Source: Candidatus Zhuqueibacterota bacterium
GTDB taxonomy: Bacteria > Zhuqueibacterota > Zhuqueibacteria > Thermofontimicrobiales > Thermofontimicrobiaceae
DNA: 64,000 nucleotides
Direction: 5' to 3'
Assembly (NCBI GenBank): GCA_049322915.1
Contig: JBMOPW010000026.1
Coordinates: 96,001 to 160,000, forward strand
Below the pieces are notes generated by a model. That model searched no databases. It was not told the DNA's origin and saw nothing but the letters and a program-made list of their open reading frames with translations. The position numbers and the translations under genes were made by a program. Of the stretch, positions 1 to 64,000 are shown piece by piece (position 1 is the stretch's first letter; the number at the start of each line of letters is the position of its first letter).

Positions 1-299
1 AATCCATTATAAAATTAATGAGATGCGCTTCGGAAGTTCAGCCAAAAACGAAGTGTGGACTATTTCATTTTGAAATGAATCTTAAAATGAGAATGATTTT
101 TTTCTCAAATCAGGACGAACCCCACCGGGCCAGATTTTCCGATAGATGCAGCGACGAACGACCTACCATGCCATCCCGCCTGGAAGGAAAAGCCAGAAGA
201 TAAATTTGAGAAAACGATCTGGGCCGCGCGTGATGAGAACTAATTTGGGCTCAGCATAATTTCGTCCTCCTGCAAGAGATTCACGACCGCTTATCGAAT

Positions 300-803
300 C
301 TATGATTTTGCAGGAAATAGTCTTTGTTTTAATCGTTGAAATGCAGAGGTGATGGGGACAATCAGAGGTGTGTTTGAACCGGAACGGTTCTTCTTCAGCC
401 TCAAAATATTGTAGTGGCTTTTGATCTCGTAGCTTATTTCATCGATGAATTTGCGCATGATGAAAATGCCCAATCCGCCTTTTTTCCCGATATCGACGTA
501 GTTATTGAGATTGGGATTCCCGACAGTATTTGGATCGAAGCTCCTTCCCTGGTCAATGAGCTCGACGATGAGCTGGTCGTCATTCACCAGAACTCTCATG
601 GTGATAGAGCCAGTCTGGTCTGCGTTATACCCGTGTTTGATGATGTTGGTGCAGGCTTCGTCAATGGAAATCTTGAAGGCATTAATTTCGTTTTTAGCAA
701 ATTTATACTTGGTACCGATCCGAGTAATAAATTTCCGCAACACAGGCAGATATTTGATTTGGGCGGGAACGATCACCTGCTCTTTAGAGATAGTTTGATT
801 CAC
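300..803 (-). CDS. RsbW/SpoIIAB-like anti-sigma factor / Ser-Thr kinase (HATPase_c_2)
   Basis: GHKL motifs DEACTNIIKHGY (N box), DQGRSFDP (G1) and GGLGIFIM (G2); GTG start. Confidence 0.85.
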   Translation of the reverse strand: MNQTISKEQVIVPAQIKYLPVLRKFITRIGTKYKFAKNEINAFKISIDEACTNIIKHGYNADQTGSITMRVLVNDDQLIVELIDQGRSFDPNTVGNPNLNNYVDIGKKGGLGIFIMRKFIDEISYEIKSHYNILRLKKNRSGSNTPLIVPITSAFQRLKQRLFPAKS

Positions 804-1047
804 AACCGGCTTCCTTTTGATTTTTTAACAGACCCTGTTATGGACTCAGTTCATTCAGTTAACAGCCTCCAACCACGTGCCGTATCAGAAAAAAAGCAAG
901 CCGCGCCTATGATCCGAATTATCTCGAATAGGGGGGAATCGATGATAGTTTTGTTCGCAATATGATGAATCATAATAACAAATTAATTTAAAAAAGTCAA
1001 GCAAATATTTTGGAGCCGTATGTTAAAAGTAGATAACATATGACAGG

Positions 1048-3891
1048 CTAACAGTCCTTCTTGCTCAGTTCTTTCCGAAGAAATTGACCGGTATAGGATT
1101 TGTCAATTGCTGTAATTTCCTCCGGCGTCCCGGTCGCCACAATGGTCCCGCCGTTATCGCCACCCTCCGGGCCAAGATCGATGATGTAGTCTGCGGTTTT
1201 GATGACATCCAGATTGTGTTCGATCACCATCACGGTGTTTCCTTTGTCGACGAGCCGATTGAGCACATTGAGCAGCATGTTGATGTCCTCAAAATGGAGA
1301 CCGGTTGTCGGTTCGTCCAGAATATAAAAAGTGCGCCCGGTTCCCACTTTAGAAAGTTCGGTGGCCAGCTTGACGCGCTGCGCTTCGCCGCCGGAGAGAG
1401 TTGTTGCCTGTTGACCCAGTCGGATGTAGCCGAGTCCCACATCGTCCAGGGTTTCCAGCTTGCGCCTGATGCGCGGTATCTTGTCGAAGAAATCGAGCGC
1501 CTGGGACACAGTCATGTCCAGGACATCGGCAATGGATTTGCCGCGATATTTTACCTCCAGCGTCTCGCGATTATAGCGCTTGCCTTTGCATTCCTCGCAC
1601 GTCACGTAAATATCCGGCAGAAAGTGCATCTCAATTTTGATGATGCCGTCTCCCTGACAGGTTTCGCAGCGGCCGCCCTTGACATTGAAACTGAAACGGC
1701 CGGGATGATAACCGCGAATTTTAGCCTCGGGCAGTTGCGTGAACAGATCGCGGATATGGGTGAACAGGCCGGTATAGGTCGCCGGGTTGGAGCGCGGGGT
1801 GCGTCCGATCGGCGATTGGTCGATATCAATCACCTTGTCGATATGCTCCAATCCCAGAAGCTTTTCATATTTCAGCGGCTGCTTTTTACCCTGGTAGAAT
1901 TCTTTCAGCAAAATGGGGTAAAGCGTCTCGTTGACCAGCGTGCTCTTCCCTGAACCGGAAACGCCGGTGATGCAGATGAACAATCCTAATGGAAATTTCA
2001 CGTTCACCGATTTCAGGTTGTTGCCGGAAGCGCCGCGAAGTTCGATGAAAGCGCCGTTGCCCGGCCGGCGCCTGGGTGGGATGGCGATAAATTTTTTGCA
2101 CGACAGGTATTGCCCGGTGATGGATGCCTCGTTCGCTGCTATTTCCGCCGGTGTACCGGTTGCCACAATTTGCCCGCCGTTTTCGCCGGCGCGGGGTCCC
2201 AGATCGACAATGAAGTCGGCGCTCTCGATAGTCTCCCGGTCATGTTCCACAACGATCACAGTGTTCCCCAGATTTCTCAATTCCAGCAAGGTGTTGATCA
2301 GTTTCTGATTATCCCGCTGGTGCAATCCAATGGAAGGCTCATCCAGAATATAGAGCACGCCCATCAGTTGCGAGCCGATTTGAGTCGCCAGCCGAATGCG
2401 TTGGGCTTCGCCGCCGGACAGGCTGCCGGACGAACGATGCAGGGTCAAATAATCCAATCCGACATTGATCAGAAATTTCAACCGCGCGAAAATTTCCTTC
2501 AGAATTTGCTGGGCAATGATCTGCTCGCGTTTGGTGAGCTTTATAACCGTGAAGAATTGCTGCAAATGATTTATCGATAATTGGGTGATGCCGTTGATAT
2601 TGTAATCGCCGATGCGAACGGCCAGCGATTCCTTTCGCAGCCGGGACCCACCGCAGGCCGGGCAAGGCTTCATGTTCATGAAACCCTCGATCCAGGTTCG
2701 AATGTATTGCGACGATGTTTGATGGTAGCGACGCTCCAGATTTTTGATGATGCCCTCATATTGCGTGGTGAATTCAGCGTGACGCTGGCCATTTTCTCTG
2801 AGATAGATCATTCGAACCGGCTCATTGCCGGAGCCGTAGAAGATAATATTTTTATGCTCATCACTCAAATTTTTGAAGGGCACATTCAAATCGAATCCAT
2901 ACTTATCGGCAACGGAAGCCAACTGCGAGAAGTACCAACCTTCGCGAGCTTCGCCCCAGGGGATGAGTGCGCCTTGATTGAGGGATAGATTTTTATCGGG
3001 GACGACGAGGTCCGGATCAATTTCCATGATCGTGCCAAGTCCATTGCACGTCTGGCACGCGCCGTACGGGCTGTTGAACGAGAACATGCGTGGCGTCAAT
3101 TCTTCGTAGGAGATGCCGCAATCGATGCAGGCAAAATGCTCGCTGAAAAACAACTCCTCGCCGTCGATTTGATGAATCAACACAATGCCCGACGCCAATT
3201 TCAATGCCGTCTCCACCGAGTCGGTCAATCGGGCGGTCATAGTGGGTTCAATGATCAGCCGATCCACGACAATTTCGATGTTATGTTTTTTTTGCTTGTC
3301 CAGCGAGATGTCTTCTTCAAGTTCTCGCATCTGGCCATCCACCCGGACGCGGACGAATCCATCGCGTTGGGCTTCCTCGAAAATTTCGCGGTACTCGCCT
3401 TTGCGTCCGCGCACCACCGGGGCCAACACCAGAATTTTTGTTTCTTGGGGCAATGCCATCACCTGATCCACAATTTGCTGCACCGACTGCCGCTGGATTG
3501 GTTTTCCGCAGTTATAGCAATACGGCTTGCCGATGCGCGCGAACAACAGGCGCAGGTAGTCGTAAATTTCAGTGACCGTTCCCACTGTGGAGCGGGGATT
3601 TTTGCTGGCAGATCGCTGTTCGATGGATATAGCCGGGGATAGCCCTTCAATGTACTCCACATCCGGCTTTTCCATAAGCCCTAAAAATTGCCGGGCATAG
3701 GCGGATAGCGATTCGACATAGCGGCGTTGGCCTTCGGCGTAAATTGTATCGAACGCCAGCGAAGATTTCCCCGAGCCGGACAGGCCGGTGATGACCACGA
3801 GCTTGTCTCTGGGAATTTCCAGATCGATGTTTTTTAAATTGTGCTCGCAGGCGCCTTTTATGAAAATTGATTTTCTGTCAGACATGGCCAT
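1048..3891 (-). CDS. uvrA: Excinuclease ABC subunit A
   Basis: 947 aa; two ABC ATPase domains ([18 protein letters not shown], two LSGGEAQR), zinc-finger Cys pairs, [12 protein letters not shown] signature. Confidence 0.99.
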
Positions 3892-3930
3892 TGTTTCTTT
3901 AAATGATGAAATCGGTTCGAATTAACCTGT

Positions 3931-3947
3931 ATGAACGTACTGTTCAT
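3931..3947. promoter_or_regulatory. Palindrome ATGAAC-N5-GTTCAT upstream of uvrA (possible LexA-type operator)
   Basis: Perfect 6-bp inverted arms 40-56 bp upstream of the uvrA start. Confidence 0.35.
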
Positions 3948-4302
3948 TGGAATGTTCCTGCCTGAAACGGCAGAATATAAAAATTAATTGGTCGAATATC
4001 AATGGAAAAATATATTAATGTGCGTGCGTCCTACGCGCGGACCTGGCGACTATGCCTGAATTCTGTCGCAGCGTCATTCCACAGAATGGGAGAATCAGCT
4101 CTGCTGGTGGGCAATCTGCGAGTCGCGTTTTGAACCAGTCGATTTTAATGCCAGTCAACTGGATGCCGGAAATAGGCATCAATGTGAATTGGTGACATTC
4201 ATCCTGAGCGTGAAGCGCATGGTTCATGTCGGCGCGATGAAAGCAGTTAAGTCGGAACTTTCCCTGTGCTAAATCGTCAAATAGTTGTCCTGAAAAAAAA
4301 AT

Positions 4303-4659
4303 GGGGACGAAACTGGTTTCGACGGTGGTCGAGGGAGTACAGATGGCATACCGAGGTCCTGGTTCCTCGCTAATCTGCCGGGAAAATAAATTTAAACGCA
4401 GACAATTATGCGTATGCATTGGCTGCCTAATTAAGCGGCCCGTGCTTTCCGGGTTCAGCCCATCAGGCCTGGAAAGTCACGTCGATTATGATGGGATAGT
4501 TCCCCTTCAACCTGCGGCAGGGGAGCGAAACTTAAGCGGGCTGGCTTTTTGGAAGCTTTGTTTGTCGTGCTTCGGAGAGCGAGATTGAACGATAGACTAA
4601 GTATGTAGAAGTTTGTAAGACCGGACCTTCGGACGCGGGTTCGACTCCCGCCGTCTCCA
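4303..4659 (+). ncRNA. ssrA: tmRNA (transfer-messenger RNA)
   Basis: 5' GGGGACG pairs with 3' CGTCTCC-A with a G3.U wobble; T-arm GCGGGTTCGACTCCCGC; internal tag ORF 4398-4430 reads ADNYAYALAA-stop; CCA not fully encoded. Confidence 0.97.
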
Positions 4660-4667
4660 CAAATGTT

Positions 4668-4712
4668 AAACCTCCCGGGTTCTGATTAACTTTCGGAATC
4701 GGGAGGTTTTTT
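4668..4712 (+). terminator. Intrinsic terminator after tmRNA
   Basis: AAACCTCCCG / CGGGAGGTTT stem followed by a T run. Confidence 0.75.
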
Positions 4713-4832
4713 ATTTGGTTCGAATTTTTTAAACTTACAAATGTCAAAGGAGCAAGTATCAAATAAATTTCAAATTCAAATAATAAAATCACAAACCGTG
4801 ACCATGCCCTTAATTGATTTATTATCACGTTT

Positions 4833-5125
4833 CAGCCATTGGCTATCTAACCTGAATTATTCATGAACTTGCTCAGAATTTGAGTCAACATTCAGATTTT
4901 CAATTAGCTAAAAGCTAAGTTATTTTGAAACTCAGTTTTTGTACGGTTATTCTAAAAAGAGCACCATTCAGGTTAGCCAGCCTCCTTTAAAAATACTATG
5001 AATAATGCAGGCTAAAAAATTTGTGGTATGAAATGTATATTTTTTACCAGATACGTGATCGCATAATTGAATCAAATAGGCCGATTTTCCTCTTGCTGAA
5101 CGCTGATAGCTGTTAGCGGAACGCT
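4833..5125. repeat. Heptamer-periodic inverted arms enclosing MITE copy A
   Basis: Left CAGCCATTGGCTATC (4833-4847), right GCTGAAC-GCTGATA-GCTGTTA-GCGGAAC-GCT (5095-5125); similar arm pair at 20182-20311. Confidence 0.55.
4851..5011 (+). mobile_element. 161-bp MITE, copy A
   Basis: Terminal IR CCTGAATTATTCAT / ATGAATAATGCAGG (13/14), CTAA on both flanks; near-identical copies at 42742-42902 and 52639-52799, interrupted copy at 36695-37444. Confidence 0.9.
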
Positions 5126-5130
5126 TGATA

Positions 5131-6339
5131 TTATTTTTCAAAAATCGAACTGGCCACAATGTTTGCAATCCGGCTTCGCAGCGAAAGCACGGCGCCGCCA
5201 TCGCTGGGGTGAACGCGATTGGTCAGGAAAATGACGGATGTCTCCGTCTCCGGATCGATCCAGATGGATGTGCCGGTGTAGCCGGAATGGCCGTACGAGG
5301 CTGGCCCGAAAAGGTCGCCGCCATTTGTGGAATAGGCCGAATTCAGGTCCCAGCCCAGGCCGCGGCCGGAGAATGCCACGTCCGGGTAAACCGATGTCAT
5401 TCGCTCCACCGTCAGCGGACTCAAAATGCGAATCCCCTCGAATGTGCCTTTGTTCAGCAACATCTGCGCGAAAATGGCCAGATCATCGGCAGTGGAAAAG
5501 AGGCCGGCATTGCCGGAAACACCACTCAGCAGTCGGGCCAGTGGATCGTGCACGATTCCAATCAACGGCTTTCCATCAATCACTTCTGTGGGCACACATT
5601 TTTCCCTGAACGAATCTGCCGGGTTGTAAAATGTGTTTTCCATTTTCAGCGGCCTGTAAATGTGCTTCACTGAAAATTCGGCAAGCGTTTGCCCGGTTAT
5701 TCGATCCAGAATTTCAGCCAGTGTAATGAATCCGAGACAACTGTAATGGAAAGCTGTACCCGGCGGATCGGTTTTTTTCAGCAGGGCGATGTGCTTGACC
5801 AAAGAATCCATGGGGCAGGGATTGCCATACTTTTCTTCGACTTCTTTGGCGGGCGTATACGGCGGGAGACCTGACGTGTGCGTCAGCAAATGCCAGATGC
5901 GGGCGTCTTCACCGGGTTTGCCGTTTTCATCCACGTAGGATGCGAATTCCGGGATATATTCCTTCACCGTGTCCCACAAACGAATGCGGCCCTGTTCTAC
6001 CAAAATCATGATGGACGTGGCTGTGGCAACCGGCTTGGTCACGGACGCCATATCAAAAATCATGTCGATTTCCATCGGGCGTTCTTCCGGCACCCACTGA
6101 CTCTTGCCGAAAGCTTCGCGCAGCACGATGTGGCCTTTTCGAGAGACGATTATGGCGGCGCCGGGAAAATCTTTTTGCTCGATGGCGGAATTGATCATCG
6201 CCTTCACAAGGCTGAGCTGCGTCGACGACATGCCTACGGATTCAGGTTTGGCGACTGGCAGCGATTGCGCCTGAACTCCGACGGAATAGACGAGAAGCAA
6301 TAGGCAACTAAAGCAGAGTAATAGGTTTTGAATTCTCAT
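5131..6339 (-). CDS. Secreted serine hydrolase, beta-lactamase (class C/AmiE-like) family
   Basis: SxxK (ASVTK), HLLTHTSG, YSC, GHSGYTG; signal peptide from ATG 6339 with GAGG RBS (track start 6453 probably too long). Confidence 0.85.
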   Translation of the reverse strand: MRIQNLLLCFSCLLLLVYSVGVQAQSLPVAKPESVGMSSTQLSLVKAMINSAIEQKDFPGAAIIVSRKGHIVLREAFGKSQWVPEERPMEIDMIFDMASVTKPVATATSIMILVEQGRIRLWDTVKEYIPEFASYVDENGKPGEDARIWHLLTHTSGLPPYTPAKEVEEKYGNPCPMDSLVKHIALLKKTDPPGTAFHYSCLGFITLAEILDRITGQTLAEFSVKHIYRPLKMENTFYNPADSFREKCVPTEVIDGKPLIGIVHDPLARLLSGVSGNAGLFSTADDLAIFAQMLLNKGTFEGIRILSPLTVERMTSVYPDVAFSGRGLGWDLNSAYSTNGGDLFGPASYGHSGYTGTSIWIDPETETSVIFLTNRVHPSDGGAVLSLRSRIANIVASSIFEK

Positions 6340-6581
6340 GAGGACCTCTTTTGTTTTTGGGTGAAAGGATCGGCGCCTTTTCATGGGAAAAACGGGTCTT
6401 TCAAAAGCGAGCCAGCCTGGGACTATTATAAAAAATGGACGGTCAAAAGTCAATACCTATTTTTTTTGGACGAATGCGGGATGCAGGAGCGCAAAAAAAC
6501 GGCTTGCTTATTGTTGAAAATTTTAATAAGTTGTAAAACTTAACGCGCTTACCATGATTAACTTTGAACGATTAAAGACAT

Positions 6582-7682
6582 GTGACTGAATATTTTGTTG
6601 GCCTGACGAGCCTTGTCTATGCTGCGTTTCTTTTATGGCTTTGGCGCGGTGTGAATCGACTGGCTCCGTGCGCGCCGGATCAGGTTGCGCCTATCTCGAT
6701 CATTGTGACCATGCGCGACGAGCAGAAAAACGCTGCTGCATGCGTCCGCGCATTGCTGAATCAGGACTACCCGTCGGATAGGCTCGATATTGTCATTGTG
6801 GACGACGCTTCTCAGGATGCGACGCCGTCCATCCTGGCCGGGTTCAAACAGAGCCAACCCCGAATGAAAGTGATCCGGCAGGAAGCCGACATCCCCGGTG
6901 ACAGTCGCAAGAAGCAGGCGTTGCATCGGGCCATTGCCCACTGTCGCGGCGAGATTCTGCTGTTCACCGATGCGGATTGTCTGCCGCCGCCGACCTGGGC
7001 CAGATCGTTGGTCGCCTGTTTTGATGCCCGGACAGGGCTGGTTGCCGGCTATTCCCCGATCATCGATCCGACGCATTCGTGGGCTGGTTCCATCCTGACA
7101 ATCGATAGTCTGGCGGCGGCGGTCGTCGCTGCCGGGAGCATCAAAAATGGCAGCGCCGTGACCTGCACTGGCCGCAATTTAGCCTATCGCCGCGCTGCTT
7201 ACGACGAGGTCGATGGATTCGAGGCCATCAACAGGAGCGTCTCCGGGGACGATGATCTGTTTCTGCAACTCGTTCACCGCAAAACTGATTGGAAAATAAA
7301 TTTTGCCAGCGGCGCCGGCGCGATCGTTCCCAGCGTTCAGTCGAAATCGCTTTCCGGAATCTTCGTCCAAAAACGCCGCCATCTTTCTGCCGGAAAGTTT
7401 TACGCGACGAAGGTGCAACTTGGCTATTTCATCTACCACTTCGTCAATATCGGCTTGCACCTGATTTTGCCTCTCACGCTCTTGCCTGGGTGGAACAGCG
7501 CTTTACCTTTCGGCGCTCTGGCGGCAAAATACGCTGCTGATTATTTCATTCTTCGAACGGCGCGGAATCGGCTACAGGCTGATGTGTCGCTGAAGCAATT
7601 TGTACCGTGGGAACTGTTCTTTGTCCTGTACAATGCGCTCATCGGGCCGGTGTCGTGGATTGGTAAAATCAGGTGGAAGTGA
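6582..7682 (+). CDS. Membrane glycosyltransferase family 2 (paralog 1, QxxRH variant)
   Basis: N-terminal TM, VDDAS, FTDADC, SGDDD, QKRRH, C-terminal TMs. Confidence 0.9.
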   Translation: MTEYFVGLTSLVYAAFLLWLWRGVNRLAPCAPDQVAPISIIVTMRDEQKNAAACVRALLNQDYPSDRLDIVIVDDASQDATPSILAGFKQSQPRMKVIRQEADIPGDSRKKQALHRAIAHCRGEILLFTDADCLPPPTWARSLVACFDARTGLVAGYSPIIDPTHSWAGSILTIDSLAAAVVAAGSIKNGSAVTCTGRNLAYRRAAYDEVDGFEAINRSVSGDDDLFLQLVHRKTDWKINFASGAGAIVPSVQSKSLSGIFVQKRRHLSAGKFYATKVQLGYFIYHFVNIGLHLILPLTLLPGWNSALPFGALAAKYAADYFILRTARNRLQADVSLKQFVPWELFFVLYNALIGPVSWIGKIRWK

Positions 7683-7782
7683 AAATTGGATCGAGCGCTG
7701 GCTCTCTTTCGGGTGGCTGGCAGACCACTGTTGCCGAATGCCAAAATTGGGTCAAAAAAATCGGCGTGATTGAAAGAGCGAT

Positions 7783-8565
7783 ATGGGTCATCATCTTCGG
7801 GTTTGGGAAAATTACAGATCATTCGCGGACCGACGCGCGCAGCTTGTCGTTGATATTATTCTGCAGCAGACTGAATTACAGGGCCGGCGAGTCCTGGATT
7901 ACGGCTGCGGCGAAGGCGCCACCGCCCGATTGATGCATGCTCATGGCGCTCGCGTGACGGCTCACGATATTCGGGACGATGTGGCCGGCAACTTCGCCGG
8001 TACGGACATTGTTTTTGTGACTGGCGATGCCGTCGGCCGGTTCGGCGACAGTTCGTTCGACATCGTTATTTTGCAGGACGTGCTGGAGCATGTGCCTGAT
8101 CCGCGGTTGATTTTGCAGCAGATTTGCCGGGCGCTTGCGCCTGGCGGGATGATTTATATTTCCACGCCGAATCGGTTCTCCTGCATCAACGCGGTGAGCG
8201 ATCCCCACTGGAGTCTGCCGGTGGTCTCTCTCCTGCCGCGAGGGGGAGTCAGATTATTTGTCAAAACGCTGTGCCGGAGAGACCGTCGGCAGAGGTCAGA
8301 CTGGCCGGCGCTGCTTTCGCTCCGTCAATTGAACAGGATATTGTCCGCGAATGGAATCGAATTCACATTTGTCAACACTTTCGTGGCCAGAAAATTATTT
8401 CAAAATCCGGATATGGTGGTGTGCGATCCCCGGCATTTGAAGATCGTTCGCTGGATTCGTCGAACCGGTCTGGAAGAGCGATTGCTGGGACTTGTAAATG
8501 ACAATCCATGCCTGTTCAACACCTGGGTAAATTCTACGTGGTATGGGATTGGACGAAAACGATGA
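7783..8565 (+). CDS. Class I SAM-dependent methyltransferase
   Basis: VLDYGCGEG motif I, FDIVILQDVLEHVPDP, LAPGG.IYISTPN; start uncertain. Confidence 0.9.
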   Translation: MGHHLRVWENYRSFADRRAQLVVDIILQQTELQGRRVLDYGCGEGATARLMHAHGARVTAHDIRDDVAGNFAGTDIVFVTGDAVGRFGDSSFDIVILQDVLEHVPDPRLILQQICRALAPGGMIYISTPNRFSCINAVSDPHWSLPVVSLLPRGGVRLFVKTLCRRDRRQRSDWPALLSLRQLNRILSANGIEFTFVNTFVARKLFQNPDMVVCDPRHLKIVRWIRRTGLEERLLGLVNDNPCLFNTWVNSTWYGIGRKR

Positions 8566-9578
8566 AAGAAATATTCTGGAGCCGGGTGATCCGATCGGTT
8601 TCCCTGAGTCGACTTGCGAACAGCGCCAGTGTCATTCTGTCGCTTGCGCTTTCCAGACTGCTGAGGAGGGCCATTGTCTGGGGCGAACCGTTCATTGTCA
8701 CGGTCGAGCCAACAATACGATGCAATCTGGCGTGTCCGCAGTGCCTCGCCGGGATGAAGCAGGTCGTTCGGGCGAAGGCCAATATGGATGTGCTGGCCTT
8801 TCGGCATTTTCTCGATGTGATGGGCGCGAACGTCTGGCACCTGTTGCTTTACAACCAGGGCGAGCCGTTTCTGAATTCGGACATTCTCACGTTCATTGGC
8901 CTGGCAAAGCAGCGACGTATCTATGTCACGATCAGCACCAACGGACATTTTTTGCGGGACAAGGACTTCGTCCGTGAACTGGTATCGGGCGGGTTGGATT
9001 CCATCATCGTCTCGCTGGATGGAGCCGACGAGCAGACCTATCAGGCCTATCGTCGGGGCGGGAATTTTTCCGCTGTCGTCGAAGGCATTGAATTGTTGGC
9101 CAAAATGCGGGATGAACTCCGGTCACCCACTCCCAAAATCGTGATCCAATGTCTGGTGATGAAGCACAATGAGCAACAAATGGGTGAGATGCGCGCCCTG
9201 GCAGATAGGCTGGGTGCGGATCGGCTGCTCTTCAAAACATTCCAGGTGGAGTTTCAGGAGAATGGTGAATCGTTTTTACCAGACAGCCCGAACTGGCGGC
9301 GATACGAATTTGTCGGCGACCAAATTCAGCCCAGAAACAAACTGACAGCCTGCACCCGTTTGTGGTACAGCACCGTTATCCTTTCGGATGGCCGCATTGT
9401 GCCCTGTTGTTTTGACAAGAATGGCGCCCATTCATTTGGAAATATCACAGCGATAAAAACAGTTGATCAATTTTGGAAATCAGATGAATACCATAGATTC
9501 AGGAACGCAGCGCTCCGCGGCGCCGAACAAATTCACATCTGCCGCAACTGCACCCAGAACCAGAAAGTTTATCTCTAA
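8562..9578 (+). CDS. Radical SAM protein with SPASM/twitch domain
   Basis: CNLACPQC (CxxxCxxC), QGEP, STNG, C-terminal CTRLW...PCCFD...CRNC; ATG 8562 overlaps upstream TGA. Confidence 0.9.
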   Translation: MKEIFWSRVIRSVSLSRLANSASVILSLALSRLLRRAIVWGEPFIVTVEPTIRCNLACPQCLAGMKQVVRAKANMDVLAFRHFLDVMGANVWHLLLYNQGEPFLNSDILTFIGLAKQRRIYVTISTNGHFLRDKDFVRELVSGGLDSIIVSLDGADEQTYQAYRRGGNFSAVVEGIELLAKMRDELRSPTPKIVIQCLVMKHNEQQMGEMRALADRLGADRLLFKTFQVEFQENGESFLPDSPNWRRYEFVGDQIQPRNKLTACTRLWYSTVILSDGRIVPCCFDKNGAHSFGNITAIKTVDQFWKSDEYHRFRNAALRGAEQIHICRNCTQNQKVYL

Positions 9579-10545
9579 GCGTGCCCTGCTCTTTCTGGTG
9601 AAAATTATTGTGTCCGTGCTCGTTTTGATCATGCTCATCAAACGGTTGCAAATGAAGGAAATACTGGCGGCGTTCCAGAGCGCCCGGCTTTTTTGCATCT
9701 ACATGGCCCTGGCTTTGTTGATTCCCAACATCTACGCTCAGTACCTGAAATGGCGCTACCTTGTCCGACTGGTCAAACCGGACGTCCCTGACCGCGAAGT
9801 GATTCAGTCGCTGTTAGCCGGCCTCACGTTCGGATTCATCACCCCGGGCCGCGTCGGGGAATTTGGCCGGGCGTTCTTCATCTCCAATTGCTCCTGGGTG
9901 AAACTGCTTGGCATCACTTTCATCGATAAATTATTCGCCATGGCAGTGGTCTTTTTCTGGGGCGCCATTGGTTTGCTGTACTTCATCAGCCGGCAGCTTT
10001 ATATTTACACCATGGTGCCGGTCATCCTTTTCACGCTCATCGCTCTGGTGGTGATTTACTATATCATCTTTCACCCGGAGATCATCAAAAGCTTTCTGTA
10101 CAGTCTGAACATCATTCTCCCATTTCGGGATAAAATTAAATTGCTGATGAGCAGTCTGGACAATTTCCATCGCCGCCAGGCTATCATTCTGGCGTTATTG
10201 AATTTCAGTTTTTATGCGATTTTTTTCATTCAATACTATATTCTGGTCTGCGCCTTCGAGCCGGCTCCCATTGTTCAATCGTCGCTGGCCATTTTTTCAA
10301 CCATGCTGGTAAAATCCATGCTGCCCATTTCGGTGGGTGATCTGGGTGTACGAGAAAGCGCGGCCGTCTTCTTTTTTAGCAAGATCGGCGTGCTTCACTC
10401 GACGGCGTTCAATGCGTCCATTTTGCTTTTTATGATCAACCTGCTTCTGCCCAGCCTGGCCGGACTTTTTCTCGTGTTGCGCTACGGCCTTGTTTTTAAA
10501 AAGAATAATCGGACGCAAAACAACACTGACGCGCCTGAACGCTAA
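9463..10545 (+). CDS. Lysylphosphatidylglycerol-synthase TM-domain (flippase-like, UPF0104) protein
   Basis: Multiple TMs; KWRYL, TPGRVGEFGR and LPISVGDLGVRE motifs; true start probably near 9565-9600. Confidence 0.85.
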   Translation: MINFGNQMNTIDSGTQRSAAPNKFTSAATAPRTRKFISKRALLFLVKIIVSVLVLIMLIKRLQMKEILAAFQSARLFCIYMALALLIPNIYAQYLKWRYLVRLVKPDVPDREVIQSLLAGLTFGFITPGRVGEFGRAFFISNCSWVKLLGITFIDKLFAMAVVFFWGAIGLLYFISRQLYIYTMVPVILFTLIALVVIYYIIFHPEIIKSFLYSLNIILPFRDKIKLLMSSLDNFHRRQAIILALLNFSFYAIFFIQYYILVCAFEPAPIVQSSLAIFSTMLVKSMLPISVGDLGVRESAAVFFFSKIGVLHSTAFNASILLFMINLLLPSLAGLFLVLRYGLVFKKNNRTQNNTDAPER

Positions 10546-10613
10546 CCCTGTGGCAGCACCAGGCCGATGGAATCGCAGCTGTTCGCCCTTTATTCATACC
10601 AGAGATCTGTCCC

Positions 10614-11750
10614 ATGCAGGATTATTACATATTCAATTTTTTGCTTTTCCTGTTCACATTCCTGACTTTCCTGTACGTCTGGAAAATTTCTTATTTTTTG
10701 TGGGGACTATTTCGCCTCAGGGCCGGCAGAAACAAGAAAATGTACCACGTCACCGTCATTGTGCCTGCCCGCAATGAGGAAGAAAACATCAGCCGCTGCC
10801 TGCGTGCGCTTACGCGACAAAAATACCCCTCCGATAAATTGGAGATTGTCGTTGTGGATGATTTCTCCACCGACCGAACCGCTGATCTTGTTCGAACCTA
10901 CACGCAGCGATACGACTATATCTCTCTCATCAACCCGGGGCGGCTGGCGCCGGGGATGTCGCCCAAAAAGCGGGCGCTGCAAACCGGGATCGAATCATCC
11001 TCCGGCGAAATAATTATCACCACGGACGCCGACTGCTGGGCCTCGCCCCAATGGATTCGCCGCATCGTCTCCCAGTTCGAGGAACAGGTTGGTGTGGTGA
11101 CCGGGCTGGTGCTGTTCGATGCCGGGGATGAGAAAACGATATTTCACAAAATTCAGGCCATCGAATTTTTGGGGCTGACCATGGCCGGCATTGGCAGCAT
11201 TGGTGCCGGCGATCCCATCATCGCCAATGGAGCGAATTTCGCATTCCGGCGTCGCGCGTTTCAGCAGGTCAACGGCTATGAGGACGAGACGCACATCATC
11301 AGCGGCGATGACGACTTGCTTCTGCAGAAAATAGTGCGGCAGACTGACTGGAAAGTGAAATCGGTGATAGCGTCTGATTCCTTTGTCTATACCCGGCCGC
11401 TGTCCACGATTGTCTCCTTCCTCAACCAGCGAATTCGCTGGGCGTCGAAAGGGCTGGTGTACAAGAAGTTCTCTCTGGTCTTTTTTCTCGCCTCCGTCTA
11501 CCTGTTTTACCTGCTGCTTTTCATCTCAATCCCGCTCACATTGCCGTACGTTTCAAATTACCCCTATCCGGTCGCGGCGTTCACCATGAAATTGATCATC
11601 GATTTTCTATTGATTCTCAAAGGCACGGCAGTGGCTGGCAGACGGGATCTGCTTAAATATTTTTTAATAGCTGAAATTTTCCAGATACCCTATATCATTT
11701 ATGTGGGCTTTACCGGAATATTGGGCCAGTTCAACTGGAAAGGCCGATGA
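10614..11750 (+). CDS. Membrane glycosyltransferase family 2 (paralog 2, QxxRW)
   Basis: VPARNEE, VDDFSTD, TTDADC, SGDDD, QRIRW. Confidence 0.92.
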   Translation: MQDYYIFNFLLFLFTFLTFLYVWKISYFLWGLFRLRAGRNKKMYHVTVIVPARNEEENISRCLRALTRQKYPSDKLEIVVVDDFSTDRTADLVRTYTQRYDYISLINPGRLAPGMSPKKRALQTGIESSSGEIIITTDADCWASPQWIRRIVSQFEEQVGVVTGLVLFDAGDEKTIFHKIQAIEFLGLTMAGIGSIGAGDPIIANGANFAFRRRAFQQVNGYEDETHIISGDDDLLLQKIVRQTDWKVKSVIASDSFVYTRPLSTIVSFLNQRIRWASKGLVYKKFSLVFFLASVYLFYLLLFISIPLTLPYVSNYPYPVAAFTMKLIIDFLLILKGTAVAGRRDLLKYFLIAEIFQIPYIIYVGFTGILGQFNWKGR

Positions 11751-12385
11751 AATTTTTTCGAATCCCGGGGATGGCTCAAGTCTTCTTGCCCCAAATTATC
11801 TGGCGACTCCGGCCTGTGCAATCTCCCTGTGTATGCCTCACATTTGATGATGGGCCCCATCCTCATTTCACAGAGACTATACTGCGCATTTTGCACGAGC
11901 GCAATGTCCCGGCGACATTTTTCATTGTGGGCAAATACGCGATGGAATATCCTTCTCTGGTGCGCGCTGTCCATGAACAGAGACATGGGATTGGGCTCCA
12001 CTCGTTCGACCATCAGCGGATGTGCCGGCAGTCCGCAGCCTATTTCAGACGGCAATTGCTGCAGAACAGGGATATCGTGGAGCAGATCCTTGGCTGCCCG
12101 GTGAAATTCTTCCGACCGCCGTACGGGATATTTCGGCCGGGACTCATCCGCGTCTGCCAGCGCATGAAGCTTCGCATGGTGCTCTGGTCGCTGTTCACCT
12201 ATGATTATGACCTGCGCGTGTCGGATCAGGCGCTTCTGCACGTGATAAAATCGAACGTGATCAGCCGGGATATCATCGTCTTTCACGACGGCCATTCCAA
12301 TAGCTGGCGAACGGCTGACATTTTGGATTCGGTGATCTCCTTGTTGAAGGATCAAAATTTTGAATTTTTACCCTTGAAAGAATAA
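11747..12385 (+). CDS. Polysaccharide deacetylase (NodB/CE4)
   Basis: LTFDDGP, HSFDH, FRPPYG, IIVFHD motifs; ATGA coupling to the upstream GT2. Confidence 0.93.
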   Translation: MKFFRIPGMAQVFLPQIIWRLRPVQSPCVCLTFDDGPHPHFTETILRILHERNVPATFFIVGKYAMEYPSLVRAVHEQRHGIGLHSFDHQRMCRQSAAYFRRQLLQNRDIVEQILGCPVKFFRPPYGIFRPGLIRVCQRMKLRMVLWSLFTYDYDLRVSDQALLHVIKSNVISRDIIVFHDGHSNSWRTADILDSVISLLKDQNFEFLPLKE

Positions 12386-12395
12386 AAAAAAATCT

Positions 12396-12445
12396 TTGAC
12401 ATTTTGGAGTATTTTATTATATTAAAATATGTTGTGATGTCACAA
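12396..12445 (+). promoter_or_regulatory. Sigma70-like promoter with adjacent palindrome
   Basis: TTGACA(12396)-N16-TATATT(12418), then TTGTGA-TG-TCACAA at 12432-12445. Confidence 0.55.
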
Positions 12446-12513
12446 AAATGCGATACTACCAATTGTATAGTTTGTCGATCACCATCAGACTAAAATTTTG
12501 AAGCGATAAAAAT

Positions 12514-13779
12514 ATGAACTATCAAATCGATTATATCCGCTCCCAGTTTCCTGCGCTGAACCGAACCGTCAATGGTTTTCCGGCCATCTATTTCGACGGA
12601 CCGGGCGGAACCCAGGCGCCGCAACGGGTCATTGACAAAATGGTGGATTACCTCCAAAACCATAACGCCAATACTCACGGTGAGTTTGCCACGAGTCGGG
12701 AGACGGATGAAATATTGTTGAATGCAAAGAAGACGTTCGCCGATTTCTTCGGCTGCGCCTGGAACGAGGTTTCGTTCTGCCATAACTCTACGACGATCAA
12801 TTTCAAGCTGGCTCAGGCTATCGGAAGAAGTCTGGCGCCGGGCGATGAAATCATCATCACAGACATGGATCATGAAGCCAATCGCGGCCCCTGGGAAGCA
12901 TTGGCGGAGCGCGGAATGGTCATCAAAAATGTGAGGATGAATCCTGCCGCCTGCACACTCGACATACAGGATTTTCAGGACAAATTATCGGCCCGGACCA
13001 GAGTGGTGGCGTTCAATTATGCGTCCAATGCGCTGGGAACAATCAGCGACGCGAAAGAAATGATCCGGCTGGCGAAGCAGGTGAAGGCGCTGACAGTCGT
13101 GGACGCGGTTCATTTCGCCCTGCACGGTGTTATCGACGTCAGGGAGATTGGCGCCGATTTCCTGTTTTGTTCCGCTTATAAATTTTTCGGGCCCCATGTC
13201 GGCGTGCTGTTCGGCGCGTACGACGTGATGGATCGGCTGAATACACTTCGCGTCAGTACCCAGGAATCTGTCCCTCCCTGGAAATTTGAAACCGGCACGC
13301 TGAATCAGGAGGGCATTGCCGGCGCTGCCGAGGCCGTGGATTTCATCGCGGATATTGGCGCAACGCATCGGGAAAATTTCACGGACCGAATGCCTGATTG
13401 CTCCGAGCGAAGAAAGAATATCATCCGCGGCATGCGGACAGTGGAAGCGTACGAGCAGCCACTGGCTCAGTATTTTAAAGATGAATTGGCCCGGATCAAT
13501 GGCCTGAAAATTTACAGTCCGCCGAAAGACCATCCCTGCACATCGACGATTTCGTTTCGATTGAAAGATGTCCATCCCAATCGAGTGGCGGTATTGTTGG
13601 GCGAGCGGGGGATATTCGTGTGGGATGGGCATTTTTACGCAGCGCAGATTGTCAAATCACTGGGACTGGAAGAGAGCGGCGGGCTGGTGCGCATTGGCCT
13701 GGCGCCATACAGCACCCGGGAAGAAATCGATCGGGCGCTCGCTGAAATTGCCGCGATCGCTTCGGGTCAGCGGGCGTGA
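12514..13779 (+). CDS. Cysteine-desulfurase-like PLP enzyme (aminotransferase class V, VC1184-type)
   Basis: YFDGPGGTQ, DHEAN, VDAVH, SAYKFFGPH (PLP Lys); WDGHFYA in place of the Cys-containing RxGHHCA loop. Confidence 0.88.
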   Translation: MNYQIDYIRSQFPALNRTVNGFPAIYFDGPGGTQAPQRVIDKMVDYLQNHNANTHGEFATSRETDEILLNAKKTFADFFGCAWNEVSFCHNSTTINFKLAQAIGRSLAPGDEIIITDMDHEANRGPWEALAERGMVIKNVRMNPAACTLDIQDFQDKLSARTRVVAFNYASNALGTISDAKEMIRLAKQVKALTVVDAVHFALHGVIDVREIGADFLFCSAYKFFGPHVGVLFGAYDVMDRLNTLRVSTQESVPPWKFETGTLNQEGIAGAAEAVDFIADIGATHRENFTDRMPDCSERRKNIIRGMRTVEAYEQPLAQYFKDELARINGLKIYSPPKDHPCTSTISFRLKDVHPNRVAVLLGERGIFVWDGHFYAAQIVKSLGLEESGGLVRIGLAPYSTREEIDRALAEIAAIASGQRA

Positions 13780-15506
13780 TGATGCAGAGAGAATGCGTCT
13801 GTCCCGGATTTCGGGCGCGCTGTTTTTATCCCAAACCGACTGAATCGAAATTGAAAATGGTCAAAACTGAAACTGGTTCTATGAATATGACTTTGGTGAG
13901 ATTTGCGCAACGCGCTCTGTTTCGACTGAAATCTATGACCGGGCGATTTTTACTGGTCGGGATCATTGTTTGTTCTCTGTCAGGCGCTGCGGTTGGCCAA
14001 TCCGTGAACGTCCCGCTGCAGCATCGGGTTTACGGTTACCTCGACCGAATGGAAGCGCGCGGCTGTTTCCGAAGCCTGGAACTTCGGGCTCGGCCCATCT
14101 CCCGCGCTGATGTGGCAGAACTGCTGGGCCGGATTGAGCAGGCGAGTTTTGAAAATCGAGTCCGTCTGTCCCACGCTGAACTGGATCTGCTGGAGCAACT
14201 CAAAGGTGAATTTTGCGACGAAATGGCAAAGCACCCTGTGCAGGTGAATGACGATTATCGGGAACGGCATCTGCTGGTTTGGAATGAGGATAAGAACACC
14301 ATCAACGTGGATATTGATTTTGCTCAGCGTTTCGACATCACCCGGTTTCTGTGCGAGGATTCCACGGCGCGTACGTCATTGACGACGCTGGGCGGTATCC
14401 TTCGCGGCAATCTGAACGAGAGCCTGGGTTTCTATCTGCATTTTACCAACGCATTGTTGCGGGGAGTTGACATTGAGCGGGAGAACTTCAATCCGGAATA
14501 TGGGCTGCCAATCACGATTGCCGGGGACAATGTCTATCAGGACAACGCGGCAGCGTATTTCGTCTGGAAATTGCCGTGGTTCCAACTGCAATTCGGGCGC
14601 GACCAGGCGCAATGGGGGCCGGGCTACCAGGGCAGTTTGATGCTGTCCGCGCAGAATCCGCTGTTCGACATGCTGAAAATTCGCGCCAATTATCATCGAT
14701 TCCACTTCACCAGTATTCACGGAAAATTGAACAGCAGCGCGGCGCAAAAATATCTGGCAGCGCATCGTATCGAATTCCGCGTCCTGCCCTGGTTGTTTCT
14801 GGCCGGCTCGGAGTCCGTCGTCTACGGCGACCGGGGCATTGAATGGCAGTACGTCAATCCGATCATGCCCTATCACATTGCAGAACATCACCTCGGCGAT
14901 AAAGACAATAACACCATGTCCTTCGATTTTACCATGTTCCCCTGGCCGGGGCATAAAGTTTACGGGGAATTGTTTCTGGATGATTTCACCACATCGGAAA
15001 ATCCGTTCACCTATTTCGGAAATAAATTTGCGTTTCTGACCGGCTATCACTGGGCCAATCCGCTGAGCGTACCCAATCTCGATCTCAAAGCCGAATACGC
15101 GCGGGTGGAACCGTTCGTGTACACGCATCACGTGCCGGTCAATGTGTATCAGCATTACGATCGAATCATCGGACACTGGCTGGGACCCAATTCGGACCAA
15201 CTGTATTTCGAGGCCGGGTATCTGTTCAATCGGGACATGAATCTGAGCCTGATTGCTGAACGGATTCGAGACGGGAAAGGCGATGTGAGCACCTTTCATA
15301 CAGTGGCAATGGGCAATGAGAAAAAATTTCTCTCCGGCATTGTCGAGGAATCCTGGCGGTTCGGCTTTTCATTTACCGATCAAATCCTTCGGGATTTTTT
15401 CCTGAATTTGCAATATCACAGCATTCAGTTTTATAATACGGAACATGTATCGGGCCGAAATTCGTGCGATAGTCAGATCATCTTTCAACTCACCGTGAAT
15501 TGGTAG
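13776..15506 (+). CDS. Capsule assembly Wzi-family outer-membrane beta-barrel
   Basis: GRDQAQWGPGYQGSLMLS, AAHRIE, YGELFLDD, IGHWLGPNSD, terminal aromatic residue; true start probably 13881-13934. Confidence 0.8.
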   Translation: MMMQRECVCPGFRARCFYPKPTESKLKMVKTETGSMNMTLVRFAQRALFRLKSMTGRFLLVGIIVCSLSGAAVGQSVNVPLQHRVYGYLDRMEARGCFRSLELRARPISRADVAELLGRIEQASFENRVRLSHAELDLLEQLKGEFCDEMAKHPVQVNDDYRERHLLVWNEDKNTINVDIDFAQRFDITRFLCEDSTARTSLTTLGGILRGNLNESLGFYLHFTNALLRGVDIERENFNPEYGLPITIAGDNVYQDNAAAYFVWKLPWFQLQFGRDQAQWGPGYQGSLMLSAQNPLFDMLKIRANYHRFHFTSIHGKLNSSAAQKYLAAHRIEFRVLPWLFLAGSESVVYGDRGIEWQYVNPIMPYHIAEHHLGDKDNNTMSFDFTMFPWPGHKVYGELFLDDFTTSENPFTYFGNKFAFLTGYHWANPLSVPNLDLKAEYARVEPFVYTHHVPVNVYQHYDRIIGHWLGPNSDQLYFEAGYLFNRDMNLSLIAERIRDGKGDVSTFHTVAMGNEKKFLSGIVEESWRFGFSFTDQILRDFFLNLQYHSIQFYNTEHVSGRNSCDSQIIFQLTVNW

Positions 15507-16654
15507 GAAGCGTGTTAATTTTTTATGCAGTCACCGCAGCGCTGATTGCCGGATATGGAGCGCTTCTGTTTCGGCTCATCGCAGGACTGGGTAAATTGAA
15601 ACCCGGCAGAAACGCGCACCAATACACTGTCTCAGTGATTGTCGCTGCGCGCAATGAAGAGCAAAACATAAGACCCTGTCTGGATGCACTGGTTCAGCAG
15701 ACATACCCGGTGAGCAAGTATGAAATAATTATAATCGATGACCGCTCGTCGGACAGCACCGCGACGGTCGTTGAGAGTTACTGCCAGCGGTTTCATCACA
15801 TAAAATTGGCGCGAGTTAAAAGCGTCCCGGCTGGCATTGCGCCCAAGAAGAACGCGTTGCAGCAGGGAATTGCGGTCTCGCAGGGAGAGATCATTTTAAC
15901 CACGGACGCCGATTGCGTCCCGGCGCCAGGCTGGATTTCGGCGATGGTATCGTATTTTGAGCCGAGCGTGGGATTGGTTGCTGGCTTTTCGCCGCTGGAA
16001 CAGGCGAAATCACAGTCAGTATTCACAAGGCTCATGACGCTGGATTCGCTCTCACTGGCCGCAGTCGCCGCCGGCAGCTTTGGTATGGGGCGTCCGTTGA
16101 CATGCAGCGGAAGGAACCTGGGCTATCGTCGGGAAACATTTCATGCAGTCGGCGGGTTTAAGGAATTCCAACATTTCGTTTCCGGTGACGATGATTTATT
16201 GCTGCACCGCATCCGGCAGCATTCGGTCTGGGACATGAGATACGCTGCAACCCCGGAAGCGATTGTGCGATCCCTGGCGCCGACGAACCTCAGGCAGTTC
16301 GCCAATCAGCGCATTCGGCATGCTTCCAAGGGTCGCTTTTATGCGGCTTCAATGGTGCTGGGTCTGATCGGGGTATACCTATTAAATTTTAATTTATTGT
16401 GTTTGTTGCTGTTGTCATTGACTTTTAACAAATATTTGTTATATTGGGTAGCGCTGATGATTTTGAAGAGTCTGCCCGAATTCCTGTTGATCACCCGTTT
16501 CGCTCGTTTCGTAAATTGTACAAAGATACTGCGCGCATTTCCCTGGGCCATGCTGGCGCATGTGCCGTATGTAGTGATCTTCGGATTGCTGGGACAGTTG
16601 GGTAAATTCCAGTGGAAGGATGAAACATTCACACCGCGCGCAAATCGCACGTAG
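15500..16654 (+). CDS. Membrane glycosyltransferase family 2 (paralog 3, QxxRH variant)
   Basis: VAARNEE, IDDRSSD, TTDADC, SGDDD, QRIRH. Confidence 0.92.
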   Translation: MVGSVLIFYAVTAALIAGYGALLFRLIAGLGKLKPGRNAHQYTVSVIVAARNEEQNIRPCLDALVQQTYPVSKYEIIIIDDRSSDSTATVVESYCQRFHHIKLARVKSVPAGIAPKKNALQQGIAVSQGEIILTTDADCVPAPGWISAMVSYFEPSVGLVAGFSPLEQAKSQSVFTRLMTLDSLSLAAVAAGSFGMGRPLTCSGRNLGYRRETFHAVGGFKEFQHFVSGDDDLLLHRIRQHSVWDMRYAATPEAIVRSLAPTNLRQFANQRIRHASKGRFYAASMVLGLIGVYLLNFNLLCLLLLSLTFNKYLLYWVALMILKSLPEFLLITRFARFVNCTKILRAFPWAMLAHVPYVVIFGLLGQLGKFQWKDETFTPRANRT

Positions 16655-16657
16655 CGA

Positions 16658-17836
16658 TTGAAGGAGTTATGGTTGCTGGACATCATTTTTGGCGTTGTCA
16701 CGACACTCTATTTTTTCATCCTTATTTCGTTTTTCATTGGACTGTTTTTCCCGAATAAAAAACAGACTCGGCAATCGTATTTTGTATCCGTAGTCGTGGC
16801 TGCCCGGAATGAAGAGAAAAATATCGGGGTTCTTTTATCGGATCTGGTTAACCAGACCTATCCCGGCGATCGATACGAAATCATCATCGCCAATGATGGC
16901 TCCGAAGACGGCACTGCTGACATCATCGAGACATTCGCTCGGAAATATCCCAACGTGAAGCAGGTGCTGGCGTTGCCAGACGCTGCGAATGGATTGATGG
17001 CCAAGAAAAACGCCCTGAACCAGGGCATTCGCAACAGCATGGGCGAATTGATTGTTACGACTGATGCGGATTGCCGCGTGCAACCCACCTGGATTGAAAC
17101 GATGGTTTCGTATTTCAAAGATGATGTTGGCATGGTGGTGGGATTTTCGCAATTGGGAAATCGAGAGTATGACTACTCATTTTTTGAGGGACTGCAAGCG
17201 CTCGATTTTCTGTCGCTTCTGGCCGCAGCCCAGGGTTCGCTCAATCTGAATTGGCCGCTGGCAGCTTCGGGCCAAAATCTGGCCTATCGCAAAGAGGCAT
17301 TCGAACAGGTCGGCGGATTCATGACGATCAAACAGCGCATCTCCGGGGACGATGTCCTGCTGCTTCAACTCATCAAAAAGAAGACGAACTGGAAAATACG
17401 ATTTGCGTCATCGTCCCGAAGCTTCAACTGGACGCCGCCGGAGCGGACGCTCAAATCGTTTTTGAATCAGAGAAAGCGCTGGGCGTCCAATGGCTCGTAC
17501 CAGTTTCATTTGAATAAATTCTTTTTTCTGTTCATCGTCACCGTATTTGTAATGAATGCGCTGGTGCTTGTTGGAACGCCGGCCTATGCAACCATGTATC
17601 ATTCCATCGCGCTCCCGCTGGGATGTTTTGCCGTTAAAGTCGCTGCAGAAATGGTGGTGATCGCCAAAGGGAGCCGGGTCTACCAACGAACTGACTTATT
17701 GAAGTATTTTCCAATCTGGGTTTTCGTTCAGATTCCATACGTGATTTTCACCGGGCTACTGGGCAGTCTGGGGCATTTCATCTGGAAAGACAGGAAGCAT
17801 ATTCAGGAACTTACGATTTTCAGGACCGACCATTGA
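16658..17836 (+). CDS. Membrane glycosyltransferase family 2 (paralog 4, QxxRW)
   Basis: VAARNEE, NDGSED, TTDADC, SGDDV, QRKRW. Confidence 0.92.
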   Translation: MKELWLLDIIFGVVTTLYFFILISFFIGLFFPNKKQTRQSYFVSVVVAARNEEKNIGVLLSDLVNQTYPGDRYEIIIANDGSEDGTADIIETFARKYPNVKQVLALPDAANGLMAKKNALNQGIRNSMGELIVTTDADCRVQPTWIETMVSYFKDDVGMVVGFSQLGNREYDYSFFEGLQALDFLSLLAAAQGSLNLNWPLAASGQNLAYRKEAFEQVGGFMTIKQRISGDDVLLLQLIKKKTNWKIRFASSSRSFNWTPPERTLKSFLNQRKRWASNGSYQFHLNKFFFLFIVTVFVMNALVLVGTPAYATMYHSIALPLGCFAVKVAAEMVVIAKGSRVYQRTDLLKYFPIWVFVQIPYVIFTGLLGSLGHFIWKDRKHIQELTIFRTDH

Positions 17837-18885
17837 ACTGGCTACAGCCGACTTACAATCTGCTCCGGCGCGGCATTCAGAAATTGCCCCTCAATTCGAG
17901 CACGGAAATCCGTCTGACGCGATTGTGCAGCCAGCGCTGCCGCCAGTGCAGTGTGTATGAACGAAAGACAGTCCCGGCCAGTATGGACATCGGGCGGTTC
18001 AGGCTTATAGCGCAGCAGTTGCGGGAATATGGCGCGTACATTGGCTTCATCTCCGGCGGCGAAGCCACGTTAGTCCCGGACCTGGATTTAATTCTGACCG
18101 AGGCGAAGAAGACGTTTTCGCTCGCCACCACGCTGGTGACCGGGCTTTACAACAGTCCGGAGATTATTCACAGGGTTGCCTCCGGCGCGCTGGCACAGGA
18201 TATCAATATCCAGACATCGCTGGACGGGCTGGGTGAATTGGGCGATTCGCTGCGCGGCGTGCAAAATTTTTCGGACACAATTTTAGGGCACATGAAATGG
18301 ATCGCCGAGAACAGGCACGGATCCAAATCCTTGCTGTACGCGAATATCGTGCTCAATAATCTGAATCTGGATCAGGTACCGGAATTGATTCAGCGGGCCA
18401 ATGATCTCGGCTGGAAGACCACCATTGGGTTGTATCACACGCTGACCGAAACAACCCGCTCCGACGATGAATTGCGCATTCAGCCGGGAGAACGGTTGGA
18501 TCGGGTATTGAAATTTTTGGATGGCAATCCCAAAATCCTGAACCTGAATTCGTTCATTCAGGGAATAGGCCCGTTCATCGCCGGCCAGCAGAAAAAAATC
18601 TGCGCGTTTGTCGATTCGCCGGTGCTGACAACCCGCATCACCATCATGGAAAATGGCGACGTGCATTTATGTTATGGTCGGCCGATTGGCAATCTTTTCA
18701 CGCAGACTTTGCAGGAAATTTTTCACGGGGAAGAATATACGAAACGGTTGAATGAGTACCGCAATTGCCCCGGTTGCTGGACAACCTGTTACACACAGCG
18801 TTATCTGTTGGTGCACCCCCGATCGGTGAAGGAGTTGTATCATAATTTTGCGAAGGTTAAAGGGACCAAAAGAAAAAGAGATTAA
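17833..18885 (+). CDS. Radical SAM protein with C-terminal Cys-rich (SPASM-like) domain
   Basis: CSQRCRQC, ISGGEA, SLDG, C-terminal C...GDVHLC...CPGCWTTC. Confidence 0.88.
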   Translation: MNWLQPTYNLLRRGIQKLPLNSSTEIRLTRLCSQRCRQCSVYERKTVPASMDIGRFRLIAQQLREYGAYIGFISGGEATLVPDLDLILTEAKKTFSLATTLVTGLYNSPEIIHRVASGALAQDINIQTSLDGLGELGDSLRGVQNFSDTILGHMKWIAENRHGSKSLLYANIVLNNLNLDQVPELIQRANDLGWKTTIGLYHTLTETTRSDDELRIQPGERLDRVLKFLDGNPKILNLNSFIQGIGPFIAGQQKKICAFVDSPVLTTRITIMENGDVHLCYGRPIGNLFTQTLQEIFHGEEYTKRLNEYRNCPGCWTTCYTQRYLLVHPRSVKELYHNFAKVKGTKRKRD

Positions 18886-18887
18886 GA

Positions 18888-19583
18888 ATGAAACCAGAAA
18901 AGGATCTTTTTGAAAGGCGGCAGAATCCGAGGTATTATCCTGACCGGAAAAATCAGCCGAAAGTAAGTTTCATTTTTAATAATGGAGAAAAGATATCCAT
19001 CGAAGTGGTGAACATCAGCAAAGGGGGGCTGTTAGGTTACACGTCGAGCATCGAGCAGTTTCTGGAAATTGATCATCAGCGAATTGATGTGATCGAGATA
19101 ATATTCCCGGAACGGCAGCCATTTCGCTGCTCCGGGAAATTGCTGCGGCTGCAGCCGACGCGGGAGGAAAACAAATGTTTCTGCGCCGTGGAATTCAGTC
19201 TCGTTGGCACAGACCTGAACCAAAACCAGGTGGATGTGGCGCAGCGAATCGAGGAGTCCCAGCAGCCGGAAAAGAAAATCATTATTCCGGATCAGCAACT
19301 GCTCAAACGCGTGGAGCGCGCGACGAACTACATGCGAGTTGAGGATGCCGACCGCGAATCGGAAATTCGTAAATCCGTGTATGACTCCTTCGACGATATT
19401 ACGTCCAAATTATCGCTGGAGGAGAAGTGGTGGTTTTTCGAAATCATCGATGAGATGAAACGGCGAGAGCCGGATTGTCCCGAAGGCCTGAAACGGGCCT
19501 ATATCAAATTATGCCGGATTGGCATCGAACAATCGCTGGGCAAGCATCATAAACTGGAAATCGCCGGCGTCGATCACATGTAA
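18888..19583 (+). CDS. PilZ-domain (c-di-GMP-binding) protein
   Basis: RRQNPR (RxxxR) and NISKGG (D/NxSxxG) motifs, plus a helical C-terminal region. Confidence 0.75.
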   Translation: MKPEKDLFERRQNPRYYPDRKNQPKVSFIFNNGEKISIEVVNISKGGLLGYTSSIEQFLEIDHQRIDVIEIIFPERQPFRCSGKLLRLQPTREENKCFCAVEFSLVGTDLNQNQVDVAQRIEESQQPEKKIIIPDQQLLKRVERATNYMRVEDADRESEIRKSVYDSFDDITSKLSLEEKWWFFEIIDEMKRREPDCPEGLKRAYIKLCRIGIEQSLGKHHKLEIAGVDHM

Positions 19584-19611
19584 AATCGCTGGCAAGGCTG
19601 GGTGAACATAT

Positions 19612-19651
19612 AAAAAGCTCCGCAGGAGAAAGATCTGCGGAGCTTTTTTTT
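19612..19651. terminator. Bidirectional intrinsic terminator
   Basis: AAAAAGCTCCGCAG / CTGCGGAGCTTTTT between convergent genes. Confidence 0.85.
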
Positions 19652-19681
19652 CATGCAACAATTAATATGAGCAGGCAATTC

Positions 19682-20077
19682 TTAAAAAACTTCTTTTATC
19701 ACAATATCGTAGCTGACGAAGTTGGTGGAAAGCTCGGCAAACTCAGCGGTGAATTGAATTAAAAATTTCCCGTCAAAGGTTGGCTTCAGGCTAATCACTT
19801 CCAGGTGACTCTGGCAACTCTCGATAGTGATCTGTTGCGTGGCGGCGAGTTGGTCGCGGTAGGTCAGTCGGGTGCCGGTTTCCGAAAAATTGACAAATCC
19901 GATTTCAATGACATACTGCCGATTGCCCCGATAATCGAAAAAGTGGGTATAGTTCCCCTTCGCTGTGGTTAATGCGCCAGCTTCGTAATATAGGACTTTC
20001 TCCGCGGACGATACCTGAAGCGAGTCGCCCATGATGAGCAGCAGGGAAAATAACATGATTCGGCGAATGATACGCAT
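19682..20077 (-). CDS. Hypothetical secreted protein
   Basis: 131 aa, signal-peptide-like N-terminus, GGAG RBS, ends at the terminator. Confidence 0.6.
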   Translation of the reverse strand: MRIIRRIMLFSLLLIMGDSLQVSSAEKVLYYEAGALTTAKGNYTHFFDYRGNRQYVIEIGFVNFSETGTRLTYRDQLAATQQITIESCQSHLEVISLKPTFDGKFLIQFTAEFAELSTNFVSYDIVIKEVF

Positions 20078-20181
20078 GGCTGTCTCCAGTTTATAAAATT
20101 GCTGTATGCTTTATTACTTTATCGTCACACCCATCGGAAAACGTTAATGAAATTTTCTTTTTTAATTATATGCCAAAATTG

Positions 20182-20836
20182 AGCGAACAGCTATCAGCCC
20201 TTTCAAAAACCATAAATGGAAACATCTGCATGGTTTCACCCATTCGGTGATAGAATAATTCCACCTGAACCTGTTGTTTCTCTCGTCGCTGAATGCTGAA
20301 AGCTAAAAGCTAATCTCTTCTTTTAAGATATAGATAAAACCGGTATGTTCTGCGGAAGGAAAATTTATTTGTTGAACAAAAAAGCTTAACATCTGATTTG
20401 ATACGTTGGTTATGACATCGTTTCCATGTCATAAATGACGCGGCAATTCATTGAAAAAGTTAAAAGTCAGACACCTTGAATAGCCCCGACTTTTAAGTCG
20501 GGGGACAGAAATTCACCTTTGATTTTTGGGCTTTAGCCCCTTTTTGGAAGGGACCCATTCTTAAAAAGTGAAATTCAATTTCATTTTTAAAACCACATTC
20601 AGCCTTTCAGAATCGATCATTTTGGCAATTTATTTTTCTTTGCGCATTTGAGGCTCTGAGGCTGAATAGTGACGTTTTTTTATTGCTGCTCAGCCACATG
20701 ATCGCGCTGGATATTTATCCATCGCCGGGTTCGGGATGAATATCTGGAACGATCGGGAATCCGTGAAGATCAGCGCGGAACGTCCGTGAAATCAGGATTC
20801 AATTTCTTTGTTGGTTCTGGCTTGTCCAGGGCAGGT
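20182..20836. repeat. Cluster of decayed miniature elements / REP-like palindromes
   Basis: Heptamer arms 20182-20311; CCCCGACTTTTAAGTCGGGG and GGGCTTTAGCCC at 20481-20539; CTGAATAGTGAC end near 20662-20673; inverted partial copy of the 28486-28635 element near 20685-20757. Confidence 0.6.
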
Positions 20837-21014
20837 CATCACAAATTACAGGCTGTTTTCGCGGGGGATGAGGGTGAAAATGTATCCTGAATGGAGAGAC
20901 GGGATCGGTTAAAATTGTGCAGGAATCGGGAAGTCTCCCGGTCGGCCAAAGAGTCTGGCTGTTGATGCGCCGGGGCTGGTGAACACTGGTGGATGCCGGA
21001 GGGAGACAGCCGTC

Positions 21015-21905
21015 TCACAAACCCCGTTCCCATTCCTGCCGCAGATGGGCGGCCTCGGGATGGTCTTGTGCAGTGCGGATTTCAGACAACAGCCTGGACT
21101 TATCTTTGGAAAGCGTGCCTTGCAATATCAGAAAGTTAGAGGCGTGATTGCTGCGGAAAATAGTGCTGTTCAGTTCGGTGTTTTTAATGAGCAGTTCCAT
21201 TTCCGCGAGAAGGTCTGTCAGATTCATTGGTAGATACTCGCCGGCGAATCGCTGCCGGTATTGCTGCTCGCCGAAAGGGAAACTCAGCACCAGGGTGGAG
21301 GCGTACTCCGGCTGGACAATGTTGAGAATTTTAGCCGAGTTGAGGGCATGCTGTTCGGAATATTTTTTCCCGCCCAGACCATTGAGAATCATCACCGATA
21401 GCTTGATGCCAGCCTGTTTCGCGGACAGCAGGCCGGCGGCAGTGGATTGGAACGTCTCCCCTTTATGGATCAATTCCAGCAGTTCATCATCGCCGGTCTC
21501 GATGCCGACGTAGAGCAGCCGCAGGCCGGCATCCCGTAACGCTGCCAATTCATCCGGGGATTTTCTCGCAATGTCGCCGGGCAGGGCATAGGCGCTGATC
21601 CGATTCGCCCGGGGAAATGATTCGCGAATGGTCTGAAGAATGGTCAACAAGCGCCGGGTGGACAAGACCAGGGCATTGCCATCCGCCAAAAAAATTCTCC
21701 GAACATCGGGGAACACCAGCGCCGCATCGCGGATTTCCTGAATGACCGTCTTTTCCTTCCGGACGGTGAATCGTTTGCTCGTGTACATTTCACAGAACGC
21801 GCATTTATTCCATGAACAGCCGAGGGTGACCTGAAAAATCAGGGAGTTGGCCTCGGCAGGCGGTCGGAACAGCGGCTCGTTGTAGGCGATTGGAAAGAAG
21901 TCCAT
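21015..21905 (-). CDS. Radical SAM protein (uncharacterised RPPxE family)
   Basis: RPPAEANSL, GCSWNKCAFCEMY, FLADGNAL, RSNHASN. Confidence 0.88.
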   Translation of the reverse strand: MDFFPIAYNEPLFRPPAEANSLIFQVTLGCSWNKCAFCEMYTSKRFTVRKEKTVIQEIRDAALVFPDVRRIFLADGNALVLSTRRLLTILQTIRESFPRANRISAYALPGDIARKSPDELAALRDAGLRLLYVGIETGDDELLELIHKGETFQSTAAGLLSAKQAGIKLSVMILNGLGGKKYSEQHALNSAKILNIVQPEYASTLVLSFPFGEQQYRQRFAGEYLPMNLTDLLAEMELLIKNTELNSTIFRSNHASNFLILQGTLSKDKSRLLSEIRTAQDHPEAAHLRQEWERGL

Positions 21906-22807
21906 CAGGCGCTCCTGAATTCGGGTGACGTCAATTTCCGGATGAACGAGTCAATCATTTTGCGCGCGATGCTGGGCGGGTCCGGTATGGTTGGCAGATT
22001 GTCGACGGAGTACCAATCCGCCTCAGCGATTTCATTCTCATCGATGCGAATCTCACCCGCCGAGTATTCCGCAGTGAATGCCACCATGAGCGAGTTGGGA
22101 AAGGGCCAGGGCTGACTGCTGAAGTAGGCGATGTTTTTCACTTCAATGCCCACCTCTTCGTGGATTTCTCGCTGCACGCACGCCTCCAGCGTTTCACCCG
22201 GTTCGACAAAGCCGGCAATCACACTGAAAACCGGCCGTTTGAATCGCACCGCTCTGGCCAGGAGAATGTGATCTCCCTTGCTCACGGCGACAATGATTGC
22301 CGGCACCACCGGCGGGTAGCTCACCAGCCCGCAGACCGGACATATTTTGGCGTACTCGTCGAGTTTAAATTCAAAGGGAGCGGCGCATCGTCCGCAGAAC
22401 TGCGTGACTTCGTCCCATTTCAGAATATGAAATGCCCGGCCGGCGATCCAGAAAAGTTTTTCCGGCAATACGCCGAACAACGGCCGCAATTCCCGAAACT
22501 CCATCTGCGCCGGCACATCACTGATAGCGTCGATTTCGGCGGAGAAGCATGGGGCCCCTTCCAGCATACCGAGATAAACCGAACGGATGATATTAAAACC
22601 GGCTGCCGCTGCGTCAGTCATCTTCGGGATGGTGACACGTCTCTCATCATTTCGGACGAGCATTTCGTAGTGATGAAAAATGAACCACCAACCCGGCGAA
22701 TCAGGCCTCGGAACCGGGCTTTTCGCCGGAGCGAAGTTGTTTTGTGTTTGTTCAATCATGTGATACGATCCGCGTTGAATCGGTGCAAGGAAAATTATGG
22801 GTACCAT
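21905..22807 (-). CDS. nudC: NAD(+)/NADH diphosphatase (Nudix)
   Basis: FCGRC...CPVC zinc ribbon, Nudix box AGFVEPGETLEACVQREIHEEVG, SQPWPFPNS signature; start may be 22759. Confidence 0.93.
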   Translation of the reverse strand: MVPIIFLAPIQRGSYHMIEQTQNNFAPAKSPVPRPDSPGWWFIFHHYEMLVRNDERRVTIPKMTDAAAAGFNIIRSVYLGMLEGAPCFSAEIDAISDVPAQMEFRELRPLFGVLPEKLFWIAGRAFHILKWDEVTQFCGRCAAPFEFKLDEYAKICPVCGLVSYPPVVPAIIVAVSKGDHILLARAVRFKRPVFSVIAGFVEPGETLEACVQREIHEEVGIEVKNIAYFSSQPWPFPNSLMVAFTAEYSAGEIRIDENEIAEADWYSVDNLPTIPDPPSIARKMIDSFIRKLTSPEFRSA

Positions 22808-23079
22808 CAGGGGGTTGCCGCTGCCGGGCGCCTCAGTGATCGCTCTCCCGACCCGAATCCCTGTTGTCCCGGCAATGGCATCATTATACTGGAAATTAAT
22901 ATCAATTTCAAGAGAAAAGTTATGCGCCAGCTAACCGGTCGAGATGTCCCGGTTGAAAAATTATTTTTTTATCAACCTGGCGCAAGAAAATTTCAGCCAG
23001 GGTGTTTAAAGAATAGACTTCCAAAATCGAATTAAAATCATTTTGAGACGAATGAAAAAACCAAACCCAGGAGGAGTTC

Positions 23080-24015
23080 ATGACATTGTTCAAAAAATCC
23101 AACGTTGTCTGGTTCATGGTGATGTTACTGGCCGTGGCCTTCAGTGTCGCGATGATGGTCGCGGCGCCGCAAAAAGGGGGGCAGTTGACCTACAAGACCC
23201 ACGAAGGTGAAATTCTGGTTTATGAGACAGTCTCGGAGACCAGCCGAACCATGGAGCGCGAGGGAGAGACCTCGGAATTCAAGACGACCCGAACCTATAA
23301 TTTCCAACTTCAGGGTGAAAAAAGCGATGCTGATTTGAGCTTTGTGCTCACGATCAATAAAGTCGATATGTCCAGCAGCGGCGGGCGCGGCGGCGGTTTC
23401 CGCGGCGGCGTGCCGGAGGATATTCAGGGCAAACGCGTGAGAATCAAACTGGCGCCGGACGGTAAGTTGGGTGAAATGACGGCGATCGATGAGATAAAAA
23501 TGCCGGAACCACGGAGCGGTCGGCAAGGCGACCGTCCGTCGGACCGACGCGGCGATCCCCTGCGATTATTCCGGATAAAAATGTTAACCCTGCCTGACAA
23601 GTCGTTTGAAGTCGGCAAGTCGTGGACCGAAAAGACCAAAGGCGCGCCGGAGGACGATCAGGGCGGATTCCGATTTGGCGGCATCGAGCAAACCGAAGAG
23701 CGCGAGACAAAATATACGGTTTTAGGTCAGGAAATGAGAAATGGTCTTCAATGCCTTCATGTCTCCATGACGACGAAATTCAACCGCGAGGGCGAAGGTG
23801 AAATGAGAGGCAGTGAGGTGAGTGTGGAAGGCGAAGGCGAAACCACGACGGAATTCTGGTTTGCCCCGCAGGAAGGTGTGCTCGTTGAATTGACGGAGAG
23901 CTCATTTTACGAAGGAACGACGGCCTTTTCCGGCGACAGAAACATGACCATGCCCAGTTCCAGCGAATCGAAATACACGTTGAAGCTGGTGAAATATTCA
24001 CCTGCTGCGAAATAA
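23080..24015 (+). CDS. Secreted beta-rich hypothetical protein
   Basis: AGGAGG RBS, signal peptide, alternating beta-strand pattern, Gly/Arg-rich loops. Confidence 0.7.
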   Translation: MTLFKKSNVVWFMVMLLAVAFSVAMMVAAPQKGGQLTYKTHEGEILVYETVSETSRTMEREGETSEFKTTRTYNFQLQGEKSDADLSFVLTINKVDMSSSGGRGGGFRGGVPEDIQGKRVRIKLAPDGKLGEMTAIDEIKMPEPRSGRQGDRPSDRRGDPLRLFRIKMLTLPDKSFEVGKSWTEKTKGAPEDDQGGFRFGGIEQTEERETKYTVLGQEMRNGLQCLHVSMTTKFNREGEGEMRGSEVSVEGEGETTTEFWFAPQEGVLVELTESSFYEGTTAFSGDRNMTMPSSSESKYTLKLVKYSPAAK

Positions 24016-24550
24016 TTGTCGCACTGAAATTCGCGCTGCCATTGTGTGAACTGTTCGTGCTTACGCACAATACCTCCCTTAATATTGTGTCTCGAATTTC
24101 ACGATGGCAGCGTTTGTTTATCTCACTGTTCGTCTGCCTTTCAAAATAATCTCGCGACCTCTTCGCTTGCCCCGTCAAAACTCCTTTGCCGGAAGTAATT
24201 TTGTGAAAATGCGCCTAAAAATCCGCCTGAAAATTTTTTATGTTGAAATATTTTTCATTGAAATTTAAAGAAAAAGTATTTACCTTTCGGCCTGATATTT
24301 TCTTCCGGGGAATTCCTCATGATCATGTGCTCATCGATTCCCATGACAAAGCGCATCGCTGCTGAGGCGGCAAAGGCGCTCGGAATGAACTGCAGGCGCG
24401 TTCCCTGTGAATCGGTTCGACGAGAAGCATGGATCGCAGCCATTTTTCCACCAGTGAAAATCAGCGAACCATCGGTATTACCTGTATTGTAGTGGGAGAA
24501 AATCAGATACGAGTGTCGATACATGATAACGGATAAGGAGAATGATACCG

Positions 24551-25465
24551 ATGGCAAGAAAAATTTATGCTGATTTGCACAATCACAGCACCATTTCCGA
24601 CGGCGAGTATACGCCGATACAGTTGGTGGAACAGGCGAAAGCGATCGGGTTGGGCGCAGTGGCGCTGACCGACCATGATTCCATCGATGGACTCAGTGAA
24701 TTTTTACAAGCTGGCCGGAATCTCGGGTTGAAAACAGTCCCCGGCGTGGAAGTGTCGCTAGCGTTCAAGCGGCCGTATTTTGTGGGGACTCTGCATCTGC
24801 TGTTATATCTGCCGGAGAAGCTTCTGAACAAGCCGGCGTTCACCGCCGCACTCAATTCAATCATGGCTGAGGGACGAGGTCTGCAATTGATAAAATCCCG
24901 GGTGGAATCGATCAATAAAATCTATGGCCCCGGCGGGACGCAGCCAAAGCTCAGCAAACCTCTCACCGTGGAGGAACTGGTGAATTACAGCCAGAACGTG
25001 ACGCGGCGCCATTTTGCCCTGGCCCTGAAAGAGAAGCATGGCATCGACGATAAGGGAGCGATTAACGAAATCATCGGGAATGACAGTCCCGCCTACATCC
25101 CGTCCGGCATCGATATGATTTTGCTGCGGCCGTTATTCGCCGAGTACAGGGTGTTCCGTGTATTGGCGCATCCGGCAGCAGGATCGTTCCCCGGCGAAAG
25201 TCATTACAAAGAGGTGCTGCCCCCGGTGGAAATCGTTGAAAAAATAATGCCGGAATTCCTGGACCTGGGTCTGGATGGGATTGAAGTGTATTATCCGGGG
25301 CATACGGACGAACACCGGCAGCTCATGGTGAACTGGGCGAAAAAACATGATCTGACTATTACCGGAGGCTCCGACTGCCACGATCGGGAACAACGGCCAC
25401 TTGGAGTCGACGGGTTGGATGTGAATGAATTCAATAATTTTATGGCCCGGATCGCTTCAATATAA
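24551..25465 (+). CDS. PHP-domain metallo-phosphoesterase (YciV/TrpH-like)
   Basis: DLHNHSTISDG, ALTDHD, GVEVS, LAHP, TGGSDCH; TAAGGAG RBS favours ATG 24551. Confidence 0.9.
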   Translation: MARKIYADLHNHSTISDGEYTPIQLVEQAKAIGLGAVALTDHDSIDGLSEFLQAGRNLGLKTVPGVEVSLAFKRPYFVGTLHLLLYLPEKLLNKPAFTAALNSIMAEGRGLQLIKSRVESINKIYGPGGTQPKLSKPLTVEELVNYSQNVTRRHFALALKEKHGIDDKGAINEIIGNDSPAYIPSGIDMILLRPLFAEYRVFRVLAHPAAGSFPGESHYKEVLPPVEIVEKIMPEFLDLGLDGIEVYYPGHTDEHRQLMVNWAKKHDLTITGGSDCHDREQRPLGVDGLDVNEFNNFMARIASI

Positions 25466-25619
25466 ATTGTGATTCTCACAATTCCAGTTTAACAAAATGG
25501 CAAGTCTGCCGACTAATAAGGTAATGCAAAAATGCTCTCGCCATTGAGCAATCGGAGCAGTGGATTCGGCCGGACTTCCGATGACGAACGCGAAGGTACC
25601 GAATAGAGGAGTCGTTTCC

Positions 25620-26171
25620 ATGGAACGATGCGTTGCCTTTCTGCGCGCAGTGAATGTTGGCGGGCATGCGACGGTCGGGATGGATGCGTTGAAGCAGGCA
25701 TTTTACAGGGCCGGGTGCAGTGATGTGCGAACCTTCCTGCAAAGCGGGAATGTCATTTTCGATCATCCTGCCACTGATCGGAACGCCGCTCTGCTGGACA
25801 TTCAGGTCGCGCTAGATGAGCTGCTGGGATTCAAGGTCGTGGTGATCTTTCGGTCATCCATCGAGATTGAAAATATCGTTCGCTCGACGCCGTTCTCAGC
25901 GCGGGAGGCCAGGGACGACGTCAAGTTTTACGTCACTTTTTTATCGCAAATACCGAATGCAGGTCTGGATCTGCCGCTGGTTTCAGCGAAAGATGCAATA
26001 GAAATAATTGACATACAGAACGCGGAAGTGTACGTCGTGAGCGCGTTGAAAAAAAATGGAATGTACGGATTCCCCAATGACTTTATCGAGAAGAGGTTCG
26101 GGATACCGGCAACAACCAGAAATTGGTCGACCGTCACTAAAATTGCGGCTCGGCTCGGGTCGCTGAATTGA
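25620..26171 (+). CDS. DUF1697-domain protein
   Basis: AFLRAVNVGG, TFLQSGNV, ATTRNWSTV; AGGAG RBS before ATG 25620. Confidence 0.88.
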   Translation: MERCVAFLRAVNVGGHATVGMDALKQAFYRAGCSDVRTFLQSGNVIFDHPATDRNAALLDIQVALDELLGFKVVVIFRSSIEIENIVRSTPFSAREARDDVKFYVTFLSQIPNAGLDLPLVSAKDAIEIIDIQNAEVYVVSALKKNGMYGFPNDFIEKRFGIPATTRNWSTVTKIAARLGSLN

Positions 26172-26254
26172 GTGGGACGTAGCCTAACGAGTCCGGTGCG
26201 CACAATGCATCACGTCGACAATGCAGCAACTGTGCGACACAACCATGTGAAAGA

Positions 26255-27466
26255 ATGAATTGCCGAATGAACTGGATGAGACGAATTACCCATTGTACGA
26301 AGTTTGTTTTTTTTATCCTGTTTTTCCATTTTGGTTTGAACCCCCTTGCCACCAAAGCGCAACCAAAGTATCAGATCGGCCACATCGATGAGGTGATCGA
26401 TAAATTTCAATTATTTGTCGAAGAAACACTGTTGGAATGGAATGCTCCCGGCGCGGCCGTGGCCATTGTCAGCGGAGATTCGATCGTATTCATGCGGGGA
26501 TTTGGAGTGCGAGAGGTCGGGAAGCCGCAGCCGATCGACGTGAACACCGTATTCCGATTGGCCTCAGTATCCAAGGGATTTGCATCGGTGCTGACTGGCA
26601 TGCTTGTTCAACAAAATCTATTGAGATGGGACGACCCTGTCAAAAAATATCTGCCGTCATTTGCCCTGCATGACAGTCAGGCAACGCGGAATTTAACCAT
26701 CCGCCATGTCCTCAGCCACACATCCGGTTTGCCGCCGCATGCGTTCACCAATTTACTGGAAGAGGAAGTATCCTATTCGGAGATACTCGCGCAGCTTCAG
26801 GGAGTGCCTTCAGCGTTTCCGGTCGGGCAAATGTACGCGTATCAGAATGTGCTGTACAGCATCATCGGCGACGTCGTTTTCTCTGTGACAGGCCAGCCGT
26901 ACGAAGATCTCGTGGAGCAATATATTTTCGAGCCGCTGGGTATGCATCAGGCTTCGCTGGGCAAGGTTTCCTTTTTGATGTCAGCGAATCGGGCAGAACC
27001 TCACACCAATGCCGGCTTCGATTGGATTGTCAGCGATGTCGAAGATTGTTACTATAAAGTGCCGCCGTCCGCCGGAGTGAACGCCAGTATCTCGGATATG
27101 GCCAAATGGCTGCGCGCGATGATGGGCGGAAATCCTGACATTCTCTCCTCTGAGGTGATCTCCAAAGTGACGACTCCATTTGCCGCGACTCCCCGGGATT
27201 TGTACAAATACCGCTGGCGCGATCATCTGAGAAAGGCGCACTATGGATTGGGCTGGCGGATTTATATGTACAACGGGGTAAAAATTGTCTATCACGGCGG
27301 ATGGGTCAAAGGATTCCGCGCTGAAATTGCCTTCATGCCGGAGCAAAAAGTCGGTATCGTCGCCCTGATTAATTCTGAAAGCAAAATGGCAAATCTGTTC
27401 CTGCCAACTTTTTTTGATCTGTACATGAATGTGCCGATCAAAGAGGCAGCGCACCACACGCAATGA
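26255..27466 (+). CDS. Serine hydrolase, beta-lactamase class C family
   Basis: FRLASVSK (SxxK), LSHTSG, YQN (YxN), HGGWVKGF. Confidence 0.88.
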   Translation: MNCRMNWMRRITHCTKFVFFILFFHFGLNPLATKAQPKYQIGHIDEVIDKFQLFVEETLLEWNAPGAAVAIVSGDSIVFMRGFGVREVGKPQPIDVNTVFRLASVSKGFASVLTGMLVQQNLLRWDDPVKKYLPSFALHDSQATRNLTIRHVLSHTSGLPPHAFTNLLEEEVSYSEILAQLQGVPSAFPVGQMYAYQNVLYSIIGDVVFSVTGQPYEDLVEQYIFEPLGMHQASLGKVSFLMSANRAEPHTNAGFDWIVSDVEDCYYKVPPSAGVNASISDMAKWLRAMMGGNPDILSSEVISKVTTPFAATPRDLYKYRWRDHLRKAHYGLGWRIYMYNGVKIVYHGGWVKGFRAEIAFMPEQKVGIVALINSESKMANLFLPTFFDLYMNVPIKEAAHHTQ

Positions 27467-27526
27467 CGTCGCCTGACAGGTAGGATTTTCTGCCCAATGC
27501 TGCGGCGGAGGTTGAAGGAACGACGC

Positions 27527-28396
27527 TCACTCCGCCGGAATTTCATTTTCAATATTGACCATCAGCCGCCACGCTCCGTCATTGAATCTCTTCCAGACAT
27601 GCAAGTAGCTGAATTGCCTGTCCTTTCCACCCGGATCTGCAGTGGCGATGCCGTAGGCGCAGCCAAGATCCCCCGACTCCGCCGCTATCGCATCGATTGG
27701 GTGGAACGTCTTCCTCTCAGCCAACAAGTGCGCATTCGATGCGATGGCTTCCTTGCCGATCAGCGGAAAATGCCCTTCCATGAACAACCGTATCCTTGTA
27801 TCCCCGTATCTGTGAATGGCCGTCGCCCAATCGCTGCTCTCCGCCACCGATGAAAATTCATTTTCCAACTGCATCAAATCCGCTTTCCCGAAATGGACTT
27901 TCGAAGAAGTGCTGCTGGCGTTATCAGCCGGAACTTCGAATTGTTCCTCCTGGTCCGGTTTCGGATGAAATATTCCGGCGTCGATTTTCACTTTCCACTG
28001 GCCGTCTGATTGCCGCTGCCAGACTGAAACGAAATGGCCGAACCATTCCCGCGTCGAATCCCATGTCGTGCGTTTGAATATAGATGGACCTGTGGTATAA
28101 CCAAAATCGCCTGCGCCGGAGACCTCAACGAAGCCCGGCTTCCAGAATAACTGGGTGTTTGTGAAGCTGTAATTCTCATAGTTCGGTTTCCCCAATTCAG
28201 GTCGTGGCAGAAACACAATGGCGCTGTCCGACAGGTACGTGATAAACGCTTCCCGAATTCCTTTCTCCTCGGATAACCGTGCAAACGATACTTCCGCGTC
28301 CAGGAGCGAGCGCAGGGCATCGGCGCTCTTTTTTTCCGTCGAACATTGGGACAGTAAAATCAAAATCACTACAGTCAAGAATCGTATCACTTTCAT
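27527..28396 (-). CDS. Tandem NTF2-like (DUF4440/SnoaL) exported protein
   Basis: Two copies of the GD(F/L)G...VW(Q/K)R..DG.W motif; lipoprotein-like N-terminus. Confidence 0.8.
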   Translation of the reverse strand: MKVIRFLTVVILILLSQCSTEKKSADALRSLLDAEVSFARLSEEKGIREAFITYLSDSAIVFLPRPELGKPNYENYSFTNTQLFWKPGFVEVSGAGDFGYTTGPSIFKRTTWDSTREWFGHFVSVWQRQSDGQWKVKIDAGIFHPKPDQEEQFEVPADNASSTSSKVHFGKADLMQLENEFSSVAESSDWATAIHRYGDTRIRLFMEGHFPLIGKEAIASNAHLLAERKTFHPIDAIAAESGDLGCAYGIATADPGGKDRQFSYLHVWKRFNDGAWRLMVNIENEIPAE

Positions 28397-28485
28397 ATCT
28401 CACCTCTTCAAGTTAATTTCAGTATCAGTACCGGTAATCTTGAGGCGATTTTTCCGGGGCTGGTTCTGTTTTATGTGCAAATGAC

Positions 28486-28635
28486 GTAACTGTTTGGTCA
28501 AGTTTTGTACCAAAAGACTATCAACCGATCGGCCGGGTTATTCATCCCGAACGATACGCCCATTCGGAGATATGTGTCCCAACCTTTGCCCTGGCTGGAT
28601 GAATATCCAACGCGATCATGTGGTTAAACAGTCAC
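28486..28635. mobile_element. 150-bp MITE with GTAAC-type ends
   Basis: Ends GTAACTGTTT / AAACAGTCAC; AAATGAC direct repeat at 28479-28485 and 28636-28642; related inverted fragment near 20685-20757. Confidence 0.7.
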
Positions 28636-28749
28636 AAATGACACGATCATAAACGAATGAATTTTGAAACAGTTTCAGGATTAATTTAACTGAACCTGTG
28701 CCGATAAATTAGAAAAGACGAATACCTGAAAAGCCATACAAGGAGTTGT

Positions 28750-29277
28750 TTGATGAAAGCAAAAGCGGAAGAGTTGGTGAATTCGTTACGAATATTTATC
28801 CAGGAATTGGAAGTACGACAACACTCCGGATCTGTTCAGAAAAAAAAGCAGTTGGAGATCATTCAACAGGCCATGCATATTTTTCAGCGGGATGCGATTT
28901 CGATTCCGGATGAGATGATTATGTTGGAAAGCCGGCTGAAGACTGAGCTGGAACAGGAGAGCAGCGTCGTCAGCGACGTGTATGACTATTTGAAACGTGA
29001 GATTCAGCAGCTATTTCATCTGGAAAAATTCTCGCCGGAGTTGGAAGGCTTTGCTGCCGAGGTACTGGTGGCTGAGAAAGAAACAGAGGAGGTAATACAG
29101 GAACATGGCAGTATCGTTGCGCCGGCGCCATGTCCGCAAGTGGTTCCGGAAGAAATACCGGAGCCGCAACCAAAGATTATCGTTCAGGAGCCACCCGCGC
29201 CGAAGGTCAAAAAAGTGATCATAAAAGATGATAGCCAGGTTACATTGCGCCCGTCGTTTCGGTATCGCCAGCGTTAA
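28750..29277 (+). CDS. Hypothetical protein (helical N-terminus, Pro/Glu-rich C-terminus)
   Basis: AAGGAG RBS, 175-aa ORF. Confidence 0.6.
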   Translation: MMKAKAEELVNSLRIFIQELEVRQHSGSVQKKKQLEIIQQAMHIFQRDAISIPDEMIMLESRLKTELEQESSVVSDVYDYLKREIQQLFHLEKFSPELEGFAAEVLVAEKETEEVIQEHGSIVAPAPCPQVVPEEIPEPQPKIIVQEPPAPKVKKVIIKDDSQVTLRPSFRYRQR

Positions 29278-29532
29278 CCGATGCGACCTGAGCAGGGGGA
29301 GCGACGCTGCCATTTTTAATCGTCATCTCCATTCCGGTTGTGCCGCACGTGATTTTCACTCGCCAGGGATTGAACAAATTTCTATTGAAATTCGACCAAA
29401 TATTCGTTATATTTCCAGCGATGATATTTCATTGATAAACAGCAGAATAAAGTTTTTCGACAATACTCGCCGACGCAGTCAATGGATGGATGGCGTCGGT
29501 GCGCTACCCTTTTCATTTTTTATGGAGTCATT

Positions 29533-30798
29533 ATGTACCAACGTGTTCGATACGATTTAAAACAGGAACTGATTAAAATAAAAGAAGCCGGACTGTTCAA
29601 AGAAGAGCGGATCATTCTCTCGGATCAGAAACCGGGAATCAGCGTGTCCTATCCTGCTGGCTCGGAGCCCAAAGAGGTGCTCAACTTTTGCTCCAACAAC
29701 TATCTGGGCCTGGCCAATTATCCCAAGCTCATTGAGGCAGCGCATGCGGCGCTGGATAAATATGGTCTCGGCCTGGCTTCCGTGCGGTTCATTTGCGGCA
29801 CGCAGAATCTTCATACTGAACTGGAAAAGAAAATTTCTGATTTTTATGAGACCGACGATACGATACTCTACTCCTCATGTTTTGACGCCAATGGCGGATT
29901 GTTCGAGAGTTTGCTGGGCGCCGAAGATGCCATTATCACCGATGCGCTGAACCATGCCAGCATCATCGATGGCATTCGGCTGTGCAAGGCCAAGCGGTTC
30001 ATTTACGAGCATGGCAATATGGAATCGCTGGAGAAAGTCTTGCAGCGAGCGAGAACCGGCATGGACATCTGGGATGGGCCCGGTCTGGCGCGCGAACCGG
30101 TGCCGGCGCGGAATATCATTGTTGCCACGGATGGCGTCTTTTCCATGGACGGCGATATTGCCAAATTGCGGGAGATTGTGGAACTGGGAAAAGAGTACGA
30201 CGCCATCGTGATGGTGGACGATTCCCACGCCACCGGCTTTTTCGGGAAGACCGGCCGGGGCGCCATTGAACACTGCGGCGTCATCGGCGAGGTGGATATC
30301 ATCACGTCCACATTGGGCAAGGCAATGGGCGGCGCTTCCGGCGGATTCACCACCGGGAGGAAGGAGATCATTGAAATACTCAGACAAAAATCGCGACCCT
30401 ATTTATTCTCCAATACCCTGGCCCCGGTGATCGCGGCCACGGCGATTGCAGCATTCGATTTGCTCTCCCAGAGCGACGACCTGCGGGTGAAGCTGATGGA
30501 AAACACGGCCCATTTCAGGGCCAAAATGACCGCGCTGGGTTTTGATATCATCGAGGGGATTCATCCCATCGTGCCGGTCATGTTTCGCCATTTCGAGAAC
30601 GACGCGCATCTGGCGCAGACAATGGCCAGAGACCTGTATGCGGAGGGAATCTACGTCATCGGATTCTTCTTCCCTGTCGTGCCCAAAGGCCAATCGAGAA
30701 TTCGCGTGCAAATCTCCGCGGCGCATACAAAGGACCAGATCGACCAGGCAATTGCTGCATTCGAAAAAGTGGGCAGGAAACACAAGGTCATTTCATGA
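29533..30798 (+). CDS. kbl: Glycine C-acetyltransferase (2-amino-3-ketobutyrate CoA ligase)
   Basis: NFCSNNYLGL, SVRFICGTQ, DALNHASIIDG, TDGVFSMDG, STLGKA (PLP Lys), RPYLFSN. Confidence 0.95.
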   Translation: MYQRVRYDLKQELIKIKEAGLFKEERIILSDQKPGISVSYPAGSEPKEVLNFCSNNYLGLANYPKLIEAAHAALDKYGLGLASVRFICGTQNLHTELEKKISDFYETDDTILYSSCFDANGGLFESLLGAEDAIITDALNHASIIDGIRLCKAKRFIYEHGNMESLEKVLQRARTGMDIWDGPGLAREPVPARNIIVATDGVFSMDGDIAKLREIVELGKEYDAIVMVDDSHATGFFGKTGRGAIEHCGVIGEVDIITSTLGKAMGGASGGFTTGRKEIIEILRQKSRPYLFSNTLAPVIAATAIAAFDLLSQSDDLRVKLMENTAHFRAKMTALGFDIIEGIHPIVPVMFRHFENDAHLAQTMARDLYAEGIYVIGFFFPVVPKGQSRIRVQISAAHTKDQIDQAIAAFEKVGRKHKVIS

Positions 30799-30859
30799 CA
30801 ACGCCGGGAAAATTTCCGCAGCCGTATTGAAAATGATCGCCGGTTTTGAAAGGATAACC

Positions 30860-31945
30860 ATGAGGAGGAGTCGCTACTCCGGAATTCTCATTTGCGTAGC
30901 GCTGTGCTGGATGATGGATAGCCTTTTTGCCCAGTCACTGTTTCGGAATGAAATTTATGGTGTCATCTCCGATTCAGAGACCGGACTGCCGCTGTTCAAT
31001 GTGAACGTATTTCTCGCCAGCACCACGCGCGGTGATGCGACCGATGCGGAGGGCTATTATCGGATTGAAAACATCCCGCCCGGCTCGTATCAACTCATTG
31101 TCTCCATGATTGGGTATGAACTGGTGAAATTGCCGGTGCAGTTCATCGCCAATCAATCGGTTCGGAAGGACGTGCAGCTCGTTCCCAAAATACTCAGCGG
31201 GGATGCGGTGCTCGTCGAAGCAGAAGGGCCGAAGAAGTGGAAAAAGCAACTGGAACGATTCACAGAATATTTTATTGGCGCCACGGAAAACGCCCGGTCG
31301 TGCACCATCGTCAATCCCCATGTCCTGCAGTTTGAAGAAAACCCGGAAGGCGATGAATTCCTGGCGCGAACCGATAGCGTCCTCGTCATCGATAACGAGG
31401 CGCTGGGCTATCGGGTGCGAATCAATCTGGAGCAATTCAGGCTTCATCAGGACAGCCTCTATTATACCATTTATCCCTTTTACACCGAATTGACAGCTCA
31501 GGATGAGAAGCAACAGCATCGCTGGTTGAAGCGGCGGCGAACCACTTATGAGGGTTCATTCCGACATTTTCTTTCGTCATTGGCGCGGGGGAAGGTCGAG
31601 CAGGAATACTTCGAATTGCAGCGCCAGAATGAAGGGACGGTGACCGCCGGTAAATTGGACATCGTACACAGCGACACCTCGGCGGCGTTCAAATACCTCA
31701 TGTACGACGGCTACCTGAAAGTCCTGTACAAAGGATTGTCTCGCAGCGGTCAGGGCGCATACGTCAGCGAAAGTCAAAGCTCATTTCCAACCTCGTACAT
31801 TAAATTGAATTTTGGCTATGCCTTGATCGATACCTTTGGCAACGAATGGACAAAAATGGGCATCACGCGCCTCGGCTATTGGACGCGCGAACGAATTGCC
31901 GATATGCTGCCGTTCGATTATTACCCGACATCTCCAACGAAGTGA
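30860..31945 (+). CDS. Secreted protein with carboxypeptidase-regulatory-like domain
   Basis: Signal peptide then G.ISDSETGLPL..VNV...TDAEGYY.I..IPPG.Y.L.VS.IGY; C-terminal ADMLPFDY. Confidence 0.8.
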   Translation: MRRSRYSGILICVALCWMMDSLFAQSLFRNEIYGVISDSETGLPLFNVNVFLASTTRGDATDAEGYYRIENIPPGSYQLIVSMIGYELVKLPVQFIANQSVRKDVQLVPKILSGDAVLVEAEGPKKWKKQLERFTEYFIGATENARSCTIVNPHVLQFEENPEGDEFLARTDSVLVIDNEALGYRVRINLEQFRLHQDSLYYTIYPFYTELTAQDEKQQHRWLKRRRTTYEGSFRHFLSSLARGKVEQEYFELQRQNEGTVTAGKLDIVHSDTSAAFKYLMYDGYLKVLYKGLSRSGQGAYVSESQSSFPTSYIKLNFGYALIDTFGNEWTKMGITRLGYWTRERIADMLPFDYYPTSPTK

Positions 31946-32051
31946 ACGGTCGTTCGTTTCAGAGCCAACGCATTTCAATCAGACGCCCGGCCTGTATGAG
32001 TCTCACTTTTTTTAATAGAAAAATTTCAGTCGATCTGCGAGCCTCGAAACG

Positions 32052-32079
32052 AAAAAGCCCCGGTGTTGCCGGGGCTTTT
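32052..32079. terminator. Bidirectional intrinsic terminator
   Basis: AAAAGCCCCGG-TGTTG-CCGGGGCTTTT between convergent genes. Confidence 0.85.
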
Positions 32080-32111
32080 GTGTGATGAAAATGAGCAGCG
32101 CGTGCAAGAAC

Positions 32112-33206
32112 TCATTTCGCTCCGTTGACGGCGATGGTCAGATCCTCTCCGGCAATGTCTTTCCACGAATAGAACTGGAATGTCTTATTATCGGACATGG
32201 CCACGAAAAGCCCCTGGGGGAAATTGGCATTGAGCGCGACATTGGTCACATCGGAGCCGTCGCTCTCGTTGGTGGCCACAGCAACAACCTTGATCAGGAG
32301 ATGGTTGTGCGGATTCCCCGCCTCGCCTTCGCGCGAATAGATCCGAAATTGATTGGCCTTTTGATCCGAGACCAGAATGTAGCCAGTCCCGTCGTTGATT
32401 GTGTAAATGGAGATGCCTTCATTGTCTTCGGCGAACTGCCCGGTTCCGAATAACGCCAATTCAACGCCAGCGTCGGCGGCGTCCGGGTCGGCGTGATATT
32501 TTCGAATGCCAACGGTCTCGTCGCAGTAATAGACAAAGCCCGGCGCATCGTCGACGGCGATGGCTTCGATTTCCTGGCGGCCGCTGTAGACGCCGAACTC
32601 GCGGACTTTGGTGGCTTTCACATGGCCGGCGCCGTCATCTTCCAGCCGATATTGCCACAGATACCGTCCATCGGTTGGGCCGTTTTTGCGTCCGACTACC
32701 GCGAAAATCGCGCCATCAGCAGAACGCTTGTACAGCGCAATTCCCATGGGAGCGCGCAGTTCCTCCCCTTCGAACACCGGAATTCCGCCCTGATCCAGCG
32801 GCTGCATATCCGGCAGGCTGAACACCCGAATTCGGTTTTCCAGCCGCTCCGTGGTCACGGCAATATCCGTGGCTTTTCCGGCGAGCAGCAGTCCGTACTC
32901 AATGTCCACATTGTTGGGACGCTTCAGGTTGCGCACGGTTTTTTCTTCGATCACTTTGCCGTTCAAATCGAATACGTACAGCGCGCCATCGGCCTCTTTA
33001 TCTGTGCCAATGACCAGGCTTTGCGCCGGGTCGTCCGGGTTGATCCAGATGGCGGGATCGTCGGTATCGTATTTCACAGGCTCAGTGATGATGACCGGCT
33101 GGATGACGGTCAATGCCGGTTTCGAGCACGTCAACGGAATGATACCTATCAGCGCTATCGCGACGAGGAATACGGGAAAAATCTTTTTCTTCATAAATGG
33201 AATCAT
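32112..33206 (-). CDS. Beta-propeller phytase (probable lipoprotein)
   Basis: DTDDPAIWINP, IGTDK, NNVDIEYG, EDNEGISIY, GYILVSDQ, ESDGSDV, FPQGLFVA; signal peptide ending LTC. Confidence 0.93.
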   Translation of the reverse strand: MIPFMKKKIFPVFLVAIALIGIIPLTCSKPALTVIQPVIITEPVKYDTDDPAIWINPDDPAQSLVIGTDKEADGALYVFDLNGKVIEEKTVRNLKRPNNVDIEYGLLLAGKATDIAVTTERLENRIRVFSLPDMQPLDQGGIPVFEGEELRAPMGIALYKRSADGAIFAVVGRKNGPTDGRYLWQYRLEDDGAGHVKATKVREFGVYSGRQEIEAIAVDDAPGFVYYCDETVGIRKYHADPDAADAGVELALFGTGQFAEDNEGISIYTINDGTGYILVSDQKANQFRIYSREGEAGNPHNHLLIKVVAVATNESDGSDVTNVALNANFPQGLFVAMSDNKTFQFYSWKDIAGEDLTIAVNGAK

Positions 33207-33248
33207 TACATTAGCCCTCTTTCATTTAGCCTCTTTTCTAAAACTGAA

Positions 33249-33288
33249 GAAGCGCCGGTGCCACGAACTTCGGTCGCATCGGCGCTTC
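33249..33288. other. Intergenic stem-loop between TonB receptor and phytase
   Basis: GAAGCGCCGGTGC / GCATCGGCGCTTC. Confidence 0.55.
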
Positions 33289-33306
33289 AGCTTCCCTCTG
33301 AATTTT

Positions 33307-36099
33307 CTACAGCGAATACTTCAAACCAGCATGCATCCACCAGGAATAAAACTCGCGTTGAATCGGCCGCGTTGTTTCGCCAATGTAGTAACGAAGCGGT
33401 TCATCGCTAAGATTGATCGCCTGGAAGTAGATTTGCAGGTTGGATGTGATATTCTGGGTGGCGGTAATATCGAACTGCAAATGGTTGTCATAATAGACAT
33501 CGTGGTCTTCGTCCTCACCGATTTCGGCGATGAATTTGCCGTGGTAGTTCAGACCAATACGACCGGTGAATCCAAATTTTTCGTAGCTGATGGCAAAATT
33601 CGCCACGTCGCCTGATTGTCCCGGCAGGGTCGTATCTTCCCGTTCGGGCAGGTCAGCGGTGGACTTGGTGTAGGTGTAATTGGCGTAAATACCAAAGCCA
33701 TTCCAGAATCCCGGCAAGAAGGTGAATTGCTGCTGCCAGTTGACTTCAAAGCCATACAGGGTCGCTTTATTTCCCTGAACCGGCTGGGTCACTTCGTAGC
33801 CGTCGTAAATTCCGCCGGCCTGTTCGAAGGAATGCTCATAGATTATTTTATCCAGCGATTTGTAGAAGGCTCCGCCGGAGATGATACCGATACCCTGAAA
33901 ATAATGTTCGCCCATCAAATCGACATTATAGGACGTGGTCGGTTCCAAATCCGGGTTGCCCAGGGTCATTTCTTCATCTTCGCGCAATACGAATTTGTAG
34001 GGGACCAGGTCGTAGTAATTGGGACGAGCGAGCGTCCGTGTGAACGCGGCTCGGATATTGGTGGCCGGCGTGAGCTGATAGCGCAGATGAAGCATCGGCA
34101 GCAGATGCTGCATCCATTTGTCCTGCTTCACTTCTGTGGTGCTTTCGTAATCGCCGTCCTCGTTGATTTGAACATCATTCCCGGTATAATCCAGTTTCAG
34201 CAGTTCATGGCGCAGCCCGGCCAGAATCATCAGCCTGTCCATGTTCACCGTGGTCATTCCGTAATAGGCGTAGAGATTTTCATTGGCTGTGTAGTTGGCG
34301 GCGTCGGTATCCTCGCGATTGACGTCACCCTCTAAGGCGCCATCCACATCTCTGTTGGCTTCGAAGAAGTCGCGCATTTTGTCCGGATCCAAACGATGGC
34401 CTAAATCATAATTACCCTCCAGGAAGTTGTCAGGAGAAGCGTCACCCTGGAATTGGCTCATCAGGATGTCATCGTCGCCTTCCCAGCCGTATTCCCACAC
34501 ATGATCGTCCTGCTTTTTGCTCTTCATGCGAAGTTTGGCGCCCACTTTCAGATCCGAAGTATAGCCGGACAGCAGATACGGATACTTGACATTGAAGGCG
34601 GCTGTGAAATCGTGGTCTGTGGTTTTGGTCTCTGAATAGGCGATGCCATCGAGTTTGTAATGCGAGGCATCCAATTCATAACCGCTGGCTAGGTTCGGCA
34701 CTGTGAATTTTGGCAGATCGGTATTGGATAGATTGAGAATCATATCCGCGTCTTCGTCCAGTTCAAAAGCGGACTCCAACAGGTCTGGCTTTTCTTCGTC
34801 CGCAAAGCTGTAGGACAGGGTATAGTCAAGGCTGAAGGCGTTAAAATCGTGTTTCCCGCCGCCGGCCACATTATAAAGCGATTGAATTTCCGTGCGGTCT
34901 TTTAACTCACGGTCGATAACCGCTTCGGAGATGTCGGTAGCGCTGGTGTATTCGCCTTTTTCCGGTCGAATTCTCAGGCGGTTCCTTCGTTCCAGATCGG
35001 TCCGTTTGTTGAACATACCGCGCAGGAACATCAGGTTGTTGTCGTTGAACTTGTAATCCAGGCTGGTAGTAATGCCATAGCGATCCCGTTTCACATCGTA
35101 GTCGCGCAATTCCATATTCTTCAACGCCCAGGGAATTTCAGTGCCAGCGGCGTCGTCCACGCTGCCCCATTCCATCTCGTTATTCTGGGAGCCGCGATTG
35201 CTTTGATAAAAACTGCCGCTGATGGTGAGGCCGATATTCTGGTTTTCACCAAACCGATTGGCATAGGTCAATCCGGCCTGGTACAGCGGTTTGCCCATTA
35301 AATCGCCGTATCCGCCGCCAGCGGTGAAATTGAAATAGCGGCCCTGATAATCGAACGCGCTCTTGGTGACAAGATTGACCGATCCGCCGATGGCGTCAGC
35401 GTCCATATCCGGGGTGAGGGCTTTTGTCACTTCAATGGAAGACAATTCTTCCGCAGAGATAATGTCCATGGGCACATGGCGTTCGCCGCCGTCCGGGGAG
35501 GGCAATCGCTCGCCATTGATCGTCATGGAATTGAGTCGGGCTTCGGTACCGCGTACTAAAACGTAGCGTCCTTCTCCCTGGTCGCGCTCGATGGAAACCG
35601 CCGGAATGCGCTGCAACACTTCTGCCGTGTTCAGATCCGGGAAGCGCAGCATTTGCTCTTCGGCAACCACGTTCTTGATAGTGGTGGACATTCGCTGCTG
35701 GCTCAATGCTTTCACCTGTCCCTGGCGCTCGCCCTGGACAACGATCGCTTCCATTTCAATGTAGCTTGCTTTCAATTCGATGTCGACCTTGACTGCGCCG
35801 CCATCGGTCACATTGACCTGAGTGGTGAATGGCTCGTAACCCATGTAGCTGCACACAAGTTCGTAGGCGCCTGGCTCAATGTGGTCAATGCGGAACGTTC
35901 CAACCCGGTCGCTGGCAGCGCCCAAATTCGTCCCTTTTAAAACGATGTTGGCGCCGGGCAGGTTGTCTTTGCTCTTGGAATCGACGACATGACCGGTAAT
36001 TTTTCCCTTGGTCTGGCTGAATCCGGCTACTGAAAATCCCATGAGTATCACGGAAATACAAAGCATAACCGTGAATGCTTTTTGAAAATTAGATCTCAT
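33307..36099 (-). CDS. TonB-dependent outer-membrane receptor
   Basis: Signal peptide, carboxypeptidase-reg-like domain, plug (AEVLQRIP..S..RDQGEGRYV.VRG; DADAIGGSVNL), barrel (GNPDLEP) ending AGLKYSL. Confidence 0.95.
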   Translation of the reverse strand: MRSNFQKAFTVMLCISVILMGFSVAGFSQTKGKITGHVVDSKSKDNLPGANIVLKGTNLGAASDRVGTFRIDHIEPGAYELVCSYMGYEPFTTQVNVTDGGAVKVDIELKASYIEMEAIVVQGERQGQVKALSQQRMSTTIKNVVAEEQMLRFPDLNTAEVLQRIPAVSIERDQGEGRYVLVRGTEARLNSMTINGERLPSPDGGERHVPMDIISAEELSSIEVTKALTPDMDADAIGGSVNLVTKSAFDYQGRYFNFTAGGGYGDLMGKPLYQAGLTYANRFGENQNIGLTISGSFYQSNRGSQNNEMEWGSVDDAAGTEIPWALKNMELRDYDVKRDRYGITTSLDYKFNDNNLMFLRGMFNKRTDLERRNRLRIRPEKGEYTSATDISEAVIDRELKDRTEIQSLYNVAGGGKHDFNAFSLDYTLSYSFADEEKPDLLESAFELDEDADMILNLSNTDLPKFTVPNLASGYELDASHYKLDGIAYSETKTTDHDFTAAFNVKYPYLLSGYTSDLKVGAKLRMKSKKQDDHVWEYGWEGDDDILMSQFQGDASPDNFLEGNYDLGHRLDPDKMRDFFEANRDVDGALEGDVNREDTDAANYTANENLYAYYGMTTVNMDRLMILAGLRHELLKLDYTGNDVQINEDGDYESTTEVKQDKWMQHLLPMLHLRYQLTPATNIRAAFTRTLARPNYYDLVPYKFVLREDEEMTLGNPDLEPTTSYNVDLMGEHYFQGIGIISGGAFYKSLDKIIYEHSFEQAGGIYDGYEVTQPVQGNKATLYGFEVNWQQQFTFLPGFWNGFGIYANYTYTKSTADLPEREDTTLPGQSGDVANFAISYEKFGFTGRIGLNYHGKFIAEIGEDEDHDVYYDNHLQFDITATQNITSNLQIYFQAINLSDEPLRYYIGETTRPIQREFYSWWMHAGLKYSL

Positions 36100-36724
36100 T
36101 TTTTTCTCCCTTGTTCGGTTAATTGTTTCATTTGCTCATGTGGTCTGATAGCAAACGTGATTGAAATGACTGCTGGCGAATCACCTCCTTTTCCATTTTT
36201 TAAATTAAGGTGTTCTGTGGAGAACCCGGGAATAACGGATGTGAAATCAATGCTCATAACAACGAGACTGTCTCGTGCGCTGTGTATTTCCCACCGTTCG
36301 CATCATCCCGGTAGATTTCTTCCTTCACCTTCTCGCCTTCTACATAGATTTTGAAAAAGCTGCTTTTCCGATACCCGCAATTTTCCCGGAAGGTCTGGCA
36401 GAGTCGCAATTTGTCCGTGATATAATAGCGCATATCCGCTGTGACAATGAACGAGCGCGTATTGGCTTGTTGGGCAAACGATGCTGAACCGATGATGAGC
36501 AAGGCCGGAATAACTAATGCTAACTTACAAATCCAAAATGAACGCTACGTTACATTTTTAGTCACTACCCAGGTTGGCTGGTTCAGGGTTCCGGGTTCAA
36601 GGTTAGAATCATTTCGTTTGTATATTTTGTAAATGAATATTCGTCACTATTCCGCCACCAAGGCTCAAAGGCACGAAGAAAAAGATACATCTGACCTGAA
36701 TTATTCATGAACTTGCTTAGAATT

Positions 36725-37306
36725 GTAACCGATCACAGGGGATAAAAAGTTGTATCTGTCTTTTGTGGACAGGATAACATGATGATAATGATTTACAGGA
36801 TTATTTTATCCGGTAATATCCTCACCTTTCTTTTTACTTCTACCTTATGGGGAGAAAAATTCAGCAATAAGCCTACTGGTTTGATAGTAGCTGTTAGATA
36901 ATTCACCAACTGAACTTCAAACTCCTTTACTATTTTTTCTACAGATTTCAATTCAATGATAATTAACTCGTCGACAATGATATCCGCTTTAAAATTGCCC
37001 ACAACTACTCCTTCATAATAGACCTTGATGGGTTTTTGTCTTTCGACGACAAATCCCATTTTTTTTAATTCAATGGTCAGGGCATTTTCATAAACAGACT
37101 CCAAAAAGCCAAATCCTAAAATGTTATATACTTTTTAAGCACAGCCAATAATTTTTTCAGTCAAGCTTGCCAGTTCCATTACGCTACCTCCTGTGATTTA
37201 CATGATTATGGTTTGATTAACATGATAAAGATCTAAAGTGGATTGATCCTGTCCATCCCAAATATCCTGTTATCCTGTCTATATTAACCACTCTGTGATC
37301 GGTTGC
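36725..37306. mobile_element. Nested stack, layer 4, carrying GxxExxY
   Basis: Ends GTAACCGATCACAG / CTGTGATCGGTTGC; 8-bp duplication TTAGAATT (36717-36724) / TCAGAATT (37307-37314); intact MITEs have a single TCAGAATT. Confidence 0.85.
36793..37179 (-). pseudogene. GxxExxY protein (PD-(D/E)xK-like) with premature stop
   Basis: GGAGG RBS, MELASLTEKIIGCA*KVYNILGFGFLESVYENAL...ADIIVDELIIIELKS...QLVNYL...GLLLNF; TAA at 37135-37137 (codon 15). Confidence 0.9.
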
Positions 37307-37717
37307 TCAGAATTTGAGTCAACATTCAGATTTTCAACTAGCTAAAAATAAGCCATTTTGAAACTCAGTTTTTGTACGTTTATTTTAAAAGGAGCACCAT
37401 TCAGGTTAGCCAGCCTCCTTCAAAAATACTATGAAAAATGCAGGCTAAATTATCGATTCTGAAAAGCTGAACTTGGTTTAAAAAAAATTGAATCTCACAA
37501 AATAAGAATGAATAAAATGACATCTTCGTGTAACGTTGTGGCTTCGTGATTTCGTGGCATGACTACATGCCTGAATAGCGACGAAAATGCTTTTTAACCC
37601 GGAACCGGGAACCTTTAAACCTGGAACCTGAGCAGATACCATTTTTATAACTTCTCATTATGTCCTTCAATGATGTGTACGCCAGTTCTTTTCGAATTGG
37701 CGACTTTGATGAATGAA

Positions 37718-38719
37718 TTACATTTTCAACACGGATTCTAAAACGATTTTTTGAACGGCTGGCGTTCCGGCGCTGTTGATTTCCTCAATCAGCACGTCTA
37801 CGGCCCGTTGGCCCATTTCTTCACAGGGCTGGTGCATGCTGGCAAATGAAGCCGATGAAAACGGATTCACCTGCCCGGCGCCGATGAAAATGAGATCCAT
37901 GTCCTCCGGAATGCGGACGCCGGTTTCCAGCGCCGCTTTATAAGCGCCCAGCGCCACAGAGAAAGTGACCGCGAAAATGACGGACGGCCAGGGCTTATCC
38001 CGAATGATTTTCTTGAATCCCTGATAGCCGTATTCCTCGCTGAATCCCCCTTCAATGACCCACTGCGGAAAGACAGGGAGATTGTGACGGTCCAACGCAT
38101 CGCGAAAGCCATTGTACCGCTCGCGCCCGATGTTGACGTGCGGGTAGCCAGCCAGGTGGGCGATCTTTGTATGACCTAACTGAATAGCGTATTCCACGGC
38201 GCGAAAAGCGCTTTGCCTGTCATCGACCCGCACCGTGCTGAAACCGATTTCTTCAATCACGCGATCGAAAAAGACCAGCGGTGTGCCGGTTTTTTTGATG
38301 GATTCAAAAATGGTCGTATCTGTCGTCTGCTCAGAAATTGAAATGAGCAATCCGTCCACGCGCATGGATAAAAGCGTCTGGAGTTGGTGAATTTCCCGCT
38401 CCGCGTTCTCGTAGGAAATCATCAGCAGTGTTTCATAACCCTGGTTAAAAGCTGCGTCATGGATGGTTTTAATGATGGCTGGGAAAAAATACTGACCGAT
38501 CTTCGGAACGACCAGCCCGATGATCTGGGACTTTTTTGAAGACAAATTCCGGGCGATGATGTTCGGTGTATATCCCAATGTGTGGGCCAGGTCTTTGACG
38601 CGCTGTTTGGTTTCGTGAGAAATGTCCGGGTGATCTCTCAGTGCTTTGGATACTGTCACCGTGGAGACACGTAAAATTTTTGCTAAATCGCTCAGTGTGA
38701 TTTGAGGCGGTTTTTGCAT
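37718..38719 (-). CDS. LacI-family transcriptional regulator
   Basis: TLSDLAKILRVSTVTVSKAL HTH, YTPNIIARNL hinge, sugar-binding domain (VDGLLI, FFDR). Confidence 0.95.
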   Translation of the reverse strand: MQKPPQITLSDLAKILRVSTVTVSKALRDHPDISHETKQRVKDLAHTLGYTPNIIARNLSSKKSQIIGLVVPKIGQYFFPAIIKTIHDAAFNQGYETLLMISYENAEREIHQLQTLLSMRVDGLLISISEQTTDTTIFESIKKTGTPLVFFDRVIEEIGFSTVRVDDRQSAFRAVEYAIQLGHTKIAHLAGYPHVNIGRERYNGFRDALDRHNLPVFPQWVIEGGFSEEYGYQGFKKIIRDKPWPSVIFAVTFSVALGAYKAALETGVRIPEDMDLIFIGAGQVNPFSSASFASMHQPCEEMGQRAVDVLIEEINSAGTPAVQKIVLESVLKM

Positions 38720-38801
38720 TCGGTCTTTGTTTGGGATAAAAGGTGATGCAGGCGGTGCATCATCACGGGAGGTCCAATCAATCCTGCAAATTCAGGTTTT
38801 G

Positions 38802-38865
38802 ACTTAACCGATAACTTTATCGATTAAGTTGTCTGCAAAATAAAAAATTTTAAGTCAAATGTCAA
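38802..38865 (-). promoter_or_regulatory. Promoter and palindromic operator of the LacI gene
   Basis: Minus-strand TTGACA(38865)-N17-TATTTT, followed by the 28-bp palindrome ACTTAA-C-CGATAA-CT-TTATCG-A-TTAAGT (38802-38829). Confidence 0.7.
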
Positions 38866-39068
38866 GAACAATTTTTCGTCCCCCTCAGACTGAAGGATGC
38901 GTTGCGGCTGCTGGCGCGAATCGGTTCGGGAAGGAGCATTCCGCCGGACTGCGCCCGGGAGCGAATCGTTGTTTTGGGCCGACGCAATGCAGTATCGCGA
39001 AAAAGTTGTTTGCAGAAAAAGCGACTGCCTCGGCATTTTTCGTGGGTTGGTACCAGCGGGTTGGCCGG

Positions 39069-39953
39069 TCAGGAATATTTCTGTTCGATGAGGCGCTGGA
39101 CATCGGCGACTGTCCGCAGGATGGGACCTTCGGCTTCCATTTTGAGACTGGTGACGGCAGCAGCCCAGATAGTCGCGGCGTCCGGAGAATCGGTCAATCG
39201 TTTCGCAACATAGGCGGAGACGCAGGTATCGCCGCGGCCGCTGCGGCCGATCAATTTCTCCGGGAAAAACCTGGCCTCGAAATGATGCCCGTCGGTGCGA
39301 ACCAGCACGCCATTCTGATGCGTCAGCACGATTTCCTTTGGCCCGAGCGCAGCTAATTTTTTTGCCGCTTTTTTGATATCCCGTTCTCCTGTGAGCATTT
39401 CTGCCTCGACGGCGTCTGTTTTTAAAATATCAATCAGGGGCAAATACGTGACTTTTTCTTCCCAGGAATCGTAGTACAACCGCGTATCTGCGCCGATCAT
39501 CCGAACGAATCCCTGCACATCGGCGACGATGAGCGCCTGCTTCTGTTTCAGCGTTTGGACCACGTCGAAACCTACCTCGCCGCGGGTGGAGGCATTGATG
39601 AGAAAAGCGCGGGCGTGGATATGATTCACTTCTTCGGGCGTGAACTGGCCGGCAGTCTGGGTGACAAATATTTTTCGTTCATCCACATTATCGGTGGGAT
39701 ATTCCAGTCTCAGGAACGTCGATTGCGGCGTGACAGTGACGAACACCGTCACTCCCAATTTTTCCAGCCTGTCCACCACGTGCGAATCCTGGCACGCCAG
39801 TCGGGTGATAGCCGCGACATTCAGGCCCATCATCGCTGCGACATGAGCCCCGTAATTGAAACCACCACCATCGACAATGCGCGTTCCGGTTGAAGAAATG
39901 ATGGTGTCTTTGGTGTAGTTGCCCATGATGGCAATATCGAAAATTTTATCCAT
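39069..39953 (-). CDS. Ribokinase/PfkB-family kinase, probable PPi-dependent myo-inositol kinase (TM0415-like)
   Basis: GGG substrate loop, DVQGFVR, K178 in LKTDAVEAE, F229, RSGRGD (237-242) replacing DxxGAGD, M272 in SLKMEAEGP. Confidence 0.8.
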   Translation of the reverse strand: MDKIFDIAIMGNYTKDTIISSTGTRIVDGGGFNYGAHVAAMMGLNVAAITRLACQDSHVVDRLEKLGVTVFVTVTPQSTFLRLEYPTDNVDERKIFVTQTAGQFTPEEVNHIHARAFLINASTRGEVGFDVVQTLKQKQALIVADVQGFVRMIGADTRLYYDSWEEKVTYLPLIDILKTDAVEAEMLTGERDIKKAAKKLAALGPKEIVLTHQNGVLVRTDGHHFEARFFPEKLIGRSGRGDTCVSAYVAKRLTDSPDAATIWAAAVTSLKMEAEGPILRTVADVQRLIEQKYS

Positions 39954-40172
39954 AGTCTTTACCGATCCTTTTTATGTCAAATATCAAACTGCGACCTGGC
40001 CATGTATCAGCGGGAGCGATGGCGACCCTGCGCTGAGCTGTTCGCGACAACGCTCCCGAATTCTATTTGGCCAGGGGAGTAACAATTCCCGGCTTCCAAT
40101 CCGGCGATTCTCCGATGATTGAAACATTGTTCCGGAGTTCCCATGAGCCCAGGCCTGTGCCGATGAACTCAG

Positions 40173-41513
40173 TTAATCCCGCGGCTGTACTTTCCACAGG
40201 GAGGCGGCTAAAATCAGCGAGATGACCGATGCGCCGATCCAGAACAGGATGACCTGGCTGAAATCGTAGTGCCGAACGTTTTCAACCAATGTGGTGCCTT
40301 GTTCGATCAATGAGCCGCTTATTCGCTCCTGCACAGCAGCGCCGAGGTAGCTGAACACGCCGATGAAGCCCATGGTTGCGCCGGAGGCTCGTTTGGGCGC
40401 AATATCAATGGCGAAGAGTCCGCCGATGGCAGCCAAAATTCCGCTCAGCGTGAAACCGTACACTACAAAGGCGATGGTGAGCATCAGCGGATGTCCCGGC
40501 GGATAGAAGAAAATGAACAGCAGCGAGATGATTTCGACTATGCCGAAGATGAAAGTGACCGGCGGCCGTTTTGCCCTGAAAAGGTTGTCGGAGATAAATC
40601 CATAGGCCACACAGCCCAACAGACCGGCGATGGTATTGAGGCCGATGATCGCGCCGGCTTCTATCTGGGAATAGCCTTTGGCTTCCTGCAGATAGAGCAT
40701 GCCCCAGCTATTGATCGCGTAACGGGTCATGTACATGGTTGCGCTGGAAATACCGAGAATCCAGATAGCGGGCATTTTCAAAATGGAGAACTGCATCGCT
40801 CCGGTCTTTCCCTTCGAAGCGGTTGAAATGCCGTGGTCGTTTTTCCAGTCGGCGATGGAGGGCAGCCCTAATGTCTGCGGTCGATCTTGTAATAGAAAAT
40901 AGACGCCGACAGCGACGAAAAGACAGAGCGCGCCCGGTCCCCAGAATCCATAGCGCCAGCCGAACCATTGCACCAGCGCCGCCGAGGCGAAAAATGTGAG
41001 ACCCTCGCCCATGGAATGGGCGGTGCTCCAGATACCATAATAGCGGCCCCGCTCGCGATTGCTGAACCAGGTGGCAAGCGCTACGGCGCCGGTAGGCGCG
41101 CCGAATCCCTGAAACCAGCCATTCAATCCCCACAGGATAATCCACAGGAGCAGGACAGGGGACCAGCCCATGGCGATATTGATGAGCGCGGTCACCACAA
41201 TGCCCGTGGTGAAGAATCGTTTCAGGTTCGCGTAGTCGGCTAAGAAGCCGTTGGTCAATTTTCCAAAAGCATAGCCGTAGAATATGGCCGAGCCAATCAA
41301 GCCCAATTGATCGGCTGTGAAAATACCGCTGTCAATCAGTGGTTTTTTAACAACCGAAAGCCCCAAACGACAGGTGTACACGAATCCATAGCCGAGAGTC
41401 ACGGCTAGCATCACCATGAGGCGGTATTTCTTGTAGAGCGAATCGACTTTTTGCCGATCCGGCAGTAGAGGAATATCCTGTCCGGTTGCCCAGAAGCGAA
41501 CGAATTTCATCAT
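40173..41513 (-). CDS. MFS transporter, organophosphate:Pi antiporter (GlpT/UhpT/PgtP) family
   Basis: About 12 TMs; YTCR, YAFGK, NGWFQG.G, WFSNRERG.YYGIWSTAHSMG; coupled to the upstream gene. Confidence 0.9.
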   Translation of the reverse strand: MMKFVRFWATGQDIPLLPDRQKVDSLYKKYRLMVMLAVTLGYGFVYTCRLGLSVVKKPLIDSGIFTADQLGLIGSAIFYGYAFGKLTNGFLADYANLKRFFTTGIVVTALINIAMGWSPVLLLWIILWGLNGWFQGFGAPTGAVALATWFSNRERGRYYGIWSTAHSMGEGLTFFASAALVQWFGWRYGFWGPGALCLFVAVGVYFLLQDRPQTLGLPSIADWKNDHGISTASKGKTGAMQFSILKMPAIWILGISSATMYMTRYAINSWGMLYLQEAKGYSQIEAGAIIGLNTIAGLLGCVAYGFISDNLFRAKRPPVTFIFGIVEIISLLFIFFYPPGHPLMLTIAFVVYGFTLSGILAAIGGLFAIDIAPKRASGATMGFIGVFSYLGAAVQERISGSLIEQGTTLVENVRHYDFSQVILFWIGASVISLILAASLWKVQPRD

Positions 41514-42535
41514 AAGGATTCCCTGATTTCGGTGATGGGGACGATTCGATTTTCGTGGTGAGAGATGGTGGCAGCCTGGCTGATGATCAGCGCTGCTTCG
41601 CCGTCGGCGATGGTGACAGGCGGTTCTTTGCCGGACAGCACATTGTTGACAAAATTATCGATTTGATCGAGGTAGGCTTTTTCGAATCGTTCCATAAAAT
41701 AGGGGACGACATCGTGGGCCACGCTGTTTTGCGTCAAAATGGTGATGGGATTTTCTCTGAGATAGCCGACTTTGATAGTGCCTTTGGTGCCCAGAATTTC
41801 CGCCCGAATGTCGTAGCCGTATACGCCGTTGCGGCTGACATCCACAACGCCCAGTGCGCCGCTTTCAAAATACATGGTGATGATGGCGTTATCGATGTCG
41901 TTGATGGACTTGAGTTCCGGGTAGGCGAGGGCGCAGCCGACGCTGTAGACGCTTTTCACTTCGCCCATGAACATGCGACTTACGTCAAAGTCGTGAATGG
42001 CCATATCGATGATCAGCCCGCCGCTTTTTTTAGGGTCGGCGTATTCCAATGGCGGTCGGAAGGGATCGCGCGACGAAGCTTTCAGAACAATGGGGTCGCC
42101 AATCACTCCTTCAGCGATTTTCTTCCGGGCGGCGACGTAGCCTTTATCGAATCGTCGCTGAAAGCCCATCTGAAAGAAGACGCCTGTTTTTTCGATGGTC
42201 TCCCGAATCTTCCGGGTCTCAGAGAGCGAGATGGACAGCGGCTTCTCACAGAAAGTCGCTTTGTCATGGTGCGCAGCTTCAATGACAATCTCTTTGTGGG
42301 TGCTGGTTGGCGTGACGATCACGACCGCTTTCACATCCGGATCGGCGATGAGTTCCTGATGGCTGGAATACCATCGGGGCACGTCATGGTCGTGCGCGAA
42401 GGTTTTCGCCCGATCTTCCTGAATATCCGCCACAGCAAGAAGGTTGGCATTCGGAATGCGGTGCGCGACATCCGCCGCATTGATGCTTCCCAATCGTCCC
42501 AGTCCGATAACTCCAACGTCCAATTTTGGTTTCAT
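41510..42535 (-). CDS. iolG: Inositol 2-dehydrogenase-like Gfo/Idh/MocA oxidoreductase
   Basis: GLGRLG Rossmann fold, CEKP, GFQRRFD, SRDP, SGGLIIDMAIHDFD, YGYDIRAE; AAAGGA RBS before ATG 42535; myo versus scyllo specificity not resolvable. Confidence 0.8.
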   Translation of the reverse strand: MKPKLDVGVIGLGRLGSINAADVAHRIPNANLLAVADIQEDRAKTFAHDHDVPRWYSSHQELIADPDVKAVVIVTPTSTHKEIVIEAAHHDKATFCEKPLSISLSETRKIRETIEKTGVFFQMGFQRRFDKGYVAARKKIAEGVIGDPIVLKASSRDPFRPPLEYADPKKSGGLIIDMAIHDFDVSRMFMGEVKSVYSVGCALAYPELKSINDIDNAIITMYFESGALGVVDVSRNGVYGYDIRAEILGTKGTIKVGYLRENPITILTQNSVAHDVVPYFMERFEKAYLDQIDNFVNNVLSGKEPPVTIADGEAALIISQAATISHHENRIVPITEIRESL

Positions 42536-42741
42536 GCAATGTCCTTTCGATTTCGTTGTTCGGATCAATCAATCGTATGATTTGGCAATTCAAAAGAAAA
42601 GGTGGGATGAAATATGTGTTGCATTCAAACGGGCGATTTTTTATATTTCAATTATAACAATTTTTTTAACAATTGAAAGAAAAAAATCAAGGTGGTGAAA
42701 ATTAATTTTCACTTCACTACCGGACACTTTTTGAATTTTAG

Positions 42742-42902
42742 CCTGCATTATTCATAGTATTTTTAAAGGAGGCTGGCTAACTTGAATGGTGCTCTTTTTA
42801 GAATAACCGTATAAAAACTGAGTTTCAAAATAGCTTAGCCTTTAGCTAATTGAAAATCTGAATGTCGACTCAAATTCTGAGCAAGTTCATGAATAATTCA
42901 GG
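42742..42902 (-). mobile_element. 161-bp MITE, copy C
   Basis: Reverse complement of copy A, flanked by TTAG on both sides. Confidence 0.9.
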
Positions 42903-42999
42903 TTAGCTATTTACCCTGAAAATTTACATCATTAGACAACAACTCATCCTAATTTATTTGGCTCATCGTGGGAGTACGGAGTTCATAATACACTCTGTT

Positions 43000-43040
43000 A
43001 TCTGTGTTAATCCGTTAAATCCGCGTCACCCGTGTTCTAT
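43000..43040. repeat. Solitary ~9-nt-periodic ATCCG arm
   Basis: ATCTGTGTTAATCCGTTAAATCCGCGTCACCCGTGTTCTAT resembles the right arms of the 57848-58231 units. Confidence 0.6.
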
Positions 43041-43139
43041 TTCTTTTCATATTTGAATAAGTTTCTGGCAGCAAATTTTTCACAAAAGAGTCGGCAAGAT
43101 TGTCATGGCAAAACTACACAACTATATCATGGATGGAAG

Positions 43140-43481
43140 ATGAAACAGATTACGCTGCAACAATGCCAACAGGTGGTGGATGAGTGGATCAAAACTGTGG
43201 GCGTGCGCTATTTTTCTGAATTGACCAATCTGGCCCAGTTAATGGAAGAAGTCGGGGAGGTTGCGCGATTGATGTCTCGCACCTATGGTGACCAGAGTTT
43301 CAAAAAGTCGGACGCGGATAAGAGATTGTCCGATGAACTGAGCGATGTGTTTTTTGTGCTGGTGTGCATCGCCAATCAAACCGGCGTCGATTTGACGGAG
43401 GCGTTTTTTGCCGGCATGGCTAAGCGCACCGAGCGGGACAGGGACCGGCATCAGCAGAATGAGAAGCTCCGTGAGCGTTGA
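43140..43481 (+). CDS. MazG-like nucleotide pyrophosphohydrolase (YpjD family)
   Basis: YFSELTNLAQLMEEVGEVAR, DELSDV, ANQTGVDL. Confidence 0.92.
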   Translation: MKQITLQQCQQVVDEWIKTVGVRYFSELTNLAQLMEEVGEVARLMSRTYGDQSFKKSDADKRLSDELSDVFFVLVCIANQTGVDLTEAFFAGMAKRTERDRDRHQQNEKLRER

Positions 43482-43689
43482 CGTGTGATTGGTGAAATGA
43501 CATGAAGCCCGGTTGGCGGGCAGCGAACAATCAGGGATTGTACCTGAACAGACGCTTGTACCGCGCCTCTGTGGTAGAATCGCTGCGATTGACCGCTCTG
43601 ACATCGCTCACTATTGGAATTTAAAACTCAGTTTGAAATAGCTATTTAATCCACCCAAATCAGGCACAAATCAAACAAGGAGTTCTTTC

Positions 43690-44844
43690 ATGAAGAAAAT
43701 TTATCTCTTCGCTGCAATGATTCTACTGATATTCTCCTCCTCATGCGGTAAAAAAGTGGGAACCGCAACCGTCGAGGTGGTCGACGGCGTGAAGTTCGTC
43801 CACTGCACCGATCAGCCGCTGCACCCGAAACGGACGGTTGAATTCATTGAAGAATTGACCATCTCCGGCGAGGACGACGCCGGCAACGTGATTTTGTATC
43901 AACCGGGCGCCTACACAATCGACAGCGACGAAAATATCTACATCAGCGATCGGTCTGAAAATGTCATTAAAGTGTTCGATCGCGACGGACAGCTTCTGAA
44001 AACCATCGGCGGCAAAGGCAGCGGCCCGGGCGAGTTTCAATCCATCGGACGCATGATGTTTCTTCCGGACAAACGGCTGATTGTGATGGATTTTCAGTTA
44101 CGACGCACAAGCTTTTTCGATACATCCTGGAATTTTTCTACCAGCGTTCAATGGCGCAATGCTCACTTTGATGCCTATTTCGTCACCGACTCCACGTATA
44201 CAATTGACGAAAATATCTTCGGCGAGGAACGCGAGCTCTTCGTGAAAACGTATGACTTCGCCCACAATGAGCGTCTCTCGTACGGTAAGTTCACTCCCTA
44301 CGGCATGAAAATGCACCGGCAGGGAGATATGGCTTTCGCTATTACAGATCCTTTCAAGCCACGCTCTGTCCTGACTGGCGATTTGACCAATCACTTGTTA
44401 TACCACTGTCTGAACGACAAATATTTGATTGAAGTCTATGGAGCGGATGGAAAGGTATGCTGCAAAATAGACCGTCCCTATCAACCGATGCCGTTCACCG
44501 AAACGGACAAAGAGGAGTACATTTCTCAATTCGCTGATAATGATAATCCGGTTTTTCAGGAAATGGCAAAGGGGATGGAGTTTCCGGCATTGAAAACTGT
44601 GGTGGAACGAATGTTTGTGGACGATGAGGGGCGGCTCTGGGTCGTCACGAACGAAGAAAAAGAACAAGACGGCGCCACGTTCACCGCTTATGATATTTTT
44701 AATAAAGATGGTTTCTACGATGCAAGAGTCTGGCTGGATGTTACGCCCGGCGGTTTTGTCAATGGAAAAATGTACAGCATTCACACGGACAAGGACACGG
44801 ATTTGCGCTCGTTGAAACGCTACAATGTGGTGTGGAAAGGATAG
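43690..44844 (+). CDS. 6-bladed beta-propeller lipoprotein
   Basis: Signal peptide ending SSC, IYISD..., IKVFD.DG, IGGKGSGPGEF, FVDDEGRLWV. Confidence 0.85.
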   Translation: MKKIYLFAAMILLIFSSSCGKKVGTATVEVVDGVKFVHCTDQPLHPKRTVEFIEELTISGEDDAGNVILYQPGAYTIDSDENIYISDRSENVIKVFDRDGQLLKTIGGKGSGPGEFQSIGRMMFLPDKRLIVMDFQLRRTSFFDTSWNFSTSVQWRNAHFDAYFVTDSTYTIDENIFGEERELFVKTYDFAHNERLSYGKFTPYGMKMHRQGDMAFAITDPFKPRSVLTGDLTNHLLYHCLNDKYLIEVYGADGKVCCKIDRPYQPMPFTETDKEEYISQFADNDNPVFQEMAKGMEFPALKTVVERMFVDDEGRLWVVTNEEKEQDGATFTAYDIFNKDGFYDARVWLDVTPGGFVNGKMYSIHTDKDTDLRSLKRYNVVWKG

Positions 44845-44848
44845 TTAC

Positions 44849-44940
44849 GTGAGACGTGAGACGCGAGATGTGAGACGCGAGATGTGAGACGCAAGACGCG
44901 AGATGTAAAACCATTCTGTACGTCTCGCGTCTGGCATCTC
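44849..44940. repeat. Heptamer tandem repeat G(T/C)GAGA(C/T) x8 with short inverted partner
   Basis: Eight units at 44849-44904; ACGTCTCGCGTCTGGCATCTC at 44920-44940; lies between convergent genes. Confidence 0.85.
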
Positions 44941-44951
44941 CTGTTTTACGG

Positions 44952-47453
44952 TTACCGAATTAAAAGCATTTTCTTCGTCGTTGAAAAATGGTCTGCGTCC
45001 AGCCGATAGAAATAGATTCCGCTTGGTACGCTGTTTCCGCCATTATCCCGGCCGTTCCAGTTCGTACGATAGCATCCGGCGCGGTGCGGTTCGCGCACCA
45101 GCGAGCGCACTTCGCGTCCCATCAGGTCGTAAATTTGAATCGTGACCATGGGACTGCCGCCGCTGGGGATGTCGTAGGCGATGGTCGTTTCCGGATTGAA
45201 CGGATTGGGGTAATTGGGATACAGTCGGAATTGGGCTGGCTGAGCGTCGGTCAGACCGGGTCCGGGAATCGACATCGGCGACGGGACAAATAATTGCTCG
45301 ATGGAGTCCAGATAGAGTTGACCGGCGCAAGGGCCATTGGATTTCACTGCGAATCCGATGAAATAGACATCGCTGCTGTCCAGTGCGCCATTGCCGGGAG
45401 TCGAGCTTCCCCACGGCTGAAAATCCTCGCTCGCCAGATCGATTCGAACGTTTTTCCAACCCACCCAGTCGATGACACAGGACGAGGAGGCTTCCAATCC
45501 GTCGGCGTCCTCAAAAACAAATTGTAGCTGAGCGCCGCTGGCATCGCCCAGCACATTCGCCGAGACATAGCTGCCCGGTTTCACCCAGACGTATTCGGAT
45601 GCATGATCCACCCGCGCCAGCAGCGACTCCGCTGCGGACGTAAATTGATAGCTCAGTTCAGCGGCGTTCTTGCCGTGCGAGCGTATCACGGACGACAGTT
45701 GCAGTGCGGCCATCCCGGCATTGGATTCGACGCGCCAGTTCAATGGGGTAAGTCCGCTGTCCGCAATGGTTTCGAAATTCTCAATGGGGAAAATGGTCAA
45801 ATCCTGTGTCTGCGCGCGAAACGCCCATTGAAAGTGGTCGTCCATCATATTGCCCTGATAATCCTTGAGAGAATTCACCAGCGTCAGCATGTAGCCCATA
45901 TTGGCATCCAGGGGCACGACCGGGATGATTGAGATTAATCCCAGACCGTTCAATTCATCGTATCGAACAGTGACCGAAGTGCGGCGACTGAGGTCGCTCA
46001 TCAACAGAAATTTGGAACTGGAAATGGTGGCCGGATCGAGACGTTTGTTGAAGCCAATTTGCAGGATGTCATTGACGAAAATCCCGGTGTCATTTTTCAT
46101 CGGGTAAAAATCGATGACCATGGGTCGCGATGTATCCATGGGTTCGGTGCGGAATGAAAAGGAAAATGCACCGCCTTGAACGCCGTCGTTGTCGCCGTCC
46201 AGTTGGAAACCGTACGCATCCATGGCAGCGGAGGAGATTTCCACCTGATAATCCTGATCGAATTCATACCGGGTGCCCGGAGAGAAGCGAGCGCGTCGGC
46301 CGGAATTTTCCCATTTCAAAGTGCCGGCCACGAACGGAGCGATCTGAAATGCCGCTGCCACAGAGTTCGTTGACATTGTCCGCGAAAAATTGATTTCGAT
46401 ATCCTGAAACACAGAGAAATTAGTATCCCCCGGGGCCGGTGAAAAGGAGACGACGACCGGCGGGATGTTGTAAACCAATTCGAATGGACTGTTCCGCGTG
46501 GATGTGGCGGATTTGACATAGATATCCAGCGTATCGGTGACCAGATCGTTTCGCTGGAAAATCAACTGAGCGTTGCCCGGCGGAAAGCTATTGAAGAAAT
46601 ACATGCCATTCCGGATATCTTCCGGCGCGACGTACGGGAATCCCGGCCAGGCATTGTCCTGCGCCGTGACGCCGATGTTCCGGGAATCCGTGACGTAAAC
46701 CATGGTATCCACGCCGTTTGTCAGCGTCACGGTGACGCCGTTCTGTTTCGCGCCGTCCGTATCGACCAAAACGCCTTCGACAAAACTATCCTCCCGTCGC
46801 GGGACGGTGTAATATTCGAGATAGGAATGAAGCAGGGCATAGCCTTCCAACTTCAGGTAGCCCAATGCATTCAGCCGATAGATTTCCGGGTAATAGTCCC
46901 AGAATGACGCTTCGCTGAGCACGCCCGGCATGAGCAGATATTTCAACACGCCCAGATTGAACGGTTCTGTCCACGAGCCGTAGAACGACCAATCCCCGCG
47001 CACCGATTTGCCGGTTGTGTACAGATAGCGCTGAAGATAGTCGGCCATGTACTGGCACATGACATCGGACTCGCCGGCCCAGCGAACACTGCCGTCCGGC
47101 ATTTCCTGGTACAACATCAGCGTTGTGTTCACGCCGTTGTTCACGGTGCCGGTGGCGTTGTGATGCACCGAAAGGAAAAAATCGACGTTATTGTTATTAG
47201 CGATTTGATCGCGGTCGTACAGCGAAATGGCGGTGGCTGAATCCTGGCGCGTTGTGATCACCCATGCGCCGTATTCTTCCAGATAAGCTTTCAGATAATT
47301 GACTACATGCAGGTTGATGCGCGTTTCAAATGGCTTGTCATTGGGATAATTGCCGTGGCCCGGATCGATACAAAATTTCAAACCGGACAGGTCGGGCTGA
47401 GCGCTGGTAACCGAAACGAACGCCAATAAAATGATCAGTATCTTTTTTGTCAT
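44952..47453 (-). CDS. Multidomain N-acetylmuramoyl-L-alanine amidase (Amidase_3, two Ig-like domains, CBM-like domain, C-terminal FlgD-Ig/T9SS-type domain)
   Basis: CIDPGHG, E, LSVHHNA, LSEASF zinc ligands; PP.VV...P / I.I.FS Ig repeats; NYPNPFNPETTIAY...WNGRD..G..VPSGIYFY...KKMLLIR; ATG 47453 overlaps upstream stop. Confidence 0.85.
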   Translation of the reverse strand: MTKKILIILLAFVSVTSAQPDLSGLKFCIDPGHGNYPNDKPFETRINLHVVNYLKAYLEEYGAWVITTRQDSATAISLYDRDQIANNNNVDFFLSVHHNATGTVNNGVNTTLMLYQEMPDGSVRWAGESDVMCQYMADYLQRYLYTTGKSVRGDWSFYGSWTEPFNLGVLKYLLMPGVLSEASFWDYYPEIYRLNALGYLKLEGYALLHSYLEYYTVPRREDSFVEGVLVDTDGAKQNGVTVTLTNGVDTMVYVTDSRNIGVTAQDNAWPGFPYVAPEDIRNGMYFFNSFPPGNAQLIFQRNDLVTDTLDIYVKSATSTRNSPFELVYNIPPVVVSFSPAPGDTNFSVFQDIEINFSRTMSTNSVAAAFQIAPFVAGTLKWENSGRRARFSPGTRYEFDQDYQVEISSAAMDAYGFQLDGDNDGVQGGAFSFSFRTEPMDTSRPMVIDFYPMKNDTGIFVNDILQIGFNKRLDPATISSSKFLLMSDLSRRTSVTVRYDELNGLGLISIIPVVPLDANMGYMLTLVNSLKDYQGNMMDDHFQWAFRAQTQDLTIFPIENFETIADSGLTPLNWRVESNAGMAALQLSSVIRSHGKNAAELSYQFTSAAESLLARVDHASEYVWVKPGSYVSANVLGDASGAQLQFVFEDADGLEASSSCVIDWVGWKNVRIDLASEDFQPWGSSTPGNGALDSSDVYFIGFAVKSNGPCAGQLYLDSIEQLFVPSPMSIPGPGLTDAQPAQFRLYPNYPNPFNPETTIAYDIPSGGSPMVTIQIYDLMGREVRSLVREPHRAGCYRTNWNGRDNGGNSVPSGIYFYRLDADHFSTTKKMLLIR

Positions 47454-48394
47454 TGTTCTCTCCCTACTAAATCGATCAAGATGATCTTGCCATTGCTGTC
47501 GCACGCGATGCGCCGTCCATCCGGAGACCAGTGCGGTCGCATTTCCATCTCGTCTTTTGTGAAGGTGATCTGCTGTTTTTCCGCGCCATTGGCAGTGACG
47601 ATCCACAGATCCGACGAGGTATACTCGAAGGCATCCTCCCGCGTTTCGGAGTAGGCGACAAACTCACCGCTTGGATTCCAAACCGGCATTTCTCCTTCAG
47701 CGATGCGCTGGATATTTTTGCCATCTTTATTCATGACGCATATCGCGCGCCCCTGCTGCTTGAACAGAATACGGCTATTGTCCGGGGAATAGGAGACATT
47801 GAAAACACGGCCTTCGAGCGGCTTGATCTGGCTGAGCGTTTTATCCATCTCTTTCGTTAAAACACCTTTCGCTGAAAAAAGACAGATACTCCGCGGGCGC
47901 GACGTGGAATCCGGTTTGGAAAGAGAGATCGTCGGGAGAGCGGCAACCTGTAATGCATCGTGATGAAGAAAGGCGACTTCGACAGCATTCACCCATCGGG
48001 GCGTGCTGAAGTCGCGGTCAAAATCAGCCAATTGCTGAGTCTGTCCGGTGACGATATCCACGACCAGAATGGTGGTCAATTTGCGGCGACCGTCCATTTT
48101 ATTGGCGCGGAAAGCGATGCGGCGGCTATCCGGCGACCAGTCGAATTCCCAGCCGGCGCCATTCTGCTCAACCAGCTTGATCCACGAGTTCGCCTGCACA
48201 TTGTAAAGCCAGATAGATCCGAAATTGTCACCGGCAGCGGCAATGTATTTGCCGTCCGGAGACCACTTCGGAGCGGAGAGAAATTGCCCCGCTTCCGAAA
48301 TCGTCGCTGTTCCGCGCGCTTTGAACGGGATATCCGAAAAAGCAGGGTGCGCGAACAGCAACAGGATGAAAAACAGGATTGATTTTTTCAACAT
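47450..48394 (-). CDS. TolB-like PD40 beta-propeller secreted protein
   Basis: Repeated P.WSPDG motifs, signal peptide, GGAGG RBS before ATG 48394. Confidence 0.85.
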   Translation of the reverse strand: MLKKSILFFILLLFAHPAFSDIPFKARGTATISEAGQFLSAPKWSPDGKYIAAAGDNFGSIWLYNVQANSWIKLVEQNGAGWEFDWSPDSRRIAFRANKMDGRRKLTTILVVDIVTGQTQQLADFDRDFSTPRWVNAVEVAFLHHDALQVAALPTISLSKPDSTSRPRSICLFSAKGVLTKEMDKTLSQIKPLEGRVFNVSYSPDNSRILFKQQGRAICVMNKDGKNIQRIAEGEMPVWNPSGEFVAYSETREDAFEYTSSDLWIVTANGAEKQQITFTKDEMEMRPHWSPDGRRIACDSNGKIILIDLVGREQ

Positions 48395-48533
48395 GAAATT
48401 CCTCCTCTGAGTCAATATATTGTACCTAAAAATCAGAAATGAAAAGAGTGTAATGAGCAACAAGAAATTCTTACTATGGAGTGCGTCGTTTGCCTGTGGG
48501 CGACATGGACATTGAATTCGAACATCCATCGGC

Positions 48534-49478
48534 TCAGATGAGCCGCAGGCTTTTCAGCACGTAAATGCCCGTCGAGATGGTCACGGTGGAGCCTATCGTG
48601 GACAGGACAATGATATTTCCGGCTAACCGGCTGTTGCATCCCATGGCGTCAGCCATGACGAAACTGGCGATGGCCGTGGGCGTGGCAAACAGCATGAACG
48701 TGACGCCCAGAGTCACCCCGCGAAATCCCAGCGCATAGGCCAGGTAAGTCAACGTAGCCGGCATGATGATGATTTTTATCAGCGTGGCAATCATCGTTAA
48801 TTTGAAATCTATTTTCAGACTCTTGAAATTGAGCGAACCGCCAATGCCCAATAACGCCAATGGCAGCGTCAGATCCGAGAGAACGTCGATGGTCGTGGCG
48901 ACGGACTCCGGCGTTTTAATTTTAAAAAACGCAAACGGCAGGGAGAAGATGGTTGCCAGAATCAGTGGATTGGTAATAATTTCCACTAGGATTTTCCTGA
49001 AACTGAGTTTCTTGTCTTTCTTCACCGGCACAGTGAGCGCCACGATGGCCAGTACGTTATAAAGCGGCATGGCGAGCGCCAGTATCAGCGCGGCTTGACT
49101 CAGCGCTTGGCTTCCCAGAGTGCTCTCGACCAGGGCGATGCCTACAATGGCAAAGTTGCTGCGATAGCTGCCCTGAATGAACGCGGCGCGGTCCCGTCCG
49201 TCACTGGATAAAAACGTGGAAGTCAACCAGATGAGACCGTAGAATAGCATCACGCCGGCGTAAATGAAAACCACCTGCATCGAAATTAAAGCCAGGCCGA
49301 AATCAAGGTCGGATAATTGCGTGAACACAAGGCAGGGGAGGGTCACAGAGAAGACGATTCTCGATGAGATAGAAATGAAGTCGTCGTTGAGGAATCCTTT
49401 TTGTTTTAAAAAATAGCCCAGAAAAATGATGAAAAAGACCGGCGAAACAGTATTGAAAGTAAAAATCAGATTTTGCAT
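48534..49478 (-). CDS. AEC (auxin efflux carrier) family transporter
   Basis: LPCLVF, RSNFAIVG, TNPLI, PLALLGIG, TPTAIASFVMA; about 10 TMs. Confidence 0.9.
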   Translation of the reverse strand: MQNLIFTFNTVSPVFFIIFLGYFLKQKGFLNDDFISISSRIVFSVTLPCLVFTQLSDLDFGLALISMQVVFIYAGVMLFYGLIWLTSTFLSSDGRDRAAFIQGSYRSNFAIVGIALVESTLGSQALSQAALILALAMPLYNVLAIVALTVPVKKDKKLSFRKILVEIITNPLILATIFSLPFAFFKIKTPESVATTIDVLSDLTLPLALLGIGGSLNFKSLKIDFKLTMIATLIKIIIMPATLTYLAYALGFRGVTLGVTFMLFATPTAIASFVMADAMGCNSRLAGNIIVLSTIGSTVTISTGIYVLKSLRLI

Positions 49479-49691
49479 GAATATCTCGTTTTCAACCTCG
49501 ACCAGGATTCAATCACTCAACCGTGAAGATTGCCATCTGTCTCAGACGCAAAGATAAACCATCATCGAATGCCGTGAATTAAGCAATCGGCTGAAGGAAA
49601 AGGATGCAGCGTTTCCCTGAGCGGACAGTCTATTTAACGCTTCAGACGGGTATTATTTCCAGCTTGGATTGGCGCACCGCTGCGCAGCCCG

Positions 49692-50771
49692 TCAGCCCAG
49701 AATCCGCTTTTTCTTCTCCAGATAATAGAGATAATTTTCGAACGAAACGTCGGGCGGCACGCGATGATCCATACAGGGCACAAATCCGCCGGCCTCGATT
49801 AACGGCAGCAGCGACTCCAATTCCCGGTCAATAGCTGCCCTGTCTTTTGACAGCTCCACTTTATTCACGCCGCCGACGAGCAGCACATCCCGGCCATACC
49901 ATTCCCTGAGCTTGCGCGGATTGGTGTGCGCCGCTTCGAGGGGAAACATGCAATTGATGCCGGCTTTCAGCCAGCCCGGCACCAATTCGTAAATGCAGCC
50001 ATCGCAATCGAGTATGTTGACATCGACGTGATACTTTTTCAGATGCCTGGTGATTTTCGCGTATCGCGGAACCATCAACTCCTCGAAAAGCCGGGGCGAA
50101 ATCAGCGGGCCTTTATTGAAGCACATATCTTCCCACCACCAGGCCAGATCGACCTGAACGTGCGGCAGCGTTTTATCGATTAAATAGAGCGTCATTTCAG
50201 TGAAATGGTCCATCATCTCTTCAATCCAGTCGCGCTCCGTCATCATGGCGATGGACACATTTTCCACGCCCATCCAGTTGCGCAACCAGCCATAGAGCGA
50301 GCCGGCGTCGAAGCGAAGGGGCAGACCGGTCTGCTTCGATTTTTCGATGACTGCCGGAATATCTCCGATCCGGGAATCGTCTTTGAAATTCAGCCGTTCA
50401 GCTTTCAGTCGTTCCCAATCGGCGCGCGTCTCCAGTACGTATTTTTCGTACTGGGGAATCGATTCTCCGACGAGCGGCACGCGGCAGATATTCCCCTCAT
50501 GGGTTTGAATAAGTTTATAATTGCTGTGCGTTTCCAGTGTTTTATTTTCGAACCAGGGGTACAGACCATTTCGCACCGGAAACCAGAGAAAAATTTCCAC
50601 GCCATCGAGACCGAGGTAACGTTCCACATCCTCGTTGGTAGCCACTTCTTTCGGGAGTCCCTGACTGTGCCATAATTGAATGGTCTCATCCCAATACCCG
50701 AAATCGACGTTGGGGATTTTATCGGCTTTTTGCCAGTGCAGGACTTTGTTCAACCGCTCCCGTGTCGTCAT
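49692..50771 (-). CDS. Uroporphyrinogen-decarboxylase-fold protein (URO-D/MtaA-like, function unknown)
   Basis: MTTRER start, RNWMG.E, WEDM...GPLISP, DCDG, GGVNK, DHRVPPDVS. Confidence 0.85.
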   Translation of the reverse strand: MTTRERLNKVLHWQKADKIPNVDFGYWDETIQLWHSQGLPKEVATNEDVERYLGLDGVEIFLWFPVRNGLYPWFENKTLETHSNYKLIQTHEGNICRVPLVGESIPQYEKYVLETRADWERLKAERLNFKDDSRIGDIPAVIEKSKQTGLPLRFDAGSLYGWLRNWMGVENVSIAMMTERDWIEEMMDHFTEMTLYLIDKTLPHVQVDLAWWWEDMCFNKGPLISPRLFEELMVPRYAKITRHLKKYHVDVNILDCDGCIYELVPGWLKAGINCMFPLEAAHTNPRKLREWYGRDVLLVGGVNKVELSKDRAAIDRELESLLPLIEAGGFVPCMDHRVPPDVSFENYLYYLEKKKRILG

Positions 50772-51239
50772 GAATCCCTCCAGTTTTATGTTGATTGCCA
50801 GTGGCCGATTAAAAATTTTAGGCGATGTGGATTGACCGATATGATTTGTAATTTTCGCGCCCTTTTTTTTCCAGGAAAAGGTTTAATATAATTTGTGCGC
50901 GTTTAAATAGCAAGCGAAAGTTATTCCCCGATGTAAAAAGTTTTGGCCAAAACGTATGTCGATAGTCGCGGTGCACATACTGCCTGATGATGACCGGCTA
51001 TTGTCGCCCGTAATCGCTTTGCCGGGAGAATCACTCGATTCATTCCGCGGGCTGAAAATTTAGTGGCGGAATGGTATTTCTTGCATCAAAGGACTTGACA
51101 TCTGACTTTAAATTATGCTAATTGAGACAGAGAAATTTTTTTTCAAATGTGTCCACAAAACTATCTCCCGGTTCGTTTATGATATGAAAGGCCGATCGAC
51201 CGACTATCATGAAAAAGTTAATTAAACAAAGGAGATGCT

Positions 51240-51755
51240 GTGACGAAACGAAGCATTGAGTACGATCAATTTATCAAACCGATTGAGGATCAAATGATCC
51301 GATCCGTCTGGAGGCTGATTCGGGATGGCGACGATGCGGATGATGTTTTCCAGGAGGCATTGCTCAAAATCTGGAAACGCTGGAATCGAATCTGCAAGCA
51401 TCCGAATCCCCACGCGCTCATCCTGAGAATTTGTATTAATGCGGCGTATGATCACCTCCGCAGAAACGAGCGCATGCAGAAGCATGATCCGCTCGATTCA
51501 GTTTCAGCAACGTTATCGGATTCAAGCCCGCTTGCATGGGAAGAGATGGAACATGAAGATAAAAAATCGCTGATTTTCCGCGCGATTGGAGCGTTGCCGA
51601 AGCATCAGCGCCTGGCGGTTCACATGCGTTATATCGAAGAAACGTCGTATCCTGCAATCGCCCAGGCATTGGGCTGCGGGGAAGCGACCGTACGCAAACA
51701 TGTTTCACGCGCGATCAGTAAACTACGCGTTGTTTTGTCTGAGTCTTCTTTTTAA
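51240..51755 (+). CDS. ECF RNA polymerase sigma factor
   Basis: Region 2 DADDVFQEALLKIW, region 4 LP..QR......Y.E..SY..IA..LG....TVR...SRA; AAGGAG RBS, GTG start. Confidence 0.92.
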   Translation: MTKRSIEYDQFIKPIEDQMIRSVWRLIRDGDDADDVFQEALLKIWKRWNRICKHPNPHALILRICINAAYDHLRRNERMQKHDPLDSVSATLSDSSPLAWEEMEHEDKKSLIFRAIGALPKHQRLAVHMRYIEETSYPAIAQALGCGEATVRKHVSRAISKLRVVLSESSF

Positions 51756-51781
51756 TTTCACTTCAGAATAGGAGCAACATC

Positions 51782-52633
51782 ATGAAAAAAATGAAAGATG
51801 AAAATCAAATAATTGAGCTGTTGAAAAATCAGTCTCAAACCGACGTCCCCTCAGAAGTGGAACACCGTTTGAAAAACCGACTTGTGGAATTCAAACAGAA
51901 CCTCGATCCCCGGGAAAGGGAAACTAACCGCCGTCTGTTTGCTGAACTACTGGATTGGCTTTATATTCCAAAAGTGCGCTGGGCAGTGGCAGTCGCCATC
52001 CTGGCTGGAGTGATTATCCTGGGCTCGCTGGTGACGTTCCTTCCCCAAAATACCGATTCGGTGTATGCGGCGGTGGTGGAACAGTTGCGAAGCCTCCAGT
52101 CAATTTCATATTCATTTCAGCTACAAAATGGAGTTGAAGCGCACATCACCATGAAAGAACCCGGACTGGTTCGGGTAAAAACTTCGTGGGGTATCGAATT
52201 TATCAGCGACGAAAATAGCCAACGAAAGCTGATTTTAATTCATCGTCTAAAAAAATTCGTCACTGAAAAAGATGAGGATATGCAATTCGCTATGGGTGAT
52301 TTTATTCAAAATGATTTGCTCAATATACCTGTAAAGGCGGATGAAAAATTGGGGAAACGGGTTTTGGATGGTGAGGAAACCGTTGGCTTCCGCATTAAAC
52401 AAGGCACGAGTCATATGGACGTTTGGATTGAACCGATTTCCTGCCAACTCCGACATGTGGATATTGACTTTCTGATGGGGCCTGTAAAATTGCATCACAT
52501 GGAAATCAAAAATATAAAAATCAATGAACCGGTGGGTGATTCGACATTCGAGTTGAATCCACCAGCCGATTATGAAAAGATGACCCTGCCGGAATACAAT
52601 CTCATTCAGTCAGAAAATTTGATCAATAAATAA
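51782..52633 (+). CDS. Probable membrane anti-sigma factor with LolA-like periplasmic domain
   Basis: Follows the ECF gene; single TM; beta-rich domain with VWIEP and FELNPPADY. Confidence 0.7.
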   Translation: MKKMKDENQIIELLKNQSQTDVPSEVEHRLKNRLVEFKQNLDPRERETNRRLFAELLDWLYIPKVRWAVAVAILAGVIILGSLVTFLPQNTDSVYAAVVEQLRSLQSISYSFQLQNGVEAHITMKEPGLVRVKTSWGIEFISDENSQRKLILIHRLKKFVTEKDEDMQFAMGDFIQNDLLNIPVKADEKLGKRVLDGEETVGFRIKQGTSHMDVWIEPISCQLRHVDIDFLMGPVKLHHMEIKNIKINEPVGDSTFELNPPADYEKMTLPEYNLIQSENLINK

Positions 52634-52638
52634 CCTAA

Positions 52639-52799
52639 CCTGAATTATTCATGAACTTGCTCAGAATTTGAGTCAACATTTAGATTTTCAATTAGCTAAA
52701 GGCTAAGCTATTTTGAAACTCAGTTTTTATACGTTTATTCTAAAAAGAGCACCATTCAGGTTAGCCAGCCTCCTTTAAAAATACTATGAATAATGCAGG
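52639..52799 (+). mobile_element. 161-bp MITE, copy D
   Basis: Near-identical to copy A, CTAA on both flanks; sits between a stop codon and a terminator-like hairpin. Confidence 0.9.
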
Positions 52800-52811
52800 C
52801 TAAAAGACTGA

Positions 52812-52850
52812 GAACAGGGATTGAATGTGACGATCCCTGTTCGCTTTCTT
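52812..52850 (+). terminator. Probable intrinsic terminator
   Basis: GAACAGGGAT / ATCCCTGTTC followed by GCTTTCTT. Confidence 0.6.
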
Positions 52851-53134
52851 CCCTCACAGATTATGCGTCACCAGTTCATTCACATTACATATTACAATGC
52901 TCCGCTCCGTCACGGTGAGGGTTTTGTGATGATCGCGTTGTCTGATCATTGATCCGGCCGATGCCCTTGAATGCCAGGGTGATTTCCCCATTTTTAAAGT
53001 ATGAGCCAACCGCGATGTGACTGCCGAGATGCGTCGGGACCTGACTATGGGCTGAAGCGTGAACTATTTTTTATTCAATATTAACTGCGCAATGTCATGC
53101 CGGATGAAAATAACTGAGCGTGGGGAATCCCTTC

Positions 53135-54244
53135 TCAGCGCATGATGAAATCGCCGTTTTGATAGGTGAGAAGACCGTCGGCGTAAATTTCTCCGCCATC
53201 GCTCATGTCTTTGAGCATGTCCCAGTGAAGCCCTGATTTGTTCCGGCTGCCGCTCTGAGGAATTCCGCGGCCAATTGCCAGGTGCACCGTGTGGCCCATC
53301 TTTTCATCGAACAGCATGTTCTTCGTGAATCTACTGATGTGTTTGTTTGTGCCGATGGCAATTTCCCCGACGTATTTCGCCCCGTCATCGATCTCCAATA
53401 ACTGGCGGAGCAGGTTTTCGCCTTTGGCCGCGCGAGCTTCCACCACTTTCCCTGTTTCGAATCGAAGGAAAATATCCTCGATTTCCTCACCCTGATAAAT
53501 GCCGGGATAGGTGAACCGAATGTGTCCTTCGACGGAGTCTTCGATGGGGCCGGTGAAAACCTCGCCGTCAGGGAAATTATTCCGGCCGTCGCAGTTGATC
53601 CAGGTTCGTCCTTCGCAGCGAAACGACAGGTCTGTGTCTTTCCCAACATACCGCATCTGCTTCACGGTATTCAACCGATCGCACAGTTTTTGTTGTGCGC
53701 GTGAAAATGCCTTCCAGAAATCGATGGGGTCATCCTCGTTCAGGTGCATGGCGTCGAACACAAATTCAGCGTATTCATCGAGGGACATATTTGCTTCCTG
53801 GGCTAACGCCGGCGAAGGATTGGCCGCGCCAACCCAGCGCAGTTTTCCCTGTCCCCAGCGCTCGAAAATTTTTTCAGAAATTGGTTTTTGAGCCAGAATT
53901 CGCTGCTTCTTTTTGGATGAATCGATTGAAGTGAGGGCGCGGGGATTCAGGTCCGGGAATATCGCGATGAGCGCGTCCATGTTTTCAGTCTCATGCAGGC
54001 GGAAGGGATCGGTGTAATTCAACTGAAAATCACGCGCGGTCTTGTAAAACAGATAGTCCATATCCTCGAAGGTCATGCGCACAGTCGGATGGCCGCCAGC
54101 CAGAATGACCTGCTGGAAAATTTCCCGCAGCAAAGGCTCGGACGCAGTTGAACCGGAGATGACGATCTTATCCCGTTCTTTCACGTCGATGGAATAATGG
54201 ACCAGGACATGGGCGAGTCTGGTCAATCGCTGATCTGCTTTCAT
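53135..54244 (-). CDS. Aminopeptidase, M29 (AmpS/AmpT) family
   Basis: NFPDGEVFTGP, GEIAIG, LFDEKM..TVHLAIG, S.LHWDM; GGAG RBS before ATG 54244. Confidence 0.93.
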   Translation of the reverse strand: MKADQRLTRLAHVLVHYSIDVKERDKIVISGSTASEPLLREIFQQVILAGGHPTVRMTFEDMDYLFYKTARDFQLNYTDPFRLHETENMDALIAIFPDLNPRALTSIDSSKKKQRILAQKPISEKIFERWGQGKLRWVGAANPSPALAQEANMSLDEYAEFVFDAMHLNEDDPIDFWKAFSRAQQKLCDRLNTVKQMRYVGKDTDLSFRCEGRTWINCDGRNNFPDGEVFTGPIEDSVEGHIRFTYPGIYQGEEIEDIFLRFETGKVVEARAAKGENLLRQLLEIDDGAKYVGEIAIGTNKHISRFTKNMLFDEKMGHTVHLAIGRGIPQSGSRNKSGLHWDMLKDMSDGGEIYADGLLTYQNGDFIMR

Positions 54245-54419
54245 GGGTGTCTCCAATCGTTGATAGGTCTGTTCCCGGGAATCGGCGCCGGAGATGAAGA
54301 ATCTCTGCCGCAGTGTTGGCGCAGCAGAGATTCTTCATGGCTCGGGGATTATATTTTCTCGAAGCAAGCAGCGCGTCGGGTTCCTTTGAAGCCCAGACGC
54401 CTCTGCCTGAGAGTCGCAT

Positions 54420-57400
54420 TTACCGCACAGGATAGGCCGGCTTTGCCGGGAACTGGTACGGCTCCGCCTTGATTTTATCCAGCAGCACCTGAATGGCGGT
54501 TTCTAATTGTTTATCATGGCCCTGCATCACCGACGCCGGATCATTCTCCACCAGCATGTCCGGGTCAGCGCCATGATTTTCCACCAGCCATTTTCCATCG
54601 CGCCCGTAAAATGAATTGTTTGATTGGTGAACGATACCGTTGTCGATCGTCGTCTGGCCATTGACAATGCCGACCAATCCGCCCCACGATGGCGTACCGA
54701 TGACAGTGCCCAGTTTGCGCGCTTTGAAATGTTCAATGAACGCCTCGCCGTCCGAACCGTTGTGCTCGTTGGTCACCACGGCGAGATGCCCGTTGCACAC
54801 ACTGCCTGGATATCGGAACGGCTCCATATTCTTCAGGCAGTTGTAGGCCACCATTTTGCGCTCCAGTTTATCGATGAGAAAATACTCGGTCCAGCCGCCG
54901 CCATTCCCGCGAACGTCGATGATCAGGCCTTTTTTATAACGAAATGCGCGCCAGAATTTGTCGAACTGCGCCACGTTGCCGGAGCCCATGGCCGTGATGT
55001 GCATGTACCCAATTTCGCCGCGGCTGAGCGCGAGCGTCTTGTCGATATTGTCAGCTAGCCACCGTTCATAGCGCAGCCCGCGTTCGGATCGGATGGGCTC
55101 GATTTCATACACCTGGCTATTTTCCATCGTTGGCGCGCTGTTCACAGTCAACTTCACTTTTTGCCCGCGAGTCACCTGAAGATGGGCGTACGGATCGTCC
55201 GGGTATTTCACTTCAACCCCGTCAATGGCAAGGAGGTAATCGCCTTCTTTGATATTGAAATCCGGTCGCGCCAATGGCGAGGTCAGGTCGCGATTGTATT
55301 TCGTGGCGCCGAAAATCGTTTCGAACTGATAATAGCCTTTATCCGATTTTTTCAGTTCTGCGCCCAGAAGGCCGGTGAACACAGGATTGTCCTGGGACTG
55401 GCTGGGTCCTGTATCGCCGCCGCCAACGTAGGTGTGGGAGACACACAGTTCACCCACCATCTGCGAGAGGAGCCAGTTCAGATCCTGCCGCGATCGGAGT
55501 TGGGGAATATAGGTTTTGTAGGTGTCGCCCATTTTCTTCCAGTCATGACCGTGCATATTGGGATCGTAGAAGAAATCGCGGTACCAGCGCCAGGCGTCAT
55601 TGAAAATCTGCGTCCATTCCTCGACCGGTTTCACGCGATAGGTCATTTCGCTCAAATTGATTTTCTCACCGATGGACTGCGACGAACATAATTTATCAAG
55701 CCGATCGCTGGAATAATCATTCCTTTTTTTGATAATGATGAAATCGCGATTGCTGGACAAACGCCAATCGCTGATCTGTTCTTTGAGCACGGTATCTTTT
55801 TCTTTGCCCATGTCGAAAATGTGCAGGTCCCACTGGTCGCTTCCAGTCGGTTTGAAAATCTGTTCGTATTCGTTGTCGCCGAAACGTTCCACAGAAGCCC
55901 AGGTCACCATGCCTTTGCCTGCTTTGAGATAGAAATAATTCCCGGCATTCACCGGCAGCGAGAACACGCGATCCTGAATTCCTTCCAGGTCGATGCGAAA
56001 TGGCTGGCTGGATTTTTGGGCGACATCATCCAATTTTTGGAACAGCGGTTTTTGGCCATTTTTGAGCTGCACGACCATCACTTTCACCGGATTGGGAACC
56101 ACGTGATTATCTTCGAACACATCCATCTGCACGTCGAAATTGCAGTAGGAGAGAAAATAGAGGTATTCGCCATTGGCGTCAAATGAGGGATTGATATTAT
56201 CGTAAAAATCGCTGGTGATGGGATGGCGCGAATTTAGTTCAAGATTGTACAGAAAAACGATGCTATTGCGGTTGAATTGAACAAACGAATAGGTCACCCA
56301 TTTGCTGTCCGGAGACCAACTGTAATCGCTTATTTCCCAGTAAAATTCATCGTTTTTGAGCTGATTGGATGAATCGATCTTGACGAGTTTTTTGGTCGTC
56401 ACGTCAACGTAAAATATAGCAAAGTCTTTATTTCCGAAAAGTATCTTTTTGCTATCAGGCGACCATTCCAGATGATAGACCGTATTTTTCATTCCGTTTG
56501 TCAATTGAATCCAGGCGGATCCAGGCTTGAGGTTCATCATGTAAAGCTCGTATTCGCCGGATTTGTCCGAGAAAAAAGCGATGGACTTTCCGTCCGGGGA
56601 AACCTGGGGATACCGCTCGCGACTGCCGGCGCTGTTCGTCAGATTTTTGGTATCGCCTTCATCGCCGGTCGGGACAAGAAAAACATCGCCGCGCGCTTCG
56701 AACACAGCGGTTTTGCCATCATCGGAAATAGACATGGAATGCACATAGTCTTTCGGATTCACCGTGCGGTCGGCCAATCGCCAATTGTCCGTGGGTATGG
56801 AAACGTGAACCTGCTGCGGTGTCCCCTGCGCCGGATTCAACCGGTAGAGATAGCCGGAGTGCATATACACAATGCTGGTCCCATCGGTGGAAGCCATTTG
56901 AACATCGAAATTGTCGTACTGTGTGATCGGGTCGATTTTTTTCGTCGTAAAATTGTAGTGATAAATATTGGCGATGCCATTTTCACCCCGATCCGAGACG
57001 AAATACATGCCGTCGCCGATCCACATGGGATAGCTGTTTTTGCCCACGTAATCGGTGAGTTTCGTGAAGGCCTTCGCGGCAAAGTCGTACATCCAGATGT
57101 CCTGGTATTGACCGCCCTTGTATCGTTTCCAGTAATATTCTTCACGACCGCGGGTGTTGTAGACCATCTTTTTTCCGTCAGGGGAGAAGGTGCACAGCAC
57201 GCCGGAGGGAACCGGCAGTTCTTCCGGCAGACCGCCATTCGGGGTGACGGAATATAATTTCACAATGGGCCGGAAGGTATTTTCATGCCCGGAGCGAAAG
57301 ATGATCTGTTTGCTGTCCGGCGTCCATGTGATGACGTCCGCCGAGACATGATACGTCAGCCGATTGGGAGTGCCTCCCTCCATGGGAATCAGATAGACGT

Positions 57401-57662
57401 TCGAACCATTGTCATAGTTGCCGGAAAAAGCGATCCATTTGCCATCCGGCGAAATTTTGCCTGTCTCTTCATTGCCGGGGTGGGAAGTCAGCCGCATGGC
57501 TGTCCCGCCGGTCGCGTTGACTGTCCACAGATCACCTTCGTAGGTGAACACAATTTTTTCGCCGCGGATGTTCGGGCTGGACATGAAACGGCCTTCAATC
57601 GCAGCGAAGACAAAACTGGCTAATGTAAGAACGATTAGCACAGTCAGTTTAAAAAATCGCAT
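54420..57662 (-). CDS. Tricorn protease homolog (S41), secreted
   Basis: Signal peptide, propeller repeats, WKRYKGG, GELCVSH, PDZ, IDVRGNGGG, GSDGE nucleophile, ENHGADPD. Confidence 0.95.
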   Translation of the reverse strand: MRFFKLTVLIVLTLASFVFAAIEGRFMSSPNIRGEKIVFTYEGDLWTVNATGGTAMRLTSHPGNEETGKISPDGKWIAFSGNYDNGSNVYLIPMEGGTPNRLTYHVSADVITWTPDSKQIIFRSGHENTFRPIVKLYSVTPNGGLPEELPVPSGVLCTFSPDGKKMVYNTRGREEYYWKRYKGGQYQDIWMYDFAAKAFTKLTDYVGKNSYPMWIGDGMYFVSDRGENGIANIYHYNFTTKKIDPITQYDNFDVQMASTDGTSIVYMHSGYLYRLNPAQGTPQQVHVSIPTDNWRLADRTVNPKDYVHSMSISDDGKTAVFEARGDVFLVPTGDEGDTKNLTNSAGSRERYPQVSPDGKSIAFFSDKSGEYELYMMNLKPGSAWIQLTNGMKNTVYHLEWSPDSKKILFGNKDFAIFYVDVTTKKLVKIDSSNQLKNDEFYWEISDYSWSPDSKWVTYSFVQFNRNSIVFLYNLELNSRHPITSDFYDNINPSFDANGEYLYFLSYCNFDVQMDVFEDNHVVPNPVKVMVVQLKNGQKPLFQKLDDVAQKSSQPFRIDLEGIQDRVFSLPVNAGNYFYLKAGKGMVTWASVERFGDNEYEQIFKPTGSDQWDLHIFDMGKEKDTVLKEQISDWRLSSNRDFIIIKKRNDYSSDRLDKLCSSQSIGEKINLSEMTYRVKPVEEWTQIFNDAWRWYRDFFYDPNMHGHDWKKMGDTYKTYIPQLRSRQDLNWLLSQMVGELCVSHTYVGGGDTGPSQSQDNPVFTGLLGAELKKSDKGYYQFETIFGATKYNRDLTSPLARPDFNIKEGDYLLAIDGVEVKYPDDPYAHLQVTRGQKVKLTVNSAPTMENSQVYEIEPIRSERGLRYERWLADNIDKTLALSRGEIGYMHITAMGSGNVAQFDKFWRAFRYKKGLIIDVRGNGGGWTEYFLIDKLERKMVAYNCLKNMEPFRYPGSVCNGHLAVVTNEHNGSDGEAFIEHFKARKLGTVIGTPSWGGLVGIVNGQTTIDNGIVHQSNNSFYGRDGKWLVENHGADPDMLVENDPASVMQGHDKQLETAIQVLLDKIKAEPYQFPAKPAYPVR

Positions 57663-57847
57663 GGCAATTCCTCCAATGATAAAAGTGGTTGAAGATTTGG
57701 TTGTGGTGAATTTTAGATGTGGTGATGCTTAGTTCTGGTTTGATAGTTAAGCCTTACGTAATTATAATTATATTGTTTGCAGAATGCAAGAAAAAAATAC
57801 TTGCCATTTAGAAAATGTTTTGTAAATTTGGATTTAAATCCTGACAG

Positions 57848-58231
57848 GCAGCGCTTCCCAGAAAAAAGCATAGAACGCTGATGAAGCGGATGACGCAGAT
57901 GAACGCAGATAAAAGACTTTTGGTGTCCATTGAGACCAGGTCATTGTTGTTTTTTGAATCAAAAAAAATCCGCGCGAATCCGTGTAATCCGTGTTTTATA
58001 AAAAACTGAGCGAGTGGGACTTCAAAAAAAGCATAGAACGCGGATGACGCAGATGAACGCGGATAAAAGACTTTTGGTGACCATTGACGCCTGGTCATTC
58101 TTGTTTTTTGAATCAAAAATAATCCGCGCGAATCCGTGTCATCCGTGTTCTATAAAAAACTGAGCGAGCAGCGCTTCCCAGAAAAAAGCATAGAACGCTG
58201 ATGACGCGGATGACGCAGATGAACACAGATA
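57848..58231. repeat. Tandem array (~2.4 units of ~160 bp) of long-hairpin units with ~9-nt-periodic arms
   Basis: GCATAGAACG at 57868, 58031 and 58188; full units contain TAGAACGC(G/T)GATGACGCAGAT... and ...ATCCGCGCGAATCCGTGTCATCCGTGTTCTA. Confidence 0.9.
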
Positions 58232-58257
58232 AGATGATCCTAAAAAAGGACTATACC

Positions 58258-59217
58258 ATGCAACGCCACTCACACAATCCAATCATCACCCGAAAAGATA
58301 TCCCTGATATTCCGCCGCATCTCGTGGATGTGACCTCGGTTTTCAATCCGGGCGCGGTAAAATTCAACGGCACCTACCTGCTTTTGCTGCGCGTGCAAAA
58401 CCGCGGCAGGGAGACTTTCATCGTGAAAGCGCAGAGCAAGGACGGTGTTCACTTCGATGTCGATAATCGAATCGTTCAATTCCAGGGCATCGAGAAAGTC
58501 GCGGAGAAAATTTATCACTGCTACGACCCCCGCATCACCCGCATCGAAAATTCCTATTACATCATGTTTGCTATGGATATGGATTCAGGCTGCCAGTTAG
58601 GATTGGCGCGAACGCTGGATTTTGAGCGCTATGAGTTTTTGGGCATTACCACTACTGAGGATTCCCGAAATGGCGTGCTTTTTCCTGAGAAGATTGATGG
58701 CAAGTATTACCGATTGGACCGCCCCAACAAAATGAAACTTGGCGATGGTCCTACCTCCGGCAACACTATCTGCCTGTCACACTCTGACGATTTACTGCAT
58801 TGGCAACTGGTTGCGCCGGTGTTGGCCGGACGATTTCATTACTGGGATGAGCTGATCGGCGCCGGCGCCCCACCGATCAAAACGCCGGTGGGCTGGCTGC
58901 TCATTTATCACGGCATTGCCACGCATCTGAACAGCGCCTACATTTACCAGGCCGGGGTTGCGCTGCTCGATTTGAACAAACCTGCCCACGTGCTGGGACG
59001 GAGCCGCTGCAATATTCTGGAACCACGGGAGATGTGCGAACTCACCGGGCAGGTCCCTAATGTGGTTTTTCCCAGCGGTGCTATTGTGGAACAATGCGAC
59101 GCGGCCGGTTTTGCCGCACTGGATAGCCCGTTGAAAATCTACTACGGCGCTGCGGATACGTGTGTTGGATTGGCAATAACTACGGTGAACGAGTTGGTTC
59201 AGGCGGCGATGGAGTGA
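58258..59217 (+). CDS. Glycoside hydrolase family 130 (beta-mannoside phosphorylase/hydrolase)
   Basis: SVFNPGA, YDPRIT, RNGVLFPEKI, IGAGAPP, YHG, VPNVVFP, YYGAADT; AAAGGA RBS before ATG 58258. Confidence 0.92.
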   Translation: MQRHSHNPIITRKDIPDIPPHLVDVTSVFNPGAVKFNGTYLLLLRVQNRGRETFIVKAQSKDGVHFDVDNRIVQFQGIEKVAEKIYHCYDPRITRIENSYYIMFAMDMDSGCQLGLARTLDFERYEFLGITTTEDSRNGVLFPEKIDGKYYRLDRPNKMKLGDGPTSGNTICLSHSDDLLHWQLVAPVLAGRFHYWDELIGAGAPPIKTPVGWLLIYHGIATHLNSAYIYQAGVALLDLNKPAHVLGRSRCNILEPREMCELTGQVPNVVFPSGAIVEQCDAAGFAALDSPLKIYYGAADTCVGLAITTVNELVQAAME

Positions 59218-59267
59218 TATTTTTTAATAAAGCAATTCCCGTATCTATTGGGAAAACTGCAAGGTAT

Positions 59268-59883
59268 TTAAGGCTCAATGCCTAATATCAGCAGAGGTAC
59301 CGGAGGTGAATTTCTTCCCTGTCGCATGACATTATAAACTTCACCTTCGTAATAGGCAATCCCAGAAGACATCTGAGATTGCATGACCTTCGTTGGTAAT
59401 ACCTCAATCCCCAAATCGATCACTCCTGCCGTGTAAAATAGCATATGTTTTACAAAGAGGTCATACGCGACGAAAGCATATTTACCGAATTGGACTTCTA
59501 CGGCAATTTTTTCTTTGACAAAATCAGTCTGGTTATAGGAAAAAAATCGGTTCAGTTTCTCCATGTTCAATTAAAAATTTTTTCTGTTCTTTTGCCGAAA
59601 GCGAAATGCTTTTTTCCATTAATTCACGATTCAGAGTTATATAATATTGATACCGACTTTCTTTCCAGTTTTTTTTATCAAACTTCTTTTCGATGGCTTT
59701 ATTAATTTCAACAGGGCTGTACAGTATGCGACCGCTTTTTGTTTTCTCTTTACTTATTTTGGTTTTGAAATGATCAGCATCTAATGTAATGATAATATTT
59801 TTAATCTCTTCATACAAATCATTATGATGAACAATCAGGTATTCTTCTCCATTCAGATGCGAATAAATTTTTGATATTTTCAT
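59268..59883 (-). pseudogene. BglII/BstYI-family type II restriction endonuclease, +1 frameshift
   Basis: YSHLNG.E N-terminal half and YNQTDFVKEKIAVEVQFGKY C-terminal half are in different frames; deleting one A from A7 at 59540-59546 restores EPIFSYNQTD. Confidence 0.85.
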
Positions 59884-60824
59884 TGTAATTTCCCTTCGCT
59901 GTTTCCAAATAGCCATTCTTCCGGAAGTTTGGCAACTTTGTCTTTTGGGGAAGGTGTATGAATCGGTTTATTAATTGGTCTCGTTTTCAATGTACCATTT
60001 AATAATTGCATTATTCTTTCTTTGGCCTTCTCAACATATTTCTCTTCTTTTTCTATTCCAATAACATTTCTATTTGTTTTGATAGCAGCTATCAATGTAG
60101 ATCCGACACCAGCATAAGGATCCAATACCCAGCCATTTTCACTCGTCAATGCTAATATACATCTTTCGACGAGCTCGACAGGAAATTGACATGGATGTTC
60201 AGTCTTCTCCGGGTGATTGGATTTAACATTGGGAATATCCCACATCGATTTTTCCCAATCGTTGAGAATAATTTCCCAGACGTCAGAAGGGTTTTTCCCG
60301 TTAGGATTGCCAGATAATTGCCCTTTCTTTGGTCCTTTAAAATATTTTTTCCCTGGATATTTGTGAGGGATCCTAACGCTGTCTAAATTGAAGATATAAT
60401 CATTTCCTTTCGTGAACCAGAGAATAGTTTCATATCGTCCGGAGAATCTTTTAGAGGCATGCAGCCCATGACCAAAATACCAGATAATTCTGTTTCTCAA
60501 ATGAAGATTATATTTTTTAAATATTTGGTAATAGAATATATCAAGAGGAAAAACTTCTCCATCCTTAACATAGTTGCCTACCTGCCAACAGATGCTACCT
60601 CTTGCTGAAGTAACACGAATTAATTGTTTTATCACTTCTTCCTGTCGCTCTAAATATTTTTCAATCGACTGTTTTGTTTCATATTCCTTACCAACATTAT
60701 AGGGTGGTGAAGTAATTACAAGGTCAAATTGGTTATTCTTGAAATTTAATATACTCTCAAGAGTATCGCCTGAGATAACCTCATACTGAGATTTATTATT
60801 AAACTCTGAAAATAATTCGCTCAT
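59880..60824 (-). CDS. Amino-DNA methyltransferase, beta class (probably N4-cytosine)
   Basis: Motif IV TSPPYN precedes motif I VLDPYAGVGST; HPCQFP; ATGA coupling to the endonuclease; AT-rich. Confidence 0.93.
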   Translation of the reverse strand: MSELFSEFNNKSQYEVISGDTLESILNFKNNQFDLVITSPPYNVGKEYETKQSIEKYLERQEEVIKQLIRVTSARGSICWQVGNYVKDGEVFPLDIFYYQIFKKYNLHLRNRIIWYFGHGLHASKRFSGRYETILWFTKGNDYIFNLDSVRIPHKYPGKKYFKGPKKGQLSGNPNGKNPSDVWEIILNDWEKSMWDIPNVKSNHPEKTEHPCQFPVELVERCILALTSENGWVLDPYAGVGSTLIAAIKTNRNVIGIEKEEKYVEKAKERIMQLLNGTLKTRPINKPIHTPSPKDKVAKLPEEWLFGNSEGKLQ

Positions 60825-61069
60825 TTTTTTCTAACCTGGGTTTAAATGGAAATAGTTAAATTTTAATCCGATACAAGATAAAAAAAATATTACTTGAATT
60901 CAATATTTTTTTTAGGTTTTATTCCACCTTTCTTTTTTCCAATTTTAGTGTAAGTATTGGTCGGAGACCGGGATGAAAATGCTTCATCGCCTGATGTGCT
61001 GCAACCGCCCTGACGTTTCTCCTTGCTCCGTTAAAATTCAATTTTATATTGCAGGATGGCAGAAATTTT

Positions 61070-62494
61070 TCACAGTTCAATGACCACCATCCGAATATTG
61101 GTCATCTCCTCGATGGCGTATTTCAACCCTTCGCGACCAATGCCGCTCTCTTTATTGCCGCCGTAAGGCATGTGATCAACGCGATAGGTGGGGATGTCGT
61201 TGATGATGATCCCGCCGGCATTGATTTTTTTCACGGCTTTGAATGCCCGATTCAAGTCCTGCGTGTAGATGCCGGCCTGGAGTCCATACTTGGAATTGTC
61301 GACCATTTCCAGCACCTCGTCGAAATTGTCATAGGGCAAAATAGAAACCACCGGGGCGAAGATTTCGTCGGAGACGACTTTCATGGCCGGCGTGACATTC
61401 GTCAGCACGGTGGGTTCGTACATCTGGCCGGTCCGTTTCCCTCCGATCAATATTTCCGCTCCAGCTTCGGCGGCTTCGTTGACCCACATCTCAGCGCGCT
61501 CTGCTTCGTGAATGTCGATCATGGGACCCACATCGCAGTTCTTATTCAATGGATCGCCCACGACCTGTTTCTTTGTGGCCGCGACGAATCGCGCGGTGAA
61601 CGCGTCGAGGATGGTTTGCTGCACATAAATTCGCTGGACGGAAATGCACACCTGGCCCGAGTTGGCGAAGCTGCCCATCACGCAGCGTGGAATGGCTTTG
61701 TCCAGGTCCGCGTCTTCGCAGATGATCACCGGGGAATTGTTGCCGAGTTCCATGGTGTATTTCTTCAGTCCGCCGCGGCTGATAATATATTTTCCCACCG
61801 ATGGACTGCCGGTGAATGTAATCATGGCGACGCGCGGATCAGTCACCAGCCAGTCGCCGACCGTGGATCCGCCTCCCATGATGATATTGATGCCACCATC
61901 CGGCAGGCCGGCCTCCATCAGCAGCTCGCCGAGCTTTAAGGCGGTCAGCGGCGTGCTGGTGGCCGGTTTAAGCACAAGGCTGTTGCCGGCGGCAATGGCC
62001 GGCGCCACTTTGTGCGCCACCAGGTTCAGCGGAAAATTGAATGGGGAAATGGCGCCAATCACGCCAATGGGCGTGCGGATGAAAAAACCCATCCGTTTCT
62101 CAGAGCCGACGCTGGCATCCATGGGAACTGTCTCGCCGTGAATTTGCTTCGCCTCCTCCGCCGCGAACTTGAACGTCTCCACAGCGCGACCCACCTCGCC
62201 AATGGCATATTTCCAGGCTTTGCCGGCCTCGCTGGCAATGAGTGTGGCCAGCTCGTTCCGGTGCTTCTGAATCAGCGCGGATGTCTTTTCCAGAATGGCG
62301 GATCGCTGATGGGCTGGCATATCAGCCATTGTTTTGAACGCCGCCCGGGCGCTGGCGATGGCTTTGTCCACATCCTGTTTCGTTGCTTTGGGCACCGTGC
62401 CGATCAATTCGTGGTTATAGGGATTGACGACTTCAATGGTTTCGTTGCCGGATTGCCACTGGCCATTGATGAGCATTTTATATCTTTCAAACAT
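61070..62494 (-). CDS. Aldehyde dehydrogenase family protein
   Basis: SPFNFPL, LKPA, FTGS, MELG, GQVC, EIFAP, MPYGG.K.SG.GREG. Confidence 0.95.
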   Translation of the reverse strand: MFERYKMLINGQWQSGNETIEVVNPYNHELIGTVPKATKQDVDKAIASARAAFKTMADMPAHQRSAILEKTSALIQKHRNELATLIASEAGKAWKYAIGEVGRAVETFKFAAEEAKQIHGETVPMDASVGSEKRMGFFIRTPIGVIGAISPFNFPLNLVAHKVAPAIAAGNSLVLKPATSTPLTALKLGELLMEAGLPDGGINIIMGGGSTVGDWLVTDPRVAMITFTGSPSVGKYIISRGGLKKYTMELGNNSPVIICEDADLDKAIPRCVMGSFANSGQVCISVQRIYVQQTILDAFTARFVAATKKQVVGDPLNKNCDVGPMIDIHEAERAEMWVNEAAEAGAEILIGGKRTGQMYEPTVLTNVTPAMKVVSDEIFAPVVSILPYDNFDEVLEMVDNSKYGLQAGIYTQDLNRAFKAVKKINAGGIIINDIPTYRVDHMPYGGNKESGIGREGLKYAIEEMTNIRMVVIEL

Positions 62495-62579
62495 ACACCC
62501 TCCTCCTGGGATTGATTGTCATGTCGACCTGCTTCTGGCTGCACGAAATGTCAGGTTCGATTTTCAACCGACCGGGTCA

Positions 62580-63254
62580 TTAATTTTTCGAGAGCAAACT
62601 TCTGGTGACAATCCTGATGAAGCGCAACGTATCCGCACCCCGATGGATGTGGCTTTTCTGATCCCCATAAATTGTTTTTATGGGCACATGCGCGAGCCTG
62701 CATTTCTGAATCAACAGTTTAACCAGTAATTCGGACTCCATTTCGTAGCGATCGCTGGTCAGATGAATCCGGCGCAGTGACTCAGTGGTCATCAGGCGGT
62801 ACCCATTTTGGCTATCCCGCACCCGCTGCCCGGTGAAAAGAGAAATGAGCAGCGAGGTTGTTTTATTGCTGAATTGACGGTCCAACGGCATAGCTGAAAA
62901 GTCGTGGGTGCGGTCGCCCAAAACAAGATCCGCTCTTTGTTCAATATAGCATTGAACAAATTTGGGAATTTCACGGGGGTCATGCTGCATGTCGGCATCG
63001 AGGGAAATGACAGCCTCGTACGAGTGTTCCAGCGCGTAGTTAAAACCGTGTCGCAGGGAATATCCTTTCCCGCGATTGGTCTCATTGTGCAAAAGGATCG
63101 CGCCGGATTCCCTGGCGACAGCAGCGGTGCCATCGGTGGATCCGTCATCAATCACGACAATATCCCGGGACGCCACATAGCCTTTCACCCCGCGGATGAC
63201 GTCGCCGATTGTGGTTTCAGCATTATAGGCCGGGATTATGACACAGACATTCAT
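62580..63254 (-). CDS. Glycosyltransferase family 2 (DPM1-like polyprenyl-phosphate GT)
   Basis: IPAYN, DDGSTD, NRGKG, DADMQHDP, DSQNGYR. Confidence 0.9.
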   Translation of the reverse strand: MNVCVIIPAYNAETTIGDVIRGVKGYVASRDIVVIDDGSTDGTAAVARESGAILLHNETNRGKGYSLRHGFNYALEHSYEAVISLDADMQHDPREIPKFVQCYIEQRADLVLGDRTHDFSAMPLDRQFSNKTTSLLISLFTGQRVRDSQNGYRLMTTESLRRIHLTSDRYEMESELLVKLLIQKCRLAHVPIKTIYGDQKSHIHRGADTLRFIRIVTRSLLSKN

Positions 63255-63260
63255 TGCTGT

Positions 63261-64000
63261 TTATTTTCCCTGCATCAAACGAATCACGCTGTCCGCAATC
63301 ATTTTGGCTGAAGAAGGATGATAAAACTTCTGGCTGTTCGCCTTGATTTTGGAGAGCTTTTCTTCATCGAAAATCAGTCTTCGAATTCGGTCCGCCAATA
63401 GCGTTGGCGTCAGGTCTTTTTGAAGGATCATCTCGGCCGCGCCGGCGTCCATCAGCACGCGGGCGTTTTTTTCCTGATGGCCTTCTGCTGCATGTGGCAG
63501 CGGGACAAAAATAGCCGGCAGTCCGGATTGAACGAGTTCGGCAATGGTGATGGCGCCGGATCGGCAAAATGCCAGGTCCGCGCATGCATAGGCTTCGGAC
63601 ATAGTGTAGATGAACGGCTGAATATAGAGCCGGTGCGGCAAGGCGGCGCACGCCCGTTTCATCGGTTCGAAATCCGATTCCCCTGTCTGCCAGATCAATT
63701 GAATGTCCGTGGCCAGGAGAGGAAGCGTTTCCAGCATCGCCTTATTCAACGCGGCTGCACCCTGGCTGCCGCCAAAAAGTAGCAGCGTTTTTTTGGCTGT
63801 GTCAAGGCCAAATTTCGCCAATGCTTCGGCGCGCGAGATGCCGCCTGTCGACATTCGGACAGGGTTGCCGGTGATTTTAAATTTGGAATCATCCCTGACC
63901 TTTTTCAAATGATGCCTGGCCTCTTCAAAAGCGAGGTGGATTTCGTCGACGCGCGAGGCCAGTATTTTCGTGGTGATGCCGGGATAGCTGTTCTGCTCCT
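63261..64000 (-). CDS. murG: MurG lipid II GlcNAc transferase (GT28), 5' part outside window
   Basis: EQNSYPG, TGNPVR, GGSQGA, WQTG, CRSGA.T.AE, HQEKNA. Confidence 0.9.
   Translation of the reverse strand, partial: EQNSYPGITTKILASRVDEIHLAFEEARHHLKKVRDDSKFKITGNPVRMSTGGISRAEALAKFGLDTAKKTLLLFGGSQGAAALNKAMLETLPLLATDIQLIWQTGESDFEPMKRACAALPHRLYIQPFIYTMSEAYACADLAFCRSGAITIAELVQSGLPAIFVPLPHAAEGHQEKNARVLMDAGAAEMILQKDLTPTLLADRIRRLIFDEEKLSKIKANSQKFYHPSSAKMIADSVIRLMQGK

Follow-up and report, generated by a model that had tools for sequence, protein, structure and literature searches.

A nest of four small non-autonomous transposons around a GxxExxY gene module in a Zhuqueibacterota genome

How did a concentric stack of inverted repeats come to lie in a single spacer of a Candidatus Zhuqueibacterota genome, and was it built there? 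The stack was noticed in a 64,000-nucleotide stretch of DNA, hereafter the window. It forms a 1,087-bp block within a ~1.1-kb gene-free spacer between a lacI-type gene and a TonB-receptor gene. A BLAST search of positions 36300-37900 against the 6.25-Mb genome showed that 36553-37647 is the sole repetitive stretch and that the flanks are single-copy: the depth was 1 outside ~36554-37647, ~22-47 hits in the arms of L1 and L2, ~90-104 in L3 and 6-18 in L4. No Rfam match at E 1 or better was found in the same interval. From left to right, the layers are as follows.

36553-36560: left copy of the L1 target duplication, CATTTTTA, identical to 37640-37647 (8/8)
36561-36642, plus strand: L1 left arm, with the end GTCACTACCCAGG; the left-hand L2 duplication, GAATATTC, occupies its final 8 bp
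36643-36694, plus strand: L2 left arm, with the end GTCACTATTCCGCC; the left-hand L3 duplication, decayed to CTGA, occupies its final 4 bp
36695-36724, plus strand: left part of L3, with the end CCTGAATTATTCATGAA; the left-hand L4 duplication, TTAGAATT, occupies its final 8 bp
36725-37306, plus strand: L4, a cassette of 582 bp that has 16-bp ends of the IS66 type, holds a GxxExxY module and lacks a transposase
36766-36801, plus strand: left member of the inverted arm pair in the GxxExxY module, GGACAGGATAAC ... ACAGGAT units
36793-37179, minus strand: GxxExxY / PDDEXK_3 pseudogene, in which TAA replaces Tyr codon 15 (37135-37137) and 2 bp are deleted close to the 3' end
37246-37279, plus strand: right member of the inverted arm pair in the GxxExxY module, ATCCTGTCC ATCCCAAAT ATCCTGTT ATCCTGTC
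37307-37444, plus strand: right part of L3; the right-hand L4 duplication, TCAGAATT, occupies its first 8 bp, and it ends in ...ATGCAGG
37445-37582, plus strand: L2 right arm; the right-hand L3 duplication, CTAA, occupies its first 4 bp, and it ends in GAATAGCGAC
37583-37639, plus strand: L1 right arm; the right-hand L2 duplication, GAAAATGC, occupies its first 8 bp, and it ends in CTGAGCAGATAC
37640-37647: right copy of the L1 target duplication, CATTTTTA

Every layer is present in many copies in the genome, and each family has inverted ends and a target duplication of its own; the nested structure exceeds chance by far. The original prediction had proposed these four pairs of ends from the window alone. 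Its outer layer, L1 (36561-37639), indeed lies between two perfect 8-bp copies (8/8), and the flanks of L2 (36643-37582) agree at the predicted 6/8 positions. L4 was likewise found with the proposed ends GTAACCGATCACAGGG / CTCTGTGATCGGTTGC and with flanks that agree at 7/8. For L3 (36695-37444) the paired ends are present, but its flanks are CTGA and CTAA (3/4) and not CTAA twice. The ends of L4 proved to be 16 bp.

The proposed insertion order, in which L4 splits L3, L3 splits L2 and L2 splits L1, is borne out by empty-site evidence for each step. The L4 site is uninterrupted, as GCTCAGAATTTGAG, in 85/85 other L3 copies that span it, and the three intact L3 copies that had been counted within the window are there (at 4851, 42902 and 52639). 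The empty L3 site is spanned by 36 L2 copies. Eight gene-less solo copies of L1 (~126-132 bp) join 36642 directly to 37583/37591, and solo L2 measures ~186-190 bp. A genome-wide search for termini and intermediates, suggested earlier as a check, showed that all layers recur and that solo, L1(L2), L1(L2(L3)) and hybrid forms exist; all layers occur together in 1/211 genome hit clusters, which is the studied locus only. Comparison with the orthologous locus, also suggested, revealed a 333-bp spacer without the nest in a distant relative. The flanking genes were unmatched in a same-genus relative, so there is no close empty site and the distant relative's spacer is the sole orthologous one.

The genome was assembled from a metagenome into 45 contigs, with contig breaks at L4 copies, and a metagenome assembler could in principle thread repeat families into a chimeric path that is absent from any cell. 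Contigs produced from run X1 by another assembler have a depth of 68-75, like the flanks, and span four of the junctions (flank/L1, L1/L2 and L3/L4 on the left, and L1/flank on the right). Among the contigs listed, the right-hand L4/L3, L3/L2 and L2/L1 junctions are not bridged, nor is the left L2/L3 junction by the 31-letter rule (29 letters), and the middle of L4 (36840-37055) has no cover in either run. X1 is probably the source sample and hence not fully independent. Each junction, however, shows the duplication expected of the inserted family, and the layer copies carry private differences such as the nonsense codon and the 2-bp deletion of L4. Together with the bridging contigs, these features make an assembly artefact extremely improbable.

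L1, L2 and L3 have the character of bacterial MITEs: they are short and non-coding, have terminal inverted repeats, lack a long reading frame, produce target duplications of fixed length (8 bp in the L1/L2 type and 4 bp in L3) and are dispersed in many copies in unrelated contexts. The consensus end of the L1 family is GTAAC(T/G)ACTCAGGTTGG. In the L1-type family, the flanking 8-mers match at 7/8 or more positions in 12/30 pairs, compared with 0/30 in an offset control, and L1/L2-type duplications are AT-rich (80/96 duplication bases are A or T). Other L2 copies carry insertions of 200-560 bp at ~37511.

Combined elements are found away from the studied locus too. L1(L2), L1(L2(L3)) and a hybrid with the left end of L2 and the right end of L1 occur at other loci, each with its own 8-bp flanks (for example TTTTCTTT, TTTTTATT, CTTTTTTT and GATTTTTT), and it follows that nests move as units. 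The hybrid arose and spread in this genome. All composites with the right end of L2 (12/12) share the same decayed duplication, GAATATTC / GAAAAT.., which indicates that L2 entered L1 once. Contig C8 carries a copy of L1(L2) and one end of L4, plus an aldehyde ferredoxin oxidoreductase gene.

The layers had been called unrelated, which does not apply to three of the four: L1, L2 and L4 share IS66-family ends of the form GTAA-N4-TCA and 8-bp duplications. According to a passage of PMC12898284, ISDge4 of Deinococcus geothermalis (IS66 family, ISBst12 group) has the ends GTGACTACTCAGCA / GTAACTGCTCAGCA and an 8-bp repeat, and a passage of PMC11946415 describes an IS66 inverted repeat that begins GTAAGCG and gives an 8-bp repeat. 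The end of other L2 copies, GTAACTGCTCAGCC, agrees with GTAACTGCTCAGCA at 13/14 positions. An IS66-like element in a relative has the ends GTAAAACCTCAC.

The genome contains 18 left and 18 right L4 termini, and 15 of the 18 left ends could be paired into copies by their 8-bp flanks (11 exact, 4 with one mismatch). The copy in the nest is 91% identical to its sisters, and its nonsense codon and 2-bp deletion are private to it. In a relative, an L4 copy has AAAACATC on both sides as an 8-bp target duplication. With IS-type ends and a passenger gene and without a transposase, L4 has the make-up of a mobile insertion cassette.

No transposase lies inside the nest, as had been predicted. The search for transposases with matching ends, a check that had been proposed, succeeded in metagenomes but not in the assembly itself. 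Five L4-type end pairs at metagenome loci lie 1.56-2.44 kb apart and enclose frames of 462-502 aa. All four frames tested between such ends (L212, L205, L189 and L158) match PF03050 (E 1e-30 to 1e-34), and the full-length elements with L4-type ends hold single DDE_Tnp_IS66 proteins of ~460-520 aa. In the organism's own genome (96% complete), there were 0 matches to PF03050 and 0 to the relative's IS66-like transposase; no transposase was found between L1/L2 ends, and no family end pairs more than 1.1 kb apart around a transposase were found when pairs up to 6 kb were scanned. Contigs C22-C25 and C9 were considered as partners and rejected, as they hold other transposase pieces (ISAzo13-type, DDE_5, Mu-type, IS91-type and DDE_Tnp_1). 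C31 has no transposase family match, the ends of C24 show no matching TIR, and none of C9, C22-C25 and C31 gave a hit in BLAST with the nest or L4. The transposase source may be unassembled, lost or external, and present-day mobilisation in trans is conjectural.

L3 is of a different kind. Its typical length is 161 bp, and the nest copy measures 160 bp after removal of L4 and one duplication copy. Of 91 paired copies, 86 are 160-162 bp, with ~60 unique flanks. The 4-bp duplication is exact in 49/63 solo copies, and the target is nearly always YTAA (t-YTAA-a) in a fixed orientation. As stated in a part of PMC5009759, IS5 yields YTAR 4-bp duplications, and by target and duplication alone L3 resembles an IS5-family-like small element. 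L3 ends around an IS5-family transposase were not found in the organism's own genome, and there were 0 matches on loci L003 and L009. Among 30 loci retrieved from a search of the order's 21 genomes, no L3 parent was found and the end pairs were only 123-298 bp apart.

Could the layers have been inserted one after another at this locus, as originally proposed, by four or five unrelated miniature elements that repeatedly target one another? The layer order and the empty sites agree with that account, and a part of the targeting is real. Of the 19 L4-family copies, five lie within or directly beside L3-family elements, each at a different position (binomial P 4e-5; L3 accounts for 2.2% of non-ORF DNA and for 0.29% of the genome). 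In 20 copies, L3 occupies one and the same L2 site (the single tCTAAa), and its occupancy of that site changes at least 4 times on the L2 tree (forced by starred branches); the L3 inserts are also less diverged (94.7% mutual identity) than their L2 hosts (87.3% and 77.5%). In the L3 tree, 67/82 forks are open, and the in-L2 labels need 17 changes, compared with 17.2 when shuffled. On the other side, three layers share their end type and duplication length, L2 entered L1 only once, and composites with fresh duplications of their own are found elsewhere. L1 flanks are repetitive in 4/28 and 8/39 cases, not above the background of non-ORF DNA (223/1500), and L3 is not above background in distinct repeat contexts, with two clear (the L2 site with 20 copies and a repeat X with 7) and two possible L2-like ones of ~65. 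It is doubtful that the ~1.1 kb was created on the spot by repeated hits. We regard serial insertion of unrelated elements at the studied locus as unlikely.

We consider it likely instead that the nest consists of non-autonomous DNA transposons of two superfamilies, that its IS66-type layers were moved by a DDE transposase supplied in trans, and that it arrived pre-formed. L1 (~130 bp), L2 (~190 bp) and L4 (582 bp) would be derivatives of ISBst12-like IS66-family insertion sequences, moved by cut-and-paste. The transposase would need only a compatible outermost end pair, so that an invaded small element would stay mobile and carry its lodger along. As the copies show, L2 entered L1 once, after which L1(L2) spread; L3 was inserted repeatedly at the sole tCTAAa site within L2, and L4 was inserted in L3. 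A pre-formed L1(L2(L3)), possibly with L4 already aboard, would then have transposed into CATTTTTA between the lacI-type and TonB-receptor genes; if not aboard, L4 would have arrived afterwards, and in either case the L4 of the nest would since have decayed. The stack was probably not built in place. Since L2 entered L1 in a single event and the composites spread as units, as few as one or two insertions may have taken place at the studied locus itself. No second copy with L4 at the same L3 site is present (0/85), which leaves some probability for building in place. The contrast between the perfect outer and the decayed inner duplications is, at such lengths, weak evidence.

Inside L4 the inner arms (36768-36801 / 37246-37279) are 34 nt long, 76% complementary and flank the minus-strand GxxExxY frame. 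The innermost layer had been described as periodic arms around GxxExxY; these are real, with a period of 9 bp, but the layer is more than arms, namely a widely conserved gene-plus-arms module. This fifth layer, a GxxExxY PD-(D/E)XK nuclease gene with its arms, is genuine. Sister L4 copies contain an intact 126-aa frame (TIGR04256, E 9e-41; PF13366, E 2e-39), and an intact sister copy scores 138.8 bits with TIGR04256 (curated cut-off 35) and 134.8 bits with PF13366 (cut-off 22); the nest copy reaches 131.8 bits with one internal TAA. D66, E76 and K78 are invariant in the alignment. PDDEXK_3 was the sole match at E 0.01 or better in a profile search of the enzyme, and a PDB sequence search with the nuclease gave no match; an entry in a PD-(D/E)XK survey lists PDDEXK_3 as function unknown. 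The module stands alone outside L4 elsewhere and recurs across phyla as a discrete unit: 38/68 loci have at least two forward words upstream and at least two reverse words downstream, the words being 7-8 nt long, and 44/63 of the spacings are 9 bp. In the studied genome, ACAGGAT-type arms are limited to L4-family copies and one cluster on contig C13, and related ACGCGGAT-type arms are dispersed, including gene-less arm pairs. We found no published description of the GxxExxY gene-plus-arms module in a literature search.

It could be asked whether this nuclease acts in the spread of L4, or of L1/L2, for example by cutting structured DNA at the landing site, which would explain the missing transposase. 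At least three L4 copies have an intact frame including the D...ExK residues, the assembly holds no cognate transposase, L4-family copies are enriched in L3 elements, and the module is a discrete unit across phyla. Six L4 copies, however, carry a 65-bp insert that breaks the reading frame and is 100% identical among them, so the youngest spread is that of a gene-dead form and the GxxExxY gene is dispensable in cis. Ordinary IS66 transposases are found in elements that share these ends; at 45 loci inspected by eye, no target duplication was seen around stand-alone modules, and L4-type ends are absent from 80/80 modules of other phyla. We know of no lone PD-(D/E)XK nuclease that performs strand transfer. 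An active role of the nuclease is accordingly very unlikely, and transport of the module as passenger of an IS66-type mobile insertion cassette, between its 9-bp-periodic arms, would be the more natural reading.

Several known systems share parts of this architecture. The ISBst12 group of the IS66 family, exemplified by ISDge4, has ends that begin GTAA and an 8-bp direct repeat like L2; the nest layers, by contrast, encode no transposase, L4 holds a foreign gene module, and the composites use the ends of two different families as one element. A mobile insertion cassette (MIC) is also known from Bacillus cereus, MIC231. L4 resembles the MICs, which are named in a passage of PMC3129680: it is present in many copies, has IS-type inverted ends, duplicates its target and holds a passenger gene but no transposase. 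Its passenger, however, is a discrete, apparently selfish gene-plus-arms module and not a housekeeping or resistance gene, and gene-dead L4 copies still spread. L3 is likened to the IS5 family by its 4-bp duplication at a YTAR-type target alone, and no IS5-type parent with L3 ends was found in the searched genomes and loci. REP/REPIN sequences with RAYT are comparable to the innermost module only, in that a gene for a small enzyme lies between inverted arms that form hairpins and arm pairs without the gene are dispersed in the genome. This likeness is one of layout, because the GxxExxY enzyme has a PD-(D/E)XK fold and is not a Y1/HUH tyrosine transposase; its arms are 9-bp-periodic words of 7-8 nt, and the module lies inside an IS66-type shell. 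Nested miniature elements were reportedly described in plants (maize and rice) by Jiang and Wessler in 2001, likewise with one element inside another and with uninterrupted sisters as empty sites that give order and duplication. Unlike these, the present nest is bacterial and deeper (four transposon layers and a cargo module), with direct evidence of re-mobilisation of whole nests and a hybrid-ended element. Our literature search found no description of such nested MITEs in bacteria.

Nested small transposons are already known as a kind; in the present case almost all intermediate stages are kept in one genome, from which the building and the movement of the stack can be read. Insertions within insertions naturally record how transposons behave, and the solo, two-layer, three-layer and hybrid forms found here show that a small non-autonomous element remains mobile once invaded and that a single element can combine ends from two different families. 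L4 lands in L3 at more than 10 times the frequency expected from the fraction of non-ORF DNA that L3 makes up. As a tentative idea, which we think possible though rather doubtful, landing in small elements could be an evolved safe haven: the IS66-type machinery of L4, possibly aided by the nuclease, would recognise L3 by its structure or a bound protein and not by its sequence, and re-mobilisation of nests with mixed ends would continually make new composites. If so, this genome would be a natural experiment in how small bacterial transposons build larger ones. The nest is also a concrete vehicle for the GxxExxY module, with ~15 copies within an IS66-type shell, and such transport bears on the movement of a very widespread gene.

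Two smaller observations concern the L4 ends. The only large pair of them, C45 (5,578 bp), was rejected as a chance 4-mismatch match with ordinary genes inside. The 8-bp duplications allow 10 collapsed L4-family copies (9 L4 and 1 short form) to link contig ends.

The nest at window 36553-37647 is real and unusually deep; its elements are of known kinds and belong to new families. All of the predicted paired ends and flanks were present when 36400-37800 was read, and the concentric inverted pairs of L1, L4 and the inner arms were recovered by a repeat finder (L1 to L4 are the layers from outermost to innermost). Some details were corrected: L3 is flanked on the left by CTGA, where CTAA had been given for both sides; the paired L4 ends measure 16 bp instead of 14; and the GxxExxY reading frame is present, but as a pseudogene in which codon 15 reads TAA and 2 bp are deleted. 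When 36300-37900 was searched by BLAST in the 6.25-Mb genome (45 contigs), 318 matches were obtained, with a depth of 1 up to ~36553 and from ~37648 on. Inside the nest the depth stepped with the layers (~22-47 on the L1/L2 arms, ~90-104 on L3, 6-18 on L4), and match boundaries stacked exactly at the proposed junctions, 87 ending at 36724 and 89 beginning at 37303.

For the genome-wide search, 354 BLAST matches were grouped into 211 loci by layer pattern, and every intermediate lacking inner layers was found.

Layer patterns per locus (inner elements of composites in brackets)
L3 alone: 45 loci
L1 alone (left arm joined to right arm): 8 loci
L2 alone: 6 loci
L1(L2) without L3: at least 5 loci
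L1(L2(L3)): 4-6 loci
All layers: 1 locus, the nest at window 36553-37647

Solo L1 copies show the empty L2 site (...AATGAATATTCTTTTAACCC...), 36 L2 copies span the empty L3 site, and the L4 site is uninterrupted in 85/85 other L3 copies that span it. These empty sites in sister copies make the originally proposed insertion order, L1 < L2 < L3 < L4, sound.

The layers had been described as unrelated, which does not hold for three of them. L1 and L2 end in GTAAC(T/G)(A/G)CTCAG, and their 8-bp flanks matched at 7/8 positions or better in 12/30 pairs vs 0/30 for the offset control. A and T predominate in the duplications (80/96 bases, in a genome of 51% AT). According to excerpts of published descriptions, ISDge4 (IS66 family, ISBst12 group) has ends GTGACTACTCAGCA / GTAACTGCTCAGCA and an 8-bp repeat (PMC12898284), and the IS66 inverted repeat begins GTAAGCG, with 8-bp repeats (PMC11946415). 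L2 copies read GTAACTGCTCAGCC, comparable to the ISDge4 end GTGACTACTCAGCA in the same excerpt (PMC12898284), and the L4 ends are GTAAYYGATCACAGGG. Since GTAA-N4-TCA is common to L1, L2, L4 and IS66-type ends, these three layers belong to one superfamily, and only L3 differs, being IS5-like. A second insertion hot spot was observed in the right arm of L2 at ~37511, the exact point at which additional blocks of ~200-560 bp are present in at least 8 other L2 copies (e.g., contigs C26:227385-227740, C16:25312-25668 and C34:370819-371383 of the source genome, G000). Runs of subterminal CCTGAACC-like words are expanded in some L1 copies (C14:1067693-1067842, C21:23333-23521), and the length of the L1 right arm thus varies through repeat gain.

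L3 has 91 paired copies in the genome, 86 of them of 160-162 bp. Its 4-bp duplication is exact in 49/63 solo copies, and the target, t-YTAA-a in fixed orientation, resembles the YTAR target given for IS5 in an excerpt of PMC5009759. The L3 end was detected in 19/21 searched genomes of the order (reversed-pattern controls, 0-1); no parent element was found in the source genome or in the loci fetched from 21 genomes of the order.

The nest contains no transposase, as had been stated, and none of the IS66 family was found even in the 96%-complete source assembly; an IS66-family transposase is present in 5/20 other genomes of the order. Transposases with L4-type ends, looked for as had been suggested, were found in metagenomes. 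When metagenome contigs were scanned for the L4 end, at least 117 stretches were obtained, many of them chance 17-mers, and the 80 examined yielded 21 L4-type end pairs. Five pairs span 1.56-2.44 kb and hold 462-502-aa frames, identified as DDE_Tnp_IS66 in 4/4 tested, and small pairs of 138-300 bp are flanked by exact 8-bp duplications (loci L161, L211, L216). In a related genus, an L4-like copy has perfect ends and is flanked on each side by AAAACATC; the genus also has an IS66-type element with ends GTAAAACCTCAC. A second gene, with a DruA match (PF14236, E down to 7e-46; L051:1715-2593, L212:1451-2329, L158:1188-2096) and, in 2/3 (L212, L158), a weak Mom-family match, is present in the 2.4-kb IS66-type elements.

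In the source genome, 18 left and 18 right L4 termini were found; as the assembly breaks at the L4 repeat, most lie ~125 bases from a contig end. Fifteen copies were paired by their 8-bp flanks (11 exact, 4 with one mismatch), and 10 paired L4-family copies have their halves on different contigs. The matching duplications around these collapsed copies give ten contig-end links that could scaffold the assembly: C15/C14, C27/C16, C27/C43, C29/C34, C18/C20, C18/C8, C40/C37, C1/C7, C1/C38 and C42/C33. The GxxExxY gene is disrupted in six L4 copies by a 65-bp insert, 100% identical among them, and is therefore dispensable in cis for L4. The insert, found nowhere else in the genome, has palindromic ends (CCCCGTGTAAT...ATTACACGGGG) and lies inside the GxxExxY frame at C7:98996-99060 (L017) and in five further L4 copies located at contig ends.

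In 12/12 composites with an L2 right end, the right duplication has decayed to the same form, GAAAAT..; L2 therefore entered L1 once. Thereafter the composites moved as units: L1(L2) and L1(L2(L3)) occupy separate loci with 8-bp flanks of their own (TTTTCTTT, AAATTCC(T/A), GATTTT(T/C)C, TTTTTATT, GTTTCTC(G/A)). A hybrid of ~390-409 bp, with an L2 left end and an L1 right end, holds L3 and also has its own flanks (CTTTTTTT, GATTTTTT); 10 end pairs of that size were counted, and match clustering gave 8-11 loci. Four hybrid copies holding L3 (C26:42000-42570, C20:87950-88521, C14:647667-648220, C19:58367-58915) have their outer flanks in common on both sides, with a periodic-arm hairpin unit among the shared sequence, indicating that a still larger nest was copied as a unit.

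In the L2 tree, 16 of the 19 copies that hold L3 belong to a single well-supported clade, which also includes 7 empty copies; the other three are placed elsewhere, and at least 4 changes are required by the starred branches. Similarity is higher among the L3 inserts (94.7%) than among their L2 hosts (87.3% and 77.5%). The pattern fits a combination of repeated insertion at L2's only tCTAAa site and composite spread; gene conversion or precise loss could have contributed. Of 19 distinct L4-family copies, five are situated within or abutting L3-family elements, at five different positions. Altogether L3 covers 18,011 bp, equal to 0.29% of the genome and 2.2% of the DNA lying outside long reading frames (binomial P for the excess, 4e-5). 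Of the proposed mutual targeting, two preferences are real: that of L4 for L3, and that of L3 for one site in L2. General nesting of L1 was not above background, its flanks being repetitive in 4/28 and 8/39 vs 223/1500 random non-ORF 60-mers. Unrelated elements repeatedly targeting each other thus give way to IS66-type relatives and one IS5-like element, in nests re-mobilised whole.

The nest is flanked by two genes:
33307-36099, minus strand: TonB-dependent receptor gene
37718-38719, minus strand: LacI-type regulator gene

An orthologous locus without the nest was found in a relative from another family of the order, where a 333-bp spacer separates the receptor-regulator pair; the locus is absent from the same-genus genome. 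Four of the nest's junctions are bridged by another assembler's contigs at the depth of the flanks, probably from a run of the source sample. Local building would take four events at most. At the fewest, one or two would suffice, with a pre-formed nest arriving at CATTTTTA, plus L4 if not already inside. The outer duplication is perfect vs decayed inner ones (6/8, 3/4, 7/8), which hints weakly that an old nest arrived late. An 82-aa frame immediately to the left (36254-36502, minus strand), starting 50 bp from the nest, may represent a genuine small gene. Translated comparison matched it (59% over 51 aa) to the equivalent position of the orthologous spacer in the relative G010.

The innermost layer had been described as periodic arms around GxxExxY, which stands; the cargo is a discrete gene-plus-arms module. 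Sister L4 copies have an intact 126-aa GxxExxY / PDDEXK_3 gene with D66, E76 and K78 invariant, framed by arms of ACAGGAT words, and three 266-bp L4-like copies keep ends and arms and lack the gene. In another family of the order, gene plus arms stand alone without L4 ends. Eighty protein relatives from many bacterial and some archaeal phyla were examined. The best inverted repeat between the two gene flanks had a mean score of 17.6 vs 7.8 after shuffling (70 loci). Forward words reach 8.3 per kb upstream of the gene vs 0.9 further out, and reverse words 7.7 per kb downstream vs 1.1; their spacing is 9 bp in 44/63, and a strict two-plus-two word rule selects 38/68 loci. Arm sequences are alike within a locus and different between loci. 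No target duplication was seen in 45 module loci inspected by eye, and no L4-type end in the loci of the 80 relatives. Gene-less arm pairs of ACGCGGAT type are dispersed in the source genome. Together, the stand-alone modules, the framed arms across phyla and these dispersed pairs show that the cargo is a discrete module taken up by an IS66-type shell. It is the most unusual piece of the nest; no published description of it was found in the literature searched, and the new aspect is the transposon shell that multiplies it.

Gene-less hairpin units of 9-bp-periodic ACGCGGAT / ACACGGAT words occur at window 58038 and 58195 (C26:154038, 154195) and at ~40 other places, matching the arms of a second GxxExxY gene (C34:451790); one ~147-bp form gave 76 BLAST matches. 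At C13:110559-111000 (L021, L028), ~5 tandem hairpin units of ACATGGAT-GAACAGGAT-GCACAGGAT words, with a period of ~102 bp, directly adjoin another GxxExxY gene.
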